From contig CAXRJJ010000052.1 of assembly GCA_964230945.1 (NCBI GenBank), forward strand, positions 1-48,627: a stretch of 48,627 nt of DNA. Reading direction: 5' to 3'. Positions 1 through 48,627 of the stretch are shown in pieces. The number at the start of each line of letters is the position of its first letter. Position 1 is the stretch's first letter. The notes under the pieces were generated by a model. That model did no database searches, was not told where the DNA came from, and was given only the letters and a program-made list of their open reading frames with translations. The stretch is from Yoonia sp. (GTDB taxonomy: Archaea; Thermoplasmatota; Poseidoniia; Poseidoniales; Poseidoniaceae). The position numbers were made by a program, and so were the translations under genes.

Positions 1-288
1 GTATTGATTGCTCAAATTAGCAGACAGGCTGCTCGCCGAAGCGGTAGAACGATGTTGACCGATCAGGCCATGGAAGTCATCATGGCAGAGCGAGCCTCTG
101 AAGAAGAGCAACGACGTCAACAGTGGGTCGACTATTATGTACAGACTGGCGATTTAGCCAAGGCCAAAGAGTTGGGCTGGGACGACCCTGCAGACCTCCC
201 TCAATGGAAACAGCATGAAATGGCTCAAGCAGCAGCAGCTGATGCTGCGATGCCGACGATGTTAGATCTTGATGAATTAGATCTCTAA
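1..288 (+). CDS. Hypothetical protein, C-terminal part (truncated by the window edge)
   Basis: Frame is open from base 1 to TAA at 286-288. Helical, acidic sequence ending PTMLDLDELDL. No family recognised. Confidence 0.65.
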   Translation, partial: VLIAQISRQAARRSGRTMLTDQAMEVIMAERASEEEQRRQQWVDYYVQTGDLAKAKELGWDDPADLPQWKQHEMAQAAAADAAMPTMLDLDELDL

Positions 289-312
289 CTGAATAACTTC
301 AGTCGGATTGCG

Positions 313-337
313 GTGCCGGCGGGCAGCATTTGAACCT
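313..337 (-). repeat. Degenerate direct repeat of the tRNA-Leu 3' end (att-like scar)
   Basis: GTGCCGGCGGGCAGCATTTGAACCT (313-337) versus GTGCCGG-GGGCAGGATTTGAACCT (406-429): 23 of 25 positions identical. Confidence 0.7.
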
Positions 338-406
338 AAGTCTTGAACGGCAGTATTGTTGTTGAATGTTCAGTTCAAGTCTGGTTCAAATCCTTTTGAT
401 TTGTAG

Positions 407-488
407 TGCCGGGGGCAGGATTTGAACCTGCGAACCACTAGGGAGAGGATCTTGAGTCCCCCGGATTTGACCGCTCTCCAACCCCGGC
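407..488 (-). tRNA. tRNA-Leu(CAA)
   Basis: Reverse complement folds as a cloverleaf: acceptor GCCGGGG/CCCCGGC plus A73, anticodon arm GGGGA-CTCAAGA-TCCTC, long variable arm, T arm GCAGG-TTCAAAT-CCTGC. CCA not encoded. Confidence 0.95.
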
Positions 489-528
489 TTGGATGCCCCC
501 ATGCTCTATCTTTCATCAAGGCTACCCT

Positions 529-3500
529 CTACTCTTCTTCACGAATCATGTCGAGTTCGGGCGGTCTTGGAGGGGGAATCTCTACAATTTGCTTTACTTT
601 TGGAGATGGTAATACAGGATTTTCCTCCTCCTCATCTTCCCATTCAACTTCGTATTCTTCATCTTCCGAATGTAATTGTGAACGTATCAGCATGAATACA
701 ACAAATATACAGACGATAATGACGAGACTTCCTAAGATCCATTTCATTTCGTCGCCTGCTGCGTTATCGTCAATCAACGAATCTCTTACAATTCCCAGGG
801 GACTTGGTGACATGCCTTCTTCTCCCTCGAGACCTATGTACAATTGTTGGTCTCCGAAAGAGGCTATTTCGTATTCGAAGGAGAACTGAGCAGAAAGCCC
901 TGGTAGCAATTTAAAATCCTCTGTAATTTCCAATTCGGTTAATTGCCCATCAATTGCTTGAATCAGAATCACACTAGTATTTCCTTCGAGTGTTCCAGTA
1001 TTCTGCACTTGTACATCGATTGTGATTATTTCTCCAAGGCTAGGTACCCTTGGTTCTACTGAAATGTAGGTTACTTGGGGTGAGAATTTGATATAATCCC
1101 AACTTGGTCGTCGAGGTTCAGTCTTGGAACCCGGGCCAGTCAATATGTTGCCACTCAGGTCTTCACCTTCTACCCACACCAGTAGATCATCTGAACCCCG
1201 TAATTCAACGCCCTCTAGGGCTTCACTTAGGTTGAGGATATCGTTGTATATTCCACCTGAAATGTGGTCAACTTGTAATTCTCCTGAAGCACCGGTCAAT
1301 GACAATCCATTTCTTTCAAACTTCCAGTAAAACATCAGAGGGCCAGGCTTCATGCCGTGGTCATCGATGATTGAAAACGAAATTTGTATTCCATCCAAAG
1401 AATCCGATCTGACTCTTAACATCGAAGTGCTGTGGAAAGATAAACGCGGAGCATCGTCATCCAAAATTACTCTCAACTCCAAATCATCGATAGAGTAATT
1501 TCCCATCCCAGAAATATCGATTACTAGGTTCCCTCTATTGTTAGGGAAGTCATCTGATTTGAAAGCGAATCTAGCAAGTCCACTCTGGTTGTCCGAGAGA
1601 TTTGCATTCACCACCATTTCACTTAATCCACCGAGTATCCGTGCACTACTCGAAACACCTTCAGGAAGATTCTGTGCTGGTATTTCTGTGCCTGCATATT
1701 TCAGCCCCCATTCTATGTCAATGATGTCTCCTGGTGCTAGAAATAGCGAGTCGTCCAATAGAGTACCGCTGGTCGGAACCAAATCCATCCATGACAGAAC
1801 GTTTACTTCAAGTTGAGTCAATAATGACCATTCCAGCCACTCCAAATTAGTAAGTCCAAGACCTAGATCTGTTCCTAAGTCTTCAATTCTAAATGAAGGG
1901 ATGTGCTTTGCATTACCCAATAGTTCAATACTCGACCATTTCAGTTCAAATTCAATATTTACGGTGTATCTCGGATGTTCATCCACAATCTCGAATATTG
2001 GTTCACCTTGGAAGCAACCTTCATCCCACAATATTGGAATTATTGACCATGGTTGGTATTCTAGCATGCAATCTACCTCTCCCTCAGTCAACGAGAAGAA
2101 CACAGAATCCAAACTGTTCAATCCGTTTTCATCTTCAACAACAAAGGTGAATACATGTTTATTCCCAGGCAATAGGAATTCGTCCTCGTGTAATTGCATC
2201 TCTACATCAGAAGCGACAACTTCAGCAGGAGTATCTTGCATTAGAATAATGGTGGCCAAGTCGTTTTCAAGCCCATATTCCCCTCCTCCGTTTACTTGAA
2301 TTCCAGCCAAATCTTTCGCACTAACATATACGCTGATTACGCTTTTTTGCAATGAATTATCGACATCAATGAATGGGAATTCAATGAATTCTGAAACGCC
2401 TTTGTTTAACTGCACAGTCAATTGCCCATATTCATTCTCTTGCGCGATTTTATCTCCATCGTCATCCAATGCCTCTCTCCAATAATGGAGGGTAAGTTCG
2501 TCACCCAATGCGCTTTGGTCATTCACTTGAAGCCCAAGTGCTAGGGGGATGTTCTTGTTCCAAACATGGCCATTTGCAGGTTGATCTCCGCTTGGAGTCA
2601 TGGCGTACAAGGTGCCCAATTCTGGACCGTCGTTATCCCAGATAAATTCGGCTCCGCGAATACCAGTAGTCGAATCCTCGACCAAACCTTCGGGTATATC
2701 ATCAGGACCCGCTTGGTGTAGATATGCCTCCAAAACCATTGGAATTTGGTGAGTTAAATCGGCATTTGTTTGAGGAATGTTCAGGTTGTGACTCCAAGCA
2801 CCCTGTTCTCCGACCTCAAGAATCGTGGAAGTAGAGAAATTACCTTGTTTGAGGAATAATTCAACTTCAGTTTCCCCTATGGGAACCCATGAGTCGACAG
2901 ACCCCTCGAATCTCACTTGCCCTTCGATATAGACGTTGGAACCGGCAGCCACTGGCCATGGATACTCTGGGTCAAGAATGTCAGAGATTTCTCTACCGAA
3001 TTGATCTTCGACATGAATGTTGACTAATTCTAAATCGTTCTCTACTGCGTTACCAGCACTGAACCCCGTAGTCATAACTGCAGGGCCAAGTTCTGTTCCT
3101 ACTGCATCATGGGCTTCGGTCATGAAATGAAGTTGCGGCCTATCATCCCACAGCCAAAGAGTACTCCAATACCATTCAACTTCCCAACCATTGTCTCTTT
3201 GAGTTATTGTGGTGTTAGAATAATCCCACTCGATCAACCCTTGACCAAGTGGTTGTTCAAATGATGGCTCAGAGGATTGTGGGTTTATGATTCGCATCAA
3301 AATCTCCGCAGAATCTGTACTCTTGTGTTGGCCAAGCATCAGTTCAACCGATGTGAATTCTTGTCCGCGGAGATGTTGATGCCAAGTAACCGTTCGATAT
3401 ATGGTGCCGTCTGGAACCATTGCATCAGGAGTCTCTACAACCGTATTGGTAATCATGTATTGCCAAAGGATAGCCCCTCCGATATGCACGCCTCCTCCAG

Positions 3501-6500
3501 ATGTACTGAAATTGACAGGGATTTCTACTTGTGTGGAATTCTGAATAAGCGCTTGCTCGGTTAGAATATCTGCAAGATCATTTTCATCCAAGGAGATGTT
3601 TTCCATTAAGTCGTATGTGAACATCATTCGATGCACCTCAAGCTTCCATATTCCTGTGAAATTGAAGAGATGCCTGAATTCTTGGAATTCTAGGGCCTGT
3701 GGAATAGTGAAATTTGTTTGAGGTCCGAACATCAACATACTCCATTCATTGATTCCTTGATTTTGGGAACCAGTCTGACCCAGATCTAGTCCATCCCATT
3801 CGTTTTCGAATGTGGAATTATTTGCATCAGCTCCAAGATAGGTTGTGGTAAATGCAAATTGGAAGGAGATGACCTCTGCATCACTCGGGATGTAAGTGCT
3901 GAGATTCAGAGTGCTGTTTTCAACTACCATTGAGATGCTAGGGGAGTTCACATCATGCCTAGTTGTCAAGCCATTCTTTGAGACATCAACGTGGTCAATT
4001 TCAGATTGTAGTCCGTGGTGCGATATCGGGTGGCTAGTGTTGTATGGCCAAGCCCACTCTGGTTCACCATCATCCCAACCTTTGTCACTCTGCTTGCCAT
4101 CATTTCCAACATCGATGGCTGAATCATTTGCCAGTCCATGGTATCTTGCGCGCATATCGAAACTCTCTATCCAACCGTTTGAATTAATTGACAGAGAAAC
4201 GATGACTTGCCCCATACCGGCGTTTCTTGTTTGAGTTAACGTAGTGGGTATAGAGATCAATTGTGCTTGTCCCCCAGTGCTCAGGTATACTCCGCTACAT
4301 ATGCAGTTCAATTGCAATTCTTTGATTGGTCGATGTTCAACGAATGTGAATCCAAGGAATGAACTCCCACTTCCACTCGATTCCCATCTGTTGTTACGGT
4401 TATGCCAACTTGGATAATCAGTGTTGAAGCCGAACTCAGAACCATCACTCCATTCAGAATTGACAGAGTATTTGGTCAGGTGTAGGTCTGAACCTATACT
4501 CACTTTGTCAATAACGGGTGTTAGTAATGGATCGGTGGTGAAGAGATTAAGACGAATTTTCAACGAAGGGTGAGCGGTCCAATTGATGCTTTGAAGATTC
4601 AATGGTAAACTCATATTCTCTAATATCAAAACGTCACTTTCACTCAGAATTGATGCGGTGACTGTAGTTCCCACGGGTATGCTGCCGCGGATATCTAACA
4701 GACCATAACCCCATTCATCGGCATGAATCAGAGGTGAGGTCCAATTCCCATGACTTTCGAAATAATCGACTTCAATTCCAACATCATCCAAATACCAACC
4801 CCATTCTTCTACGTAAGTATCTGAGAAGAAAGAGAATCTGAAGCGAACGTCTTGTCCTGCTAGGTGCGAAACATCCGCTTTCTTGATAGAGAATGGGTGA
4901 GCATTGAAACAACCTGATGGCACTAGGGAACCATCGAATATTCCTTTGAGATGTAATGGGGAATTAGGATTGACAGTGGAATTGGTATCGTAGAAATTAT
5001 TGCTGTTCTGTCCAAAGTGAGTCCATGTATTCCCGTCATCTGTCGAAACATAGACGGTTCCACCATCCCAATTTGGCTCGGCACACATCCAATGTTGGAA
5101 GGCTAATCGAGCACTGGCATCGTCCGGTATGTACATTTCAGGACTGATAAGGTGTGTCCACATGTTTGGTAGATATTTTCCTGCGAATTCTATTCCAGCA
5201 CCATTTGAGCCACTTGGGAAGCCAGTCATTGGTCCATGTCCGGGGTATTGCCCGAAGGCCCAGCCCCTGTTACCGGTCTCTATTTCGACACTCCACCCGT
5301 CGGGCCAGAGTGGAGAGTCCTCAAAACCAAAAGCAGTCCATGTGGGACCATTATGCCCATGATTTGTCACATGTTGCCATTGTTGAACAGAACCACTTGG
5401 AGAAGAGGTAGTGACGCTGTTGTTGCTGGAGAAATTGTCTAGCAATAACATCTGATGATTTGGCATTTGAATGTTTGAATGAAGTGTTGGGTCGTCAAGG
5501 TAAACGCCCTCCCATCCACTTATTCCATATCCGCCATTGACTTGACTGTCAGTATAGACTCTGAATCTGAACCATACCTGTGATTTGTTTGTGAAGATAT
5601 GAGAAACCGGCATCATGATCTGCTTGAAGCCATTTGATTCGGCATAATACCAAACCCCGTCCACATATACTCCGGAACCTGGAATGCCCGGTGGTGCAGA
5701 AATAAGGCTCCAATTGCTACCATCAAGACTCGCTTCTACCATCAGGTTGTCATTATTGTTCCCTTCGATATCCCAGTCTACCCACATTTCTAATTCCATA
5801 GGTGAAGTCATTCCACTGGTATTGGTTAGAATTGTGATTGCACCATCTGCATTTGCTGCATAAGCGCCATTGAGATTTCCATGGAACCATGAATTGGTCG
5901 GCTCTCCAGTATTGCTGAGGTTGATTGCATCAATGAACCACCCCGGTCTTTCCATACTTTGTTCTGCAGTGCTAATATAGAAACGGAAACTGATAGTGCT
6001 GGCATTTTGCAGGGCATTTAGACCTAGTTGATGATCCAATGAGTACTCGACATGACTCCATGCGCTAGCATTCAAGCCAACGAATGCCGGAGTCCCGTTC
6101 GAAAGATTCTGAGAATGTCCACCTATTGGTTGAATTTTATTCCAACTACCGTTATCCAAGCGGGCTTCTACCCATGCCCCATCATTCACATCCACGTTCA
6201 ACCAATGTTCGAAATGTAAACTGTAATTATTCACTACTGTAGGTAGATCCACAGAATCTAGTTGTAGCCATTCCTCTGTTCCCGCGGGCAACCCTCCAGC
6301 CTTTGTTGCAGCCGCTAATAGAATCCCTTCCGGTATGGAATTCGGGAGTGAACCATTTGCTGCACTGATATTCAAATCACTAACCATCCAGATATCTGAT
6401 GAAGCTGTAAACCCTGTGAATTGCAATTTTAAATCTTCAAAATCATCCACCCAACCAACATTTCTATCTGGGGCGAGACTGATTTTTCCATCGAAATGGG

Positions 6501-6834
6501 ATGTTGAAGTCAAATCATTTACTCCCATGTCTAAACTTCGATTTGCAACTCCCGATTCGAACCAGGTTCCGTTCCCCCCATCTATGTCCCAATCATTGCT
6601 CACATTCATCCATCCGCCGGTTATTGTTGCATTGGCGGGAACGCTGAACCCACTACTCAGAACCGACGAATGATTTCCTTCCATTGTGGTGTTGAATCCC
6701 AAAGGATCGTTACCAGAATAATTTGTTTGGAACGCCACACCTGTTCCAATTAACGGAACCATTCCTCCCAGCAAGAGAAGGAATACGATCGAGAGTGAGA
6801 CCCCCGTACTCCCCCTCCGCTCTCGTGTACGCAT
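529..6834 (-). CDS. Giant (about 2100 aa) secreted, C-terminally anchored surface glycoprotein with repeated beta-sandwich domains, an Asp-box and a CARDB-like domain
   Basis: ATG at 6834 gives MRTRERRG plus a hydrophobic signal peptide. Three modules end GWFIDAINL, GVYLDDPTL and GWYLDDVGI. Asp-box STDDGNTWT. CARDB-like TIDVQVQNTG. C-terminal TM helix and acidic tail. Many N-x-S/T sequons. Confidence 0.85.
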   Translation of the reverse strand: MRTRERRGSTGVSLSIVFLLLLGGMVPLIGTGVAFQTNYSGNDPLGFNTTMEGNHSSVLSSGFSVPANATITGGWMNVSNDWDIDGGNGTWFESGVANRSLDMGVNDLTSTSHFDGKISLAPDRNVGWVDDFEDLKLQFTGFTASSDIWMVSDLNISAANGSLPNSIPEGILLAAATKAGGLPAGTEEWLQLDSVDLPTVVNNYSLHFEHWLNVDVNDGAWVEARLDNGSWNKIQPIGGHSQNLSNGTPAFVGLNASAWSHVEYSLDHQLGLNALQNASTISFRFYISTAEQSMERPGWFIDAINLSNTGEPTNSWFHGNLNGAYAANADGAITILTNTSGMTSPMELEMWVDWDIEGNNNDNLMVEASLDGSNWSLISAPPGIPGSGVYVDGVWYYAESNGFKQIMMPVSHIFTNKSQVWFRFRVYTDSQVNGGYGISGWEGVYLDDPTLHSNIQMPNHQMLLLDNFSSNNSVTTSSPSGSVQQWQHVTNHGHNGPTWTAFGFEDSPLWPDGWSVEIETGNRGWAFGQYPGHGPMTGFPSGSNGAGIEFAGKYLPNMWTHLISPEMYIPDDASARLAFQHWMCAEPNWDGGTVYVSTDDGNTWTHFGQNSNNFYDTNSTVNPNSPLHLKGIFDGSLVPSGCFNAHPFSIKKADVSHLAGQDVRFRFSFFSDTYVEEWGWYLDDVGIEVDYFESHGNWTSPLIHADEWGYGLLDIRGSIPVGTTVTASILSESDVLILENMSLPLNLQSINWTAHPSLKIRLNLFTTDPLLTPVIDKVSIGSDLHLTKYSVNSEWSDGSEFGFNTDYPSWHNRNNRWESSGSGSSFLGFTFVEHRPIKELQLNCICSGVYLSTGGQAQLISIPTTLTQTRNAGMGQVIVSLSINSNGWIESFDMRARYHGLANDSAIDVGNDGKQSDKGWDDGEPEWAWPYNTSHPISHHGLQSEIDHVDVSKNGLTTRHDVNSPSISMVVENSTLNLSTYIPSDAEVISFQFAFTTTYLGADANNSTFENEWDGLDLGQTGSQNQGINEWSMLMFGPQTNFTIPQALEFQEFRHLFNFTGIWKLEVHRMMFTYDLMENISLDENDLADILTEQALIQNSTQVEIPVNFSTSGGGVHIGGAILWQYMITNTVVETPDAMVPDGTIYRTVTWHQHLRGQEFTSVELMLGQHKSTDSAEILMRIINPQSSEPSFEQPLGQGLIEWDYSNTTITQRDNGWEVEWYWSTLWLWDDRPQLHFMTEAHDAVGTELGPAVMTTGFSAGNAVENDLELVNIHVEDQFGREISDILDPEYPWPVAAGSNVYIEGQVRFEGSVDSWVPIGETEVELFLKQGNFSTSTILEVGEQGAWSHNLNIPQTNADLTHQIPMVLEAYLHQAGPDDIPEGLVEDSTTGIRGAEFIWDNDGPELGTLYAMTPSGDQPANGHVWNKNIPLALGLQVNDQSALGDELTLHYWREALDDDGDKIAQENEYGQLTVQLNKGVSEFIEFPFIDVDNSLQKSVISVYVSAKDLAGIQVNGGGEYGLENDLATIILMQDTPAEVVASDVEMQLHEDEFLLPGNKHVFTFVVEDENGLNSLDSVFFSLTEGEVDCMLEYQPWSIIPILWDEGCFQGEPIFEIVDEHPRYTVNIEFELKWSSIELLGNAKHIPSFRIEDLGTDLGLGLTNLEWLEWSLLTQLEVNVLSWMDLVPTSGTLLDDSLFLAPGDIIDIEWGLKYAGTEIPAQNLPEGVSSSARILGGLSEMVVNANLSDNQSGLARFAFKSDDFPNNRGNLVIDISGMGNYSIDDLELRVILDDDAPRLSFHSTSMLRVRSDSLDGIQISFSIIDDHGMKPGPLMFYWKFERNGLSLTGASGELQVDHISGGIYNDILNLSEALEGVELRGSDDLLVWVEGEDLSGNILTGPGSKTEPRRPSWDYIKFSPQVTYISVEPRVPSLGEIITIDVQVQNTGTLEGNTSVILIQAIDGQLTELEITEDFKLLPGLSAQFSFEYEIASFGDQQLYIGLEGEEGMSPSPLGIVRDSLIDDNAAGDEMKWILGSLVIIVCIFVVFMLIRSQLHSEDEEYEVEWEDEEEENPVLPSPKVKQIVEIPPPRPPELDMIREEE

Positions 6835-6962
6835 GCGTATACCCGGGCCGACTACGTCGGCCCGATGGACTTGAAACCTGTGAATAGTCGACACACCAGT
6901 ATTTCTTGGTAAATTGGTGCGAGCATTCAAGGAATGGGCGCGTTGCACACTCGGCGAGAGGG

Positions 6963-7991
6963 ATGGGAGAGGACTCACAAAAGCCGGGCAATCTTGACCC
7001 CAAGAGGGCCAAAGATATGGAAGAGGAGTTGAATGCAACTCTTCGCAGACAAGTTGAGCGCCTATTGCCAGTTCCACTACCATTTTCTGATTTCTGGGGT
7101 AGAAGCGCTGAGCTGTTGGACTATCTCGAGGGCGAATTGAATCGTACTGTCCGCGCCGAGGGTCACAATCTCCGTTCCCATACGGCCAGTCGAAGACAGG
7201 CCAATGTTCGAAGGACATTAACGGAACTTGCTCGCAAAAGATTGGTGGCATTGTTGAATCATGCAGTTTCCTCAGATTTCAGACCAGAAGGCGGTGCTGA
7301 TCCGGCAGGAATCCCATCTTTGGATTGGAACAAGCACGATGCTGCAGAGAAACAATTCTACAATCAATGCGTGCGATTGGTGGAGTCATTCAAATCTAGT
7401 GTAGATTGGGTGGAAATGCAAAGTGGTGCAGGTGCTGTTGAACATATTCCGCAAGTGAGTCAAGGGACTAAACAATTGGATGATTTCGTGGAAGAACCTG
7501 GTGGATTGACAGGGCGTGGGCCTCCACCAATTGAGATCATAATGCAACAAGAAGCAGAGATTGAAGATTTTGAAGAGGATGAAGAAGCGAGAATCGCTAG
7601 AATGGAAGCCTTTCCAGAAATGATGGAAATGGCTAACCAACCTCCTCCCACAGAAGAAAGACCGCTAATTGATGAAAACCCAGTATTTGTTCCTGAGAAG
7701 AAATCTACCATGACTTTGGATGACCTCGTATCAACGGGAGCCACTCAGAAAGTCGAAATCGAACCCTTAGAGGAAGAAGTCCAAATTCAAGAACCACCAT
7801 CTGATAATGAAAATCGAGGCAGTAAAGGATCAGTTGAATTGTTGCGAATCAGAATATTGCAATCATCGGATGAACCGATTGCAACCGCTGACGGAGAAAT
7901 CGATCTAGAGGCGGGTGACGTGCACCAATTAGAGCAAAAAATAGCAGATTACCTGATTCAAGCAGGTGTTGCAGAAGCAGCTCCACTATGA
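6963..7991 (+). CDS. GINS family replication factor (Gins51-type, A domain then B domain) with a long acidic linker
   Basis: N-terminal helical A-domain-like segment (PLPFSDFWGRSAELL...RKRLVALL). C-terminal B-domain pattern RIRIL...IATADGEIDLEAGDVHQLEQKIADYLIQAGVAE. Confidence 0.7.
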   Translation: MGEDSQKPGNLDPKRAKDMEEELNATLRRQVERLLPVPLPFSDFWGRSAELLDYLEGELNRTVRAEGHNLRSHTASRRQANVRRTLTELARKRLVALLNHAVSSDFRPEGGADPAGIPSLDWNKHDAAEKQFYNQCVRLVESFKSSVDWVEMQSGAGAVEHIPQVSQGTKQLDDFVEEPGGLTGRGPPPIEIIMQQEAEIEDFEEDEEARIARMEAFPEMMEMANQPPPTEERPLIDENPVFVPEKKSTMTLDDLVSTGATQKVEIEPLEEEVQIQEPPSDNENRGSKGSVELLRIRILQSSDEPIATADGEIDLEAGDVHQLEQKIADYLIQAGVAEAAPL

Positions 7992-7998
7992 ATACGCA

Positions 7999-8328
7999 TC
8001 AATTAGCGTGACGTAGTGAAATCTCGATTGAAACAGTATCCGGAATCGGTAACTTCAGGACTTTGCGCAGAGCAGTTTCATCCTTACTTGTGCCGACCTT
8101 CATTTCCAACATGCGCTTGTGAATTCTCATCTCCCAATGGTCCCACGTTTCACTACCTTCACCATCAGGGCTCTTGCGGCATGGTACCACGAGTCTCCTA
8201 GTGGGCAGAGGAATCGGTCCCCTTAGTTTGATGTCTGCATTATCGCAGATGCTCTTTATCTGGCTGCATACGTAATCGACATCGCGGTGATTCTCACCGG
8301 TCAATTTGATGACTGTAACGCCCGCCAA
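7999..8328 (-). CDS. rpsJ: 30S ribosomal protein S10 (uS10)
   Basis: GPIPLPTRRLVVPCRKSPDGEGSETWDHWEMRIHKR signature. TTG start after an SD-like GGCGTGATC. Directly downstream of EF-1A. Confidence 0.97.
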   Translation of the reverse strand: MAGVTVIKLTGENHRDVDYVCSQIKSICDNADIKLRGPIPLPTRRLVVPCRKSPDGEGSETWDHWEMRIHKRMLEMKVGTSKDETALRKVLKLPIPDTVSIEISLRHAN

Positions 8329-8371
8329 ATGATCACGCCTTCCTTGTCATCTCCACTTCGTGCTGATCGAA

Positions 8372-9661
8372 TCACTTCTTTTCGATCTTCATACAAACGC
8401 CAGCAGCGACGGTCTTACCCATATCGCGGATAGCGAAGCGGGACAACTCTGGGAAGGTGTCCATCTGCTCGATTGCCATTGGCTTGGTAGGTTGGAAACG
8501 GATTAGACATGCATCTCCAGTCTTGAGGAAGGAAGGGTTCGCTTCCTTGCCAGACTTGTTTGTCTTCTCCAACAACTCGAGGAAGCGTACAGCGACCTGA
8601 GCGGTGTGAGCGTGGAAAACAGGAGAGTATCCAACGGAAACAGCCTTGGGGATATCCATCAACTGAATCTGTCCGACGAAACTCTCGTCGTGGCGAACGA
8701 ACATTGGCTCGCTATCGCCGTATCCAGCAACGTCTCCACGGCGGATGTCGGTTGCAGCCAATCCACGAACGTTGAATCCAACGTTGTCCCCTGGCTCAGC
8801 CTTAGGAACGTGGGTGTGGTGCATCTCAATCGACTTGACCTCAGCACTCTTTTGGCTTGGGTTGAAGACGACGGTCTTTCCAGCGTGCAGAATACCAGTC
8901 TCGATCTTTCCGACAGGTACAGTTCCGATTCCACTGATTTTGTATACGTCCTGAATAGGTAGACGTAGTGGCTTGTCGACTGGCTTTGGTGGCATTTCCA
9001 CACCATCGATTGCTTCGAATAGAGTTGGGCCACTGTACCATGATGCTTTGTCGGACTTGTTGAAGACATTGTCTCCATCCAAAGAGGACGCAGGAATCAT
9101 TGGTACATCATCAGGATTGAATCCAGCCATTCTTAGCAAGTCTCCAACTTCCTTACAGGTAGACTTGTACTTGTCTTCATTCCAATCAACACCAGATATA
9201 TCCATCTTGTTAACGTGGACGATTAGTTGCTTGACACCTAGAACACGAGCCAAGAAAGCGTGCTCCTTGGTCTGTGCGTTGACACCATCATTAGCAGCAC
9301 ATAGTAGAACAGCTGCATCTGCCTGGCTTGCACCGGTGATCATGTTCTTGACGAAATCTCGGTGCCCTGGAGCATCGATTACGGTCCAGTAGTACTTTGG
9401 AGTAAAGAATTCCTTGTGTGCTACGTCGATTGTGATTCCACGCTCGCGCTCTTCCTTTAGTCCATCCATAACATATGCAAACCCGAATCCGGCTTTACCA
9501 CGCTCGGAAGCTTCTTTCTCGAACTTCTCGATAACGTGTTCTTCTATGTGCCCACTATCTAGTAGTAGGCGTCCTACGGTCGTCGATTTTCCATGGTCTA
9601 CGTGACCGATGAAAACTATGTTTAGGTGCGGCTTGCTCTTATCTTCCCACTGAGAACCCAT
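8372..9661 (-). CDS. tuf: Translation elongation factor EF-1 alpha
   Basis: [46 protein letters not shown] at 9661 follows SD AAGGAGTGA. Confidence 0.98.
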
Positions 9662-9695
9662 GTTGTTCACTCCTTGGTGCGACCCGCCGACCGGA

Positions 9696-9709
9696 CATCA
9701 CTATATCAA
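9696..9709 (-). promoter_or_regulatory. Putative promoter element TTGATATAGTGATG of tuf-rpsJ
   Basis: 12 of 14 identical to the motif upstream of rps8e and Sec61beta. Ends 34 nt before the ATG. Confidence 0.55.
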
Positions 9710-9807
9710 TACCGCGACGCGACAACTGTGCTACATACCCCGCATTTGCTAGATTTTCATAGCCTAGAAGCGTAATTCCTTAGAACGTCCGTGTAAAACT
9801 TACACCG

Positions 9808-11391
9808 ATGCAGGGGCAGGGCGCGACCAAAATTGGCGGCGGAGGCGGTTTTTGGGGAGATCAGGTATTCGCCCCAATCGATTTGTTGGTTGGAGAAGAA
9901 TTGGATTACCTCACTATGGATTATCTAGCAGAAGTCACTATGTCGATTTTGGCTAAGCAAAAAGCCCGAAATCCCGAGAAAGGCTGGGCAACAGACCTTT
10001 TGGATTGGTTGAAGGCCGGCGGGATTTCTTTGTTACATGAAAAGAAAACGCGCCTGGTAACTAATGCAGGAGGTGCAAATCCTCACGCCTGTGCAGAAGC
10101 AGTTTTGGCTCTAGCCTGTGAAATCGGTTGGGTTGACTGTCGAATCGCTATGGTTTCAGGGGATGATGTGTTACCACTAATCGACGACGTTCTAGATGGC
10201 GGAAGAACAGTTGAACACATGGATTCTGAAATGCTTCTTTCAGAAGTAAGGGATGAACTTGTATCCGCTAATGCCTATCTTGGTGCTGGAGCCATTGCCC
10301 ATGCACTTGAACGTGGAGCTGATATCGTAATTACAGGACGTGTGGCGGATGCTAGTCTAATCGTTGGAAGTATGTTGCATTCTCAAGGCTGGGCATCTCG
10401 TGCTGTGGACAAAGGCCTCCCGATGTTCTCTCTTGTCGAGGATTGGGCACCCGCAGACATCAAGAATCCGCTAGATGTACTCGCTGGGTGGACTTTAGCC
10501 GGACATTTAATTGAGTGCGGGGCTCAAGTCACAGGAGGTAATTCAAGCGATTGGGAAGTGATTCCCAATTTGGCAGATGTTGGATACCCTATTGCCGAAA
10601 TTAACCGAGATGGAACAGCGATTATTACCAAGTTGGAAGGCACAGGAGGAAGCGTCACAAGAAGGACAGTTGCTGAACAGATGCTGTATGAAATTGGTAA
10701 CCCGACAGCCTATATGACACCAGACGTGGTTGTAGATCTTTCACAAACCGAACTGAATAATGCTGGAAAAGACAGGGTCTTGGTTTCGGGTACTCGTGGA
10801 AAACCGGCTCCTCCAACATTGAAGGTTTCTTCCAATCACAAAGATGGATGGTTCGCAGCAGGAGATTTGATTATTCCCGGGCCGGATGCTAAAGGACGAG
10901 CCGAAAGAACCGATTTAGTTCTGCGTGAGAGATTATCTGACCTTGAAGGATTGGAAATCTACACCGAGTTCTTTGGAGCAGGTGCTTCTTTGCCAAATGG
11001 GCTTCAACATTTAGCAGTTGAACCAAGCGAAATCAATGTTAGATGGGCCGCTAAGAGCCATATGCGTTCAGAAGTGATAGAATTCTCTAGAGCCATCGCT
11101 CCATTGGTTCTGACCGGTCCTGCTGGAGTTGCAGGATATACTGCTAGAGCTAGGCCGCGTGAGCAATTGCGTTTCTTCCCGTTCTTGTTACAAAGAGAGT
11201 TGGTGGAGCCCCGTATCCAGATAACCATGATGCAGACTCTACATCTAAAACTCAAAGAGATGGATCCGCGATTAGATGGAGTGTTGGCGAGGATTCAGAA
11301 GATGGCTGCAGGAGAGCCCGAGGGGTTGTGGCGTCGAAGAGTTGCAAGGCGGGTATTGAGAAGGCTTGAGCGCCCCTCGGTCAAGAACTGA
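9808..11391 (+). CDS. Acyclic terpene utilization AtuA family protein (DUF1446)
   Basis: IGGGGGFWGD, DYLTMDYLAEVTMS, TNAGGANP, SANAYLG, ITGRVAD, AGHLIECGAQVTGGN, EQMLYEI. Confidence 0.9.
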   Translation: MQGQGATKIGGGGGFWGDQVFAPIDLLVGEELDYLTMDYLAEVTMSILAKQKARNPEKGWATDLLDWLKAGGISLLHEKKTRLVTNAGGANPHACAEAVLALACEIGWVDCRIAMVSGDDVLPLIDDVLDGGRTVEHMDSEMLLSEVRDELVSANAYLGAGAIAHALERGADIVITGRVADASLIVGSMLHSQGWASRAVDKGLPMFSLVEDWAPADIKNPLDVLAGWTLAGHLIECGAQVTGGNSSDWEVIPNLADVGYPIAEINRDGTAIITKLEGTGGSVTRRTVAEQMLYEIGNPTAYMTPDVVVDLSQTELNNAGKDRVLVSGTRGKPAPPTLKVSSNHKDGWFAAGDLIIPGPDAKGRAERTDLVLRERLSDLEGLEIYTEFFGAGASLPNGLQHLAVEPSEINVRWAAKSHMRSEVIEFSRAIAPLVLTGPAGVAGYTARARPREQLRFFPFLLQRELVEPRIQITMMQTLHLKLKEMDPRLDGVLARIQKMAAGEPEGLWRRRVARRVLRRLERPSVKN

Positions 11392-11403
11392 ATTGGTGTT
11401 TAG

Positions 11404-11772
11404 ATGACCGAGAAAATCAGTATTCCCTTATCATCAATCGCACATGGTAGAAGTGGGGACAAAGGTGACATGGTCAATATCGGATTAATCGCTCATCGAA
11501 AAGAGTGGTTTCCATTGTTACAAGAATGTGTTACTGCAAAATGGCTTGAACAGGTATTCGAGGGCATGGTAGTCGGTGAAATCGAGGTTCATCCAGTACC
11601 AGGTATAGGGGCCTTGAACTGTGTGCTCAATGGAGCATTACAGGGTGGGGGAACCGTTGCTCTGCGTAAGGATGCTCAAGGCAAGATGATGGGGCAAGTG
11701 ATACTGCAAGCAGAAGTTGAGGTCGATGCAGCAGATGCTCTGAAGTTAGAGATACCCGGCATTCAAGAATGA
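11404..11772 (+). CDS. AtuA-related small protein (C-terminal AtuA-like domain)
   Basis: AHGRSGDKGD..NIG and ALQGGGTVALRKDAQGK motifs. Starts 12 nt downstream of the AtuA gene. Confidence 0.85.
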   Translation: MTEKISIPLSSIAHGRSGDKGDMVNIGLIAHRKEWFPLLQECVTAKWLEQVFEGMVVGEIEVHPVPGIGALNCVLNGALQGGGTVALRKDAQGKMMGQVILQAEVEVDAADALKLEIPGIQE

Positions 11773-11809
11773 ACATTCTTGTATAACCAAAATTCTACTA
11801 TATTGCTAA

Positions 11810-12184
11810 TCATTCGATATTGAGTTGCCAGTTGACACCGAACCGGTCTTCAACCCATGCAAATAGTTTGGAAAATCCGTAATTACCAGCAGGCATGTAC
11901 ACCTTACCTTGGTCGCTAATCGCAGATGCCAGAGAATGTAACTCTTCTTCGTTCTCTAGAGTGATGAAGAAGGAAATACCGGGAGTAATACCCCACTCGT
12001 GAGAGACGAAACTATCACTGATCATAACTTCTTGTTCTTTGATTGTGAAGGTAGCCAGCATAATGAGGTCACTATGTGGTTCATCATGGTGTTTCAGAGA
12101 ATGAAGAGAAAAACTCGGGAAGATGGTTTCGTAGAAATCAAGCGCTTCTTGAGCGCGCTTTTCGATGGTGATGAAAGGGCGCAT
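11810..12184 (-). CDS. VOC/PhnB family protein (3-demethylubiquinone-9 3-methyltransferase-like)
   Basis: AQEALDFYETIF, TPGISFF, GKVYMP..YGFSKLFAWVEDRFGVNWQL. Confidence 0.9.
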   Translation of the reverse strand: MRPFITIEKRAQEALDFYETIFPSFSLHSLKHHDEPHSDLIMLATFTIKEQEVMISDSFVSHEWGITPGISFFITLENEEELHSLASAISDQGKVYMPAGNYGFSKLFAWVEDRFGVNWQLNIE

Positions 12185-12226
12185 TGTACATCTCCCTCCA
12201 ATCTAGTTTAGAGTAGGGTTTTTCTC

Positions 12227-13408
12227 TCACTTGTATTGTAATTCAATACTGAATGCAACTCCATCTGCATCATAGGCATTAGCGTTGACGATTTTGATTT
12301 TCCAATCCCCATCTTCGTAGGTGTCGATCACATACTGAGTGATTTCCAAAGATACACACTGATGGTCTTCATCGGTTGAGCAACCTTGTCCACGTTCCAT
12401 CGAGGTGGTGTTGATGACTTCTTCATCACTTTCATTGTACATGTAAATGTTCAACTCATGGCTAGGGTTACCTGCGACCCAATCATCGTCTTCTGTTGGA
12501 TAGACTAGTATCATATTCACGCGCTTGATTTTGTTGTTGATTTCTCTATCATAGACGAATGTCGATTCAAAGACTAATTCTCCACCATCGGTCTGATTTC
12601 CATTGACGTGTAGGTCTTCCCATTCACCTTTGTAGTGAACATAAACCCACACTTCTTCACTGCTGCAGCCCCCTTCATTATTGCACACCGTCAGTGAAAT
12701 CTCTCTTTCACCAATGGGTACATCCTTCCATTCGAAAGTCTCTCCACACCCCTGTTGTTCGCAATCGTTGTCATCATCTTCAATTCCGTTCCCATCGCTG
12801 TCTACGTGAACATTAAGATCCCACACCCAACTGGTGATGTAGTGATTGGTACTACCAGAATCACTTGCTGAACCATCCAGAGTAACGGTGGTTTCAACCT
12901 TGGTGGTTCTGTCTCCAGCATCTTTGTCATCTTCGCAGATGTAGACTAGATAGAAGCTGCCATCAGGCGCTTCGTCGCCGTCACAGTCAGCATCGGGAGT
13001 TAACGAACCAGCATCCGCAACCGGCATAACAGCATCTTTAGGAATGACGATTATTTCCTTTGTACTACTATCTTCATTATATCCGTCAGAAACAGTCAAC
13101 GTCACCTCATAAGTTCCTTCTTCGGCATATACATTCTCAGCACTTACTCCTGATGCATCAGATTTGCCATTACCATCAAAATCCCACCTATATGTTAGGG
13201 ACCCATCTTGTGGCAACGAAGCGTCGCCGTTGAATGTGACTGTAGTTCGACCTGCTTGGATGGATGTTTTAGGGGTCCAGTCAAAGATGGCTTCAACCGA
13301 TGAATCGATTTCAGGCTCATCTTCAGAGAAGATACATCCCGCCAAACTGGAGGTTAGCACAATCATCGTCAGCAGGGCTGCTATGTGGGCAGAGAATGGC
13401 CTCATCAT
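12227..13408 (-). CDS. PKD-domain lipoprotein
   Basis: Lipobox LAGC. PKD motifs YRWDFDGNG...YAEEGTYEVTLTVSDG, and a second PKD-like unit (LDGSASDS...WVWDL). Start reassigned to ATG at 13408. Confidence 0.85.
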   Translation of the reverse strand: MMRPFSAHIAALLTMIVLTSSLAGCIFSEDEPEIDSSVEAIFDWTPKTSIQAGRTTVTFNGDASLPQDGSLTYRWDFDGNGKSDASGVSAENVYAEEGTYEVTLTVSDGYNEDSSTKEIIVIPKDAVMPVADAGSLTPDADCDGDEAPDGSFYLVYICEDDKDAGDRTTKVETTVTLDGSASDSGSTNHYITSWVWDLNVHVDSDGNGIEDDDNDCEQQGCGETFEWKDVPIGEREISLTVCNNEGGCSSEEVWVYVHYKGEWEDLHVNGNQTDGGELVFESTFVYDREINNKIKRVNMILVYPTEDDDWVAGNPSHELNIYMYNESDEEVINTTSMERGQGCSTDEDHQCVSLEITQYVIDTYEDGDWKIKIVNANAYDADGVAFSIELQYK

Positions 13409-13468
13409 GTAATCCTCGGCAATCCGCCAGCCATCAAGGATTCGCCTGAAAGCACAGAAATTGTGCAA

Positions 13469-14944
13469 TCAACGCTGTTTACGAGAGAATGCGATTGCCG
13501 CAATAAAGAATGCAACCATCATCAGTTCAAACGAAGTCCAGGGAAGATTCATGTCAACTTCTTGGGCGATTCCATCAGCATTTGCTAATCCTAGATCGTA
13601 ATCCCAAAGATAGGCCTCACCTTCACACGCCATTTCGATACTGTCTCCTGTTGAGATTTCGTTCAATGGTGCCACGTCATTGTAGTAGAATGTGCATTCT
13701 GAAGTACCGTAATCATCGGTTATGCTGACTGAAGCTCCAGAGGGGCTGCTTGCTGCGCCGATATCTACTCCAACAGCCTTGGTTCTGATATCCTCGTATG
13801 TCACGTCGTCATACTCTTCTGAGTAAAGTATGACTTCAGCCCCATTCATTCCATATGTCGCATTGAACTGTGTCTGAACAGTATAATTCCCATGAGTATT
13901 GTTGGCCCAATAATCGCTTTCAAGGTAAAGAGGCATTCCAACACTTTCAGCTTTATTGACCCAAGAAGGCTTCTTTGGAGAATCAGTGCCGATAGTCATC
14001 AAGAGTTTCATTCCACTACTGTTGCTTGCCTTACCACCAATGAGATTGTTATCACTATCAAAATACATTGAAACTGAGATGTCTTCACCATCAATACTGT
14101 GATCAAGACTCACTTTGACAGCACGTTGTCCATCCTCATCGGGAAAACGTTCTGCTTCAGAGGAGAAATCGATTGAGGAATCATCTTGTATTTCTGCTGC
14201 GATTTCATGATGTAGGAAACAGAATGGAATAGTGTCTACGAACATGGCATCTTCATCATTGAACAAAATGTCAGCCGGCTCTCCTTCAAGTGAAGTGAAT
14301 TCGGCCTTGCTACTTTCATCCATACTTCTCCATGCAACCTCATTTTCGGACATCCATACATCCATAGATGCTGGCATCGGAAAACCTTCGGAAACGATTT
14401 TCATGTCGACCTCTGCTAATGCTGCCGAATTACTAGCGGATAATTTCGTATCCATTTCGAGGCTGAACGAACCAAGAAATTCATCCTCAACCTCACTAAT
14501 TTCGAGTTCAACATCACATGACCAACCATCTACTTCACCATTCATCACTTCTTCTTGTGTAGGCTGTGCTAGCGCGTGTTCAACGAATTGTGTTCGAGAG
14601 TATGGGTCAGGATCAAGCATAGGGTCGATGACGAATTCATACGCCCCCCAACCTCCACCGGCGGCAACTAACAATCCAACAATGCTGATGATTACCAACT
14701 TCCCCTTTCCACCAGAAGCATTCATCTGATCTCCAGTCATCCACATTGCAGCACCGGGGTCTCCCGGAATTTGTTGTTGCATGAACGGTTGTTGCATCGT
14801 TGCTGGAGCAACTTGTTGCATACCTGGAGCAACTACTTGTTGCATAGCTGGAGCCACTGCTTGTTGCATCATTGGTGTATTACTTGGAATCCATTGAGTC
14901 CCGTCCCACATGAATTGACCATCGGGGGATAATTCTCCGACCAT
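13469..14944 (-). CDS. Membrane protein: N-terminal SPDGQFMWDG..W module, Q-rich repeats, TM helix, acidic ectodomain, C-terminal sorting-like signal
   Basis: ATG at 14944 after GGGGTGA. C-terminus LPWTSFELMMVAFFIAAIAFSRKQR. Confidence 0.8.
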   Translation of the reverse strand: MVGELSPDGQFMWDGTQWIPSNTPMMQQAVAPAMQQVVAPGMQQVAPATMQQPFMQQQIPGDPGAAMWMTGDQMNASGGKGKLVIISIVGLLVAAGGGWGAYEFVIDPMLDPDPYSRTQFVEHALAQPTQEEVMNGEVDGWSCDVELEISEVEDEFLGSFSLEMDTKLSASNSAALAEVDMKIVSEGFPMPASMDVWMSENEVAWRSMDESSKAEFTSLEGEPADILFNDEDAMFVDTIPFCFLHHEIAAEIQDDSSIDFSSEAERFPDEDGQRAVKVSLDHSIDGEDISVSMYFDSDNNLIGGKASNSSGMKLLMTIGTDSPKKPSWVNKAESVGMPLYLESDYWANNTHGNYTVQTQFNATYGMNGAEVILYSEEYDDVTYEDIRTKAVGVDIGAASSPSGASVSITDDYGTSECTFYYNDVAPLNEISTGDSIEMACEGEAYLWDYDLGLANADGIAQEVDMNLPWTSFELMMVAFFIAAIAFSRKQR

Positions 14945-14985
14945 GTTCACCCCTACCCATGCATATTATTGACTGTTTCACAGGC

Positions 14986-17631
14986 TTAAAATGAAAATAG
15001 TGATGATTGCCGATTTCCTTTCAACAATTCATCCGCACTCCATCCAAATGCTTCCGATACCCTACCAAAGGCCGTAGCCAACCTTTCTGCATAGAATTGA
15101 GAATCATAGGATTTGATTCCCCCATCTTCTTCTCCTTCGTTCCACGGCTCGACAACCATTGGGCGCTGTCCGGCATTTGTGACCACAAAGGCGATTTTCA
15201 TCCCTGGAGTAAATGGCAAGTTTCTCTCTATGCGCTTGCGCGCTGCTCTGACTTGTGCCTGCCCATTTGGATTTGCGTAATCCTTGGTGAAATCGATGCT
15301 ACCGTCTTTCAATTGCTTACCTTTGCAGAGTTTCGAAATCACTAATTCCTCGGCCGGAACTTCAGAACGCCTTACCTTTGCAATCTGCTCTTTCGCTAGA
15401 TTGATCGCTGCAGTTTCCTCCCCATCCAGCACTAACTCGAATATTCTCTGCATACCTTTTGTTAATGCCAGAAACGAATCAGTACGTTGAGTTTCATAAC
15501 CCTTGATCATCAAATCGTCTTTCGGCCAGACTACTCTACCGACGTAACGTTTCTTGGCCCCGTGTGAGAAGAAAGCAGACATTCCAGTTTCAAATTCCAA
15601 CACTGCACTATCCTCACTGAAACGGTTTGCAGTTTCGTTTCCGAACCGAATCATTTCATCCATCGCTGCTTGCCACTTCTCTTTCCCTTCACTTTCTCCG
15701 GGCGGAGCCGTGGGGCTTCCTTCTTCGACTGGTACGCTGACAAAAATAGAATCTGTGTCGGAATAGACAACGTGGTGTCCTTCTTTCTCCAATTTCTGAA
15801 TAATTCCCTTGATGTTCCTTCTTGCCCAAGCGGTAATCGAAGTCCCAAGGTCGTGATGAGTGAACCTGTAAAATTCTGAAGCAAAGACGCCATAGAATGA
15901 GTTCATCATTATCTTAACAGCATATTGCATTTGGTCGTGAAAGGCTACTTTTGCAGAATCCTTGTTTTCTTCTGCAATTCTCATCTCATTCTTGTGGTGG
16001 TCTCTTTGGGCCATCAGGTCTTGCAAAAGGGTGGGAACCAAACCTTCTCTTGCTTCCTTATTGCGAAATCGAGCCCCTGTTGGAGAGGTATGTACCAATT
16101 CATCATCTGCAGGTTGAATGGGATGTGAAACATCGATGCGAGTAGTATGGCAGATGTTGTTTCCTATCATTATTGAAGGGTACATCGATTTGAAATCGAG
16201 TACGGCTATCCAAGGGTGCATCCCCGCTTCAACATCGTGAACGTAACCTCCGGGTATCTGCCCCTCTTTCTTCGCTGCGCTTCCGGTCAATGGTACTGCC
16301 ACATCTTTTGATTCGGCTAATCTGATTACCAGACTATCGAGCAATTGACTTGTGGTTCCATTCGCTGCGGTCTCAAAGGGCACTTTGGCAACGGATGCAA
16401 TCGCTTCCTTACGTCTAGTTGCTTGTATACTTCGAAGAATCTGCAGTGGCAAAGCAGAATCACGCGCACAATATTCCAGTACAACCTCCGGACGTTCTGC
16501 CCATTCTTCATCCATGCGCGAAGCATCCACGTCCATTTTGTGCAATTCGTCTTGATCTGGGAACAACAATTCGGCTACGAATTTCAGAGTTTCACGTCGT
16601 GGTCGTAATGCGCTACGGGCTTGCCACCAAGCATCCATGACCACGCGTCCAGCAAGAATCCAAGCGCGCGTATTCGCTCTTTTCGGAATCAATCCTTGTC
16701 GGTTTCGCTTGTATTCTTCTTCATTCATCGGAACGCGACCCCAACCGTATAATTCGCATCGCTCCTCAATTTCAGTTGAGCGACTATGGTATTCCATTCT
16801 TTCATTCAAGCGTGGTAAATCGAAATTATCGACATTGTACCCTGTAATGATATCCGCATCACAGTTCCTCAATAATTCGGTCAAGTCCTTCATAATCTGT
16901 ACTTCATCACCACTGAACGTATGAGTCTCTTGAACAGGTTCTTGCAACTCTGATTCCAAGGTCTCAATCGTTGCTGCAGCACACAATATTCGATTATTTT
17001 CGATACTCGTTTCCAAATCGAAAGAGAATATCACCCAAGGTGCTGGAAAGGGTTCAATATTCGACAAATTACTTCGTTCACATTTGATTACTATGTCTAC
17101 TGGGTAGAGGCCACTCCCGCCTGCAGCAATGACATCTGCAGTATTTCCGGGCTCCTTTTTTTGATGCAATATTTCCCCACTGAGGTTTATGTGAGGCCCA
17201 AGGTCCTCATCGAGGAATAGGCGATTGGAAAAGGGAATGTCAGCACTGCTTAAATTCCAACTCTCAGAAAGCCTTTCTCGCAATCTTGGTACTACGAATG
17301 GTTGCTCAACGCTAACCCACCAATGCATTTTTTCTCCAAGGTCGGTCCACTTTAATCGTGGTTCATCGATCTTAGTCACTTCCTTGATTTCCATTACTTT
17401 GTTCAACCGTCTTTCAATATCTTCAGGCAATTCCCTCGGGTCCTTGCAGACGCCGGGGATCGAAATTTCGATACCGGGCGTAAATCCGTGAACTAAGGCA
17501 ATCACGGAATCTCCATTTCTTGAACGAGCTGTAATTTCAATTATGGAGGATGCAACTCCATCCTCGTCATGGCTATTCCAACGAACACTAAGAATGGCAA
17601 CATCACCACTCCAAGTCGCATCTGCTGCCAT
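14986..17631 (-). CDS. polB: Family B DNA polymerase with proofreading exonuclease
   Basis: ExoI FDLET, ExoII GYNVDNFD, ExoIII YCARD. Polymerase motifs DFKSMYPS, KIMMNSFYG, YSDTDS, KKRY. C-terminal PIP box QSSLFSF. Start reassigned to ATG at 17631. Confidence 0.95.
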   Translation of the reverse strand: MAADATWSGDVAILSVRWNSHDEDGVASSIIEITARSRNGDSVIALVHGFTPGIEISIPGVCKDPRELPEDIERRLNKVMEIKEVTKIDEPRLKWTDLGEKMHWWVSVEQPFVVPRLRERLSESWNLSSADIPFSNRLFLDEDLGPHINLSGEILHQKKEPGNTADVIAAGGSGLYPVDIVIKCERSNLSNIEPFPAPWVIFSFDLETSIENNRILCAAATIETLESELQEPVQETHTFSGDEVQIMKDLTELLRNCDADIITGYNVDNFDLPRLNERMEYHSRSTEIEERCELYGWGRVPMNEEEYKRNRQGLIPKRANTRAWILAGRVVMDAWWQARSALRPRRETLKFVAELLFPDQDELHKMDVDASRMDEEWAERPEVVLEYCARDSALPLQILRSIQATRRKEAIASVAKVPFETAANGTTSQLLDSLVIRLAESKDVAVPLTGSAAKKEGQIPGGYVHDVEAGMHPWIAVLDFKSMYPSIMIGNNICHTTRIDVSHPIQPADDELVHTSPTGARFRNKEAREGLVPTLLQDLMAQRDHHKNEMRIAEENKDSAKVAFHDQMQYAVKIMMNSFYGVFASEFYRFTHHDLGTSITAWARRNIKGIIQKLEKEGHHVVYSDTDSIFVSVPVEEGSPTAPPGESEGKEKWQAAMDEMIRFGNETANRFSEDSAVLEFETGMSAFFSHGAKKRYVGRVVWPKDDLMIKGYETQRTDSFLALTKGMQRIFELVLDGEETAAINLAKEQIAKVRRSEVPAEELVISKLCKGKQLKDGSIDFTKDYANPNGQAQVRAARKRIERNLPFTPGMKIAFVVTNAGQRPMVVEPWNEGEEDGGIKSYDSQFYAERLATAFGRVSEAFGWSADELLKGNRQSSLFSF

Positions 17632-17777
17632 ATCAAGTGTTGAATGCCGATGAAACATGAACCTTGGCAATGACAAACAGGGTGGAGAGAGAAGAATCGT
17701 TTCAGCAAGTATTGAAAGCCTGAGTCTTATCGACAAACGCAATCGGGTTTTTCTGGCTGCATTCAGGTTGTGCAAAG

Positions 17778-18824
17778 ATGGCGGAAGGAGAGGAAATCGA
17801 TTGGGATTCCCTGACCTTTTCCTTGACGCAAACCGATTACATGTATGTCGCAAATTGTGAGCTGGGAGAACCGTGGCGTCCCGGGCAGATGTTGCCATAC
17901 GGCAATCTAGAAATTGATCCGGCAGCGGGTGTCCTGAACTATGGTCAAGGCATATTTGAGGGCATGAAAGCCCATCGAACAGTTCAGAACAATGTAGTAT
18001 TGTTCAGGCCGGATGAGAATGCCCGCCGTTTCCAAAAAGGTGCAGCGAGATTAGGAATGCCACCAGTACCAGAGTCCATGTTCATCGATGCTGTTGAACA
18101 GGTTGTTGCAGCAAATTCACGATTCATCCCACCATCTGGCCGTGGTGCATTGTATGTCAGACCCGTACTTTGGGGCACAGGGCCAATCATGGGAGTAGCA
18201 CCCGCCCCATCCTACACATTTTGTGTATTTGTTACTCCAGTCGGCCCGTATTTCAAGGGAGGCTTAACCAGTATTGAACTGTTGATTTCCGATGAACATC
18301 ACAGAGCAGCCCCCGGAGGTTCAGGTGGAGTCAAAGCGATTGGAAATTATGCGCCGGGAATGATGCCCTCCAAGAATGCCAAAAAGCAAGGATATGCCGA
18401 AGTCATCTACCTTGACGCTGTTGAACATAACAACATCGAAGAAGTGGGTGCAGCGAATTTCTTTTGCGTCAAGGATAACCATATTTACACCCCAGAGTTA
18501 ACAGGCACTATTCTTCCAGGAATCACGCGCGATTCTATAATTCAATTAGCCCGACATAGGGGTTACGAAGTGACTGAAACCAAAGTCAGCGCAGAATTTG
18601 CCATGCAAGCAGATGAAGCATTTTGTTGCGGCACTGCAGCGGTAATTTCGCCGATAGGTTCGATTACTCATGGTGATCAAAAGAAGGTCTACATGGATGG
18701 AGACGTAGCCCCAGTTACTCGAGAACTCTACAATGCACTAACTGGAGTTCAAACAGAATTGGCACAAGACCCCTTTTCATGGTTGCATAAGGTCGAATTG
18801 AATCTACCAATCAATATGGTTTGA
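17778..18824 (+). CDS. ilvE: Branched-chain amino acid aminotransferase
   Basis: LNYGQGIFEGMKA, LYVRP, PLP lysine in KAIGNY, EEVGAANFF, ILPGITRDS, GTAAVISP. Confidence 0.95.
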   Translation: MAEGEEIDWDSLTFSLTQTDYMYVANCELGEPWRPGQMLPYGNLEIDPAAGVLNYGQGIFEGMKAHRTVQNNVVLFRPDENARRFQKGAARLGMPPVPESMFIDAVEQVVAANSRFIPPSGRGALYVRPVLWGTGPIMGVAPAPSYTFCVFVTPVGPYFKGGLTSIELLISDEHHRAAPGGSGGVKAIGNYAPGMMPSKNAKKQGYAEVIYLDAVEHNNIEEVGAANFFCVKDNHIYTPELTGTILPGITRDSIIQLARHRGYEVTETKVSAEFAMQADEAFCCGTAAVISPIGSITHGDQKKVYMDGDVAPVTRELYNALTGVQTELAQDPFSWLHKVELNLPINMV

Positions 18825-18825
18825 T

Positions 18826-19197
18826 TCAAATCATTTCTCTTGCGGCTTCAACATTGTCGGCTGTGAAAGCAATTACGGCCTTGTCATCATCTTTACTCAT
18901 GATGTAGATTGAATTGATGTTGATACCAGCATTACCCATCGTTCTGGAAAGGGCCGCCAAAGAACCTGGTTGGTGAGGCATTGTGACTAGAAGCACTTCA
19001 CTGACATGATATTCATGTCCCAAATTATCTAGCACACCGGTGGTCCCTTCTTCATCATCAGTCACCAATGCTACAACTGCTCCTGTAGCAGTTAATGCTG
19101 TGGCGGTTAGCAGGTTGATTCCCTTCGAGGATAATGCTTCACAGAGATCAGCCATTTGTCCCGGTTTATCTGGTAATTTGATACAATACTCTTTCAT
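18826..19197 (-). CDS. ACT domain-containing protein (tandem ACT)
   Basis: DKPGQMADLCEALSSKGINL and HQPGSLAALSRTMGNAGINI repeats. Confidence 0.85.
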   Translation of the reverse strand: MKEYCIKLPDKPGQMADLCEALSSKGINLLTATALTATGAVVALVTDDEEGTTGVLDNLGHEYHVSEVLLVTMPHQPGSLAALSRTMGNAGININSIYIMSKDDDKAVIAFTADNVEAAREMI

Positions 19198-19287
19198 GCT
19201 GGGACGTAGATGGTCACACCTATGACGCTTACGAGAGATTTGTTGAGAAGGGCGCAGTTCAAGAGGTTCGCCGGTTTTACGGAAGAA

Positions 19288-19758
19288 TCACTTCTTCCAT
19301 TTCTTCCGTCCACGTTGTTTTCTATTTCTTTGCGCCTTGGCAGCGGCTTGTCTTGCAGCCCCACTGGTCTTTCTTTGTGCTCTTGCGCGCCGGTCACCGG
19401 TTTTTGGACCGCGCTTGTTTTCTTCCTCAGCCTCGTTTTGCCTTTGGACATTGATTTCGCGCCATCTATTTCCGATAATTTGCAAGATCTCTTCTTTCTT
19501 TGAGGTTCCAAGGTCATCTTTGGCAGCAGATTTTGAAATCCACAATCTACCCTCTTTAGCCCAAGGTCTGCTGGGGTGACAAATTCCTTCTTCGCGCTTC
19601 ATCTTCTTGACTCCAGCTTGACGGGCTGCCCATGCTAACCCCTCTAGGTCCGGTTTGTTCACTGAACAATCGATTCCTACTCTTCGCCCATTTCTTCGCG
19701 AATTTCGCGAATTGAAATAACCGGGCCATAGCACGATACGATCGGGATTATGGGGCAT
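19288..19758 (-). CDS. srp19: Signal recognition particle protein SRP19 with basic C-terminal extension
   Basis: IVLWPGYFNSRNSRRNGRRV, HPSRPW..GR and SKKEEILQII motifs. Adjacent to rps8e, as is common in archaea. Confidence 0.88.
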   Translation of the reverse strand: MPHNPDRIVLWPGYFNSRNSRRNGRRVGIDCSVNKPDLEGLAWAARQAGVKKMKREEGICHPSRPWAKEGRLWISKSAAKDDLGTSKKEEILQIIGNRWREINVQRQNEAEEENKRGPKTGDRRARAQRKTSGAARQAAAKAQRNRKQRGRKKWKK

Positions 19759-19809
19759 CTTGCTCAAACCCCGGTATCAACAGCCCATCTTAAGGGCACG
19801 CTTGCAGAC

Positions 19810-20193
19810 TCACTCGTCCAATAGAACGCCATTGATGACGCCATCATGGCCAGGACGACTCGTGATTCGAACATGCCCCTTCTCGGTCAATATGACGGCT
19901 CCCTTGGTCAACACGTTTCTTCTGACGTAGTTTGGATTAGCAGGACTCTCAACAACAGTCTTGATTGCGACTCTTTCTGTTTTTCCAGTCTTGGGATTAG
20001 ATACACTGACCTCATTATCCATTAGAACTCTTACAAGTGTGTTTCCACCAGTCTTGCGGTATATCTTCCTCTTGGCCTCACCTACCAAAGCAAGCTGCTT
20101 CTCGCTGCTAATTTCGGTGCTGCGCTTACCGCGAGCCTTGACTCTGCGGCCACCTGTTGCCTTCCTTCGCGAGACGCCGTGCCATTGTGCCAT
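19810..20193 (-). CDS. rps8e: 30S ribosomal protein S8e (eS8)
   Basis: MAQWHGVSRRKATGG...NPNYVRRNVLTKGAVI...ITSRPGHDGVINGVL. Confidence 0.97.
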   Translation of the reverse strand: MAQWHGVSRRKATGGRRVKARGKRSTEISSEKQLALVGEAKRKIYRKTGGNTLVRVLMDNEVSVSNPKTGKTERVAIKTVVESPANPNYVRRNVLTKGAVILTEKGHVRITSRPGHDGVINGVLLDE

Positions 20194-20222
20194 GGTAAAT
20201 CCTCAGGGAAGCGCCGACTCAG

Positions 20223-20236
20223 CATCCCTATTTCAA
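20223..20236 (-). promoter_or_regulatory. Putative promoter element TTGAAATAGGGATG of rps8e
   Basis: Identical 14-mer also lies upstream of Sec61beta. Ends 29 nt before the ATG. Confidence 0.6.
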
Positions 20237-20875
20237 GTCTGAGGGTAGTGAGAAGTGAGCAATTAAGCGACTTTTTACAATTCCATCGCCATCATTCAAT
20301 CTTGCTTCTACAACGTCTCCATCGCATAACCAATCTACACCTTCAGGGGTTCCTGTGAAGATAATATCGCCCTTTTCTAGAGGCGCCCATTCATTTAATG
20401 AAGCCAATAGAGTTGAAGGAGATCTAACCATGTCAGAGATATTTGCAGACATTCTTTTTTCTGAGTTTACAAGCAAGTCAATAGACCAGCTTGATTCAAT
20501 TTCAGAAAATTTTCCTGAAGGAACATCATGCCATTCGCCGATAACTGCCGAGTCCTTGAAGGACTTACAACGAGCCCACGGCAAACCTCCTTTCTTGAGT
20601 TCACTCTGAATCACTCGATTGGTAAGGTCGAGTCCAATACACACGGCATCAATTGAGAATTCTCCTTCTGAGAAGTCGCCCAGTTTGAGTACTAACTCCA
20701 ATTCATGCTGAACACTTTGATTATCGGGTAGAGAGATAGTTTTGATTTCATTGACAGGCGAGGATACCAATGCGGCAGATGGTTTGAGAAAATATTCCGG
20801 TTCTGAGGGAACTTCAACTCCCATCTCCTTTGCATGGGCTGAATATGTTCTAATTGCGCACCATATCGATGTCAT
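20228..20875 (-). CDS. Fumarylacetoacetate hydrolase family protein
   Basis: RTYSAHAKEM, YFLKP, HELELV, GLDLT.R..Q, LPWARCKSF, GDIIFTGTPEGV. Confidence 0.92.
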   Translation of the reverse strand: MTSIWCAIRTYSAHAKEMGVEVPSEPEYFLKPSAALVSSPVNEIKTISLPDNQSVQHELELVLKLGDFSEGEFSIDAVCIGLDLTNRVIQSELKKGGLPWARCKSFKDSAVIGEWHDVPSGKFSEIESSWSIDLLVNSEKRMSANISDMVRSPSTLLASLNEWAPLEKGDIIFTGTPEGVDWLCDGDVVEARLNDGDGIVKSRLIAHFSLPSDLK

Positions 20876-20876
20876 C

Positions 20877-21254
20877 TCAATTATCCCCCGACTCAAGTTC
20901 GGTTATTGTTTCCCAAACTTCGCGAATATGGGGAATTGTGATTGAACCCCCAACCACCATTGCGACATTCAAAGCATCGAGGAGTTCGTCCTTTTTCCAT
21001 CCCTGTTCAATACAGTTCTCTGCGTGATAGGTTATGCATTCTTGGCAGCGTAGAACAGTTGATGCAACCAATCCCAGCAATTCCTTGGTCTTGGCATCCA
21101 ATGCATCATCGCGATAGGCAGCACTATCCAAAGCAAGGAATCTCTTGATTCCTAGGTGTTCTTCATTCATCAATAGGTCCATTCTCCTTTGGCGATCTTC
21201 GTGGAATTGATGGATATCCATGCCCCTTGCAAGAGGGCTATGGTTTTGAGACAT
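20877..21254 (-). CDS. Carboxymuconolactone decarboxylase/AhpD-like protein
   Basis: ALDAKTKELLGLVASTVLRCQECITYH. The true start may be ATG at 21221. Confidence 0.88.
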   Translation of the reverse strand: MSQNHSPLARGMDIHQFHEDRQRRMDLLMNEEHLGIKRFLALDSAAYRDDALDAKTKELLGLVASTVLRCQECITYHAENCIEQGWKKDELLDALNVAMVVGGSITIPHIREVWETITELESGDN

Positions 21255-21307
21255 CCCATGCGCAATAGGATGGACATCCTCTTCAACCGCTTACCACAGG
21301 AAGGACC

Positions 21308-21817
21308 ATGGCCAAGGATTGGAGTGTTAGGAAAAGACGCCCAGTTCGTCGTAAACAAGTTGCCCCTTTGTTATCTAAACTCGAGGATCGCTTCGGCATC
21401 GATTTGAATCTTGAGGGGGCCTTTCTCGAAGTTGCTGAATACGGTAGTTGGAGATTAATGATTGTAAATCGTGAACCGCATGCTGTTGAGATTGAGAATG
21501 AAGACGGGGAGATCGTCGCTGCACTGACATTGAGGGGCCTCTTGGCCCACGCCCCAGACAAATCGTGGTTGGAGGTAGATAGAGGAGCTATTCCATTTTT
21601 GATGAATGGAGCTGATTGTATGGCGGCTGGCATACATGCTGCACATGAAGAGATAATTGCAGGAGATTTAGTTTGGATAAGAGATCAAGAACACAAACGG
21701 CCTTTGGCCCTCGGATGGGCTTGCATGGATGCGAATCAGATGGTTGAGGAAAGTAGTGGCAAGGCGGTCAAGACCCTGCATTGGATAGGCGACGAATTGT
21801 GGGAAATGGAGTTTTGA
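21308..21817 (+). CDS. PUA-domain RNA-binding protein (DUF1947/MCT-1-like)
   Basis: VDRGAIPFLMNGADCMAAGI, GKAVKTLHWIGDELW. Confidence 0.9.
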   Translation: MAKDWSVRKRRPVRRKQVAPLLSKLEDRFGIDLNLEGAFLEVAEYGSWRLMIVNREPHAVEIENEDGEIVAALTLRGLLAHAPDKSWLEVDRGAIPFLMNGADCMAAGIHAAHEEIIAGDLVWIRDQEHKRPLALGWACMDANQMVEESSGKAVKTLHWIGDELWEMEF

Positions 21818-21876
21818 ACAATATTGTTGAACCTTTTGAGCGAGCGATTCAAAACCTTACGGTTATTGGACACCCC

Positions 21877-22464
21877 ATGCAGAGGTCGTCGCTATTCATA
21901 GCCTCGCTAATCATGATTCTATGTTCAATGCAAACTGTTGCTGCTGCTGGCGGTGAAGATGTTGAACCTGATATCTCCGAATCACCGATAGTTGCAATCA
22001 ATCACACTGTAGAGGCCGCAGATCAATCGGATTGGTCGATAAGTGTGGAAATCAATTCTGATGCAGCAAACAACAACACCAGCATTAGGATTCTGCGTCA
22101 GATGTGCACCAATGATGGTGTGTGTGATTCACCTGAGTGGGAAGATATTGAAGCCAGTGAAAATAGAACTTTTTGGAATTCTTCATGGGTGACAATTGAT
22201 GATCATTCATATGTGAATTGGAAGGTATCCGTAGATTATGATGATGGGGAATCCGAAGAGTTCCCTTCTAAGGGATATGCCAAAGCATGGAGTTCTTGTT
22301 GGTATGATATCGATACAGATCAATGGGGTGGCAAGGACTGTCCTGATGGTCCTCCAGAGGATAAATCAGATAAGGTCGAAGAAGAATCATCCATACCTTC
22401 AATCAGCCTCCTTTCAGTTGTAGGAGTATTGGGACTCGCTGCATTGCTCCGTCGAAACTCATAG
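21877..22464 (+). CDS. Secreted protein with C-terminal sorting-like signal
   Basis: Signal peptide from ATG at 21877. Acidic Cys-paired domain. Ends IPSISLLSVVGVLGLAALLRRNS. Confidence 0.8.
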   Translation: MQRSSLFIASLIMILCSMQTVAAAGGEDVEPDISESPIVAINHTVEAADQSDWSISVEINSDAANNNTSIRILRQMCTNDGVCDSPEWEDIEASENRTFWNSSWVTIDDHSYVNWKVSVDYDDGESEEFPSKGYAKAWSSCWYDIDTDQWGGKDCPDGPPEDKSDKVEEESSIPSISLLSVVGVLGLAALLRRNS

Positions 22465-22845
22465 CGATGCATGCTCGCATAATCTATCGATTAATCGTCG
22501 AACTTCTATTCCCCAAGCAGTGATTAGGACCTCTACCTTCTTCCTATCCTTGGATAATTTTCCTTTTTCGAAACCAGGCATTGTAAGGTCTGAAGGTACC
22601 AAGGGAAGTACTTGATTAGACTCCATATTGAGTTGCACCCCGTCTTCAACACATTCTAGATTTATCTCTTCTGGCAGTTCTCCCGCATGTCTAATCATTG
22701 TAGCAAACAATTCTTCTGAAGATTCGTTACCATGCCCACCTTCTAGATGCTCGCTAGCCGCCTCACCATATGCAGAAAGGAAGGGCAGGTCCACATCATT
22801 GTCATCGAGTAAATCGTCTAATCCTCGACCCAGTTTTCTTGCCAT
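22459..22845 (-). CDS. Hypothetical protein with ParB-like N-terminal LGRGL peptide
   Basis: Begins MARKLGRGLDDLL. Starts 8 nt after the stop of the SAP-domain gene. Confidence 0.75.
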   Translation of the reverse strand: MARKLGRGLDDLLDDNDVDLPFLSAYGEAASEHLEGGHGNESSEELFATMIRHAGELPEEINLECVEDGVQLNMESNQVLPLVPSDLTMPGFEKGKLSKDRKKVEVLITAWGIEVRRLIDRLCEHASL

Positions 22846-22853
22846 ATGAACCC

Positions 22854-24995
22854 TCAATCACTCGATCTTGTATGCGTCCATCCAATCATTTTCCCATCAC
22901 TAGCATCTGCAAGGAATGAGAATGTGTGAGACCAATCACCTTCATCCCAAGATCTAACTCCATCTACGGTGACTCTACCTGCGTCGCCCAATGGCAAGAA
23001 GTCAAATGTGTCAGGTAAATTCACTCCTGCTGTTGCAACCAAGATTCCGATTTTCAAATCATCATTCCATTTTCCTGAAGATGCAGCAAGCCCATTAGTT
23101 CCACTCAATTCTGGGAACTTGCCTTCTTCTAGCCAACGCGATTCTTCCATCCAACGCAGGGAAACAGTTTCCGGAATGGCTTGACGATTGTGATCGGGTG
23201 CTTCATCCAGTAAGCCTGAGTCGATGTAAGTACAATTTTCCTCGCTACCTCCTTGGCCAGCGACATCAACCACCAACCATCCACTTGCATCGTCGTTAGC
23301 CAACCAACTCATGTTCCATCGGGTTTTGTCTTGCGAGGATCGATCATCTCTTGCTCTCCAAATGTACGCATCATGGTCTTGTAGGTTGACTTCTGCTTCA
23401 TTTCCACCCCCCGAAGTGTTTCCAATGCAAGATATGGCAATTTCCAAGGGTTGGTTGCGAATGCTGGATAAATCGGGAGCATGTCTTTCGGTAGAGCCCC
23501 AATCTGCCATTTCAGATGAAGGTGGTCTGAGACTGGAAATGTCAGGCTTGGAATCGTAAGAATAACCCAAATCAACTAGATTTTCACCCCTTGAAAGACT
23601 CGTTCTTTCAATTGTCATCTTCATTTCCAGTCTACCATCAGGCATCGCGTAATCTCCTAAGATTTCTTGCCAAGTTCCACAATCGCTGGAATCATCACCG
23701 CTAATCAATAGGTCAATTGATTGTCTAATTGCCCATGGCGAGGAAGGAACCGCCAAGATGTGTATAGTCGCATGCCCTAAACAATTGTCTTCAATGTCTT
23801 TGTTTCTGAATAGGATTTTCCAAGCAACTTCCTCTCCAACATCTTCACTTCCTGTGACTTGCCAAGACCAACCTGAAACATTTCCAGCCGCTTCTTCATC
23901 AATCATGGTGTTGCCAAGTACTTCATGTAATTGTAGGGGAGAGAAAATCATCGATGCGCCCAACCCAATCGAATCTAGAGAATCCAAGAACCCATTCAGT
24001 CCAAATGTAGTAATGTCTCCTTGTAATTGCCCATCAGGATGCACTAGTTCATAGCCGAATTCAGAACGAATGCTGTTCTCACTACTCAATTCAATCCATT
24101 CGTTCCAATCTATTCCTAACCTCGCGCTGACAGAAGGCATTTCGATACACCCTAGTGTACTGGAGACTTCACTTTGGGCGATATCAACATCGTCAAAATC
24201 GTAATTCAGATTGCGTTCCATTGTTAACCAAGAGAATCCATTACCACCAATCTGCTTGACTGAACCAAGACGATCGTCATTCATTTCACCAGATATATCT
24301 GATCTGTCTCCTTCTGTAATTGAAACACTACCACTTCCCGAAAATTGTACGTTCAAGCCGCATATTTCATCATCAGAACCGAACCATTGGAAGATTTGTG
24401 AAGCATAATCATCTGTTGCGACTAATTGTCCACCAGTAACGGCGAATCCCATTTTATCCCCATGTCGTAAAGGGTCAGGGGTGAATGGTTCGGCATCCAG
24501 ACTGAACCACCACCATGCTCCAGCGGCCAATAGAATCAAAGTTACTGCCAAAGCAGCGCTCTTTTTCATGTCCAGAGATGAGGATTCAAATCTACTTGCA
24601 GATGCCGCCCCTTCTTTGCTACTTTCAATATCAATTTCTTTGACAACATCCGCTTCAATGACATCCGCTTCGATGATTTCATCATCGACAACTTCAGCCA
24701 CAAAGACCTCCGCCTCCAAAACATCGTCTTCTTTTGACTCATCTATGCTGTCAATGGATGCTTCATCACTATCTGTTGAAATATTCTCTTCCTCATCGAG
24801 AATCAATTCTCCCTCATCATCAACAATGATGTCGACTTCCTCTTCTTCCAGCGGTTCAAGACCTACTTCTTCCCTGCTGGCTCCATATTTGAGCAAGCGT
24901 TCGACTAGTTCCGCCTTCTTCCCAGACGAGGCCAATTCCTTGTCCTTGCATAGGGCTCTGAGGGCAGCAACGGTCAATGCAGAGTCCGACGCCAT
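22854..24995 (-). CDS. SAP-domain single-pass membrane protein with large ectodomain
   Basis: SAP motif LTVAALRALCKDKELASSGKKAELVERLL, acidic linker, TM AALAVTLILLAAGAWWWF, then about 540 further residues. Confidence 0.85.
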   Translation of the reverse strand: MASDSALTVAALRALCKDKELASSGKKAELVERLLKYGASREEVGLEPLEEEEVDIIVDDEGELILDEEENISTDSDEASIDSIDESKEDDVLEAEVFVAEVVDDEIIEADVIEADVVKEIDIESSKEGAASASRFESSSLDMKKSAALAVTLILLAAGAWWWFSLDAEPFTPDPLRHGDKMGFAVTGGQLVATDDYASQIFQWFGSDDEICGLNVQFSGSGSVSITEGDRSDISGEMNDDRLGSVKQIGGNGFSWLTMERNLNYDFDDVDIAQSEVSSTLGCIEMPSVSARLGIDWNEWIELSSENSIRSEFGYELVHPDGQLQGDITTFGLNGFLDSLDSIGLGASMIFSPLQLHEVLGNTMIDEEAAGNVSGWSWQVTGSEDVGEEVAWKILFRNKDIEDNCLGHATIHILAVPSSPWAIRQSIDLLISGDDSSDCGTWQEILGDYAMPDGRLEMKMTIERTSLSRGENLVDLGYSYDSKPDISSLRPPSSEMADWGSTERHAPDLSSIRNQPLEIAISCIGNTSGGGNEAEVNLQDHDAYIWRARDDRSSQDKTRWNMSWLANDDASGWLVVDVAGQGGSEENCTYIDSGLLDEAPDHNRQAIPETVSLRWMEESRWLEEGKFPELSGTNGLAASSGKWNDDLKIGILVATAGVNLPDTFDFLPLGDAGRVTVDGVRSWDEGDWSHTFSFLADASDGKMIGWTHTRSSD

Positions 24996-25095
24996 GTTAT
25001 GACCTCGATAATAAGGCGCCACTTGGACCCTTTGAAGGCTCGCTTGAGAAGAGCATGAATCAAGGGTGTTGCATACCCTTCAACATGACACGGAC

Positions 25096-26217
25096 TCAAC
25101 CGTTGAATGGCGTATAGGTGCCATCAGCATTCTTGATGTACGGTTGTGGATCAAATGTGTTGTCTGCTTTGAGGATGTAGTGGTATCCATCTCCAGATTC
25201 AATGTAATTCAATGCTGTCGTAGGTGCAGCAGGTGCTACAGGTGCAGTTGGCGCTGCAGCATAGGGGCTTGCAGCCTGAGCAGGAGCAGCCGTAGGTCCA
25301 GGAGCAGGAGCAGCCGTGGGTCCAGGAGCAGTTGCAGGAGGTGGACCAGCAGGGCCGTCAGCAGGTGGTGGGCCCGCAGGCCCGGCACCGATTACCGCTT
25401 GATTTGTATCGTGCATTACTGAATCCTCGATACTCATTGAACCTCTTCGAACTGAGGTCCTTTCTTTCAGAATCTTACCTTTTCGCTGCGCTCCGATGAA
25501 TGCAAAAATTGCCCACAATAACGAGATGCCACCTAAGCCACCACCGATTTCTCTCAGGCCATATACTGATGCAGTCACTTCAAGTGAACCCTGATCATGA
25601 CCATAATCTTCGTATTCGACTAGGAGACAGTATCCACCAGGATCCAATCTGAATTCAAACTCGTAAGTTCCCTTGGGTTGAGAACCTTCAAACAGAATAT
25701 GGTTGTCTGAATATGATTCGTTTCTTGCAACTGCGGCCTCAAATTCCAACATTTCATCAGTTACCTTATCTGTTCCACAATGCGCTTCAATTACATGCAC
25801 AGAGAAATCTCCGCCGTCCATTGGAACCACTTCAATTACCAGTCTGATATCGGTACTATCTTTACCATCGATTGGCATTCCAAACAAGTATGGTAATTCA
25901 CGTTGCAATTCTCCACCTGAAACATCGTCAGTCAATACGGTTTCATCATCCCAAGGTGCTGGAACGGGTAGTGGAATTAGTGCAAAAGAGAACATTATGG
26001 CTGCAATTCCAAGGTACATGAAGACATTCCATCTTGCCTTTTTCACCTTGCTGCGCAACTCTTCAGTACTCAACTCGCCCTTTGCTACTCTATCTGCTTG
26101 ATCCATGGCTTCAGCGCCCGGAGGCGGCCCTGCTGGTCCTGCCATTTCGGGCCTTGCAGCGGGAGGTGGCCCACCTGCTTCGCCAAGTTCATCCGGTGGG
26201 CCCCATGCTGGTGGCAT
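25096..26217 (-). CDS. Two-TM membrane protein with Pro-rich termini
   Basis: GPAGPPP repeats at both ends, two hydrophobic helices, and a small Tyr-rich C-terminal module. Confidence 0.75.
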   Translation of the reverse strand: MPPAWGPPDELGEAGGPPPAARPEMAGPAGPPPGAEAMDQADRVAKGELSTEELRSKVKKARWNVFMYLGIAAIMFSFALIPLPVPAPWDDETVLTDDVSGGELQRELPYLFGMPIDGKDSTDIRLVIEVVPMDGGDFSVHVIEAHCGTDKVTDEMLEFEAAVARNESYSDNHILFEGSQPKGTYEFEFRLDPGGYCLLVEYEDYGHDQGSLEVTASVYGLREIGGGLGGISLLWAIFAFIGAQRKGKILKERTSVRRGSMSIEDSVMHDTNQAVIGAGPAGPPPADGPAGPPPATAPGPTAAPAPGPTAAPAQAASPYAAAPTAPVAPAAPTTALNYIESGDGYHYILKADNTFDPQPYIKNADGTYTPFNG

Positions 26218-26327
26218 TACCCTGCGGAGTACCGCCTTCGCCTTCAAAGGCGCGATTCCCTAATCTTGCTATTTTTGCGATTTGTTGGGCATTCAATTGA
26301 AATGGGAGGGAGTCGCGGGAATTAGCC

Positions 26328-27527
26328 ATGAGGTTGGCAATTCTTTCGCGCGGTCCGCGTTTGTATAGCACCCGCCGCCTTGTTGAGGAGGCAAGGAAAA
26401 GGAATTGCGACGTGGAAGTCTTGGACCCATTGCAATTTTCTTTGATGATTGCCGAAGATAGTGTCCAGATTCTACACAAAGGGCGACGTTTTTCTCACGA
26501 TGCAGTCCTACCGCGAATAGGCCATTCGATTACTGATCATGGAGTTGCGCTGATGCGTCAGTTCGAACAATTAGGAATCTATACGGCTAATTCTAGTTCA
26601 GGAATCATCCAAAGCAGAGATAAATTGCGCGCTAGTCAAATATTGGCCAAGAACAAGATAGATATTCCACGAACAGCATACGTCAGGGACCTCAGGGATG
26701 TTGAGAATGCTATCGATGACGTAGGTGGATTACCGGTTGTCGTTAAGGTCACACAAGGTACACAAGGTAACGGCGTCTTCCTCAGACACACTCATCGAGA
26801 AACACGGCACCTTGTTGAAGCGTTGTTGTTGACGGGTAAAGCGGTACTTATTCAGGAATACATTGCTGAAAGTCACGGTGTAGATGTCAGGGCTTTAGTT
26901 GTGGGCGACAAGGTTGTTGCCAGCATGCGTCGGCGAAGTCGCGGTAGAGAATTTCGTTCTAATTATCACCTCAATGGAACTGTTGAACCTATCGATATTC
27001 CACTTGAATATGAAGAAGTAGCCAAACGTGCAGCAAGAGTTCTAGGTCTGAAAGTTGCAGGTGTAGATCTTCTGGAGGGTACTGATGGGCCATTGGTATT
27101 AGAGGTGAATTCATCTCCTGGCTTAGAAGGTATAGAGAAGGCAAGCGGCGTCAATGTTGCAGCACATATCATTGATTTCATTATCGATGACCACGATTTC
27201 ACGGATATCGATATGGCGCAATTGATGAGGACTCAACCTGGCCAAGGGGCATTGTCACTACACTTGAGAAACCACATATCATTGATAGGTAGGATGATTG
27301 AAGAGATATTCCCTGCAAGCATGAAAGATTCCATACCAGTGTTTGCATTATCTAGGGACAAGAAACTCCACTGGAATCCTGATCCACAGACTCAACTTCG
27401 GTATGATGACGTCATTATCTTCTATGGGCCTACCAAGGCTTTGCGAGCAGCTTTGAAGTCGGTCACTCGTGGAACCGGTGTCGAATCCACCAACACCTCT
27501 CAAGGAACTAGTGATTCTTCTGTCTGA
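26328..27527 (+). CDS. rimK: RimK family alpha-L-glutamate ligase fused to an RCK_C (TrkA-C)-like domain
   Basis: MRLAILSR..LYSTRRL, SRDKLR, GTQG.GV, QEYIAES.G.DVR, FRSN.H, LEVNSSPGLEGIE. C-terminal LIGRMIEE...VFALSRD...NPDPQTQLRYDDVIIFYG. Confidence 0.9.
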   Translation: MRLAILSRGPRLYSTRRLVEEARKRNCDVEVLDPLQFSLMIAEDSVQILHKGRRFSHDAVLPRIGHSITDHGVALMRQFEQLGIYTANSSSGIIQSRDKLRASQILAKNKIDIPRTAYVRDLRDVENAIDDVGGLPVVVKVTQGTQGNGVFLRHTHRETRHLVEALLLTGKAVLIQEYIAESHGVDVRALVVGDKVVASMRRRSRGREFRSNYHLNGTVEPIDIPLEYEEVAKRAARVLGLKVAGVDLLEGTDGPLVLEVNSSPGLEGIEKASGVNVAAHIIDFIIDDHDFTDIDMAQLMRTQPGQGALSLHLRNHISLIGRMIEEIFPASMKDSIPVFALSRDKKLHWNPDPQTQLRYDDVIIFYGPTKALRAALKSVTRGTGVESTNTSQGTSDSSV

Positions 27528-27662
27528 GTCGGACCAAAAGGCCCGAAGTTCAGCTATTTTTGCGATGTTTTGTCGAAGGCTTCATGATGTCACACCCCCA
27601 GTGGCTATCACCCCTCCGGGGGTAGGGATGCACTCCGCTACGGCGGTCAAGGAGGCGTTAGC

Positions 27663-28751
27663 ATGCGCGATGAGGGATACAAGGACTTGGTCAAGCGCCA
27701 AACTTTTCTTGATTCTCAGAAGGACAATGGCTTATCTCCTACAGCACCTTCACCCAACCTCCCTCAACGTCTTGCAAGATTAGCCAATCTAGCGTGGTTG
27801 GGGTGTTGGAGGCAACAATTGCAGATTGAAGGAAAGAGCGAGAATACGCGTAAATCCTATCTCATTGGTGTCAGATCTTTGATCGAGACTCGATTACCTG
27901 GGGAAGATATCATGACTCGCGATGAGGCTGAGTCGATTTCTGTTGAACAATTGCATGTTCACATTGCTCCCCATTCCGGACGATTAGATGTGTGGCAGCA
28001 GTCATTGAGTCATCTCAAACCATCTACTGTACACGCTAGATTAGCTGCTGCAGGCCATTTATTACGTTGGCTCGGACATAGTATGCCGGAGCATGTCAGT
28101 AGGCCTCATCGTGGTAGAAGGCTACCAAGAACATTGAATCGCAGTGAGTTAGAGAGCGTGCGCCGCGCCGCTGCAAATTGCGAGAACCCAGTTGCCAATG
28201 TAATCATCACGATACTGTTGGATACCGGAATTAGAGTTAGTGAACTTTGTAATATGGATGAACATGATATCGATATAGAGGACAATAGCGCTAGAGTAGT
28301 CGGTGGTAAAGGGAACAAGGATAGAATGGTGCTATTCACTGAACAGACTACCAGAGCACTAGAATTATGGGAACCGAGTCGTATTTCCCGTAACATCCAC
28401 GAAGATAGCGCCTTGTTAATCAACAATCGAGGAGGGCGTTTAACCCCGCGCTCTGTTCAGAAATTGATGAACGACATAGGTAAGTCCGCAGGTTTACCCA
28501 GAGGTCGCTTAACCCCTCACGTACTACGTCATAACTTCGCTACTGGTCTATTGGAGAGGGGTGCTGACCTAGTTTCGATTCAACGCTTATTGGGTCATGC
28601 CAACATCTCTACAACTCGGGTATATCTTGAGATTGGTGATCAGACTTTGAGAGAGGTCTACAAGCGAGCACAAATCCTCAGAGATGCATTGGAAGAACAA
28701 GAGCAACCAAGTGGAGAAGAATCAACCACTCTTACGAACTCTCTTGACTGA
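27663..28751 (+). CDS. xerA: Tyrosine recombinase, XerA-like
   Basis: Catalytic R (TGIRVSEL), K (GKGNKDR), HxxR (HVLRH), H (LLGH), Y (TTRVY). SD GGAGG 7 nt before the ATG. Confidence 0.88.
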   Translation: MRDEGYKDLVKRQTFLDSQKDNGLSPTAPSPNLPQRLARLANLAWLGCWRQQLQIEGKSENTRKSYLIGVRSLIETRLPGEDIMTRDEAESISVEQLHVHIAPHSGRLDVWQQSLSHLKPSTVHARLAAAGHLLRWLGHSMPEHVSRPHRGRRLPRTLNRSELESVRRAAANCENPVANVIITILLDTGIRVSELCNMDEHDIDIEDNSARVVGGKGNKDRMVLFTEQTTRALELWEPSRISRNIHEDSALLINNRGGRLTPRSVQKLMNDIGKSAGLPRGRLTPHVLRHNFATGLLERGADLVSIQRLLGHANISTTRVYLEIGDQTLREVYKRAQILRDALEEQEQPSGEESTTLTNSLD

Positions 28752-28904
28752 CTTTTCAGGCCCATTCCAATCGCGTGAAGCAGACACTCGATTTCCTTCG
28801 TGCCCTTCGATAGGACAGTATTTTCCACTTCTACATCGAGAGCAATTACCCTTTGGCGGCATTTCAACGGTCTTCCTTAGACGGCCGTACTTCCTCCTAG
28901 GCAT
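28722..28904 (-). CDS. Small basic protein with putative C3H zinc site
   Basis: 60 aa: MPRRKYGRLRK...CSRCRSGKYCPIEGH... It fills the gap between the H1-like gene and xerA, overlapping the xerA 3' end by 30 nt. Confidence 0.55.
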   Translation of the reverse strand: MPRRKYGRLRKTVEMPPKGNCSRCRSGKYCPIEGHEGNRVSASRDWNGPEKSVKRVRKSG

Positions 28905-28951
28905 CGCCCAGTATTGGGCATCGTCGGTCCATGAAAGATTCGCGTGAAAAT

Positions 28952-29539
28952 TCACTTTTTCTTGAACCAAGGCATGTCTGAAACACTTTTTGGGACGTTG
29001 ATTGTTCTACTCTTTTTGTCGTCCGCCTTTGGTTTGGACTTTGTCTTCTTTCTTGCGGCAGGGTTACTCTTTTTCGCCGCCTTACTGGGAGATTTCTTAG
29101 CACTGGACTTTGCCTTTGGTTTGCTTGCTTTCGCCTTGCTTTGTTTCTTTGTTGATTTGCTCTCAGCTTTCTTTGAACTAGCTTTGGCTTTGCTTTCTTT
29201 TGGAATTGCGGGAGTGGTCGTGGCAATTGCCTTCGCCCTCTTTGTTGCCGCTGCTTTCTTTGCTGCAGTCTTTCTCTTTGCAGCAGCAGAGGTCCGCTTC
29301 TTAGTCGCTGCTGCTTTCTTTGCAGCCGCTTCTTCTTCCGCTTTCTTCTTCGCCGCAGCGTTTCGCTTTCTTGTAGCAGCAGCCTTCTTTGCCGTCGCTG
29401 ATCTTTTTGCGGCCGCTTCTTCTTCCGCTTTCTTCTTCGCCGCAGCGTTCCGCTTTCGTGTTTCTGCCGCTTTCTTTGCTGCAGTAGATTTTGATTTACC
29501 GCCACTCTTGCTCGAGGAAGACTTCTTCTTAGCCACCAT
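28952..29539 (-). CDS. Lys/Ala-rich histone H1-like protein
   Basis: AAKKAA repeats, strongly basic low-complexity sequence, ends DMPWFKKK. Confidence 0.75.
   Translation of the reverse strand: MVAKKKSSSSKSGGKSKSTAAKKAAETRKRNAAAKKKAEEEAAAKRSATAKKAAATRKRNAAAKKKAEEEAAAKKAAATKKRTSAAAKRKTAAKKAAATKRAKAIATTTPAIPKESKAKASSKKAESKSTKKQSKAKASKPKAKSSAKKSPSKAAKKSNPAARKKTKSKPKADDKKSRTINVPKSVSDMPWFKKK
29325..29449. repeat. 38-bp exact direct repeat within the H1-like gene (87-bp period)
   Basis: GCCGCTTCTTCTTCCGCTTTCTTCTTCGCCGCAGCGTT at 29325-29362 and 29412-29449. Confidence 0.85.
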
Positions 29540-29543
29540 TCCA

Positions 29544-29568
29544 CCTGAGCCCCCGTTGGGGGTTCAGG
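29544..29568. promoter_or_regulatory. Inverted repeat just upstream of the H1-like gene
   Basis: CCTGAGCCCCC-GTT-GGGGGTTCAGG: 11-bp arms with one mismatch. Confidence 0.5.
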
Positions 29569-29612
29569 ATTTCAATATGACCTAACGAATCAAATTCTAA
29601 CACAATGATGAT

Positions 29613-30647
29613 GTGTACAATCTTCTTCCTCATTTTGTGTCCCAAGAGGATTCTGAATCTATTCTCAGCCTCGACGCGAGAAATACTGTGTTATGGGCGC
29701 AGGTGCGTAAGGCGAAAGACGAATTTGGAATAGAAGACGATGGGGACGCAGGAATCCTACGTCCATCTAGGCACCCTAAAGCAGGCTCAAGCATTATTCT
29801 CGGAGATATCATGACGATGTTGATGCGGGTATTTGGTGCCCATGCTCCTCCAACAATCGTTGAGTTACCAGGATTTGATGAGCAGAGATGGAAGATTGAA
29901 TTTGGTGATGAAGAGGTACGTGTCGAGGTTGAGAGTAGACCTTATTGGGGATTTGGCTTGTTTGCCTCATCATTTTACAATAGAATCACGCTTTCTGGTC
30001 CAATCGACAGAAGATGCAGGCTGGTTCTTGATCTTGCATCAGCAATAGGCAGACCTCCATGGGAGCCTGTACGTAGAGGACGTTGGGTCAAAGTCACTGG
30101 AATGGATGCCGAACAGCATTCAAAACATTGGAATCTGCACATGAACCATTGTAGAACAGGATTCAAGGCTGAGATGGAGAAACGGGAGCAACGAATCAAC
30201 GAGATGGAGAAGAAATTGACCAATTTAGACGAAGAGGAATACCCTGGATATGATAGGAGAGCCGGGAAATCAGCTGTCGAAAGAGCACTCAGAGATATTG
30301 ATGTTTCAAACAAGGCTTTGCATGAAGATAACGCTGCAGCGGTGGAAAGAGCATTGGCTCGAATTGATATCGCCCTGATTGAAGCAGATCCCTCTAATCA
30401 ATCTAGGAATGAAATGTTTCAGGAGGAGGAAGAATTAGCCTATGGTGCGGTAAGCGAAGAAGCGAATCTAGGCGATGTTCTCGCAGCCGCACCTAGTATG
30501 CCCGAAGACGATCCCTCAATACAAGTTCAACAAAACGAAGAAATGCCGATAGAAACAGGTGCTACGGCGGATGATTTATTGCTGTATAATGCCGAAAAAG
30601 AAGAAGAAATTCCCTTTGTAGACCTTTCAATCAGCGAAGAAGAATGA
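29613..30647 (+). CDS. Hypothetical protein (coiled-coil, acidic C-terminus)
   Basis: 344-codon ORF filling the space. Start is uncertain. Confidence 0.75.
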   Translation: MYNLLPHFVSQEDSESILSLDARNTVLWAQVRKAKDEFGIEDDGDAGILRPSRHPKAGSSIILGDIMTMLMRVFGAHAPPTIVELPGFDEQRWKIEFGDEEVRVEVESRPYWGFGLFASSFYNRITLSGPIDRRCRLVLDLASAIGRPPWEPVRRGRWVKVTGMDAEQHSKHWNLHMNHCRTGFKAEMEKREQRINEMEKKLTNLDEEEYPGYDRRAGKSAVERALRDIDVSNKALHEDNAAAVERALARIDIALIEADPSNQSRNEMFQEEEELAYGAVSEEANLGDVLAAAPSMPEDDPSIQVQQNEEMPIETGATADDLLLYNAEKEEEIPFVDLSISEEE

Positions 30648-30666
30648 ATCATCATTCCCCGTCGCG

Positions 30667-30680
30667 TTGAAATAGGGATG
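30667..30680 (+). promoter_or_regulatory. Putative promoter element TTGAAATAGGGATG of Sec61beta
   Basis: Identical to the rps8e upstream 14-mer. Ends 26 nt before the ATG. Confidence 0.6.
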
Positions 30681-30706
30681 GCATTTCGCCGGCACGCTGG
30701 TCTACC

Positions 30707-30901
30707 ATGGCGGTCAAGAAGAGCAAGAAGGATGGCAGCGGAATCCAACAGGCTGCGGGCCTTATCAGATACTTCGATGAAGAATCGGAAGATGCTTGGC
30801 ATTTTACCAAGGGGCAAGTGTATGCTGCCTGCATTCTGCTTTCGACAGGAATTTATCTGGCCAACCACGGTGTGCTGAGTTGGTTCTTTGGAATTTTCTG
30901 A
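30707..30901 (+). CDS. secG: Preprotein translocase subunit Sec61beta (archaeal SecG/beta)
   Basis: AAGLIRYFDEE signature followed by a single TM helix. Confidence 0.88.
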   Translation: MAVKKSKKDGSGIQQAAGLIRYFDEESEDAWHFTKGQVYAACILLSTGIYLANHGVLSWFFGIF

Positions 30902-30903
30902 AA

Positions 30904-31248
30904 TCACAGATTAGGTTCAATCAGTACAACCTGTCCTTCAGAGGCCATTTCTTTCGCTAACGCCATAGCGGTATCGAAATCTGCTGTACAACCAAGTGGT
31001 TGCGGCTTTCCATCTTCTCCTTGAATCATCAATCTGTGCGATAATGAAGCCAATACTTCCGCACTGACTTGCTCCCAAATCCATTCTTCATCTTCAACAG
31101 TGATCATTGCTGGCACCCGCATCCTTGGTCCTTCTTCTAGACGACTTCTCTTGGCTCGTCCTCCAATGTTCAACATCCGTTTCATTCCATGACGAAACTG
31201 TACTTTTCTGTCTTTTTCAATCCCTTCGCGAAAGGCTCTCCCCATCAT
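30904..31248 (-). CDS. Hypothetical protein
   Basis: 114-codon ORF convergent with Sec61beta. Confidence 0.65.
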   Translation of the reverse strand: MMGRAFREGIEKDRKVQFRHGMKRMLNIGGRAKRSRLEEGPRMRVPAMITVEDEEWIWEQVSAEVLASLSHRLMIQGEDGKPQPLGCTADFDTAMALAKEMASEGQVVLIEPNL

Positions 31249-31362
31249 TCATCCCATCCTGGGAACCTTGATTCCCAACTCTCAGGCCATTCTTTGCATT
31301 GATAATAGTTAGGGAATGAAAAGAAACGCCACGGCAATTGAGCAACCAATTCACAGATTCCG

Positions 31363-32775
31363 TCAATCTATGTGTTCAGGCCATGCGTGAACCAGGATTC
31401 CTGGAATTAATGTGCTAATGAACAAAACTGGAAGTATCGCAATTAAGCCGATAATATCGAAAGCGAATAAGAACAACAACAGAATCAAGGTCAAATCGGT
31501 CAATAGGATTGTAATAACCCAATTTTTCTTCCTTTTTTTGGAAAGCCGTACATCCTTCTCGAACATTGGAGGGATTATTGCAGCAAAAGAAAGAGCTGGC
31601 AGTAGAGTCAATGCTAGCAATGCTGAGCGAGGCTCCCACAGGGCCAGCGCAGGTGTTCCAGCCATCAACATCACAGTCCATCCCCACAATTCGGCACGCG
31701 GTCTATCGTCAAAACCTACCAATGGTAACAACATTCCAACCGCTCCTAGGAGAATTAATGGCATTGCCAATTTAGCTAACAACGCAGTTGCTCCCCATGA
31801 TGCATCCACCCCTGGAAGGCCGGCCAATAGGCACCATCCGCCGACCAACAATAGGAACAATGTGTGTCCGATGGTAGCGGCTAGGCCTTTCCATCGATCG
31901 CTGCCTATTCTTGTGCGATGAGCACTTACTGCAGCAGCGTGTAAAGAACAACTACTGAGAATCAGTGTGCCACAAAAAGCCAACATGAATGCGGTTCTTC
32001 TCCCGTGTGCCGAATCTAGTACCAAATCACTGAGGGCCATGCCATCGGAAACCGTATTCAAATCATCCATGGTTAATCCCAAGAGAATGGCAGAGATTGG
32101 CATAGCAACAAACCATCCTGTTCCTGGATGAGGTCTTGAGATGGTATCTGGCCATCTAGCGGGGCATGTCACGTCCGTCAAATGTAGAATACCAAACCCG
32201 ATCAACCAACCGCCCAACAGTAATGTTGGTGCCATAATCAAAACATTCCACATGGAAGGTGGAGCAGGGACTTCTGCAGGGATGACCAAATTCCCTGTTT
32301 CAGGAAAAGGGTCTGATGGAAGCAAAGCGAACATCATCAGGCACCAAAAAACACCGAACCAAATGAGTACTCCATCATGCATTCGGTGGCTATCTCCTGC
32401 AATATCGCCTCCTTCATCTAGAACAGAAGTTGTTACTGCTAGGTGCAGTCCGAGCCCTAGCATGACAAGTAATGCCCAAGTTGTCCAACCAGTCATCGCC
32501 ACCGCTAATCTACTGATTAGAGAGTATTCTTCAGTCAGCCGCATTGCAACCCTTTGATGGTCAGTATCAAGACTGAGGTGGGCAATGATATCGAAAACTA
32601 ATGCTAGTCCTACCAATATGCCTGGAAACCAAGGTAAGTAATGGTCTATCTTACTCCAGATGGGGTGATGAGCGTTATCAAAACGCATGTGAATCATTGG
32701 CCAGAATGGCAGGAATGCTGCCACCAATAAAGAGAGGAAAGCGGGCCATTCAGGTGACAACAGACCCCCCGCCAT
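31363..32775 (-). CDS. Polytopic membrane protein of unknown function
   Basis: More than 10 hydrophobic segments. Start reassigned to ATG at 32775. Confidence 0.78.
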   Translation of the reverse strand: MAGGLLSPEWPAFLSLLVAAFLPFWPMIHMRFDNAHHPIWSKIDHYLPWFPGILVGLALVFDIIAHLSLDTDHQRVAMRLTEEYSLISRLAVAMTGWTTWALLVMLGLGLHLAVTTSVLDEGGDIAGDSHRMHDGVLIWFGVFWCLMMFALLPSDPFPETGNLVIPAEVPAPPSMWNVLIMAPTLLLGGWLIGFGILHLTDVTCPARWPDTISRPHPGTGWFVAMPISAILLGLTMDDLNTVSDGMALSDLVLDSAHGRRTAFMLAFCGTLILSSCSLHAAAVSAHRTRIGSDRWKGLAATIGHTLFLLLVGGWCLLAGLPGVDASWGATALLAKLAMPLILLGAVGMLLPLVGFDDRPRAELWGWTVMLMAGTPALALWEPRSALLALTLLPALSFAAIIPPMFEKDVRLSKKRKKNWVITILLTDLTLILLLFLFAFDIIGLIAILPVLFISTLIPGILVHAWPEHID

Positions 32776-32874
32776 ACCACTTGGGCAAAGTCTCGATTCA
32801 TCAATGAGCCGCCTGTTTCGTTTGCATAGGCTCATTTGCTGTTTCCTTACCGAAGGGTCGTGTTCGATGCTCAG

Positions 32875-34422
32875 GTGGCGAAAGAAAGTCCCTTACTCAA
32901 ATTAGTAGAGAGTTTGGGTCATTCCGTTGAAGAATGGCTATCTTATTGTATTGAAGATCTACCAGAAACCCTCCGTATTAACACATTGCGCAAGGATGAG
33001 GAATGGACTAGGAATCAACTTGAATCCATGGGTGGAACTGCATATTCTTGGTTTCCGGACGCATACAAAATGCCTTGGCAAAGAGGCACGATACCCGAAC
33101 AATTCCGTGACCTGTACATTGCTTTACATGAAACAGGCAGAATCACCCGGCAAGAAGCTGCATCTATGCTGCCTGTTCTTTGTTTGCAGCCTGAATCAAA
33201 CGAAAGAGTACTGGATATGTGTGCGGCCCCCGGCTCAAAAACAACTCAGATTGGCGAGAGGATGGATGATTCAGGAGTCTTGGTTGCCAACGACGTTTCT
33301 TCTTCTCGCCTGAATACATTGGTCAGTAACCGTTCTCGCATCGGCCTATTCAATACGGTCCTATGTCGTCATGATGGCAGACATTTCCCTGCAGTTCCAG
33401 ACCCAGGTTTCGATGCTATTTTGGTAGATGCTCCATGTACAGGAAGTGCTACAGTTCGTAAGAATAGGCATGTTTGGAAGAATTGGAAAGAAGAATCCGG
33501 TTGGTCGTTGAGAAGATTGCAGGAGGACATTCTGAAACGGGCATGTTCCTTGTTGAAACCGGGTGGGCGATTGGTCTATTCAACGTGCTCATTTGATCCA
33601 GTTGAGAACGAAGGCGTAGTCTCTCAAATCCTCTCCGAATTAGATTACATAGAAGTACAGGAAATCGATGTAAAACAGGTCCTTCCAGGACTCAAATTGA
33701 GAAATGGAATCTGCAATTGGAAAAATGAAAAAGTCAATTGGGAAGATAAGAGGTTAAAGCACTCCTTGAGGCTTGCTCCTGAAGACAATGATACTGGGGG
33801 ATTTTTCCTTGTGTTATTGAAGCACGTTGGGACTGAAGACACAGCTCAAGCCATGTTGCCCAAAAAGCCAAGATTGGAGATGGAAGAAGTACCTCCTCCC
33901 AAAATGGATACTCGACTTCCATCTCCCGCCGAAGAGGCTGAAATCTCTGAATTGGCGAACCGTTGGGGAATCGATGAAACCTATTCTTGGTGGAAAAGAG
34001 GCAAGAAATTCTCTTTATCGACTCTGGATGTCAAGCATTGGCTATGGGATTCTAAGCGTACCATAAAGCGCAGAGCAACCCAATCTGGTGGTGGATGGAA
34101 ACCCCTGAATGTTATCCATGCTGGTGCTACAGCATTTCAACCTTCAAAGAACGGATCAAGACCACGTTCTGAAGTCAAGCCTTTGTTTGAGCAACTTGGA
34201 ACGAACACTCATCAGGTCTCAGACGAATTGATTTTGGAGTTACTCGAACAAGGTAATGCAAGTTCTGAATTAACTGCTGAAGTACAAGGATTTGTTTTCC
34301 TTTCCAGTCCATGCGATATACTCATTCCTGCTTGGGCAGGTCAACATTTCAGTTTGATGATCGATGATGCAGAACGGATTATTTTGTTGCAACAGATGAG
34401 GATGAAGGCAGAGGATTCATGA
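32875..34422 (+). CDS. RsmB/NOP2 family RNA m5C methyltransferase
   Basis: QEAASMLP, DMCAAPGSKT, DAPCTG, YSTCS..P.ENE, GGFF. Probable GTG start at 32875. Confidence 0.92.
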   Translation: MAKESPLLKLVESLGHSVEEWLSYCIEDLPETLRINTLRKDEEWTRNQLESMGGTAYSWFPDAYKMPWQRGTIPEQFRDLYIALHETGRITRQEAASMLPVLCLQPESNERVLDMCAAPGSKTTQIGERMDDSGVLVANDVSSSRLNTLVSNRSRIGLFNTVLCRHDGRHFPAVPDPGFDAILVDAPCTGSATVRKNRHVWKNWKEESGWSLRRLQEDILKRACSLLKPGGRLVYSTCSFDPVENEGVVSQILSELDYIEVQEIDVKQVLPGLKLRNGICNWKNEKVNWEDKRLKHSLRLAPEDNDTGGFFLVLLKHVGTEDTAQAMLPKKPRLEMEEVPPPKMDTRLPSPAEEAEISELANRWGIDETYSWWKRGKKFSLSTLDVKHWLWDSKRTIKRRATQSGGGWKPLNVIHAGATAFQPSKNGSRPRSEVKPLFEQLGTNTHQVSDELILELLEQGNASSELTAEVQGFVFLSSPCDILIPAWAGQHFSLMIDDAERIILLQQMRMKAEDS

Positions 34423-35753
34423 CTTTGATTCGACTGGCCAAGATGATGGTGCGTGGAATGCTGACCAGACCCACCATCGCCATATTTCTGGCAATCATGT
34501 TATTCCCAATGGTTTCCGCCGAAGAAGAAAATCAGGAAAAATACGTTTTATCCAAGGTCATAGTACCTGATGATGGCGCCACTGCTCCATTGATAGAATG
34601 GTTCTGCCATCATGACAACAGTATTTGCACAAAATTCCAATCTGATAATTCATGGGCTCAGGATCAGGATGAAGGAATGGTATGGCTATCATGGCACCCT
34701 TCTCGCGGTATTGATGATCCGATGGCAAATCTCGACTCTAGCATGAGGGCTGAGAATTTACGGGCCGAAGTGCCCGCCATTAGGGTCGATCTTCAACCGT
34801 TGTCGGGAATTGAAGACGGGGCTGATTTTGATCCAAAAAATGCAGGTTTAGCACTGAATGGCACGACTCCAGGCGCCGGAGGCATAGTAGCAGCTGAACT
34901 TCCCTTAGAGGTCACATTAATTGACATAAATGGGGATGAAATTGTAGATGAGATTCAGGTGGAAAGCGACCTCAAGCCTTTGTATAATCTTTCCAAGGAT
35001 GTTGTTTTGAACATTGCATTGGTCGAATGGCACCCCGAGATTTGGAATGAGGGAATACGTCCTCCACATGTAGTTAGAGAGTGGACTGCAACCCAGGCAT
35101 TTTCAAAGCGTGAGCAAAATATTACGCATGTCGTGACAGGGTTTGGCAGCGAACATCTTGCGGCAGCGAATATCAATATCGATGTCGATGATGCAAATCG
35201 ATGGGGCATAGTTGCATTCCTTGAGGGGCACATTAGCGCGGAAGGAGATGCTGCTGGCGGAGACCCACCACCAGGCCTACCTTCTCAAGTTCTTGCAATG
35301 ACAGACATGCATCTACCGACAATGTGGGAAGGAACTTCTTCAAGTCAGGCAATGCCTCGTCTTGGGTTCCTAGCATTTTCACTAATTTGTGTCATTATCA
35401 TCATTATCACTGAAAGGCAAAGAGAACACGCTTTGCCTCGAATAACTGGCAAATTGTTTAGGGAGGAAGATGGTGAGAATGGAGAGCACAACTTGGTTGC
35501 TAAGATCGAAGTTCGGTGTGGTAAGTACGATGCGCGAATTGAGAAAGTAGCCATAGATGACCCTTGGAAAATGCGGAGAAGAACCGATATCGATCAAGTC
35601 AGGTCTGGAAGCGTACATACATTCGACATTCAGATTCGCGGCAATCCCGAAGATCAAGTGGAAATTATAGTAATCAGGTTCTCTTTGGAAGTTGAGACTT
35701 TTGGTAATTGGGTAATGGACCTTAATTTGTCAATTCCTTCTCTGACAATTTGA
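34419..35753 (+). CDS. Membrane-anchored protein with Omp28-related/thioredoxin-like ectodomain and a cytoplasmic beta domain
   Basis: Signal peptide, LIEWFC..C, WLSWH, NIALVE...HVVRE pattern, then a TM helix. ATGA overlap with the upstream gene. Confidence 0.65.
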   Translation: MTLIRLAKMMVRGMLTRPTIAIFLAIMLFPMVSAEEENQEKYVLSKVIVPDDGATAPLIEWFCHHDNSICTKFQSDNSWAQDQDEGMVWLSWHPSRGIDDPMANLDSSMRAENLRAEVPAIRVDLQPLSGIEDGADFDPKNAGLALNGTTPGAGGIVAAELPLEVTLIDINGDEIVDEIQVESDLKPLYNLSKDVVLNIALVEWHPEIWNEGIRPPHVVREWTATQAFSKREQNITHVVTGFGSEHLAAANINIDVDDANRWGIVAFLEGHISAEGDAAGGDPPPGLPSQVLAMTDMHLPTMWEGTSSSQAMPRLGFLAFSLICVIIIIITERQREHALPRITGKLFREEDGENGEHNLVAKIEVRCGKYDARIEKVAIDDPWKMRRRTDIDQVRSGSVHTFDIQIRGNPEDQVEIIVIRFSLEVETFGNWVMDLNLSIPSLTI

Positions 35754-35840
35754 ACAAATCTATTGTTTCACCACACAATCTCCCCCCTTACTCCTTCATA
35801 TGTTCAAAAACCCTTGATTTTTGGTGGCGAACGTTCATTA

Positions 35841-35856
35841 GCCGTAGTACTACGGC
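35841..35856. promoter_or_regulatory. Perfect 16-bp palindrome upstream of the Lrp gene
   Basis: GCCGTAGTACTACGGC, 20 nt before the ATG. Confidence 0.5.
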
Positions 35857-35876
35857 CAGTTCACCGGGGAGTGAAA

Positions 35877-36329
35877 ATGGACTTGGATGAGGTCGATCGC
35901 AAGATGATTCTGGCATTAATCGAGGAACCCAAGGCTAGTTTGCGTACTTTAGCCTCTGAAGTAGGTATAGCCTTAGGAACTGCTTCTGTACGCCTGAAAT
36001 CTTTACAGGAAAAGGGGGTAATCCGCGGCTGGAGCGTCGATTTAGACCCTCAAGCTATTGGATGGGAGATGTGCGTCATTGTTGGACTAAGGATTGAGAA
36101 AGGTAAGATGATGGATGTTCAACAGAGAATCGCTTCAGACCCCAGAGTCTTTTCCGTTTACGATGTCACTGGAGATTTCGATAGTATTGTCATGGCTAGA
36201 ATAAGGAATAGGCAAGAGTTGAACGATTTGACCAAGGAAGTGTTTTCCATAGATGGTATAACCCGCTCCTTTACCCACGTAGTCATGAATACCGTCAAGG
36301 AATCAACGGTAACTCCACCATTTGAATGA
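35877..36329 (+). CDS. Lrp/AsnC family transcriptional regulator
   Basis: MDLDEVDRKMI..L HTH domain, VYDVTGDFD RAM domain. SD GGGGAGTGA. Confidence 0.93.
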   Translation: MDLDEVDRKMILALIEEPKASLRTLASEVGIALGTASVRLKSLQEKGVIRGWSVDLDPQAIGWEMCVIVGLRIEKGKMMDVQQRIASDPRVFSVYDVTGDFDSIVMARIRNRQELNDLTKEVFSIDGITRSFTHVVMNTVKESTVTPPFE

Positions 36330-36331
36330 TG

Positions 36332-36850
36332 TCAATCAATCTTGCCATCAGGATCTATTTCTGCTAATAATGGTAGCAATTCATCGGCCATCCCACGCAA
36401 ACTTTCCACCACTCTTGTTTCGGGTTTTAATGCCTTAATCAGTATCTTTCTAGTGTATTCATCAATGCTGATGTCGAAGGCCTTGAGACGTCTATTCAAT
36501 TCATTCTGTAAACGTCCACCTGTGCGGTCCCAATCCATCATTAGGATAATGGATTCTTTTCCATCTATGGGATTTTTATGTTCTAATCTCTCAGAAAACC
36601 AACCGGCTAATCGTTCGAGGGGCCACCCTCGATTGACTAGTTCGATAGGTCCTTCAAATCCAAGAGATCTCAAGGCACTCTTGTCTCTTTTTCCTTCTAC
36701 TAGAATCGGGCATTCAGAACCACCTTCATTTGCTGGTCTATTTCGGATACGTGCCTGAGCCAATACTTCAGCTACCAAGATTCTCCTTTCTTGAGCAGCA
36801 TTTCCATTTCCGCTGCGCGCCCGCTTAGAATCAAATCCTTTCTTGGACAC
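36332..36850 (-). CDS. Toprim-domain protein (small primase-like/RNase M5-like)
   Basis: ILVEGKRDKSALRSLG and IILMMDWDRTG motifs. Confidence 0.85.
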   Translation of the reverse strand: MSKKGFDSKRARSGNGNAAQERRILVAEVLAQARIRNRPANEGGSECPILVEGKRDKSALRSLGFEGPIELVNRGWPLERLAGWFSERLEHKNPIDGKESIILMMDWDRTGGRLQNELNRRLKAFDISIDEYTRKILIKALKPETRVVESLRGMADELLPLLAEIDPDGKID

Positions 36851-36988
36851 CCAATCAACTCACTCTCCGCCTTAGCAAGAATTGCGGATGTATTGCTCCT
36901 TCGCTTCTACTTATTCTATCCTTGTTTCTATCAATTTGAACGAATGTCTGCGACTGCCTTATGTCGAAGTGGCCATTGCCCTGCTTTC

Positions 36989-37540
36989 ATGGAGTTGTCT
37001 CGTCAGTTCATATTGGTATTCACTTTCATCGTTGGACCTCTTGTATTGATTTCCTATGCATATGGTGTTTCGCGCCTTGACAAACCATCGGACCTTTGGG
37101 GAGGAGTACCAGAGTCTTGGCGCACTTACATCATTCCATTCATGTTTGCTGCGGCCATCGGATTTCTGATGTATTGGTATGTCGTATTCTTCCAATTTGA
37201 AGAATCAACAGTTGAATCCTTGAGGTGGCCTTGGGGGGAATCTGATGGAAATGGAACGAACCGATTGTTCCTTGCTCTTGCTCTTTTTCTTATTCCGTCT
37301 GCTCTTTGGATCGAATCGACAATTTTCCATGTAGGAAATGAATATTCTTGGACTCCGGCATTGGTAGTTGGAATCCTCGTTCTCGTTTCGGTGGGGAATG
37401 TTATGCTTGGGTTATTGGCCTATGGCGCATATCAGGATGGAGTGAGTGGGTCAGGCCTGATGCTAGTGGGCTCGATTCTATTGGCAATACAGTGCATATT
37501 GAACGATTTAATCGTCTGGGTATACAAGTTTCCATGGTGA
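36989..37540 (+). CDS. Hypothetical membrane protein
   Basis: About 5 TM segments, LWGGVP motif. Start reassigned to ATG at 36989. Confidence 0.75.
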   Translation: MELSRQFILVFTFIVGPLVLISYAYGVSRLDKPSDLWGGVPESWRTYIIPFMFAAAIGFLMYWYVVFFQFEESTVESLRWPWGESDGNGTNRLFLALALFLIPSALWIESTIFHVGNEYSWTPALVVGILVLVSVGNVMLGLLAYGAYQDGVSGSGLMLVGSILLAIQCILNDLIVWVYKFPW

Positions 37541-37603
37541 GTTTCGACGCCTCAAATCGCCTCTATCTTTGGCACACCTAAGGAGGGCGATTAGCAAACG
37601 TTC

Positions 37604-38557
37604 ATGAGTGGCTTTCTCCCGCCGAAGAGTGGGAGTACTATGCCAGCAGAGTACACCGCCTTCCACGGCTTGTATGAGGACTTCATGTTCTGGTCGATAA
37701 TTGTAGGAATAATCGTCTTTGTTTGGATGATTTATGCAGTATTGAGATTCCGCCAAGGCATGGTCGATGAATCTAAACTAGAGAAATTAGAACCAGGGGT
37801 GTTCCCTAAGGAAAGGGACAACATGACTCTGGAAACCGCTTGGATTGTTTTACCCACAATTTTGGTTGCTTGGTTGTGTGTTCTATCTTGGCAATCATTG
37901 TATGATGCATGGGGCAATCCTCCTTCCGATGAAGAAGCCTTTGTGGTAGATGTCACTGCAACCCAATGGAATTGGGCATTCACATACACAGAACCTATCA
38001 CTGTCGAAGAGACTGCTGATGGGCTACCATACCAATTGGTGGTAGCAGTATCAGATGGTTCAATATCGGTGTCTACGGGTACTATGGATGTCAATTTGAC
38101 AGCGATTTGGACGAATGGTCCCGCTAGCGGCCAATTCAATATCAGCGATGGGGGAGCCACTCAAAATACGGTTATCGATCTTCAAGAGACCATGATTCTG
38201 AAGATTAACGACGCCGATGGAGATGAGGTATATTCTTTCCAGCGCTATCCGGCTCAATCCTCCAGTGCAGGTGAAGTCTACGTTCCATGTGGCGAGGACA
38301 TCAAGATGAATATGATTAGCGAGCGTGTTGGTGAAGCAGATGCAGTACTACACGCTTTGTTCCTACCTGAATGGGGAGTCAAGGAGGATGTGGTGCCAGG
38401 AGTGACTACCATGCTCTACTTCACACCTCAAGAGACTGGAACATTCGATGTTGTTTGCGCTGAATATTGTGGAATGAGACACGCATACATGACGATGAAA
38501 ATCACTGTAGTTCCAGTTGCAGATAGTGTATATGATGCTTGCAGGAGTGATGCATGA
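37604..38557 (+). CDS. coxB: Cytochrome c oxidase subunit II
   Basis: Two TM helices (LETAWIVLP), QWNWAFTY, CuA ligands VLHA...CAEYCGMRHAYM. Confidence 0.95.
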   Translation: MSGFLPPKSGSTMPAEYTAFHGLYEDFMFWSIIVGIIVFVWMIYAVLRFRQGMVDESKLEKLEPGVFPKERDNMTLETAWIVLPTILVAWLCVLSWQSLYDAWGNPPSDEEAFVVDVTATQWNWAFTYTEPITVEETADGLPYQLVVAVSDGSISVSTGTMDVNLTAIWTNGPASGQFNISDGGATQNTVIDLQETMILKINDADGDEVYSFQRYPAQSSSAGEVYVPCGEDIKMNMISERVGEADAVLHALFLPEWGVKEDVVPGVTTMLYFTPQETGTFDVVCAEYCGMRHAYMTMKITVVPVADSVYDACRSDA

Positions 38558-40860
38558 TGAGAAGAAAAGCAATTCTCATTCTAGCTATTTTTGGGGTTTC
38601 GATATTACTGGCTCCTCAGTTTCAAGCCTCTCCCGGCGGAATCGGTAGTTCAGTAGACGATAGCGGTTGTTTTTGTCACACTGAAGATAAGGGGACTGAA
38701 GTAAGCATTACCGGTCTGCCAGATTCTTTCAATGCTAGTACGGAATACACATTGACGCTTGCAGTTTCCAATTCAGATATCCCTGGTGCATCCGAGAACA
38801 GCAACATGGGTGGTTTCAGATTGATTATCGATGGTGGAACCTTATCGGGTTTTGATCAAACATTGATTCAAGTGATGGATGGGGGGCTGACTCATACTGA
38901 ATTGGGTAATGACCTAAGGACTTGGGAAGTTGTTTGGACATCACCCGCTGATGATACCAAAGTTGTTGAATTCACATTGTGGGGCAATGCGGTTAATGGC
39001 AATGCGAATGGAGCCAGTGGGAATTCCGGAGATGGATACAATGGTGCAACATACCAAGTTGCAGGTTTGAATGCTGGACCGATTGTGGAAGAGGTCGATG
39101 CTAAGCGCGCAATGGTAGTATTCCTTAGCGTTGTTTTGTTAGTATTGACTTTGATGGCACTTGCAACACTCTACGTCTTCTATTCCCGTAATCCTGAAGG
39201 ATTCAGCATGGGTAATTTCTGGGAGTGGCTGAAGGGTTGGATGACAACTACAGATCACAAGGGTGTAGGTTTGTTGTATCTGAACTTTGGTCTACTGTTC
39301 TTCCTAGTCGGCGGATTATTGGCTCTATTGTTTAGAATCCAATTGGCGACACCAATGAATGATTTCCTGACTGAGCAAGAGTACAATTCCTACTTCACCT
39401 TGCACGGCACTACAATGGTTTTCCTTGCTGCAATGCCGATGATTGCAGGATTTGCTAACTACATTGTACCCTTGCAGATTGGTGCTCAAGACCTTGCCTT
39501 CCCAAGAGTAAACGCTCTAGGATTCTGGCTATTGCCACCTGCAGCAATTCTGCTCTATGCGGGCATATTCAGTGGCCAAGGTGGAGATATTACTTGGGTC
39601 ATGTATCCACCATATTCCAGTTCAACTGGAGGCGGCGACATGTCTGCCAACACAGGAACTACATTCTTCATCGCTGGAATGATTATGTTAGGAGCATCAT
39701 CAACTCTCTCTGGTGTCAACTTCATTACTACATTCCTGACTATGCGCGGGCATGGAGTCAGTTGGATGAAGATGCCATTGTTCTCTTGGAGTATTCTGAT
39801 TTCGATGTTTATGCTATTCCTCTCTCTCCCAGCATTGGTGATTGGTGTAGTAATGTTGTTCTTGGACCGGACCATCGGTTCTGTCTTCTTTGCAACCAAT
39901 ATTGGAGATCCGATACTCTTCCAACACTTGTTCTGGTTCTTCGGGCATCCTGAAGTGTATGTCGTTGTAGTTCCGGCTTTCGGTGTTGTGTCTGAGGTTC
40001 TAGCGACCAGCGCTAGAAGATCTGTATTTGGATACAAATCGATGGTATATGCAATGGCAGGAATTGGAATCGTTGGCTTCATCGTTTGGGGGCACCATAT
40101 GTTGACTAGTGGAATGGACCCACAATTGAGATTCATTATGATGGCAACGACCATGTTAGTTGCGATACCTACTGGAATCAAGGTTTTCAATTGGCTTGCT
40201 ACTTTATGGGGTGGCTCATTAGTATTCAAGACCCATACTTTGTGGGCTTTAGGATTCTTGATTACATTCACACTCGGTGGAATTTCAGGTATGTTCTTCC
40301 CTGTTGCAGGCCTTGATATGCACTTCCATGACACGTATTTCGTAGTCGCTCACTTCCACTATGTATTCGTTGGAGGGGTTGTATTCGGCCTATTCTCAGC
40401 CTTCTATTACTGGTACCCTAAGTGGACTGGCAGAAAAATGAATGAGAAGTTGGGAATGCTACACTTCCTGTCTTCATTCATCTCATACAATGCAGCCTTT
40501 TGGCCCATGCACCGCCTTGGAATCATGGGAATGCCACGTAGAACTCACTCCTATACCATAGATTCCGGATATGGAGACCTCAATTCCACCATTACTGTCT
40601 GGGCTATAATCTTCGGATTGTCGCAATTGATCATGGTTTGGAATATGATTTACAGCCAGAAGCGTGGACAAGTAGCTGGCCCAGATCCATGGGGTGGATG
40701 GTCTTTGGAGTGGTCAACCACTTCACCACCTCCAACTCCTTCCTTTGCAGAGATTCCAATACAGAGGGATGCAAATACCGAGGCTCACGAGGATGGTTGG
40801 TTCGTACGCGGTGTCAAACGCTTATGGATGATTGGTGAGAAGAAGGAGGCGAAAGAATGA
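38554..40860 (+). CDS. coxA: Cytochrome c oxidase subunit I (A1 type) with N-terminal Reeler-like domain
   Basis: TLHGTTM, D-channel DLAFPRVN, GHPEVY, WGHHM, K-channel PTGIK, FHDTYFVVAHFH, GMPRR. About 228-aa N-terminal extension. Confidence 0.96.
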   Translation: MMRRKAILILAIFGVSILLAPQFQASPGGIGSSVDDSGCFCHTEDKGTEVSITGLPDSFNASTEYTLTLAVSNSDIPGASENSNMGGFRLIIDGGTLSGFDQTLIQVMDGGLTHTELGNDLRTWEVVWTSPADDTKVVEFTLWGNAVNGNANGASGNSGDGYNGATYQVAGLNAGPIVEEVDAKRAMVVFLSVVLLVLTLMALATLYVFYSRNPEGFSMGNFWEWLKGWMTTTDHKGVGLLYLNFGLLFFLVGGLLALLFRIQLATPMNDFLTEQEYNSYFTLHGTTMVFLAAMPMIAGFANYIVPLQIGAQDLAFPRVNALGFWLLPPAAILLYAGIFSGQGGDITWVMYPPYSSSTGGGDMSANTGTTFFIAGMIMLGASSTLSGVNFITTFLTMRGHGVSWMKMPLFSWSILISMFMLFLSLPALVIGVVMLFLDRTIGSVFFATNIGDPILFQHLFWFFGHPEVYVVVVPAFGVVSEVLATSARRSVFGYKSMVYAMAGIGIVGFIVWGHHMLTSGMDPQLRFIMMATTMLVAIPTGIKVFNWLATLWGGSLVFKTHTLWALGFLITFTLGGISGMFFPVAGLDMHFHDTYFVVAHFHYVFVGGVVFGLFSAFYYWYPKWTGRKMNEKLGMLHFLSSFISYNAAFWPMHRLGIMGMPRRTHSYTIDSGYGDLNSTITVWAIIFGLSQLIMVWNMIYSQKRGQVAGPDPWGGWSLEWSTTSPPPTPSFAEIPIQRDANTEAHEDGWFVRGVKRLWMIGEKKEAKE

Positions 40861-41999
40861 GCGAAAACTCACACCAAGATAGTCCATGGATGGGCAGTTT
40901 TGGAATTGGCCTTCTGCTAATGGGCCTAGCAACAGGAATACTGGTGGTTTCATTTATCGGTTACAAGGCTACACATGCTCATGCTATTTGGACCGGCGGT
41001 AGAGTAGCGTTCATTTTGATAGCGTTCTATGGACTAATGGGAATCATTGCAGGACTAGTCAATAGTTCAGTTGAAGCAGGGTCTGGAGATAGCCATGATC
41101 ACGGTCATGGAGATCACGATGATCACGCGCACCACGGTTCTTTTTCACCTATTATCATGAGTGTTGGTATCATGCTGTTCCTGTACGGTTTTGTCGAATC
41201 CTACATTCTATGTGCTGCTGGATTATTGATTACATTCCTTGGAGTATTCAACTGGTGGAGAGAAGATTTCCCAAATGATGGTAAGCATGAGATGAAATCT
41301 CTTGGAAAGCCATTTGGAGGGCAGGATGTACGTAAGGTAGGTCTCTGGATTTTCTTGATGTCAGAAACTATGGTATTCGGTTCATTCTTCAGTTCTTATC
41401 TCAGGATGCGAATGGGTTGGTCAACCCACTGGAACGAACAGTGCAATTCGTTAGGAGAAACCGGTAGTAATCTTCCAGCATGTTCAGATGGATATGTAAT
41501 CGTCGCATCAGAATATATCATCGACAGTTTCTGGACCTTATTGCCAGGCGCTATCAATACCTTCGCGCTGATTCTTTCTTCTTACACTGTTGTTTTGGCA
41601 CTTAAGTCAGCCAAGGCCAAGGTCTTCATTCCATCCAAGAACAAGTTTGTCCGCATGTGGATGCCTGATAGAAGGCGCGCAGTTCGAAACAACTTAGTTG
41701 CAACTTTGGCACTAGGTACAATGTTCCTTGTACTGAAGCTAATTGAGTGGGAGCACCTAATCTATGACTACGACTTCACTGTCAAGTCTAGTCTTGCCGC
41801 ATCAATCTTCTACGTCTCTACAGGGGCGCACGGATTCCACGTATTTGTTGGCCTGATCATCTTGTGCTTCTTCTCTTTCAAGGCACATAGAGATGGTTGG
41901 CAACCTGAAAACTCACAGAGTATCGAATATTTCGGTCTCTATTGGCACTTTGTGGATTTGGCTTGGGTCGCCATCTTCCCTGCGTTTTATTTGTATTAG
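40857..41999 (+). CDS. coxC: Cytochrome c oxidase subunit III with N-terminal extension
   Basis: GLWIFLMSE..FGSFF, NT..LI.SS, TGAHGFHV, YWHFVD..W. ATGA overlap with coxA. Confidence 0.93.
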   Translation: MSENSHQDSPWMGSFGIGLLLMGLATGILVVSFIGYKATHAHAIWTGGRVAFILIAFYGLMGIIAGLVNSSVEAGSGDSHDHGHGDHDDHAHHGSFSPIIMSVGIMLFLYGFVESYILCAAGLLITFLGVFNWWREDFPNDGKHEMKSLGKPFGGQDVRKVGLWIFLMSETMVFGSFFSSYLRMRMGWSTHWNEQCNSLGETGSNLPACSDGYVIVASEYIIDSFWTLLPGAINTFALILSSYTVVLALKSAKAKVFIPSKNKFVRMWMPDRRRAVRNNLVATLALGTMFLVLKLIEWEHLIYDYDFTVKSSLAASIFYVSTGAHGFHVFVGLIILCFFSFKAHRDGWQPENSQSIEYFGLYWHFVDLAWVAIFPAFYLY

Positions 42000-42011
42000 G
42001 AGGTGTGATGA

Positions 42012-42395
42012 ATGGGAGAACATGCTGCAACTGGGATGGAAAAGTGGTTGTTGGATAAGACCGGCAAGGACATCTATTTCTGGAATTTTATCGCATTGAT
42101 GGTGTTGACCGTAATTGAGGTCGCAGCGGTATACGTGAAATGGGAAGATGTTTTCAACACAACTCTAGAGAATGCCAAGTTGCTGACTTGGGCAATTCTA
42201 ATCGGTGTAGGAGTGGTGAAGGCATACGGCATAGCATTCTTTTTCATGCATCTGAAAGATGACCCATTCATCTATACTAAGACCGCTTTCTTCCCTCTTA
42301 TTTTCGTATTGTTGATGCTCTACGGAATCGGTTTGTCAAACCCTGGTGGAGTTGATGACTTGCCAAGTTGGTGTTTGCCACCTTGGGTTAAGTGA
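42012..42395 (+). CDS. coxD: Cytochrome c oxidase subunit IV family protein
   Basis: LMVLTVIEV and VKA..IAFFFMHLK.D motifs. SD GGAGGTG. Confidence 0.85.
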   Translation: MGEHAATGMEKWLLDKTGKDIYFWNFIALMVLTVIEVAAVYVKWEDVFNTTLENAKLLTWAILIGVGVVKAYGIAFFFMHLKDDPFIYTKTAFFPLIFVLLMLYGIGLSNPGGVDDLPSWCLPPWVK

Positions 42396-42444
42396 TTTGT
42401 TCACTTGAAGAATTATATTGTATTGCTATTGTCAAGAAATTACA

Positions 42445-42460
42445 CAATAATGTATTATTG
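42445..42460. promoter_or_regulatory. Inverted repeat immediately upstream of the sco gene
   Basis: CAATAAT-GT-ATTATTG, 10 nt before the ATG. Confidence 0.4.
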
Positions 42461-42470
42461 AGTTGATTTT

Positions 42471-43769
42471 ATGGGAACTAAAATAGTTTCAATTGCAACG
42501 ATGATGCTTCTTGCTGCCTTTGCTGGATGCATGGGAGATTCACCTTCTGAGCATATGCACGGAGAGGATTACAAGGGGGTACCATTGACTTCAGGTAGTG
42601 CTGGAGATTTCACCTTGGAAGACCACACTGGACAGAATGTCACACTCTCTAGCCTTGAGGGGGATTTAGTGGTAGTTTCTTTCATTTTCACTCGATGCCC
42701 TGATACATGTCCACTAATTACTTCCAAATTGAGGCATGTAGCCGATGAACTTGGAGACAAGGTGGGTGATGAAGTTCATTTTGTTTCAGTATCTTTGGAT
42801 CCAGAATATGATACTAAAGAGAGATTGACTGCATATACAGAGTTACATCAGGTCGATTGGCCGCATTTGACAGGGGAGAGAGAAGACCTTGAACAGGTGT
42901 GGGAGAATTTTGGTTTGCAAGTTAATCGAACATTCATTGAATCACATGTGAAGATGAATCATGTATCGGTTCTTTATCCTGATAATACAACTGAAACATT
43001 CACAGTCATGAATGAAGATTTGCCAGTAGATGCTAAAGGCTGGAATCTTACCACGTTGTCTTTTGAATCAAACAATATTTCATTGAATTCCACCTATGAT
43101 GAGCAATATGGTCACGGCATCGCTGGAATTAACGGCACAGATTCTCCAGATGATTGGTCATGGTGGTGGTCATTACTGATTTGGAATTCTAGTAATTCTT
43201 CATGGGATGAATCAGATGTCGGCATCAGCTTTGTTGAAGTTGGGCCAGATACCCATATCGCTTGGGCTGCCAATTCCTCTAATCTTTCCTTGTTGCCAAA
43301 CCCTGAGATGCTGAATGACCATTCACACCACGATCATGGAGATTCTGAAGACGATGATTCGCATTCTGAACATGGCAATTCAGAAGAAGATAATGAATCA
43401 CATTCTGGACATGACCATTCCGAACATGGCGATGAGGATGATTCGGACGATGACTCTCATGACCACATGCACACACACTCATTGTCAGAGGGTGAACATG
43501 GCCATGATGACGAAGAAACTGTTGAATTGACGAATTATACTGTTGGCCACAATACTGTCACATTCATCTTGGACGAAGAATTGGATAAGCGCATAGCTTT
43601 CCTAGGAGATTCTTGGCCAGATGAGCATCTGGTTGATGATGTCAACACTTTGCTCAAAGAATCTTCAGAAGATTCTCATTCCCACTCCTCGCCATCGATT
43701 GGAGTAGTATTCACAATCCTTTCAATTCTTGGCGCAGTGTTGTTTTTACAACGTTCGAGAATAGAATAA
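42471..43769 (+). CDS. SCO1/SenC family copper chaperone lipoprotein with inserted DUF4430-like domain and His/Asp tract
   Basis: Lipobox FAGC, FIFTRCPDTCP, VSVSLDPEYDT, W..LTG, distal HNTVTFILD, C-terminal TM signal. Confidence 0.88.
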   Translation: MGTKIVSIATMMLLAAFAGCMGDSPSEHMHGEDYKGVPLTSGSAGDFTLEDHTGQNVTLSSLEGDLVVVSFIFTRCPDTCPLITSKLRHVADELGDKVGDEVHFVSVSLDPEYDTKERLTAYTELHQVDWPHLTGEREDLEQVWENFGLQVNRTFIESHVKMNHVSVLYPDNTTETFTVMNEDLPVDAKGWNLTTLSFESNNISLNSTYDEQYGHGIAGINGTDSPDDWSWWWSLLIWNSSNSSWDESDVGISFVEVGPDTHIAWAANSSNLSLLPNPEMLNDHSHHDHGDSEDDDSHSEHGNSEEDNESHSGHDHSEHGDEDDSDDDSHDHMHTHSLSEGEHGHDDEETVELTNYTVGHNTVTFILDEELDKRIAFLGDSWPDEHLVDDVNTLLKESSEDSHSHSSPSIGVVFTILSILGAVLFLQRSRIE

Positions 43770-43794
43770 TCGTTGCAATTTCAATTGCTTGATT

Positions 43795-43879
43795 TGGCGC
43801 GGAGAGAGAGATTTGAACTCCCGTGGCGTGAACCACCGGATTTCAAATCCGGCGCAATACCAGGCTATGCGATCTCCGC
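43795..43879 (-). tRNA. tRNA-Ser(TGA)
   Basis: Acceptor GCGGAGA/TCTCCGC, G73 plus encoded CCA, anticodon arm CCGGA-TTTGAAA-TCCGG, long variable arm, T loop TTCAAAT. Confidence 0.95.
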
Positions 43880-43981
43880 AGTTACAACTGCGAACCGCTG
43901 CTCTTTCTTCAATACGCAGGTAGTTCAGGCTCACTACTTACCATCGATTGTTTTTCAAATCAGGCCGCGTCTCGGCGGTAC

Positions 43982-45463
43982 ATGCGGGGCGTGCACACGG
44001 TACTGTTTGCCACTTTGGTCATGCTCATCATGCCACTTTCCGGTTGTGTAGGAACAAATGTTGCAGAATGGGGAACAGAATCCGGAGAACTTACAGTTTC
44101 AATGGATGGAGATAGAGTTTCTATCGATACAAAATTAACCGGCTCTCAACATTCTATGAGCGTCAACAAAACCTCTTGTTTTGATGATCAAGAGGCGGAA
44201 CCATTTGTCGTTGAAGGCTGGCTATCTCAATACCACCACTATCTCCAAAGTGCAGATGAGCCCGGTGATGATGACGACTTGCTAAAGGCAGTGACCACAG
44301 TCGTCATTGTTGAGATAATGGATTTCCCTACGGCTTTGCAACAATCTGCCCCCAATGCCAAGCGAGTTGACGTCAAGGATTTCGGCGACCCAGCAACTGG
44401 ACAAAAGGCCAACCCTCTTTCTCCGAGAACTTTGGGAGAACCGAAGTTAGACAAAGACACCGCGTACCTAACACTAGGACTAATTCCGGCCTCAGAGAAT
44501 ATCTTGTTTGGCCTCAATGCATTGGATTGGCATACGCCTGTGCGAATCGAAGGATATTTCCTAACCAAGGACAATGATTCATCGGTAGGTAATGCATTTA
44601 CTTCCACTAGCAAACTTCCTGACTCTATTGCTTGTAGGTTGACTAAGGGGCCAGGAGGAGAAATATTACTGGCTACTAAAGTGCAAATCGGTGAAGATAC
44701 CATAATCTCGATGAGCGGAGAGAGCGATGATGAATGGGTCAATGGAGACGTTCCGATTCTTGGACGTTGGGCCTACACGATTTCCTTGATGGCGATTGGA
44801 GGCGGAGGGGCATTTGGCATGTTCATTCTATCAACCGCAATGCAGCGCCGAAGTGCAGCAGCAGCGGCATCGATGTTGCTTGGCAAGGATAGAGTGTCCA
44901 AAGCGAAGGGAATCAAGAAGGAGATTAAGGAAGCTAGAGAGGATGGTCTCGAGATATCCAAGACTAAGAGAAAGAAGGATTCGGTTCGCTCTTCAGCTCC
45001 AAAGGTACAGGAAGAGGAAATCAAAGGCTTCAGTCTAGATAATGTTCTAGGCTCCGGTCCAAGCATCTCAGGCAGCACCATGGAGATGGGTGGAGGTAGC
45101 GTACTCGTTACTGACGAAGCAATTGACATGGAGGAAAAATTGGAAGATATGCAAACCTCATCATCAGGTTTGGTTGACAGTATCATCGGAGGCGCGCAAC
45201 CCGCTTCCAGAGGGCCCCCGGGAGGTGGTGCAGAAAGGCAATCAGCTCCACCTTCAAGGGCTGCTAGTTCACCTCCAGCACGCGAGAGGTCTCCTCCGAG
45301 AGAAAGAACCCCTCCACGGAGTCAAGAACAGGCCCGTTCACGCGGTCCTCCTCAGCGTCAACAAAGGGCAGCTAGCCAACCACCTCAACAGGAATCTCCC
45401 CCTCCCCGCCAGCGAAGACCTTCGATGGCGGATGACGATGATTTCTCGGACTTTTCGTTCTAA
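43982..45463 (+). CDS. Lipoprotein-type membrane protein with disordered Pro/Arg/Gln-rich cytoplasmic tail
   Basis: Lipobox LSGC, internal TM helix, low-complexity tail ending DDDDFSDFSF. Confidence 0.78.
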   Translation: MRGVHTVLFATLVMLIMPLSGCVGTNVAEWGTESGELTVSMDGDRVSIDTKLTGSQHSMSVNKTSCFDDQEAEPFVVEGWLSQYHHYLQSADEPGDDDDLLKAVTTVVIVEIMDFPTALQQSAPNAKRVDVKDFGDPATGQKANPLSPRTLGEPKLDKDTAYLTLGLIPASENILFGLNALDWHTPVRIEGYFLTKDNDSSVGNAFTSTSKLPDSIACRLTKGPGGEILLATKVQIGEDTIISMSGESDDEWVNGDVPILGRWAYTISLMAIGGGGAFGMFILSTAMQRRSAAAAASMLLGKDRVSKAKGIKKEIKEAREDGLEISKTKRKKDSVRSSAPKVQEEEIKGFSLDNVLGSGPSISGSTMEMGGGSVLVTDEAIDMEEKLEDMQTSSSGLVDSIIGGAQPASRGPPGGGAERQSAPPSRAASSPPARERSPPRERTPPRSQEQARSRGPPQRQQRAASQPPQQESPPPRQRRPSMADDDDFSDFSF

Positions 45464-46491
45464 TCCCAAACTACGGATTTTGCTCCCCGTACGATTAATT
45501 GGTCAGGATAGAACTCTAGGACCACGGGTGTCTGTATACATGGTTCTCCATCAGATTGAACAAATAATGGCGGAGAATGTGAGGAGTCTGTAGGCTCTCC
45601 ATCGTCTCCAAGAGATCTAATTTCCACTTTCTTTGCATCTTTGTATTCAATTCCGAAGCGACCGATATGTGTTCCTTTACGCAGAGGACCCATGAGTCTG
45701 ATCATCTTCATCTTCGACAAATTGAATCCCAGAATTAAATGCCCATGTGGATTTGTCGGACTGGCACCAGGACAAACTCGGTACCCTCCACCGAAAGTTT
45801 CGCTCATTGTAAAGGCAAGAACTGACATATCACCCTTCAGGGGCTCCTCATCGTCCACTTTTACCCAAGCCATTTTCTTCTTCCATCGTAGGACTTCAGT
45901 CAATCCGAGATAGGTATATTTCAGACTACCGCGAATCCATTTCCCTCTGCTTAGTTTAGCCCTGCTGGTCATCGAAGTAACTCCAGCATCTGATTCTAAG
46001 AATACCCACCTTACGACGTTCCCCTCTGAATTTATCGGTCCATCACATTCTCTTGGCATAGGTGCTGGATATCCTTTGACAGATGGAGCAGGTACACCTT
46101 CCAAACGCAAAGCCCCAACACTACGATCAATGCCATTTTTCAGGGTCTCTATCGTCAAATCGAGTTTCTTTCTATGCAGGCCGTGTGCCATTGCTAGATC
46201 ATTTCCCGAACCGGTTGGTATCAATCCAAGAATCAAATCACTACCTCTGAGGGCGCTGGCAACTTCATTGACAGTACCATCTCCTCCCATTGCGACAATC
46301 AATGGTTTGTTTTCTGCATCTTGACACTCCTTTCTCAATTTCCAAGCGATTTCGGTAGCATGTCCAACACTCTCGGTCATATGAGCAGTGACTTTCCAAT
46401 TCTCTTCAAGCCGAGGAAGAATCTTTGGCCACAGTTTGCCAGAATTGCCATCGCGACTCATCGGATTGATGATGCAGTGCATCTCGGCCAT
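45460..46491 (-). CDS. Diacylglycerol/lipid kinase family protein (YegS/BmrU-like)
   Basis: IINPMS, GGDGTVNEV, IPTGSGNDLA, QSDGE. Confidence 0.9.
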   Translation of the reverse strand: MAEMHCIINPMSRDGNSGKLWPKILPRLEENWKVTAHMTESVGHATEIAWKLRKECQDAENKPLIVAMGGDGTVNEVASALRGSDLILGLIPTGSGNDLAMAHGLHRKKLDLTIETLKNGIDRSVGALRLEGVPAPSVKGYPAPMPRECDGPINSEGNVVRWVFLESDAGVTSMTSRAKLSRGKWIRGSLKYTYLGLTEVLRWKKKMAWVKVDDEEPLKGDMSVLAFTMSETFGGGYRVCPGASPTNPHGHLILGFNLSKMKMIRLMGPLRKGTHIGRFGIEYKDAKKVEIRSLGDDGEPTDSSHSPPLFVQSDGEPCIQTPVVLEFYPDQLIVRGAKSVVWD

Positions 46492-46568
46492 GTTGCGGCA
46501 GAATCAGAATTGGACTTGAATGAGTCGATGTCCTCATCAGTAGTATGCTACTCGCAAGGGTGAACGAC

Positions 46569-47687
46569 ATGTCGTGGACCTCATTGGAGGAGTCATTTAT
46601 GACTCGAGCCATAGAAGTAGCAGAAAGAGGCCGTGGAAGGGTTAGGCCAAACCCATTGGTAGGTTGTGTCCTTGTCAAGGATGATCAGATAATCGCCGAA
46701 GGCTGGCACGACCACCTTGGTGGCTTACACGCTGAGCAGATGGCCATACACGACGCCGAAGAGAGAGGTCACTCTCCAAATGGCAGCACGGCATATGTCA
46801 CACTCGAACCATGTAATCACTTTGGTAGAACTCCACCATGCACTGAATCGCTAATGTGGGCAGGGGTCAAGGAAGTCATTGTTGCACATAGAGATCCTAA
46901 CCCCAAGGTTAGGGGTTCTGGAATTTCAGTTCTAGAGAAGGCGGGGATATCGGTACGATATGGGTTGATGGAAGAACAAGCAGCCCATCAAATGCAATCC
47001 TTTCTCCATTGGTGTGAACACATGAGACCTATGGTGACTTTCAAGGTTGCAGTAGATGCCAACAATTGCGTAGATGACTTATCGGTTGAATCAAAGAGAT
47101 TTACTTCGGATGTTTCTTTGGACAATGTTCACCACCTCCGAAATGAAATGGATGCAGTAATCGTCGGTGTTGGAACTGTAGTCAGAGACGACCCACGTCT
47201 TGATGTAAGGAGGGTACAAGTTGGGCATGGCGGTCAACCGCTTAGAGTGGTATTGGACAGTATGGCAAGTATTCCACCAGAATCCAATCTATTGAATGAT
47301 GGGGGAAAGACGTTGGTTTTCCATGGCACTGAAATGCAAGCGCCGTGGGCAATCAAGAGAGCGCTGAATGATGGCATTATCAATCTCAAAGGCGTTATGG
47401 ATTATCTCGGAGATATGGATTTCCAAGAGGTCTTATTGGAAGGTGGCCCAACTACTGCGCGCCTATTCCTTGCTGCTGGATTAGTTGACAGAGTCATCCA
47501 TATCCAGGCTGATGTAGAATTTACCGATGGTGTTCCTCTAGGAATCACTTCAGATGACTTTGTGGAGTCGGGCTTACAGATGGTCAAAGAAATGAATTGG
47601 GGGGGAGATTCTGTCCAATGCTGGAGTAGAGACGGGCTGCCTTGGCCTAGTGATAATTGGCCGCTAACTGGGATTGTTGAAGAGTGA
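46569..47687 (+). CDS. ribD: Bifunctional riboflavin deaminase/reductase RibD
   Basis: PNPLVGCV, HAE, VTLEPCNHFGRTPPC, GVGTV..DDP.L, LLEGG. Confidence 0.95.
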   Translation: MSWTSLEESFMTRAIEVAERGRGRVRPNPLVGCVLVKDDQIIAEGWHDHLGGLHAEQMAIHDAEERGHSPNGSTAYVTLEPCNHFGRTPPCTESLMWAGVKEVIVAHRDPNPKVRGSGISVLEKAGISVRYGLMEEQAAHQMQSFLHWCEHMRPMVTFKVAVDANNCVDDLSVESKRFTSDVSLDNVHHLRNEMDAVIVGVGTVVRDDPRLDVRRVQVGHGGQPLRVVLDSMASIPPESNLLNDGGKTLVFHGTEMQAPWAIKRALNDGIINLKGVMDYLGDMDFQEVLLEGGPTTARLFLAAGLVDRVIHIQADVEFTDGVPLGITSDDFVESGLQMVKEMNWGGDSVQCWSRDGLPWPSDNWPLTGIVEE

Positions 47688-47718
47688 TGACTCAAGTCAA
47701 ATCTTCAATTTCCTTAGG

Positions 47719-48429
47719 TCATTTATCCACAAAGAATAGTGCTGCACCAAGACTGGACATATAGAACCCGAAACCTAGGAAATCGATTAAACTGAAACTA
47801 CCAAATTCCCCAGCATCAACTGTTCCCAAAAATGCACTAACCATTAGGACACCGAAGTAACTAACATGAAGAATTCCCATCAATTTTGGGCTCTTTTTCA
47901 TGAGTAACAATATTCCTGAAATTATAGCCGACAACAGATAGATGAAAGGAGAGATTCCAAACATTATCGCTGCGACCACCATCATGATACCCGTGAATCC
48001 TAAATCTGCATCATCTGATTCATCTAGATCATCGACTCCTGAATCTCCTCCACTAAAATCATCCATTATTTCTGCAACAGCCCCCATTATCTCAAAGCCA
48101 CTAACTGAAAATGGACCCAAAGCGATGAATGGAAGAACCAATCCAAGTACAATCAACCCCACTCCTATCCAAGGGACAACACGTTTCCCACCTGAATCTT
48201 CACTCATTATGATGTGCTGTTGAGGGAAGCCAAATGCTTGGTTCTGAACATTACCTTGCATGACTTGTTGTCCACCGTACATCTGTTGCTGCATTTGCGG
48301 TTGTTGCATCTGTGGTTGCTGCATTTGCGGTTGTTGCATCTGTGGTTGCTGCACAATTAGTTGCTGTTGTTGAACCGGCACCCACGTGCTCCCGTTCCAC
48401 ATGAATTGTCCGTCTTCACTCAATTGCAT
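47719..48429 (-). CDS. Membrane protein with N-terminal SEDGQFMWNG..W module and QQPQM repeats
   Basis: N-terminal module shared with 13469..14944. About 4 TM segments. Confidence 0.8.
   Translation of the reverse strand: MQLSEDGQFMWNGSTWVPVQQQQLIVQQPQMQQPQMQQPQMQQPQMQQQMYGGQQVMQGNVQNQAFGFPQQHIIMSEDSGGKRVVPWIGVGLIVLGLVLPFIALGPFSVSGFEIMGAVAEIMDDFSGGDSGVDDLDESDDADLGFTGIMMVVAAIMFGISPFIYLLSAIISGILLLMKKSPKLMGILHVSYFGVLMVSAFLGTVDAGEFGSFSLIDFLGFGFYMSSLGAALFFVDK
48285..48353. repeat. Tandem repeat (30-bp unit, about 2.3 copies) encoding QQPQM
   Basis: GTTGCTGCATTTGCGGTTGTTGCATCTGTG at 48285-48314 and 48315-48344. Confidence 0.85.
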
Positions 48430-48518
48430 GATTCGGGGTTTCTATCACAGTATTTGACCTATTTGGATGGAATTAGCGATAATTGTATGTCCACTAATTT
48501 CAGCGCCAATCATTCAAG

Positions 48519-48592
48519 CGGGCAATGCAGGATTCGAACCCACGTCTCCGGCTCCGAAGGCCGGAAGGATATCCAGACTACCCTAATTGCCC
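48519..48592 (-). tRNA. tRNA-Arg(TCG)
   Basis: Acceptor GGGCAAT/ATTGCCC plus G73, anticodon arm CCGGC-CTTCGGA-GCCGG, T loop TTCGAAT. CCA not encoded. Confidence 0.95.
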
Positions 48593-48627
48593 ATTTGCCC
48601 TCGCCCCCATCCCGCCCTTTGAAAGCA

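Follow-up and report, generated by a model that had tools for sequence, protein, structure and literature searches.

There is a gene in this archaeal genome whose product begins like a bacterial ParB protein and is encoded directly after a SAP-domain membrane protein, and the locus raises the question of what such a pair might do. It lies in a stretch of 48,627 nucleotides (the window; contig CAXRJJ010000052.1 of GenBank assembly GCA_964230945.1) from a member of the Poseidoniales. An earlier note on this DNA had proposed that DNA binding and ParA activation are divided between the two proteins, which would make them a membrane-anchored segregation or positioning system. Our searches of the literature turned up no published account of this module. 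The coordinates of gene 1 (the SAP protein), gene 2 (the protein with the ParB-like tail) and their neighbours are collected in Table 1.

Table 1. Features of the gene pair and its flanking genes, numbered by position in the window
Feature	Position	Strand	Remarks
Upstream neighbour, 383 aa, Pro-rich, predicted membrane segments	25096..26247	-	conserved
Gene 1 CDS	22857..24995	-	713 aa, ATG form; stop TGA 22856-22854
SAP domain, residues 5-37	24885..24983	-	Pfam PF02037; predicted cytoplasmic
Acidic disordered linker, residues 38-142	24570..24884	-	conserved (V)LEAEV.EAEI.E motif
Single TM helix, residues 143-165, N-in	24501..24569	-	AlphaFold2 model
Ectodomain, residues 166-713, beta-rich	22857..24500	-	AlphaFold2 model
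8-nt spacer gggttcat, gene 1 stop to gene 2 ATG	22846..22853	-	position of ParA-1 in relatives
Gene 2 CDS	22462..22845	-	128 aa; stop 22459-22461
Disordered N-terminal tail, residues 1-27	22765..22845	-	KLGRGLDDLL, then family-specific DLPFLSAYG; pLDDT ~50
C-terminal alpha/beta domain, residues 41-128, H-E-E-h-E-E-H	22462..22725	-	predicted model, pLDDT ~90
Convergent downstream neighbour, 227 aa, hydrophobic N- and C-terminal segments	21781..22464	+	conserved beside gene 2

Gene 1 resides in an open reading frame that extends from 22854 to 25022 on the reverse strand. The architecture first read from its sequence (a SAP motif, an acidic linker of roughly 110 residues, one transmembrane helix and an ectodomain of roughly 540 residues) agrees with Pfam and with an AlphaFold2 model, which put the linker and the ectodomain at about 105 and 548 residues, respectively. 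The match of the SAP domain to its Pfam family (E 1.1e-8, 35 bits, cut-off 23.9) has identical coordinates in a Pfam scan of the whole genome, and no family besides SAP was found in the scan of gene 1. The helix-extended-helix motif, with its conserved L..L....G(K/R)K..L..RL pattern, is present; residues L12, L21, G25, K27 and R33 are invariant in an alignment of 26 gene 1 homologues, and the model places the two helices at residues 9-18 and 27-36 with a pLDDT of about 88. Residues 50-141 are predicted to be disordered (pLDDT <50), and they belong to a linker whose acidic repeats are seen in all gene 1 homologues and in which A95 and E96 are nearly invariant.

Had the SAP domain been extracellular, the proposal would have lost its basis. 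However, a KK pair precedes the transmembrane helix, the N-side flanks are rich in Lys and Arg in the homologues, and six Cys residues are invariant in the C-terminal domain. From these features the SAP domain is predicted to be on the N-in, cytoplasmic side. The ectodomain is predicted to be folded (pLDDT mostly 85-95), and in the model its residues 170-470 appear to form an open beta-barrel in a LolA/DUF1849-like arrangement. VIA-align matched residues 170-470 to 6ntr (Z 12.1, rmsd 4.2, 197 aligned residues) and to LolA/LolB at Z 8-10.7 (10.7 for LolA 8cgm), with closed outer-membrane barrels scoring alike, and residues 510-709 to 4exr (Z 8.0). Foldseek returned poor matches only (TM <= 0.17) for the ectodomain, and the LolA-like resemblance of the model may reflect a common arrangement only.

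There are six proteins with a SAP domain in this genome according to a profile scan, namely gene 1 and five unrelated proteins that include an M28 peptidase (an ectopeptidase), ribosomal protein L32e, Pus10 and a multi-TM protein. Since the domain is fused to so many unrelated proteins here, finding it on gene 1 does not argue specifically for a split ParB, and the reading of SAP as the DNA-binding half of such a protein is weakened by this promiscuity. Judging from these fusions, its ligand could be RNA or DNA, since L32e and Pus10 are RNA-related. The Heh1, Heh2 and MAN1 proteins are eukaryotic SAP/HeH-LEM tethers of the inner nuclear membrane, and like gene 1 they are membrane proteins whose N-terminal helix-extended-helix domain of SAP type faces the nucleic acid. 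However, Heh2 and MAN1 have two TM segments and a MAN1/Src1 C-terminal domain, whereas gene 1 has one TM helix, a LolA-like ectodomain and no MAN1/Src1 domain in Pfam. The occurrence of SAP on a peptidase, L32e and Pus10 also sets this archaeon apart from the eukaryotic HeH/LEM proteins.

The start of gene 2 eight nucleotides past the gene 1 stop codon, its LGRGL opening and its lack of a ParB domain had all been noted earlier, and they are borne out by the sequence and by Pfam and NCBIfam. A GAGG sequence is located 6-9 nucleotides 5' of the gene 2 ATG (22845) and overlaps the gene 1 stop. The N-terminus of the protein reads MARKLGRGLDDLL, and an ORF scan of the genome revealed LGRGL[D/E] at the N-terminus of no other ORF of appreciable size. 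There are 92 members of the gene 2 family among 1.84 billion representatives, none longer than 220 amino acids. In an alignment of 24 homologues, R7, G8, L9, D10 and L12 are retained by 90% of the sequences or more, so the RGL core of the motif is conserved. In the same alignment L20, F22, L23 and Y26 are invariant and R7 only nearly so. The DLPFLSAYG segment, which has no ParB counterpart, shows still higher conservation than LGRGL and hints at another partner.

The assignment of the peptide to the ParB type also holds. Bacterial ParBs that adjoin Soj share this N-terminal motif, as in MSKRLGKGLDALI (Paenibacillus), RPRLGRGLAALI (Methylobacterium), SALGRGLDALI (Parabacteroides) and FALGRGLDALI (Prevotella). 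The central R/K motif of RLGKGLDALI, RLGRGLAALI and ALGRGLDALI from bacterial ParBs is present in the KLGRGLDDLL of gene 2. By hhalign, the N-terminus of the gene 2 family is placed on that of ParB over 21 columns with a P-value of 1.3e-4 and a probability of 54%; two of the five ParBs in that alignment are confirmed by Pfam, and those from Priestia and Parabacteroides are annotated as ParB in their records. Like bacterial ParB/Spo0J, gene 2 thus has a disordered extreme N-terminus with the pattern [K/R]-x-L-G-[R/K]-G-L-[D]-x-L-[L/I], a motif whose function is described in PMC12462528. In the 13 relatives that have both it and the ParA gene described below, gene 2 is located directly downstream of a Soj-type ParA, as is chromosomal ParB/Spo0J, and the central basic residue is conserved.

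The likeness to ParB/Spo0J ends with the tail, because gene 2 is a 128-amino acid archaeal protein without the ParB_N CTPase or HTH_ParB domains and without a recognizable ParB_C, and its body is an unrelated alpha/beta domain. No family was matched by gene 2 in Pfam and NCBIfam at E <= 1, and no ParB family was matched in Pfam by the 24 family members even at E <= 10. There is no match to ParB_N (PF02195) anywhere in the genome and none to HTH_ParB (PF17762) in gene 2, the predicted model of which is without an HTH. By eye, gene 2 ends in a strand-strand-helix reminiscent of ParB_C; a genome scan with PF23552 did not pick out gene 2, and hhalign against five ParB C-termini gave probabilities of 0.2-0.6%. 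In a comparison with PDB sequences, neither SegB nor any solved chain was matched, and the C-terminal domain has no convincing match among solved folds (best Foldseek E 0.047, best VIA Z 5.6). A ribbon-helix-helix (RHH) protein was considered as well and rejected, as the predicted topology is not RHH and no RHH chain occurs among the fold matches.

The most informative evidence comes from gene order, which was compared in 41 Poseidoniales genomes, including the one studied here. Gene 1 homologues are found in 40 of these and gene 2 in 31, so that the expected synteny of the pair extends across the order. In 13 genomes gene 1, a ParA gene that we call ParA-1 and gene 2 follow one another (contiguously in 11, and across contig breaks in G010 and G034). 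Another eight have gene 1, ParA-1 and a gene for an EamA protein, and one (G027) has gene 1 and ParA-1 only. In 17, among them the present genome, genes 1 and 2 are directly adjacent, 4-40 nucleotides apart, without ParA-1. The two genes are apart in G019, and in genus g12 they are separated by about 100 kb, while G029 appears to have undergone co-loss and is without gene 1, ParA-1, gene 2 and EamA alike. Most loci of family f1 have the 383-aa neighbour upstream of gene 1; neither this protein nor the 227-aa neighbour has a Pfam match or a known family.

ParA-1 is of the Soj type. It carries a KGGVGKTT Walker A motif and matches Pfam AAA_31 (6e-53), and Thermus Soj (1wcv) is the solved structure closest to it (E 1.1e-54, compared with 4.5e-13 for Sulfolobus SegA, 7dut). 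Its occurrence at this position in each of the three Poseidoniales families marks ParA-1 as ancestral in the order. The gene 1/gene 2 pair is therefore the remnant of a three-gene module, of which many relatives keep the Soj-type ParA in between, and the link of the pair to ParA has strong indirect support.

Further support is provided by a module swap in a sister clade, where a peptide of the gene 2 type directly follows ParA-1 and is fused to a 10-TM EamA protein rather than to the small alpha/beta domain. In four of eight EamA-clade loci that were fetched, an ORF starts 3 nucleotides past the ParA-1 stop codon, reads xRGLGRGLEDV..GPDLSSF and continues in frame into EamA (Pfam 7.6e-23); in three of these four, the sole start codon upstream of the first TM segment precedes the peptide. 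There are 32 carriers of this EamA among 61 sampled genomes of family f3, and the match to EamA starts at query residues 1-3, within the peptide, in 19 of them and at residues 9-34 in the other 13. Genera with this EamA are without a stand-alone gene 2, and vice versa. ParA-1 persists without an LGRGL peptide in four of the eight fetched loci and in 13 of the 32 carriers in the sample, which indicates that the peptide is not obligatory for retention of ParA-1. A degenerate DNA-pattern scan of three of those four fetched genomes (G030, G032 and G038), together with G029 and the present genome, revealed no other convincing ORF with an N-terminal LGRGL.

Against this background, it seems hardly credible that the LGRGL likeness is convergent or meaningless and that gene 2 is unrelated to ParA. 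The motif is short, no ParB family is recognized at the HMM level and the hhalign probability is only 54%, all of which would fit coincidence. However, 13 genomes have the peptide right behind a Soj-type ParA as gene 2, and four fetched loci have it there as an EamA fusion; it is positioned at the extreme N-terminus as in ParB, and it is conserved across three families.

The earlier expectation that the pair co-occurs with a ParA holds for the 13 genomes with ParA-1 between the genes and for the presence of a ParA in this genome, but fails for the cognate ParA-1, which is absent from the window's genus. All nine genomes of this genus have only the ParA-2 type (see below), as do 19 of the 41 genomes overall. 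Even so, residues 1-27 of the tail differ at three positions in the genus without ParA-1, between lineages that are 62% identical overall, and this near invariance means that the peptide is still constrained. Its LGRGLD core is perfectly preserved in genus g9 and in all nine genomes of the window's own genus, despite the loss of ParA-1. The RGL core is changed in three of the eight genera without ParA-1, to KGF (g5), SSLD (g8) and RDL (g12).

Loss of ParA-1 with a constrained tail leads us to infer that the pair in this genome either uses ParA-2 or works independently of ParA, gene 1 being the membrane protein and gene 2 its cytoplasmic subunit. In the latter case, gene 2 would serve the envelope protein encoded by gene 1 as a subunit or as a regulator, and its tail, especially DLPFLSAYG, would bind something other than ParA. 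We consider this quite unlikely. It would explain the close spacing of the genes in the 17 genomes without ParA-1, the invariance of L20, F22, L23 and Y26 next to a merely near-invariant R7, the drift of the RGL core in three of eight genera and the possession by ParA-2 of its own neighbours. However, it does not explain why the LGRGLD core remains perfect in the window's genus and g9, and the central Lys in g5 is normal for ParBs (PMC12462528).

ParA-2 is a second paralogue encoded on another contig of this genome. Its conserved downstream genes encode an 80-aa likely RHH protein (RHH80) and an 88-aa protein (orf88), the former found in 31 of 41 relatives, with Atlas clusters automatically named RHH/CopG (score 0.96). 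The genome does have a ParA-family ATPase in ParA-2, but with these partner genes of its own ParA-2 need not use gene 2. Perhaps the two loci form a three-part system wherein the RHH protein by ParA-2 binds DNA and gene 2 is a bridging adaptor with an activating peptide. Such an arrangement recalls AspA-ParB-ParA of Sulfolobus plasmid pNOB8, which separates DNA binding and ParA contact onto two polypeptides linked by an adaptor (PMC13722703). The earlier proposal for the gene pair follows the same logic. By sequence reading, the 80-aa protein is almost without an N-terminal tail before its predicted first strand. Stand-alone gene 2 and RHH80/orf88 are co-present in family f1 (24 of 24) and in genera g14, g15, g20 and g22, and both are missing from the EamA clade; RHH80/orf88 follow ParA-2 in none of eight EamA-clade loci but in both of two genomes with gene 2. 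The gene 2 and ParA-2 loci are 25-70 kb apart on long contigs of eight relatives. However, the shared phyletic pattern may result from one genome-reduction event and so amount to about one observation, and gene 2 ancestrally had ParA-1, not ParA-2, as its neighbour. We therefore judge the three-part system to be highly improbable. The putative DNA binder of the gene pair is an integral SAP membrane protein, in contrast to the winged-helix AspA, and no sequence or fold relationship to the pNOB8 system was found.

The interpretation that we favour, with somewhat better than even confidence, is that gene 2 is a minimal ParA adaptor from an ancestral unit of gene 1, ParA-1 and gene 2, probably membrane-linked. 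This unit would have had gene 1 first, the Soj-type ParA-1 second and gene 2 last. ParA-1 dimers with bound ATP would assemble on the nucleoid, and the disordered tail of gene 2, with its ParB/Spo0J-type ParA-binding motif K-L-G-R-G-L-D-x-L-L, would bind the ParA dimer interface and induce hydrolysis of the ATP. Through its C-terminal alpha/beta domain, which is not ParB-like, gene 2 would tie ParA to a cargo or anchor. The membrane is the most likely anchor, since the tail is fused to a 10-TM EamA in the sister clade and the operon partner that stays constant is the SAP membrane protein. The SAP domain might bind DNA, and the cellular role would be nucleoid-membrane tethering or positioning. 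The window's genus has lost ParA-1 in a clean deletion that leaves gene 1 and gene 2 eight nucleotides apart with a strongly constrained tail. Architecture, synteny, motif identity, the absence of ParA-1 and the module swap are thus observations, while the binding steps, DNA binding by the SAP domain and the cellular role are putative.

A minimal adaptor of this kind would join a class whose adjacency to ParA/MinD is seen here in relatives (13 of 41, plus four EamA fusions) rather than in the window. The small ParA adaptors or type Ib centromere-binding proteins ParG, SegB and HpaB are likewise small and ParA-adjacent, with a disordered N-terminus expected to contact the ATPase; for HpaB and SegB these features are given in PMC13722703 and bioRxiv 10.1101/2025.04.15.649018. 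However, gene 2 has a predicted H-E-E-h-E-E-H topology rather than RHH, a ParB-type tail and a conserved membrane protein partner, and the RHH-type candidate of this genome is a different gene beside ParA-2.

ParA-like systems are also known to space carboxysomes or chemoreceptor arrays along the cell. The present module might similarly serve cargo positioning and not chromosome tethering, with the nucleoid only a track or matrix that spaces a membrane complex (gene 1 and/or EamA) and SAP a generic nucleic-acid-contact tail, and we regard this as possible but unlikely. It would fit the fusion of the activating peptide to a polytopic membrane protein, the SAP tails on the M28 ectopeptidase and the multi-TM protein, and the separate ParA-2/RHH pair, which is free to act in DNA segregation. 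It would also fit a locus that is not adjacent to origin-recognition genes, as the distance to Orc1/Cdc6 is 186 kb in G019 and about 520 kb in G039. Precedents exist in McdB and PomX, reported ParA adaptors for non-DNA cargo that resemble gene 2 in being small and ParA-adjacent. However, the ectodomain fold offers only a generic LolA-like arrangement, and the dedicated ParA-1 is gone from this genome.

A more far-reaching form of the adaptor interpretation, which we offer tentatively and consider doubtful, is a nucleoid-membrane machine in which a chromosomal Soj-type ParA is engaged and switched off at the membrane by a ParB-derived peptide. The presenter of the peptide would be either gene 2 docked on a SAP protein that holds DNA or a polytopic membrane protein. 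If true, this machine would couple a ParA motor to a prokaryotic counterpart of the HeH/LEM proteins that tether chromatin to the membrane in eukaryotes. The SAP-tailed membrane proteins found throughout the lineage would then constitute a general contact layer from the nucleoid to the envelope.

There are homologues of gene 1, which encodes a SAP-domain membrane protein, in 40 of the 41 genomes compared (the window's own genome and 40 relatives), and homologues of gene 2, which encodes a small protein with an N-terminal LGRGL peptide, in 31. The conservation of this gene pair across Poseidoniales, which the earlier note had proposed to check, is therefore confirmed. A gene 2 profile searched against 151 sampled genomes of the class finds the gene in 64 of 65 genomes of family f1 and 12 of 40 of family f3, and in none of those of families f4 (0/43) and f5 (0/2). 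The locus was fetched from all 40 relatives and its genes were mapped by BLASTP, with cases at contig breaks taken from additional genome searches. A 1-kb gap between the two homologues in one relative (G024) is occupied by a 320-amino-acid ATPase with the sequence KGGVGKTT (ParA-1, P0003). The order gene 1, ParA-1, gene 2 is found in 13 of the 41 genomes, contiguously in 11 and across contig breaks in G010 and G034. Eight genomes have gene 1, ParA-1 and a gene for an EamA-type membrane protein, and one (G027) has gene 1 and ParA-1 with no third gene recognised. Genes 1 and 2 are directly adjacent in 17 genomes, among them the window's own and all 8 congeners, and lie approximately 100 kb apart in G019. 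The whole module has been lost from G029, in which none of its genes is found. Because this placement of ParA-1 recurs in all three families of the order, the simplest reading is that the three-gene arrangement is ancestral and that the window shows a clean deletion. The window's genus keeps only the outer two genes of the module.

ParA-1 is Soj-like, as it matches Thermus Soj (1wcv) with an E-value of 1.1e-54 versus 4.5e-13 for Sulfolobus SegA (7dut). A ParA-1 search of the 41 genomes gives a strong match (E < 1e-50) in 22, always at the gene 1 locus, and the weaker type alone (E ~1e-28 to 1e-36) in 19, including the window's own genome and all 8 congeners. This weaker type is ParA-2 (own copy P0004), a paralogue that is also Soj-like, has 37% identity to ParA-1 and is present in every genome except G038 (40/41). 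The earlier note had made its proposal depend on the presence of a ParA-family ATPase; ParA-2 is such a protein, but the cognate ParA-1 is gone from the genus. The ParA-1 proteins of relatives carry an acidic N-terminal extension of approximately 65 amino acids before the Walker A motif, and have a conserved C-terminal ..RWGL ending.

In G019, G017, G024, G033, G010, G039, G035 and G037, ParA-2 shares a contig with the gene 1/gene 2 locus, at a distance of 25-70 kb. ParA-2 is followed by two small ORFs, RHH80 and orf88. RHH80 is found in 31/41 relatives, always adjoining ParA-2, and falls in Atlas clusters automatically named 'ribbon-helix-helix CopG' (score 0.96, a lead only). Its sequence has no match in Pfam and likely encodes a ribbon-helix-helix protein. 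ParA-2 and RHH80 would resemble an ordinary type-Ib, SegAB or HpaAB pair, as these are described in PMC13722703 and bioRxiv 10.1101/2025.04.15.649018. RHH80 and orf88 follow ParA-2 in both of the f3 genomes with gene 2 that were examined, and in none of eight loci of the EamA clade (f3 members with reduced genomes). This is the phyletic pattern of the gene 2 C-terminal domain, and the shared pattern probably reflects one reduction event.

The SAP-linker-TM-ectodomain architecture described for gene 1 in the earlier note, as well as its 8-nucleotide coupling to the LGRGL gene, proved correct in every detail when ORFs, Pfam matches and a structure model were considered. SAP is the only Pfam family found in the protein (E 1.1e-8, above the curated cut-off). 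In an AlphaFold2 model made with 26 homologues, SAP helices at residues 9-18 and 27-36 precede a disordered acidic stretch (50-141), a single TM helix (143-165) and a C-terminal part that is rich in beta structure and well folded. The protein lacks an N-terminal signal sequence, its TM helix is flanked by Lys and Arg residues on the N side (very pronounced in homologues), and six Cys residues in the C-terminal part are invariant in the homologue alignment. Together these features suggest that the SAP domain is cytoplasmic and the 548-residue domain outside. Residues 170-470 resemble open or closed beta-barrels, including DUF1849 (6ntr, Z 12.1), LolA/LolB (Z 8-10.7) and autotransporter barrels (Z ~10), and residues 510-709 resemble the lipoprotein 4exr (Z 8.0); Foldseek scores are poor. 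The modelled fold is at most a hint that the ectodomain is LolA-like and binds a hydrophobic ligand. A complex prediction for residues 1-142 of gene 1 (alignment of 26 homologues) with gene 2 (alignment of 24), run without controls, gives a score of 0.00 against a mark of 0.32 and counts neither for nor against an interaction.

There are six SAP matches above the Pfam cut-off in the 1.9-Mb genome to which the window belongs, versus none in any of 14 control genomes. Those other than gene 1 are on contigs C70:858, C86:12935, C125:5740, C78:7325 and C74:2316 (loci L082-L086). The five proteins are a SAP-TM-M28 ectopeptidase, a SAP-multi-TM protein, a SAP-acidic linker-ribosomal protein L32e, a Pus10 with an inserted SAP domain, and a TM protein with a SAP domain and a Cys-rich tail. 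This variety indicates that membrane proteins with a SAP tail are a recurrent device of the lineage, and the domain therefore carries less weight as evidence that points specifically to a 'split ParB'.

The N-terminus of gene 2, MARKLGRGLDDLL, can be compared with those of five bacterial ParBs taken from genes downstream of Soj homologues in a plasmid collection: MSKRLGKGLDALI; ..RPRLGRGLAALI; MAKGLGKGINALF; ..SALGRGLDALI; and ..FALGRGLDALI. Two of the five are identified as ParB by Pfam and two by record annotation, and the Prevotella ORF is taken as such by its position after Soj. When the gene 2 alignment is compared with these ParBs by hhalign, only the extreme N-termini align (21 columns, P 1.3e-4, probability 54%). 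The N-terminal tail of ParB is described as docking in a bipartite pocket where the two ParA subunits of the dimer meet. The motif, together with DNA, stimulates the ParA ATPase according to PMC12462528. Residues R7, G8, L9, D10 and L12 are retained in at least 90% of the 24 aligned gene 2 sequences. A second motif, DLPFLSAYG, in which L20, F22, L23, Y26 and G27 are invariant or nearly so in the same alignment, has no counterpart in ParB. The 36-residue tail gives only a chance match in a phmmer search of the PDB; a word-index search for proteins of greater length that bear the tail peptide finds none, and neither does tblastn on plasmids. Other LGRGL[D/E] ORFs occur at near-chance counts in five scanned genomes, and in the genome of the window only gene 2 is credible as an N-terminal case. 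Within the window's genus, only 3 of the first 27 residues differ between lineages whose gene 2 proteins are 62% identical overall. A tail that is nearly invariant in a genus lacking ParA-1 suggests that it is still functional, with ParA-2 or another partner.

There is no Pfam or NCBIfam match for gene 2, whose ATG is preceded by GAGG at a distance of 6-9 nucleotides. In a model made with 24 sequences, residues 1-40 are disordered and a domain at 41-128 is confidently predicted (pLDDT ~90), with the topology H-E-E-h-E-E-H. The best Foldseek match to this fold (T4 MotA complex, E 0.047, TM 0.33) and the best VIA match (YdhG-like 9t2w, Z 5.6, rmsd 3.5, 80 aligned) are too weak for a fold to be named, a profile search of PDB sequences gives a chance match alone (E 0.12), and Atlas scores are no higher than 0.75. 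One candidate considered was a 'mini-ParB', in which the C-terminal strand-strand-helix would correspond to ParB_C. This reading finds no support from a genome scan with PF23552 or from Pfam scans of all 24 members, and the hhalign probability is 0.2-0.6%. A second candidate, an RHH or SegB-like protein, agrees neither with the model, which is not RHH, nor with the PDB profile search. As modelled, the domain is neither RHH nor HTH and is probably not ParB_C, and it may serve in dimerisation, docking or DNA binding. A search of 1.84 billion representative proteins with the gene 2 profile returns 92 at E <= 0.001, none longer than 220 amino acids. Thus, the family is a narrow one in which no member is fused to a ParB body.

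The peptide is also found in a part of family f3 that lacks gene 2. There, an ORF that begins 3 nucleotides after the ParA-1 stop codon reads xRGLGRGLEDV..GPDLSSF and runs in frame into a 10-TM protein of the EamA/DMT family (Pfam EamA, 7.6e-23). For three of the four fusions fetched, the sole start codon before the first TM helix precedes the peptide. Of 61 sampled f3 genomes, 32 have this EamA protein. For 19 of these, four of them inspected directly, the match extends into the peptide, with its start at query residues 1-3; for the other 13, it starts at residues 9-34. The two forms occupy different genera, as those with this EamA (g16-19, g21, g25, g30) have no stand-alone gene 2 and those with gene 2 (g14, g15, g20, g22-24) lack this EamA. 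It appears that the peptide retained its position next to ParA-1 and that the module C-terminal to it was exchanged, an integral membrane protein taking the place of a soluble domain. Because the module was swapped and the position of the peptide kept, the fusion is the best indirect evidence that the peptide is a ParA-facing element able to act from the membrane. ParA-1 is kept where the peptide has been lost (4/8 fetched loci, 13/32 sampled), and this persistence counts against strict dependence on the peptide.

The coordinates of these genes and their neighbours are collected in the table below. The 3' end of the 227-amino-acid gene overlaps the gene 2 stop codon by a few bases. In many relatives, the recombinase and RimK-type genes are conserved next to the locus, on the side of gene 1. 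There is no Orc1/Cdc6 gene adjacent to the locus in the two single-contig genomes, where the distances are 186 kb (G019) and ~520 kb (G039). Elsewhere in the window, a 2240-amino-acid ORF, whose only match is a weak one to an InhA-like MAM domain, presumably encodes a giant surface protein.

Coordinates of the module genes, their neighbours and related loci
Feature	Location	Strand	Remarks
2240-aa ORF	window 529-7251	minus	
227-aa convergent protein	window 21781-22464	plus	hydrophobic N- and C-terminal segments; conserved; no family
Gene 2	window 22462-22845	minus	128-aa ORF, P0002
Gene 1 stop codon	window 22856-22854	minus	TGA; 8 bases, then gene 2 ATG
Gene 1 ORF	window 22854..25022	minus	
Gene 1, ATG form	window 22857-24995	minus	713 aa, P0001
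SAP domain of gene 1	window 24885-24983		residues 5-37; Pfam match
Pro-rich membrane protein	window 25096-26247	minus	383 aa; upstream of gene 1; conserved; no family
RimK-type ATP-grasp protein	window 26328-27527	plus	TrkA_C tail
Tyrosine recombinase	window 27663-28751	plus	Phage_integrase family, Xer-like
ParA-1 of a relative	L011 1947-2906	minus	
orf88	L018 637-900	minus	88 aa; after RHH80
RHH80	L018 913-1152	minus	80 aa; ~70 nt downstream of ParA-2
ParA-2	L018 1222-2157	minus	311 aa; own genome, G000:C87
Peptide-EamA fusion	L052 671-1624	minus	
Peptide-EamA fusion	L054 5899-6852	plus	
Peptide-EamA fusion	L055 5554-6522	plus	
Peptide-EamA fusion	L056 1125-2111	minus	

Searches of the literature on ParA and segregation in Poseidoniales or Marine Group II, on archaeal SAP domains and on LGRGL found nothing on this module, and the available portions of PMC13722703 and bioRxiv 10.1101/2025.04.15.649018, which concern archaeal segregation, mention neither Thermoplasmatota nor Poseidoniales. 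The best-supported reading is that the module is a ParA system of new composition, made up of a SAP-bearing membrane protein, a Soj-type ParA and an adaptor with a ParB-type peptide. The comparative evidence for the module is strong, and its functional core is uncertain: the system may tether DNA to the membrane, position a membrane complex over the nucleoid, or serve another role. Because the window's own genome retains the module in a partly dismantled form, an annotation of gene 2 as 'ParB' would be wrong.

Marine group II archaea are abundant and uncultured. To our knowledge, few systems for archaeal chromosome organisation and segregation are known (SegAB, AspA-ParB-ParA and HpaAB), and none is from this group. 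The ParA-binding peptide of bacterial ParB emerges here as a portable module that can be attached to a non-ParB domain or to a transporter-like membrane protein, and whose neighbours in relatives are a Soj-type ParA and a membrane protein with a SAP domain. The locus therefore offers testable material on the evolution of ParA activators, and it bears on the questions of whether the membrane can be the site from which a ParA is driven and of what SAP domains do in prokaryotes.
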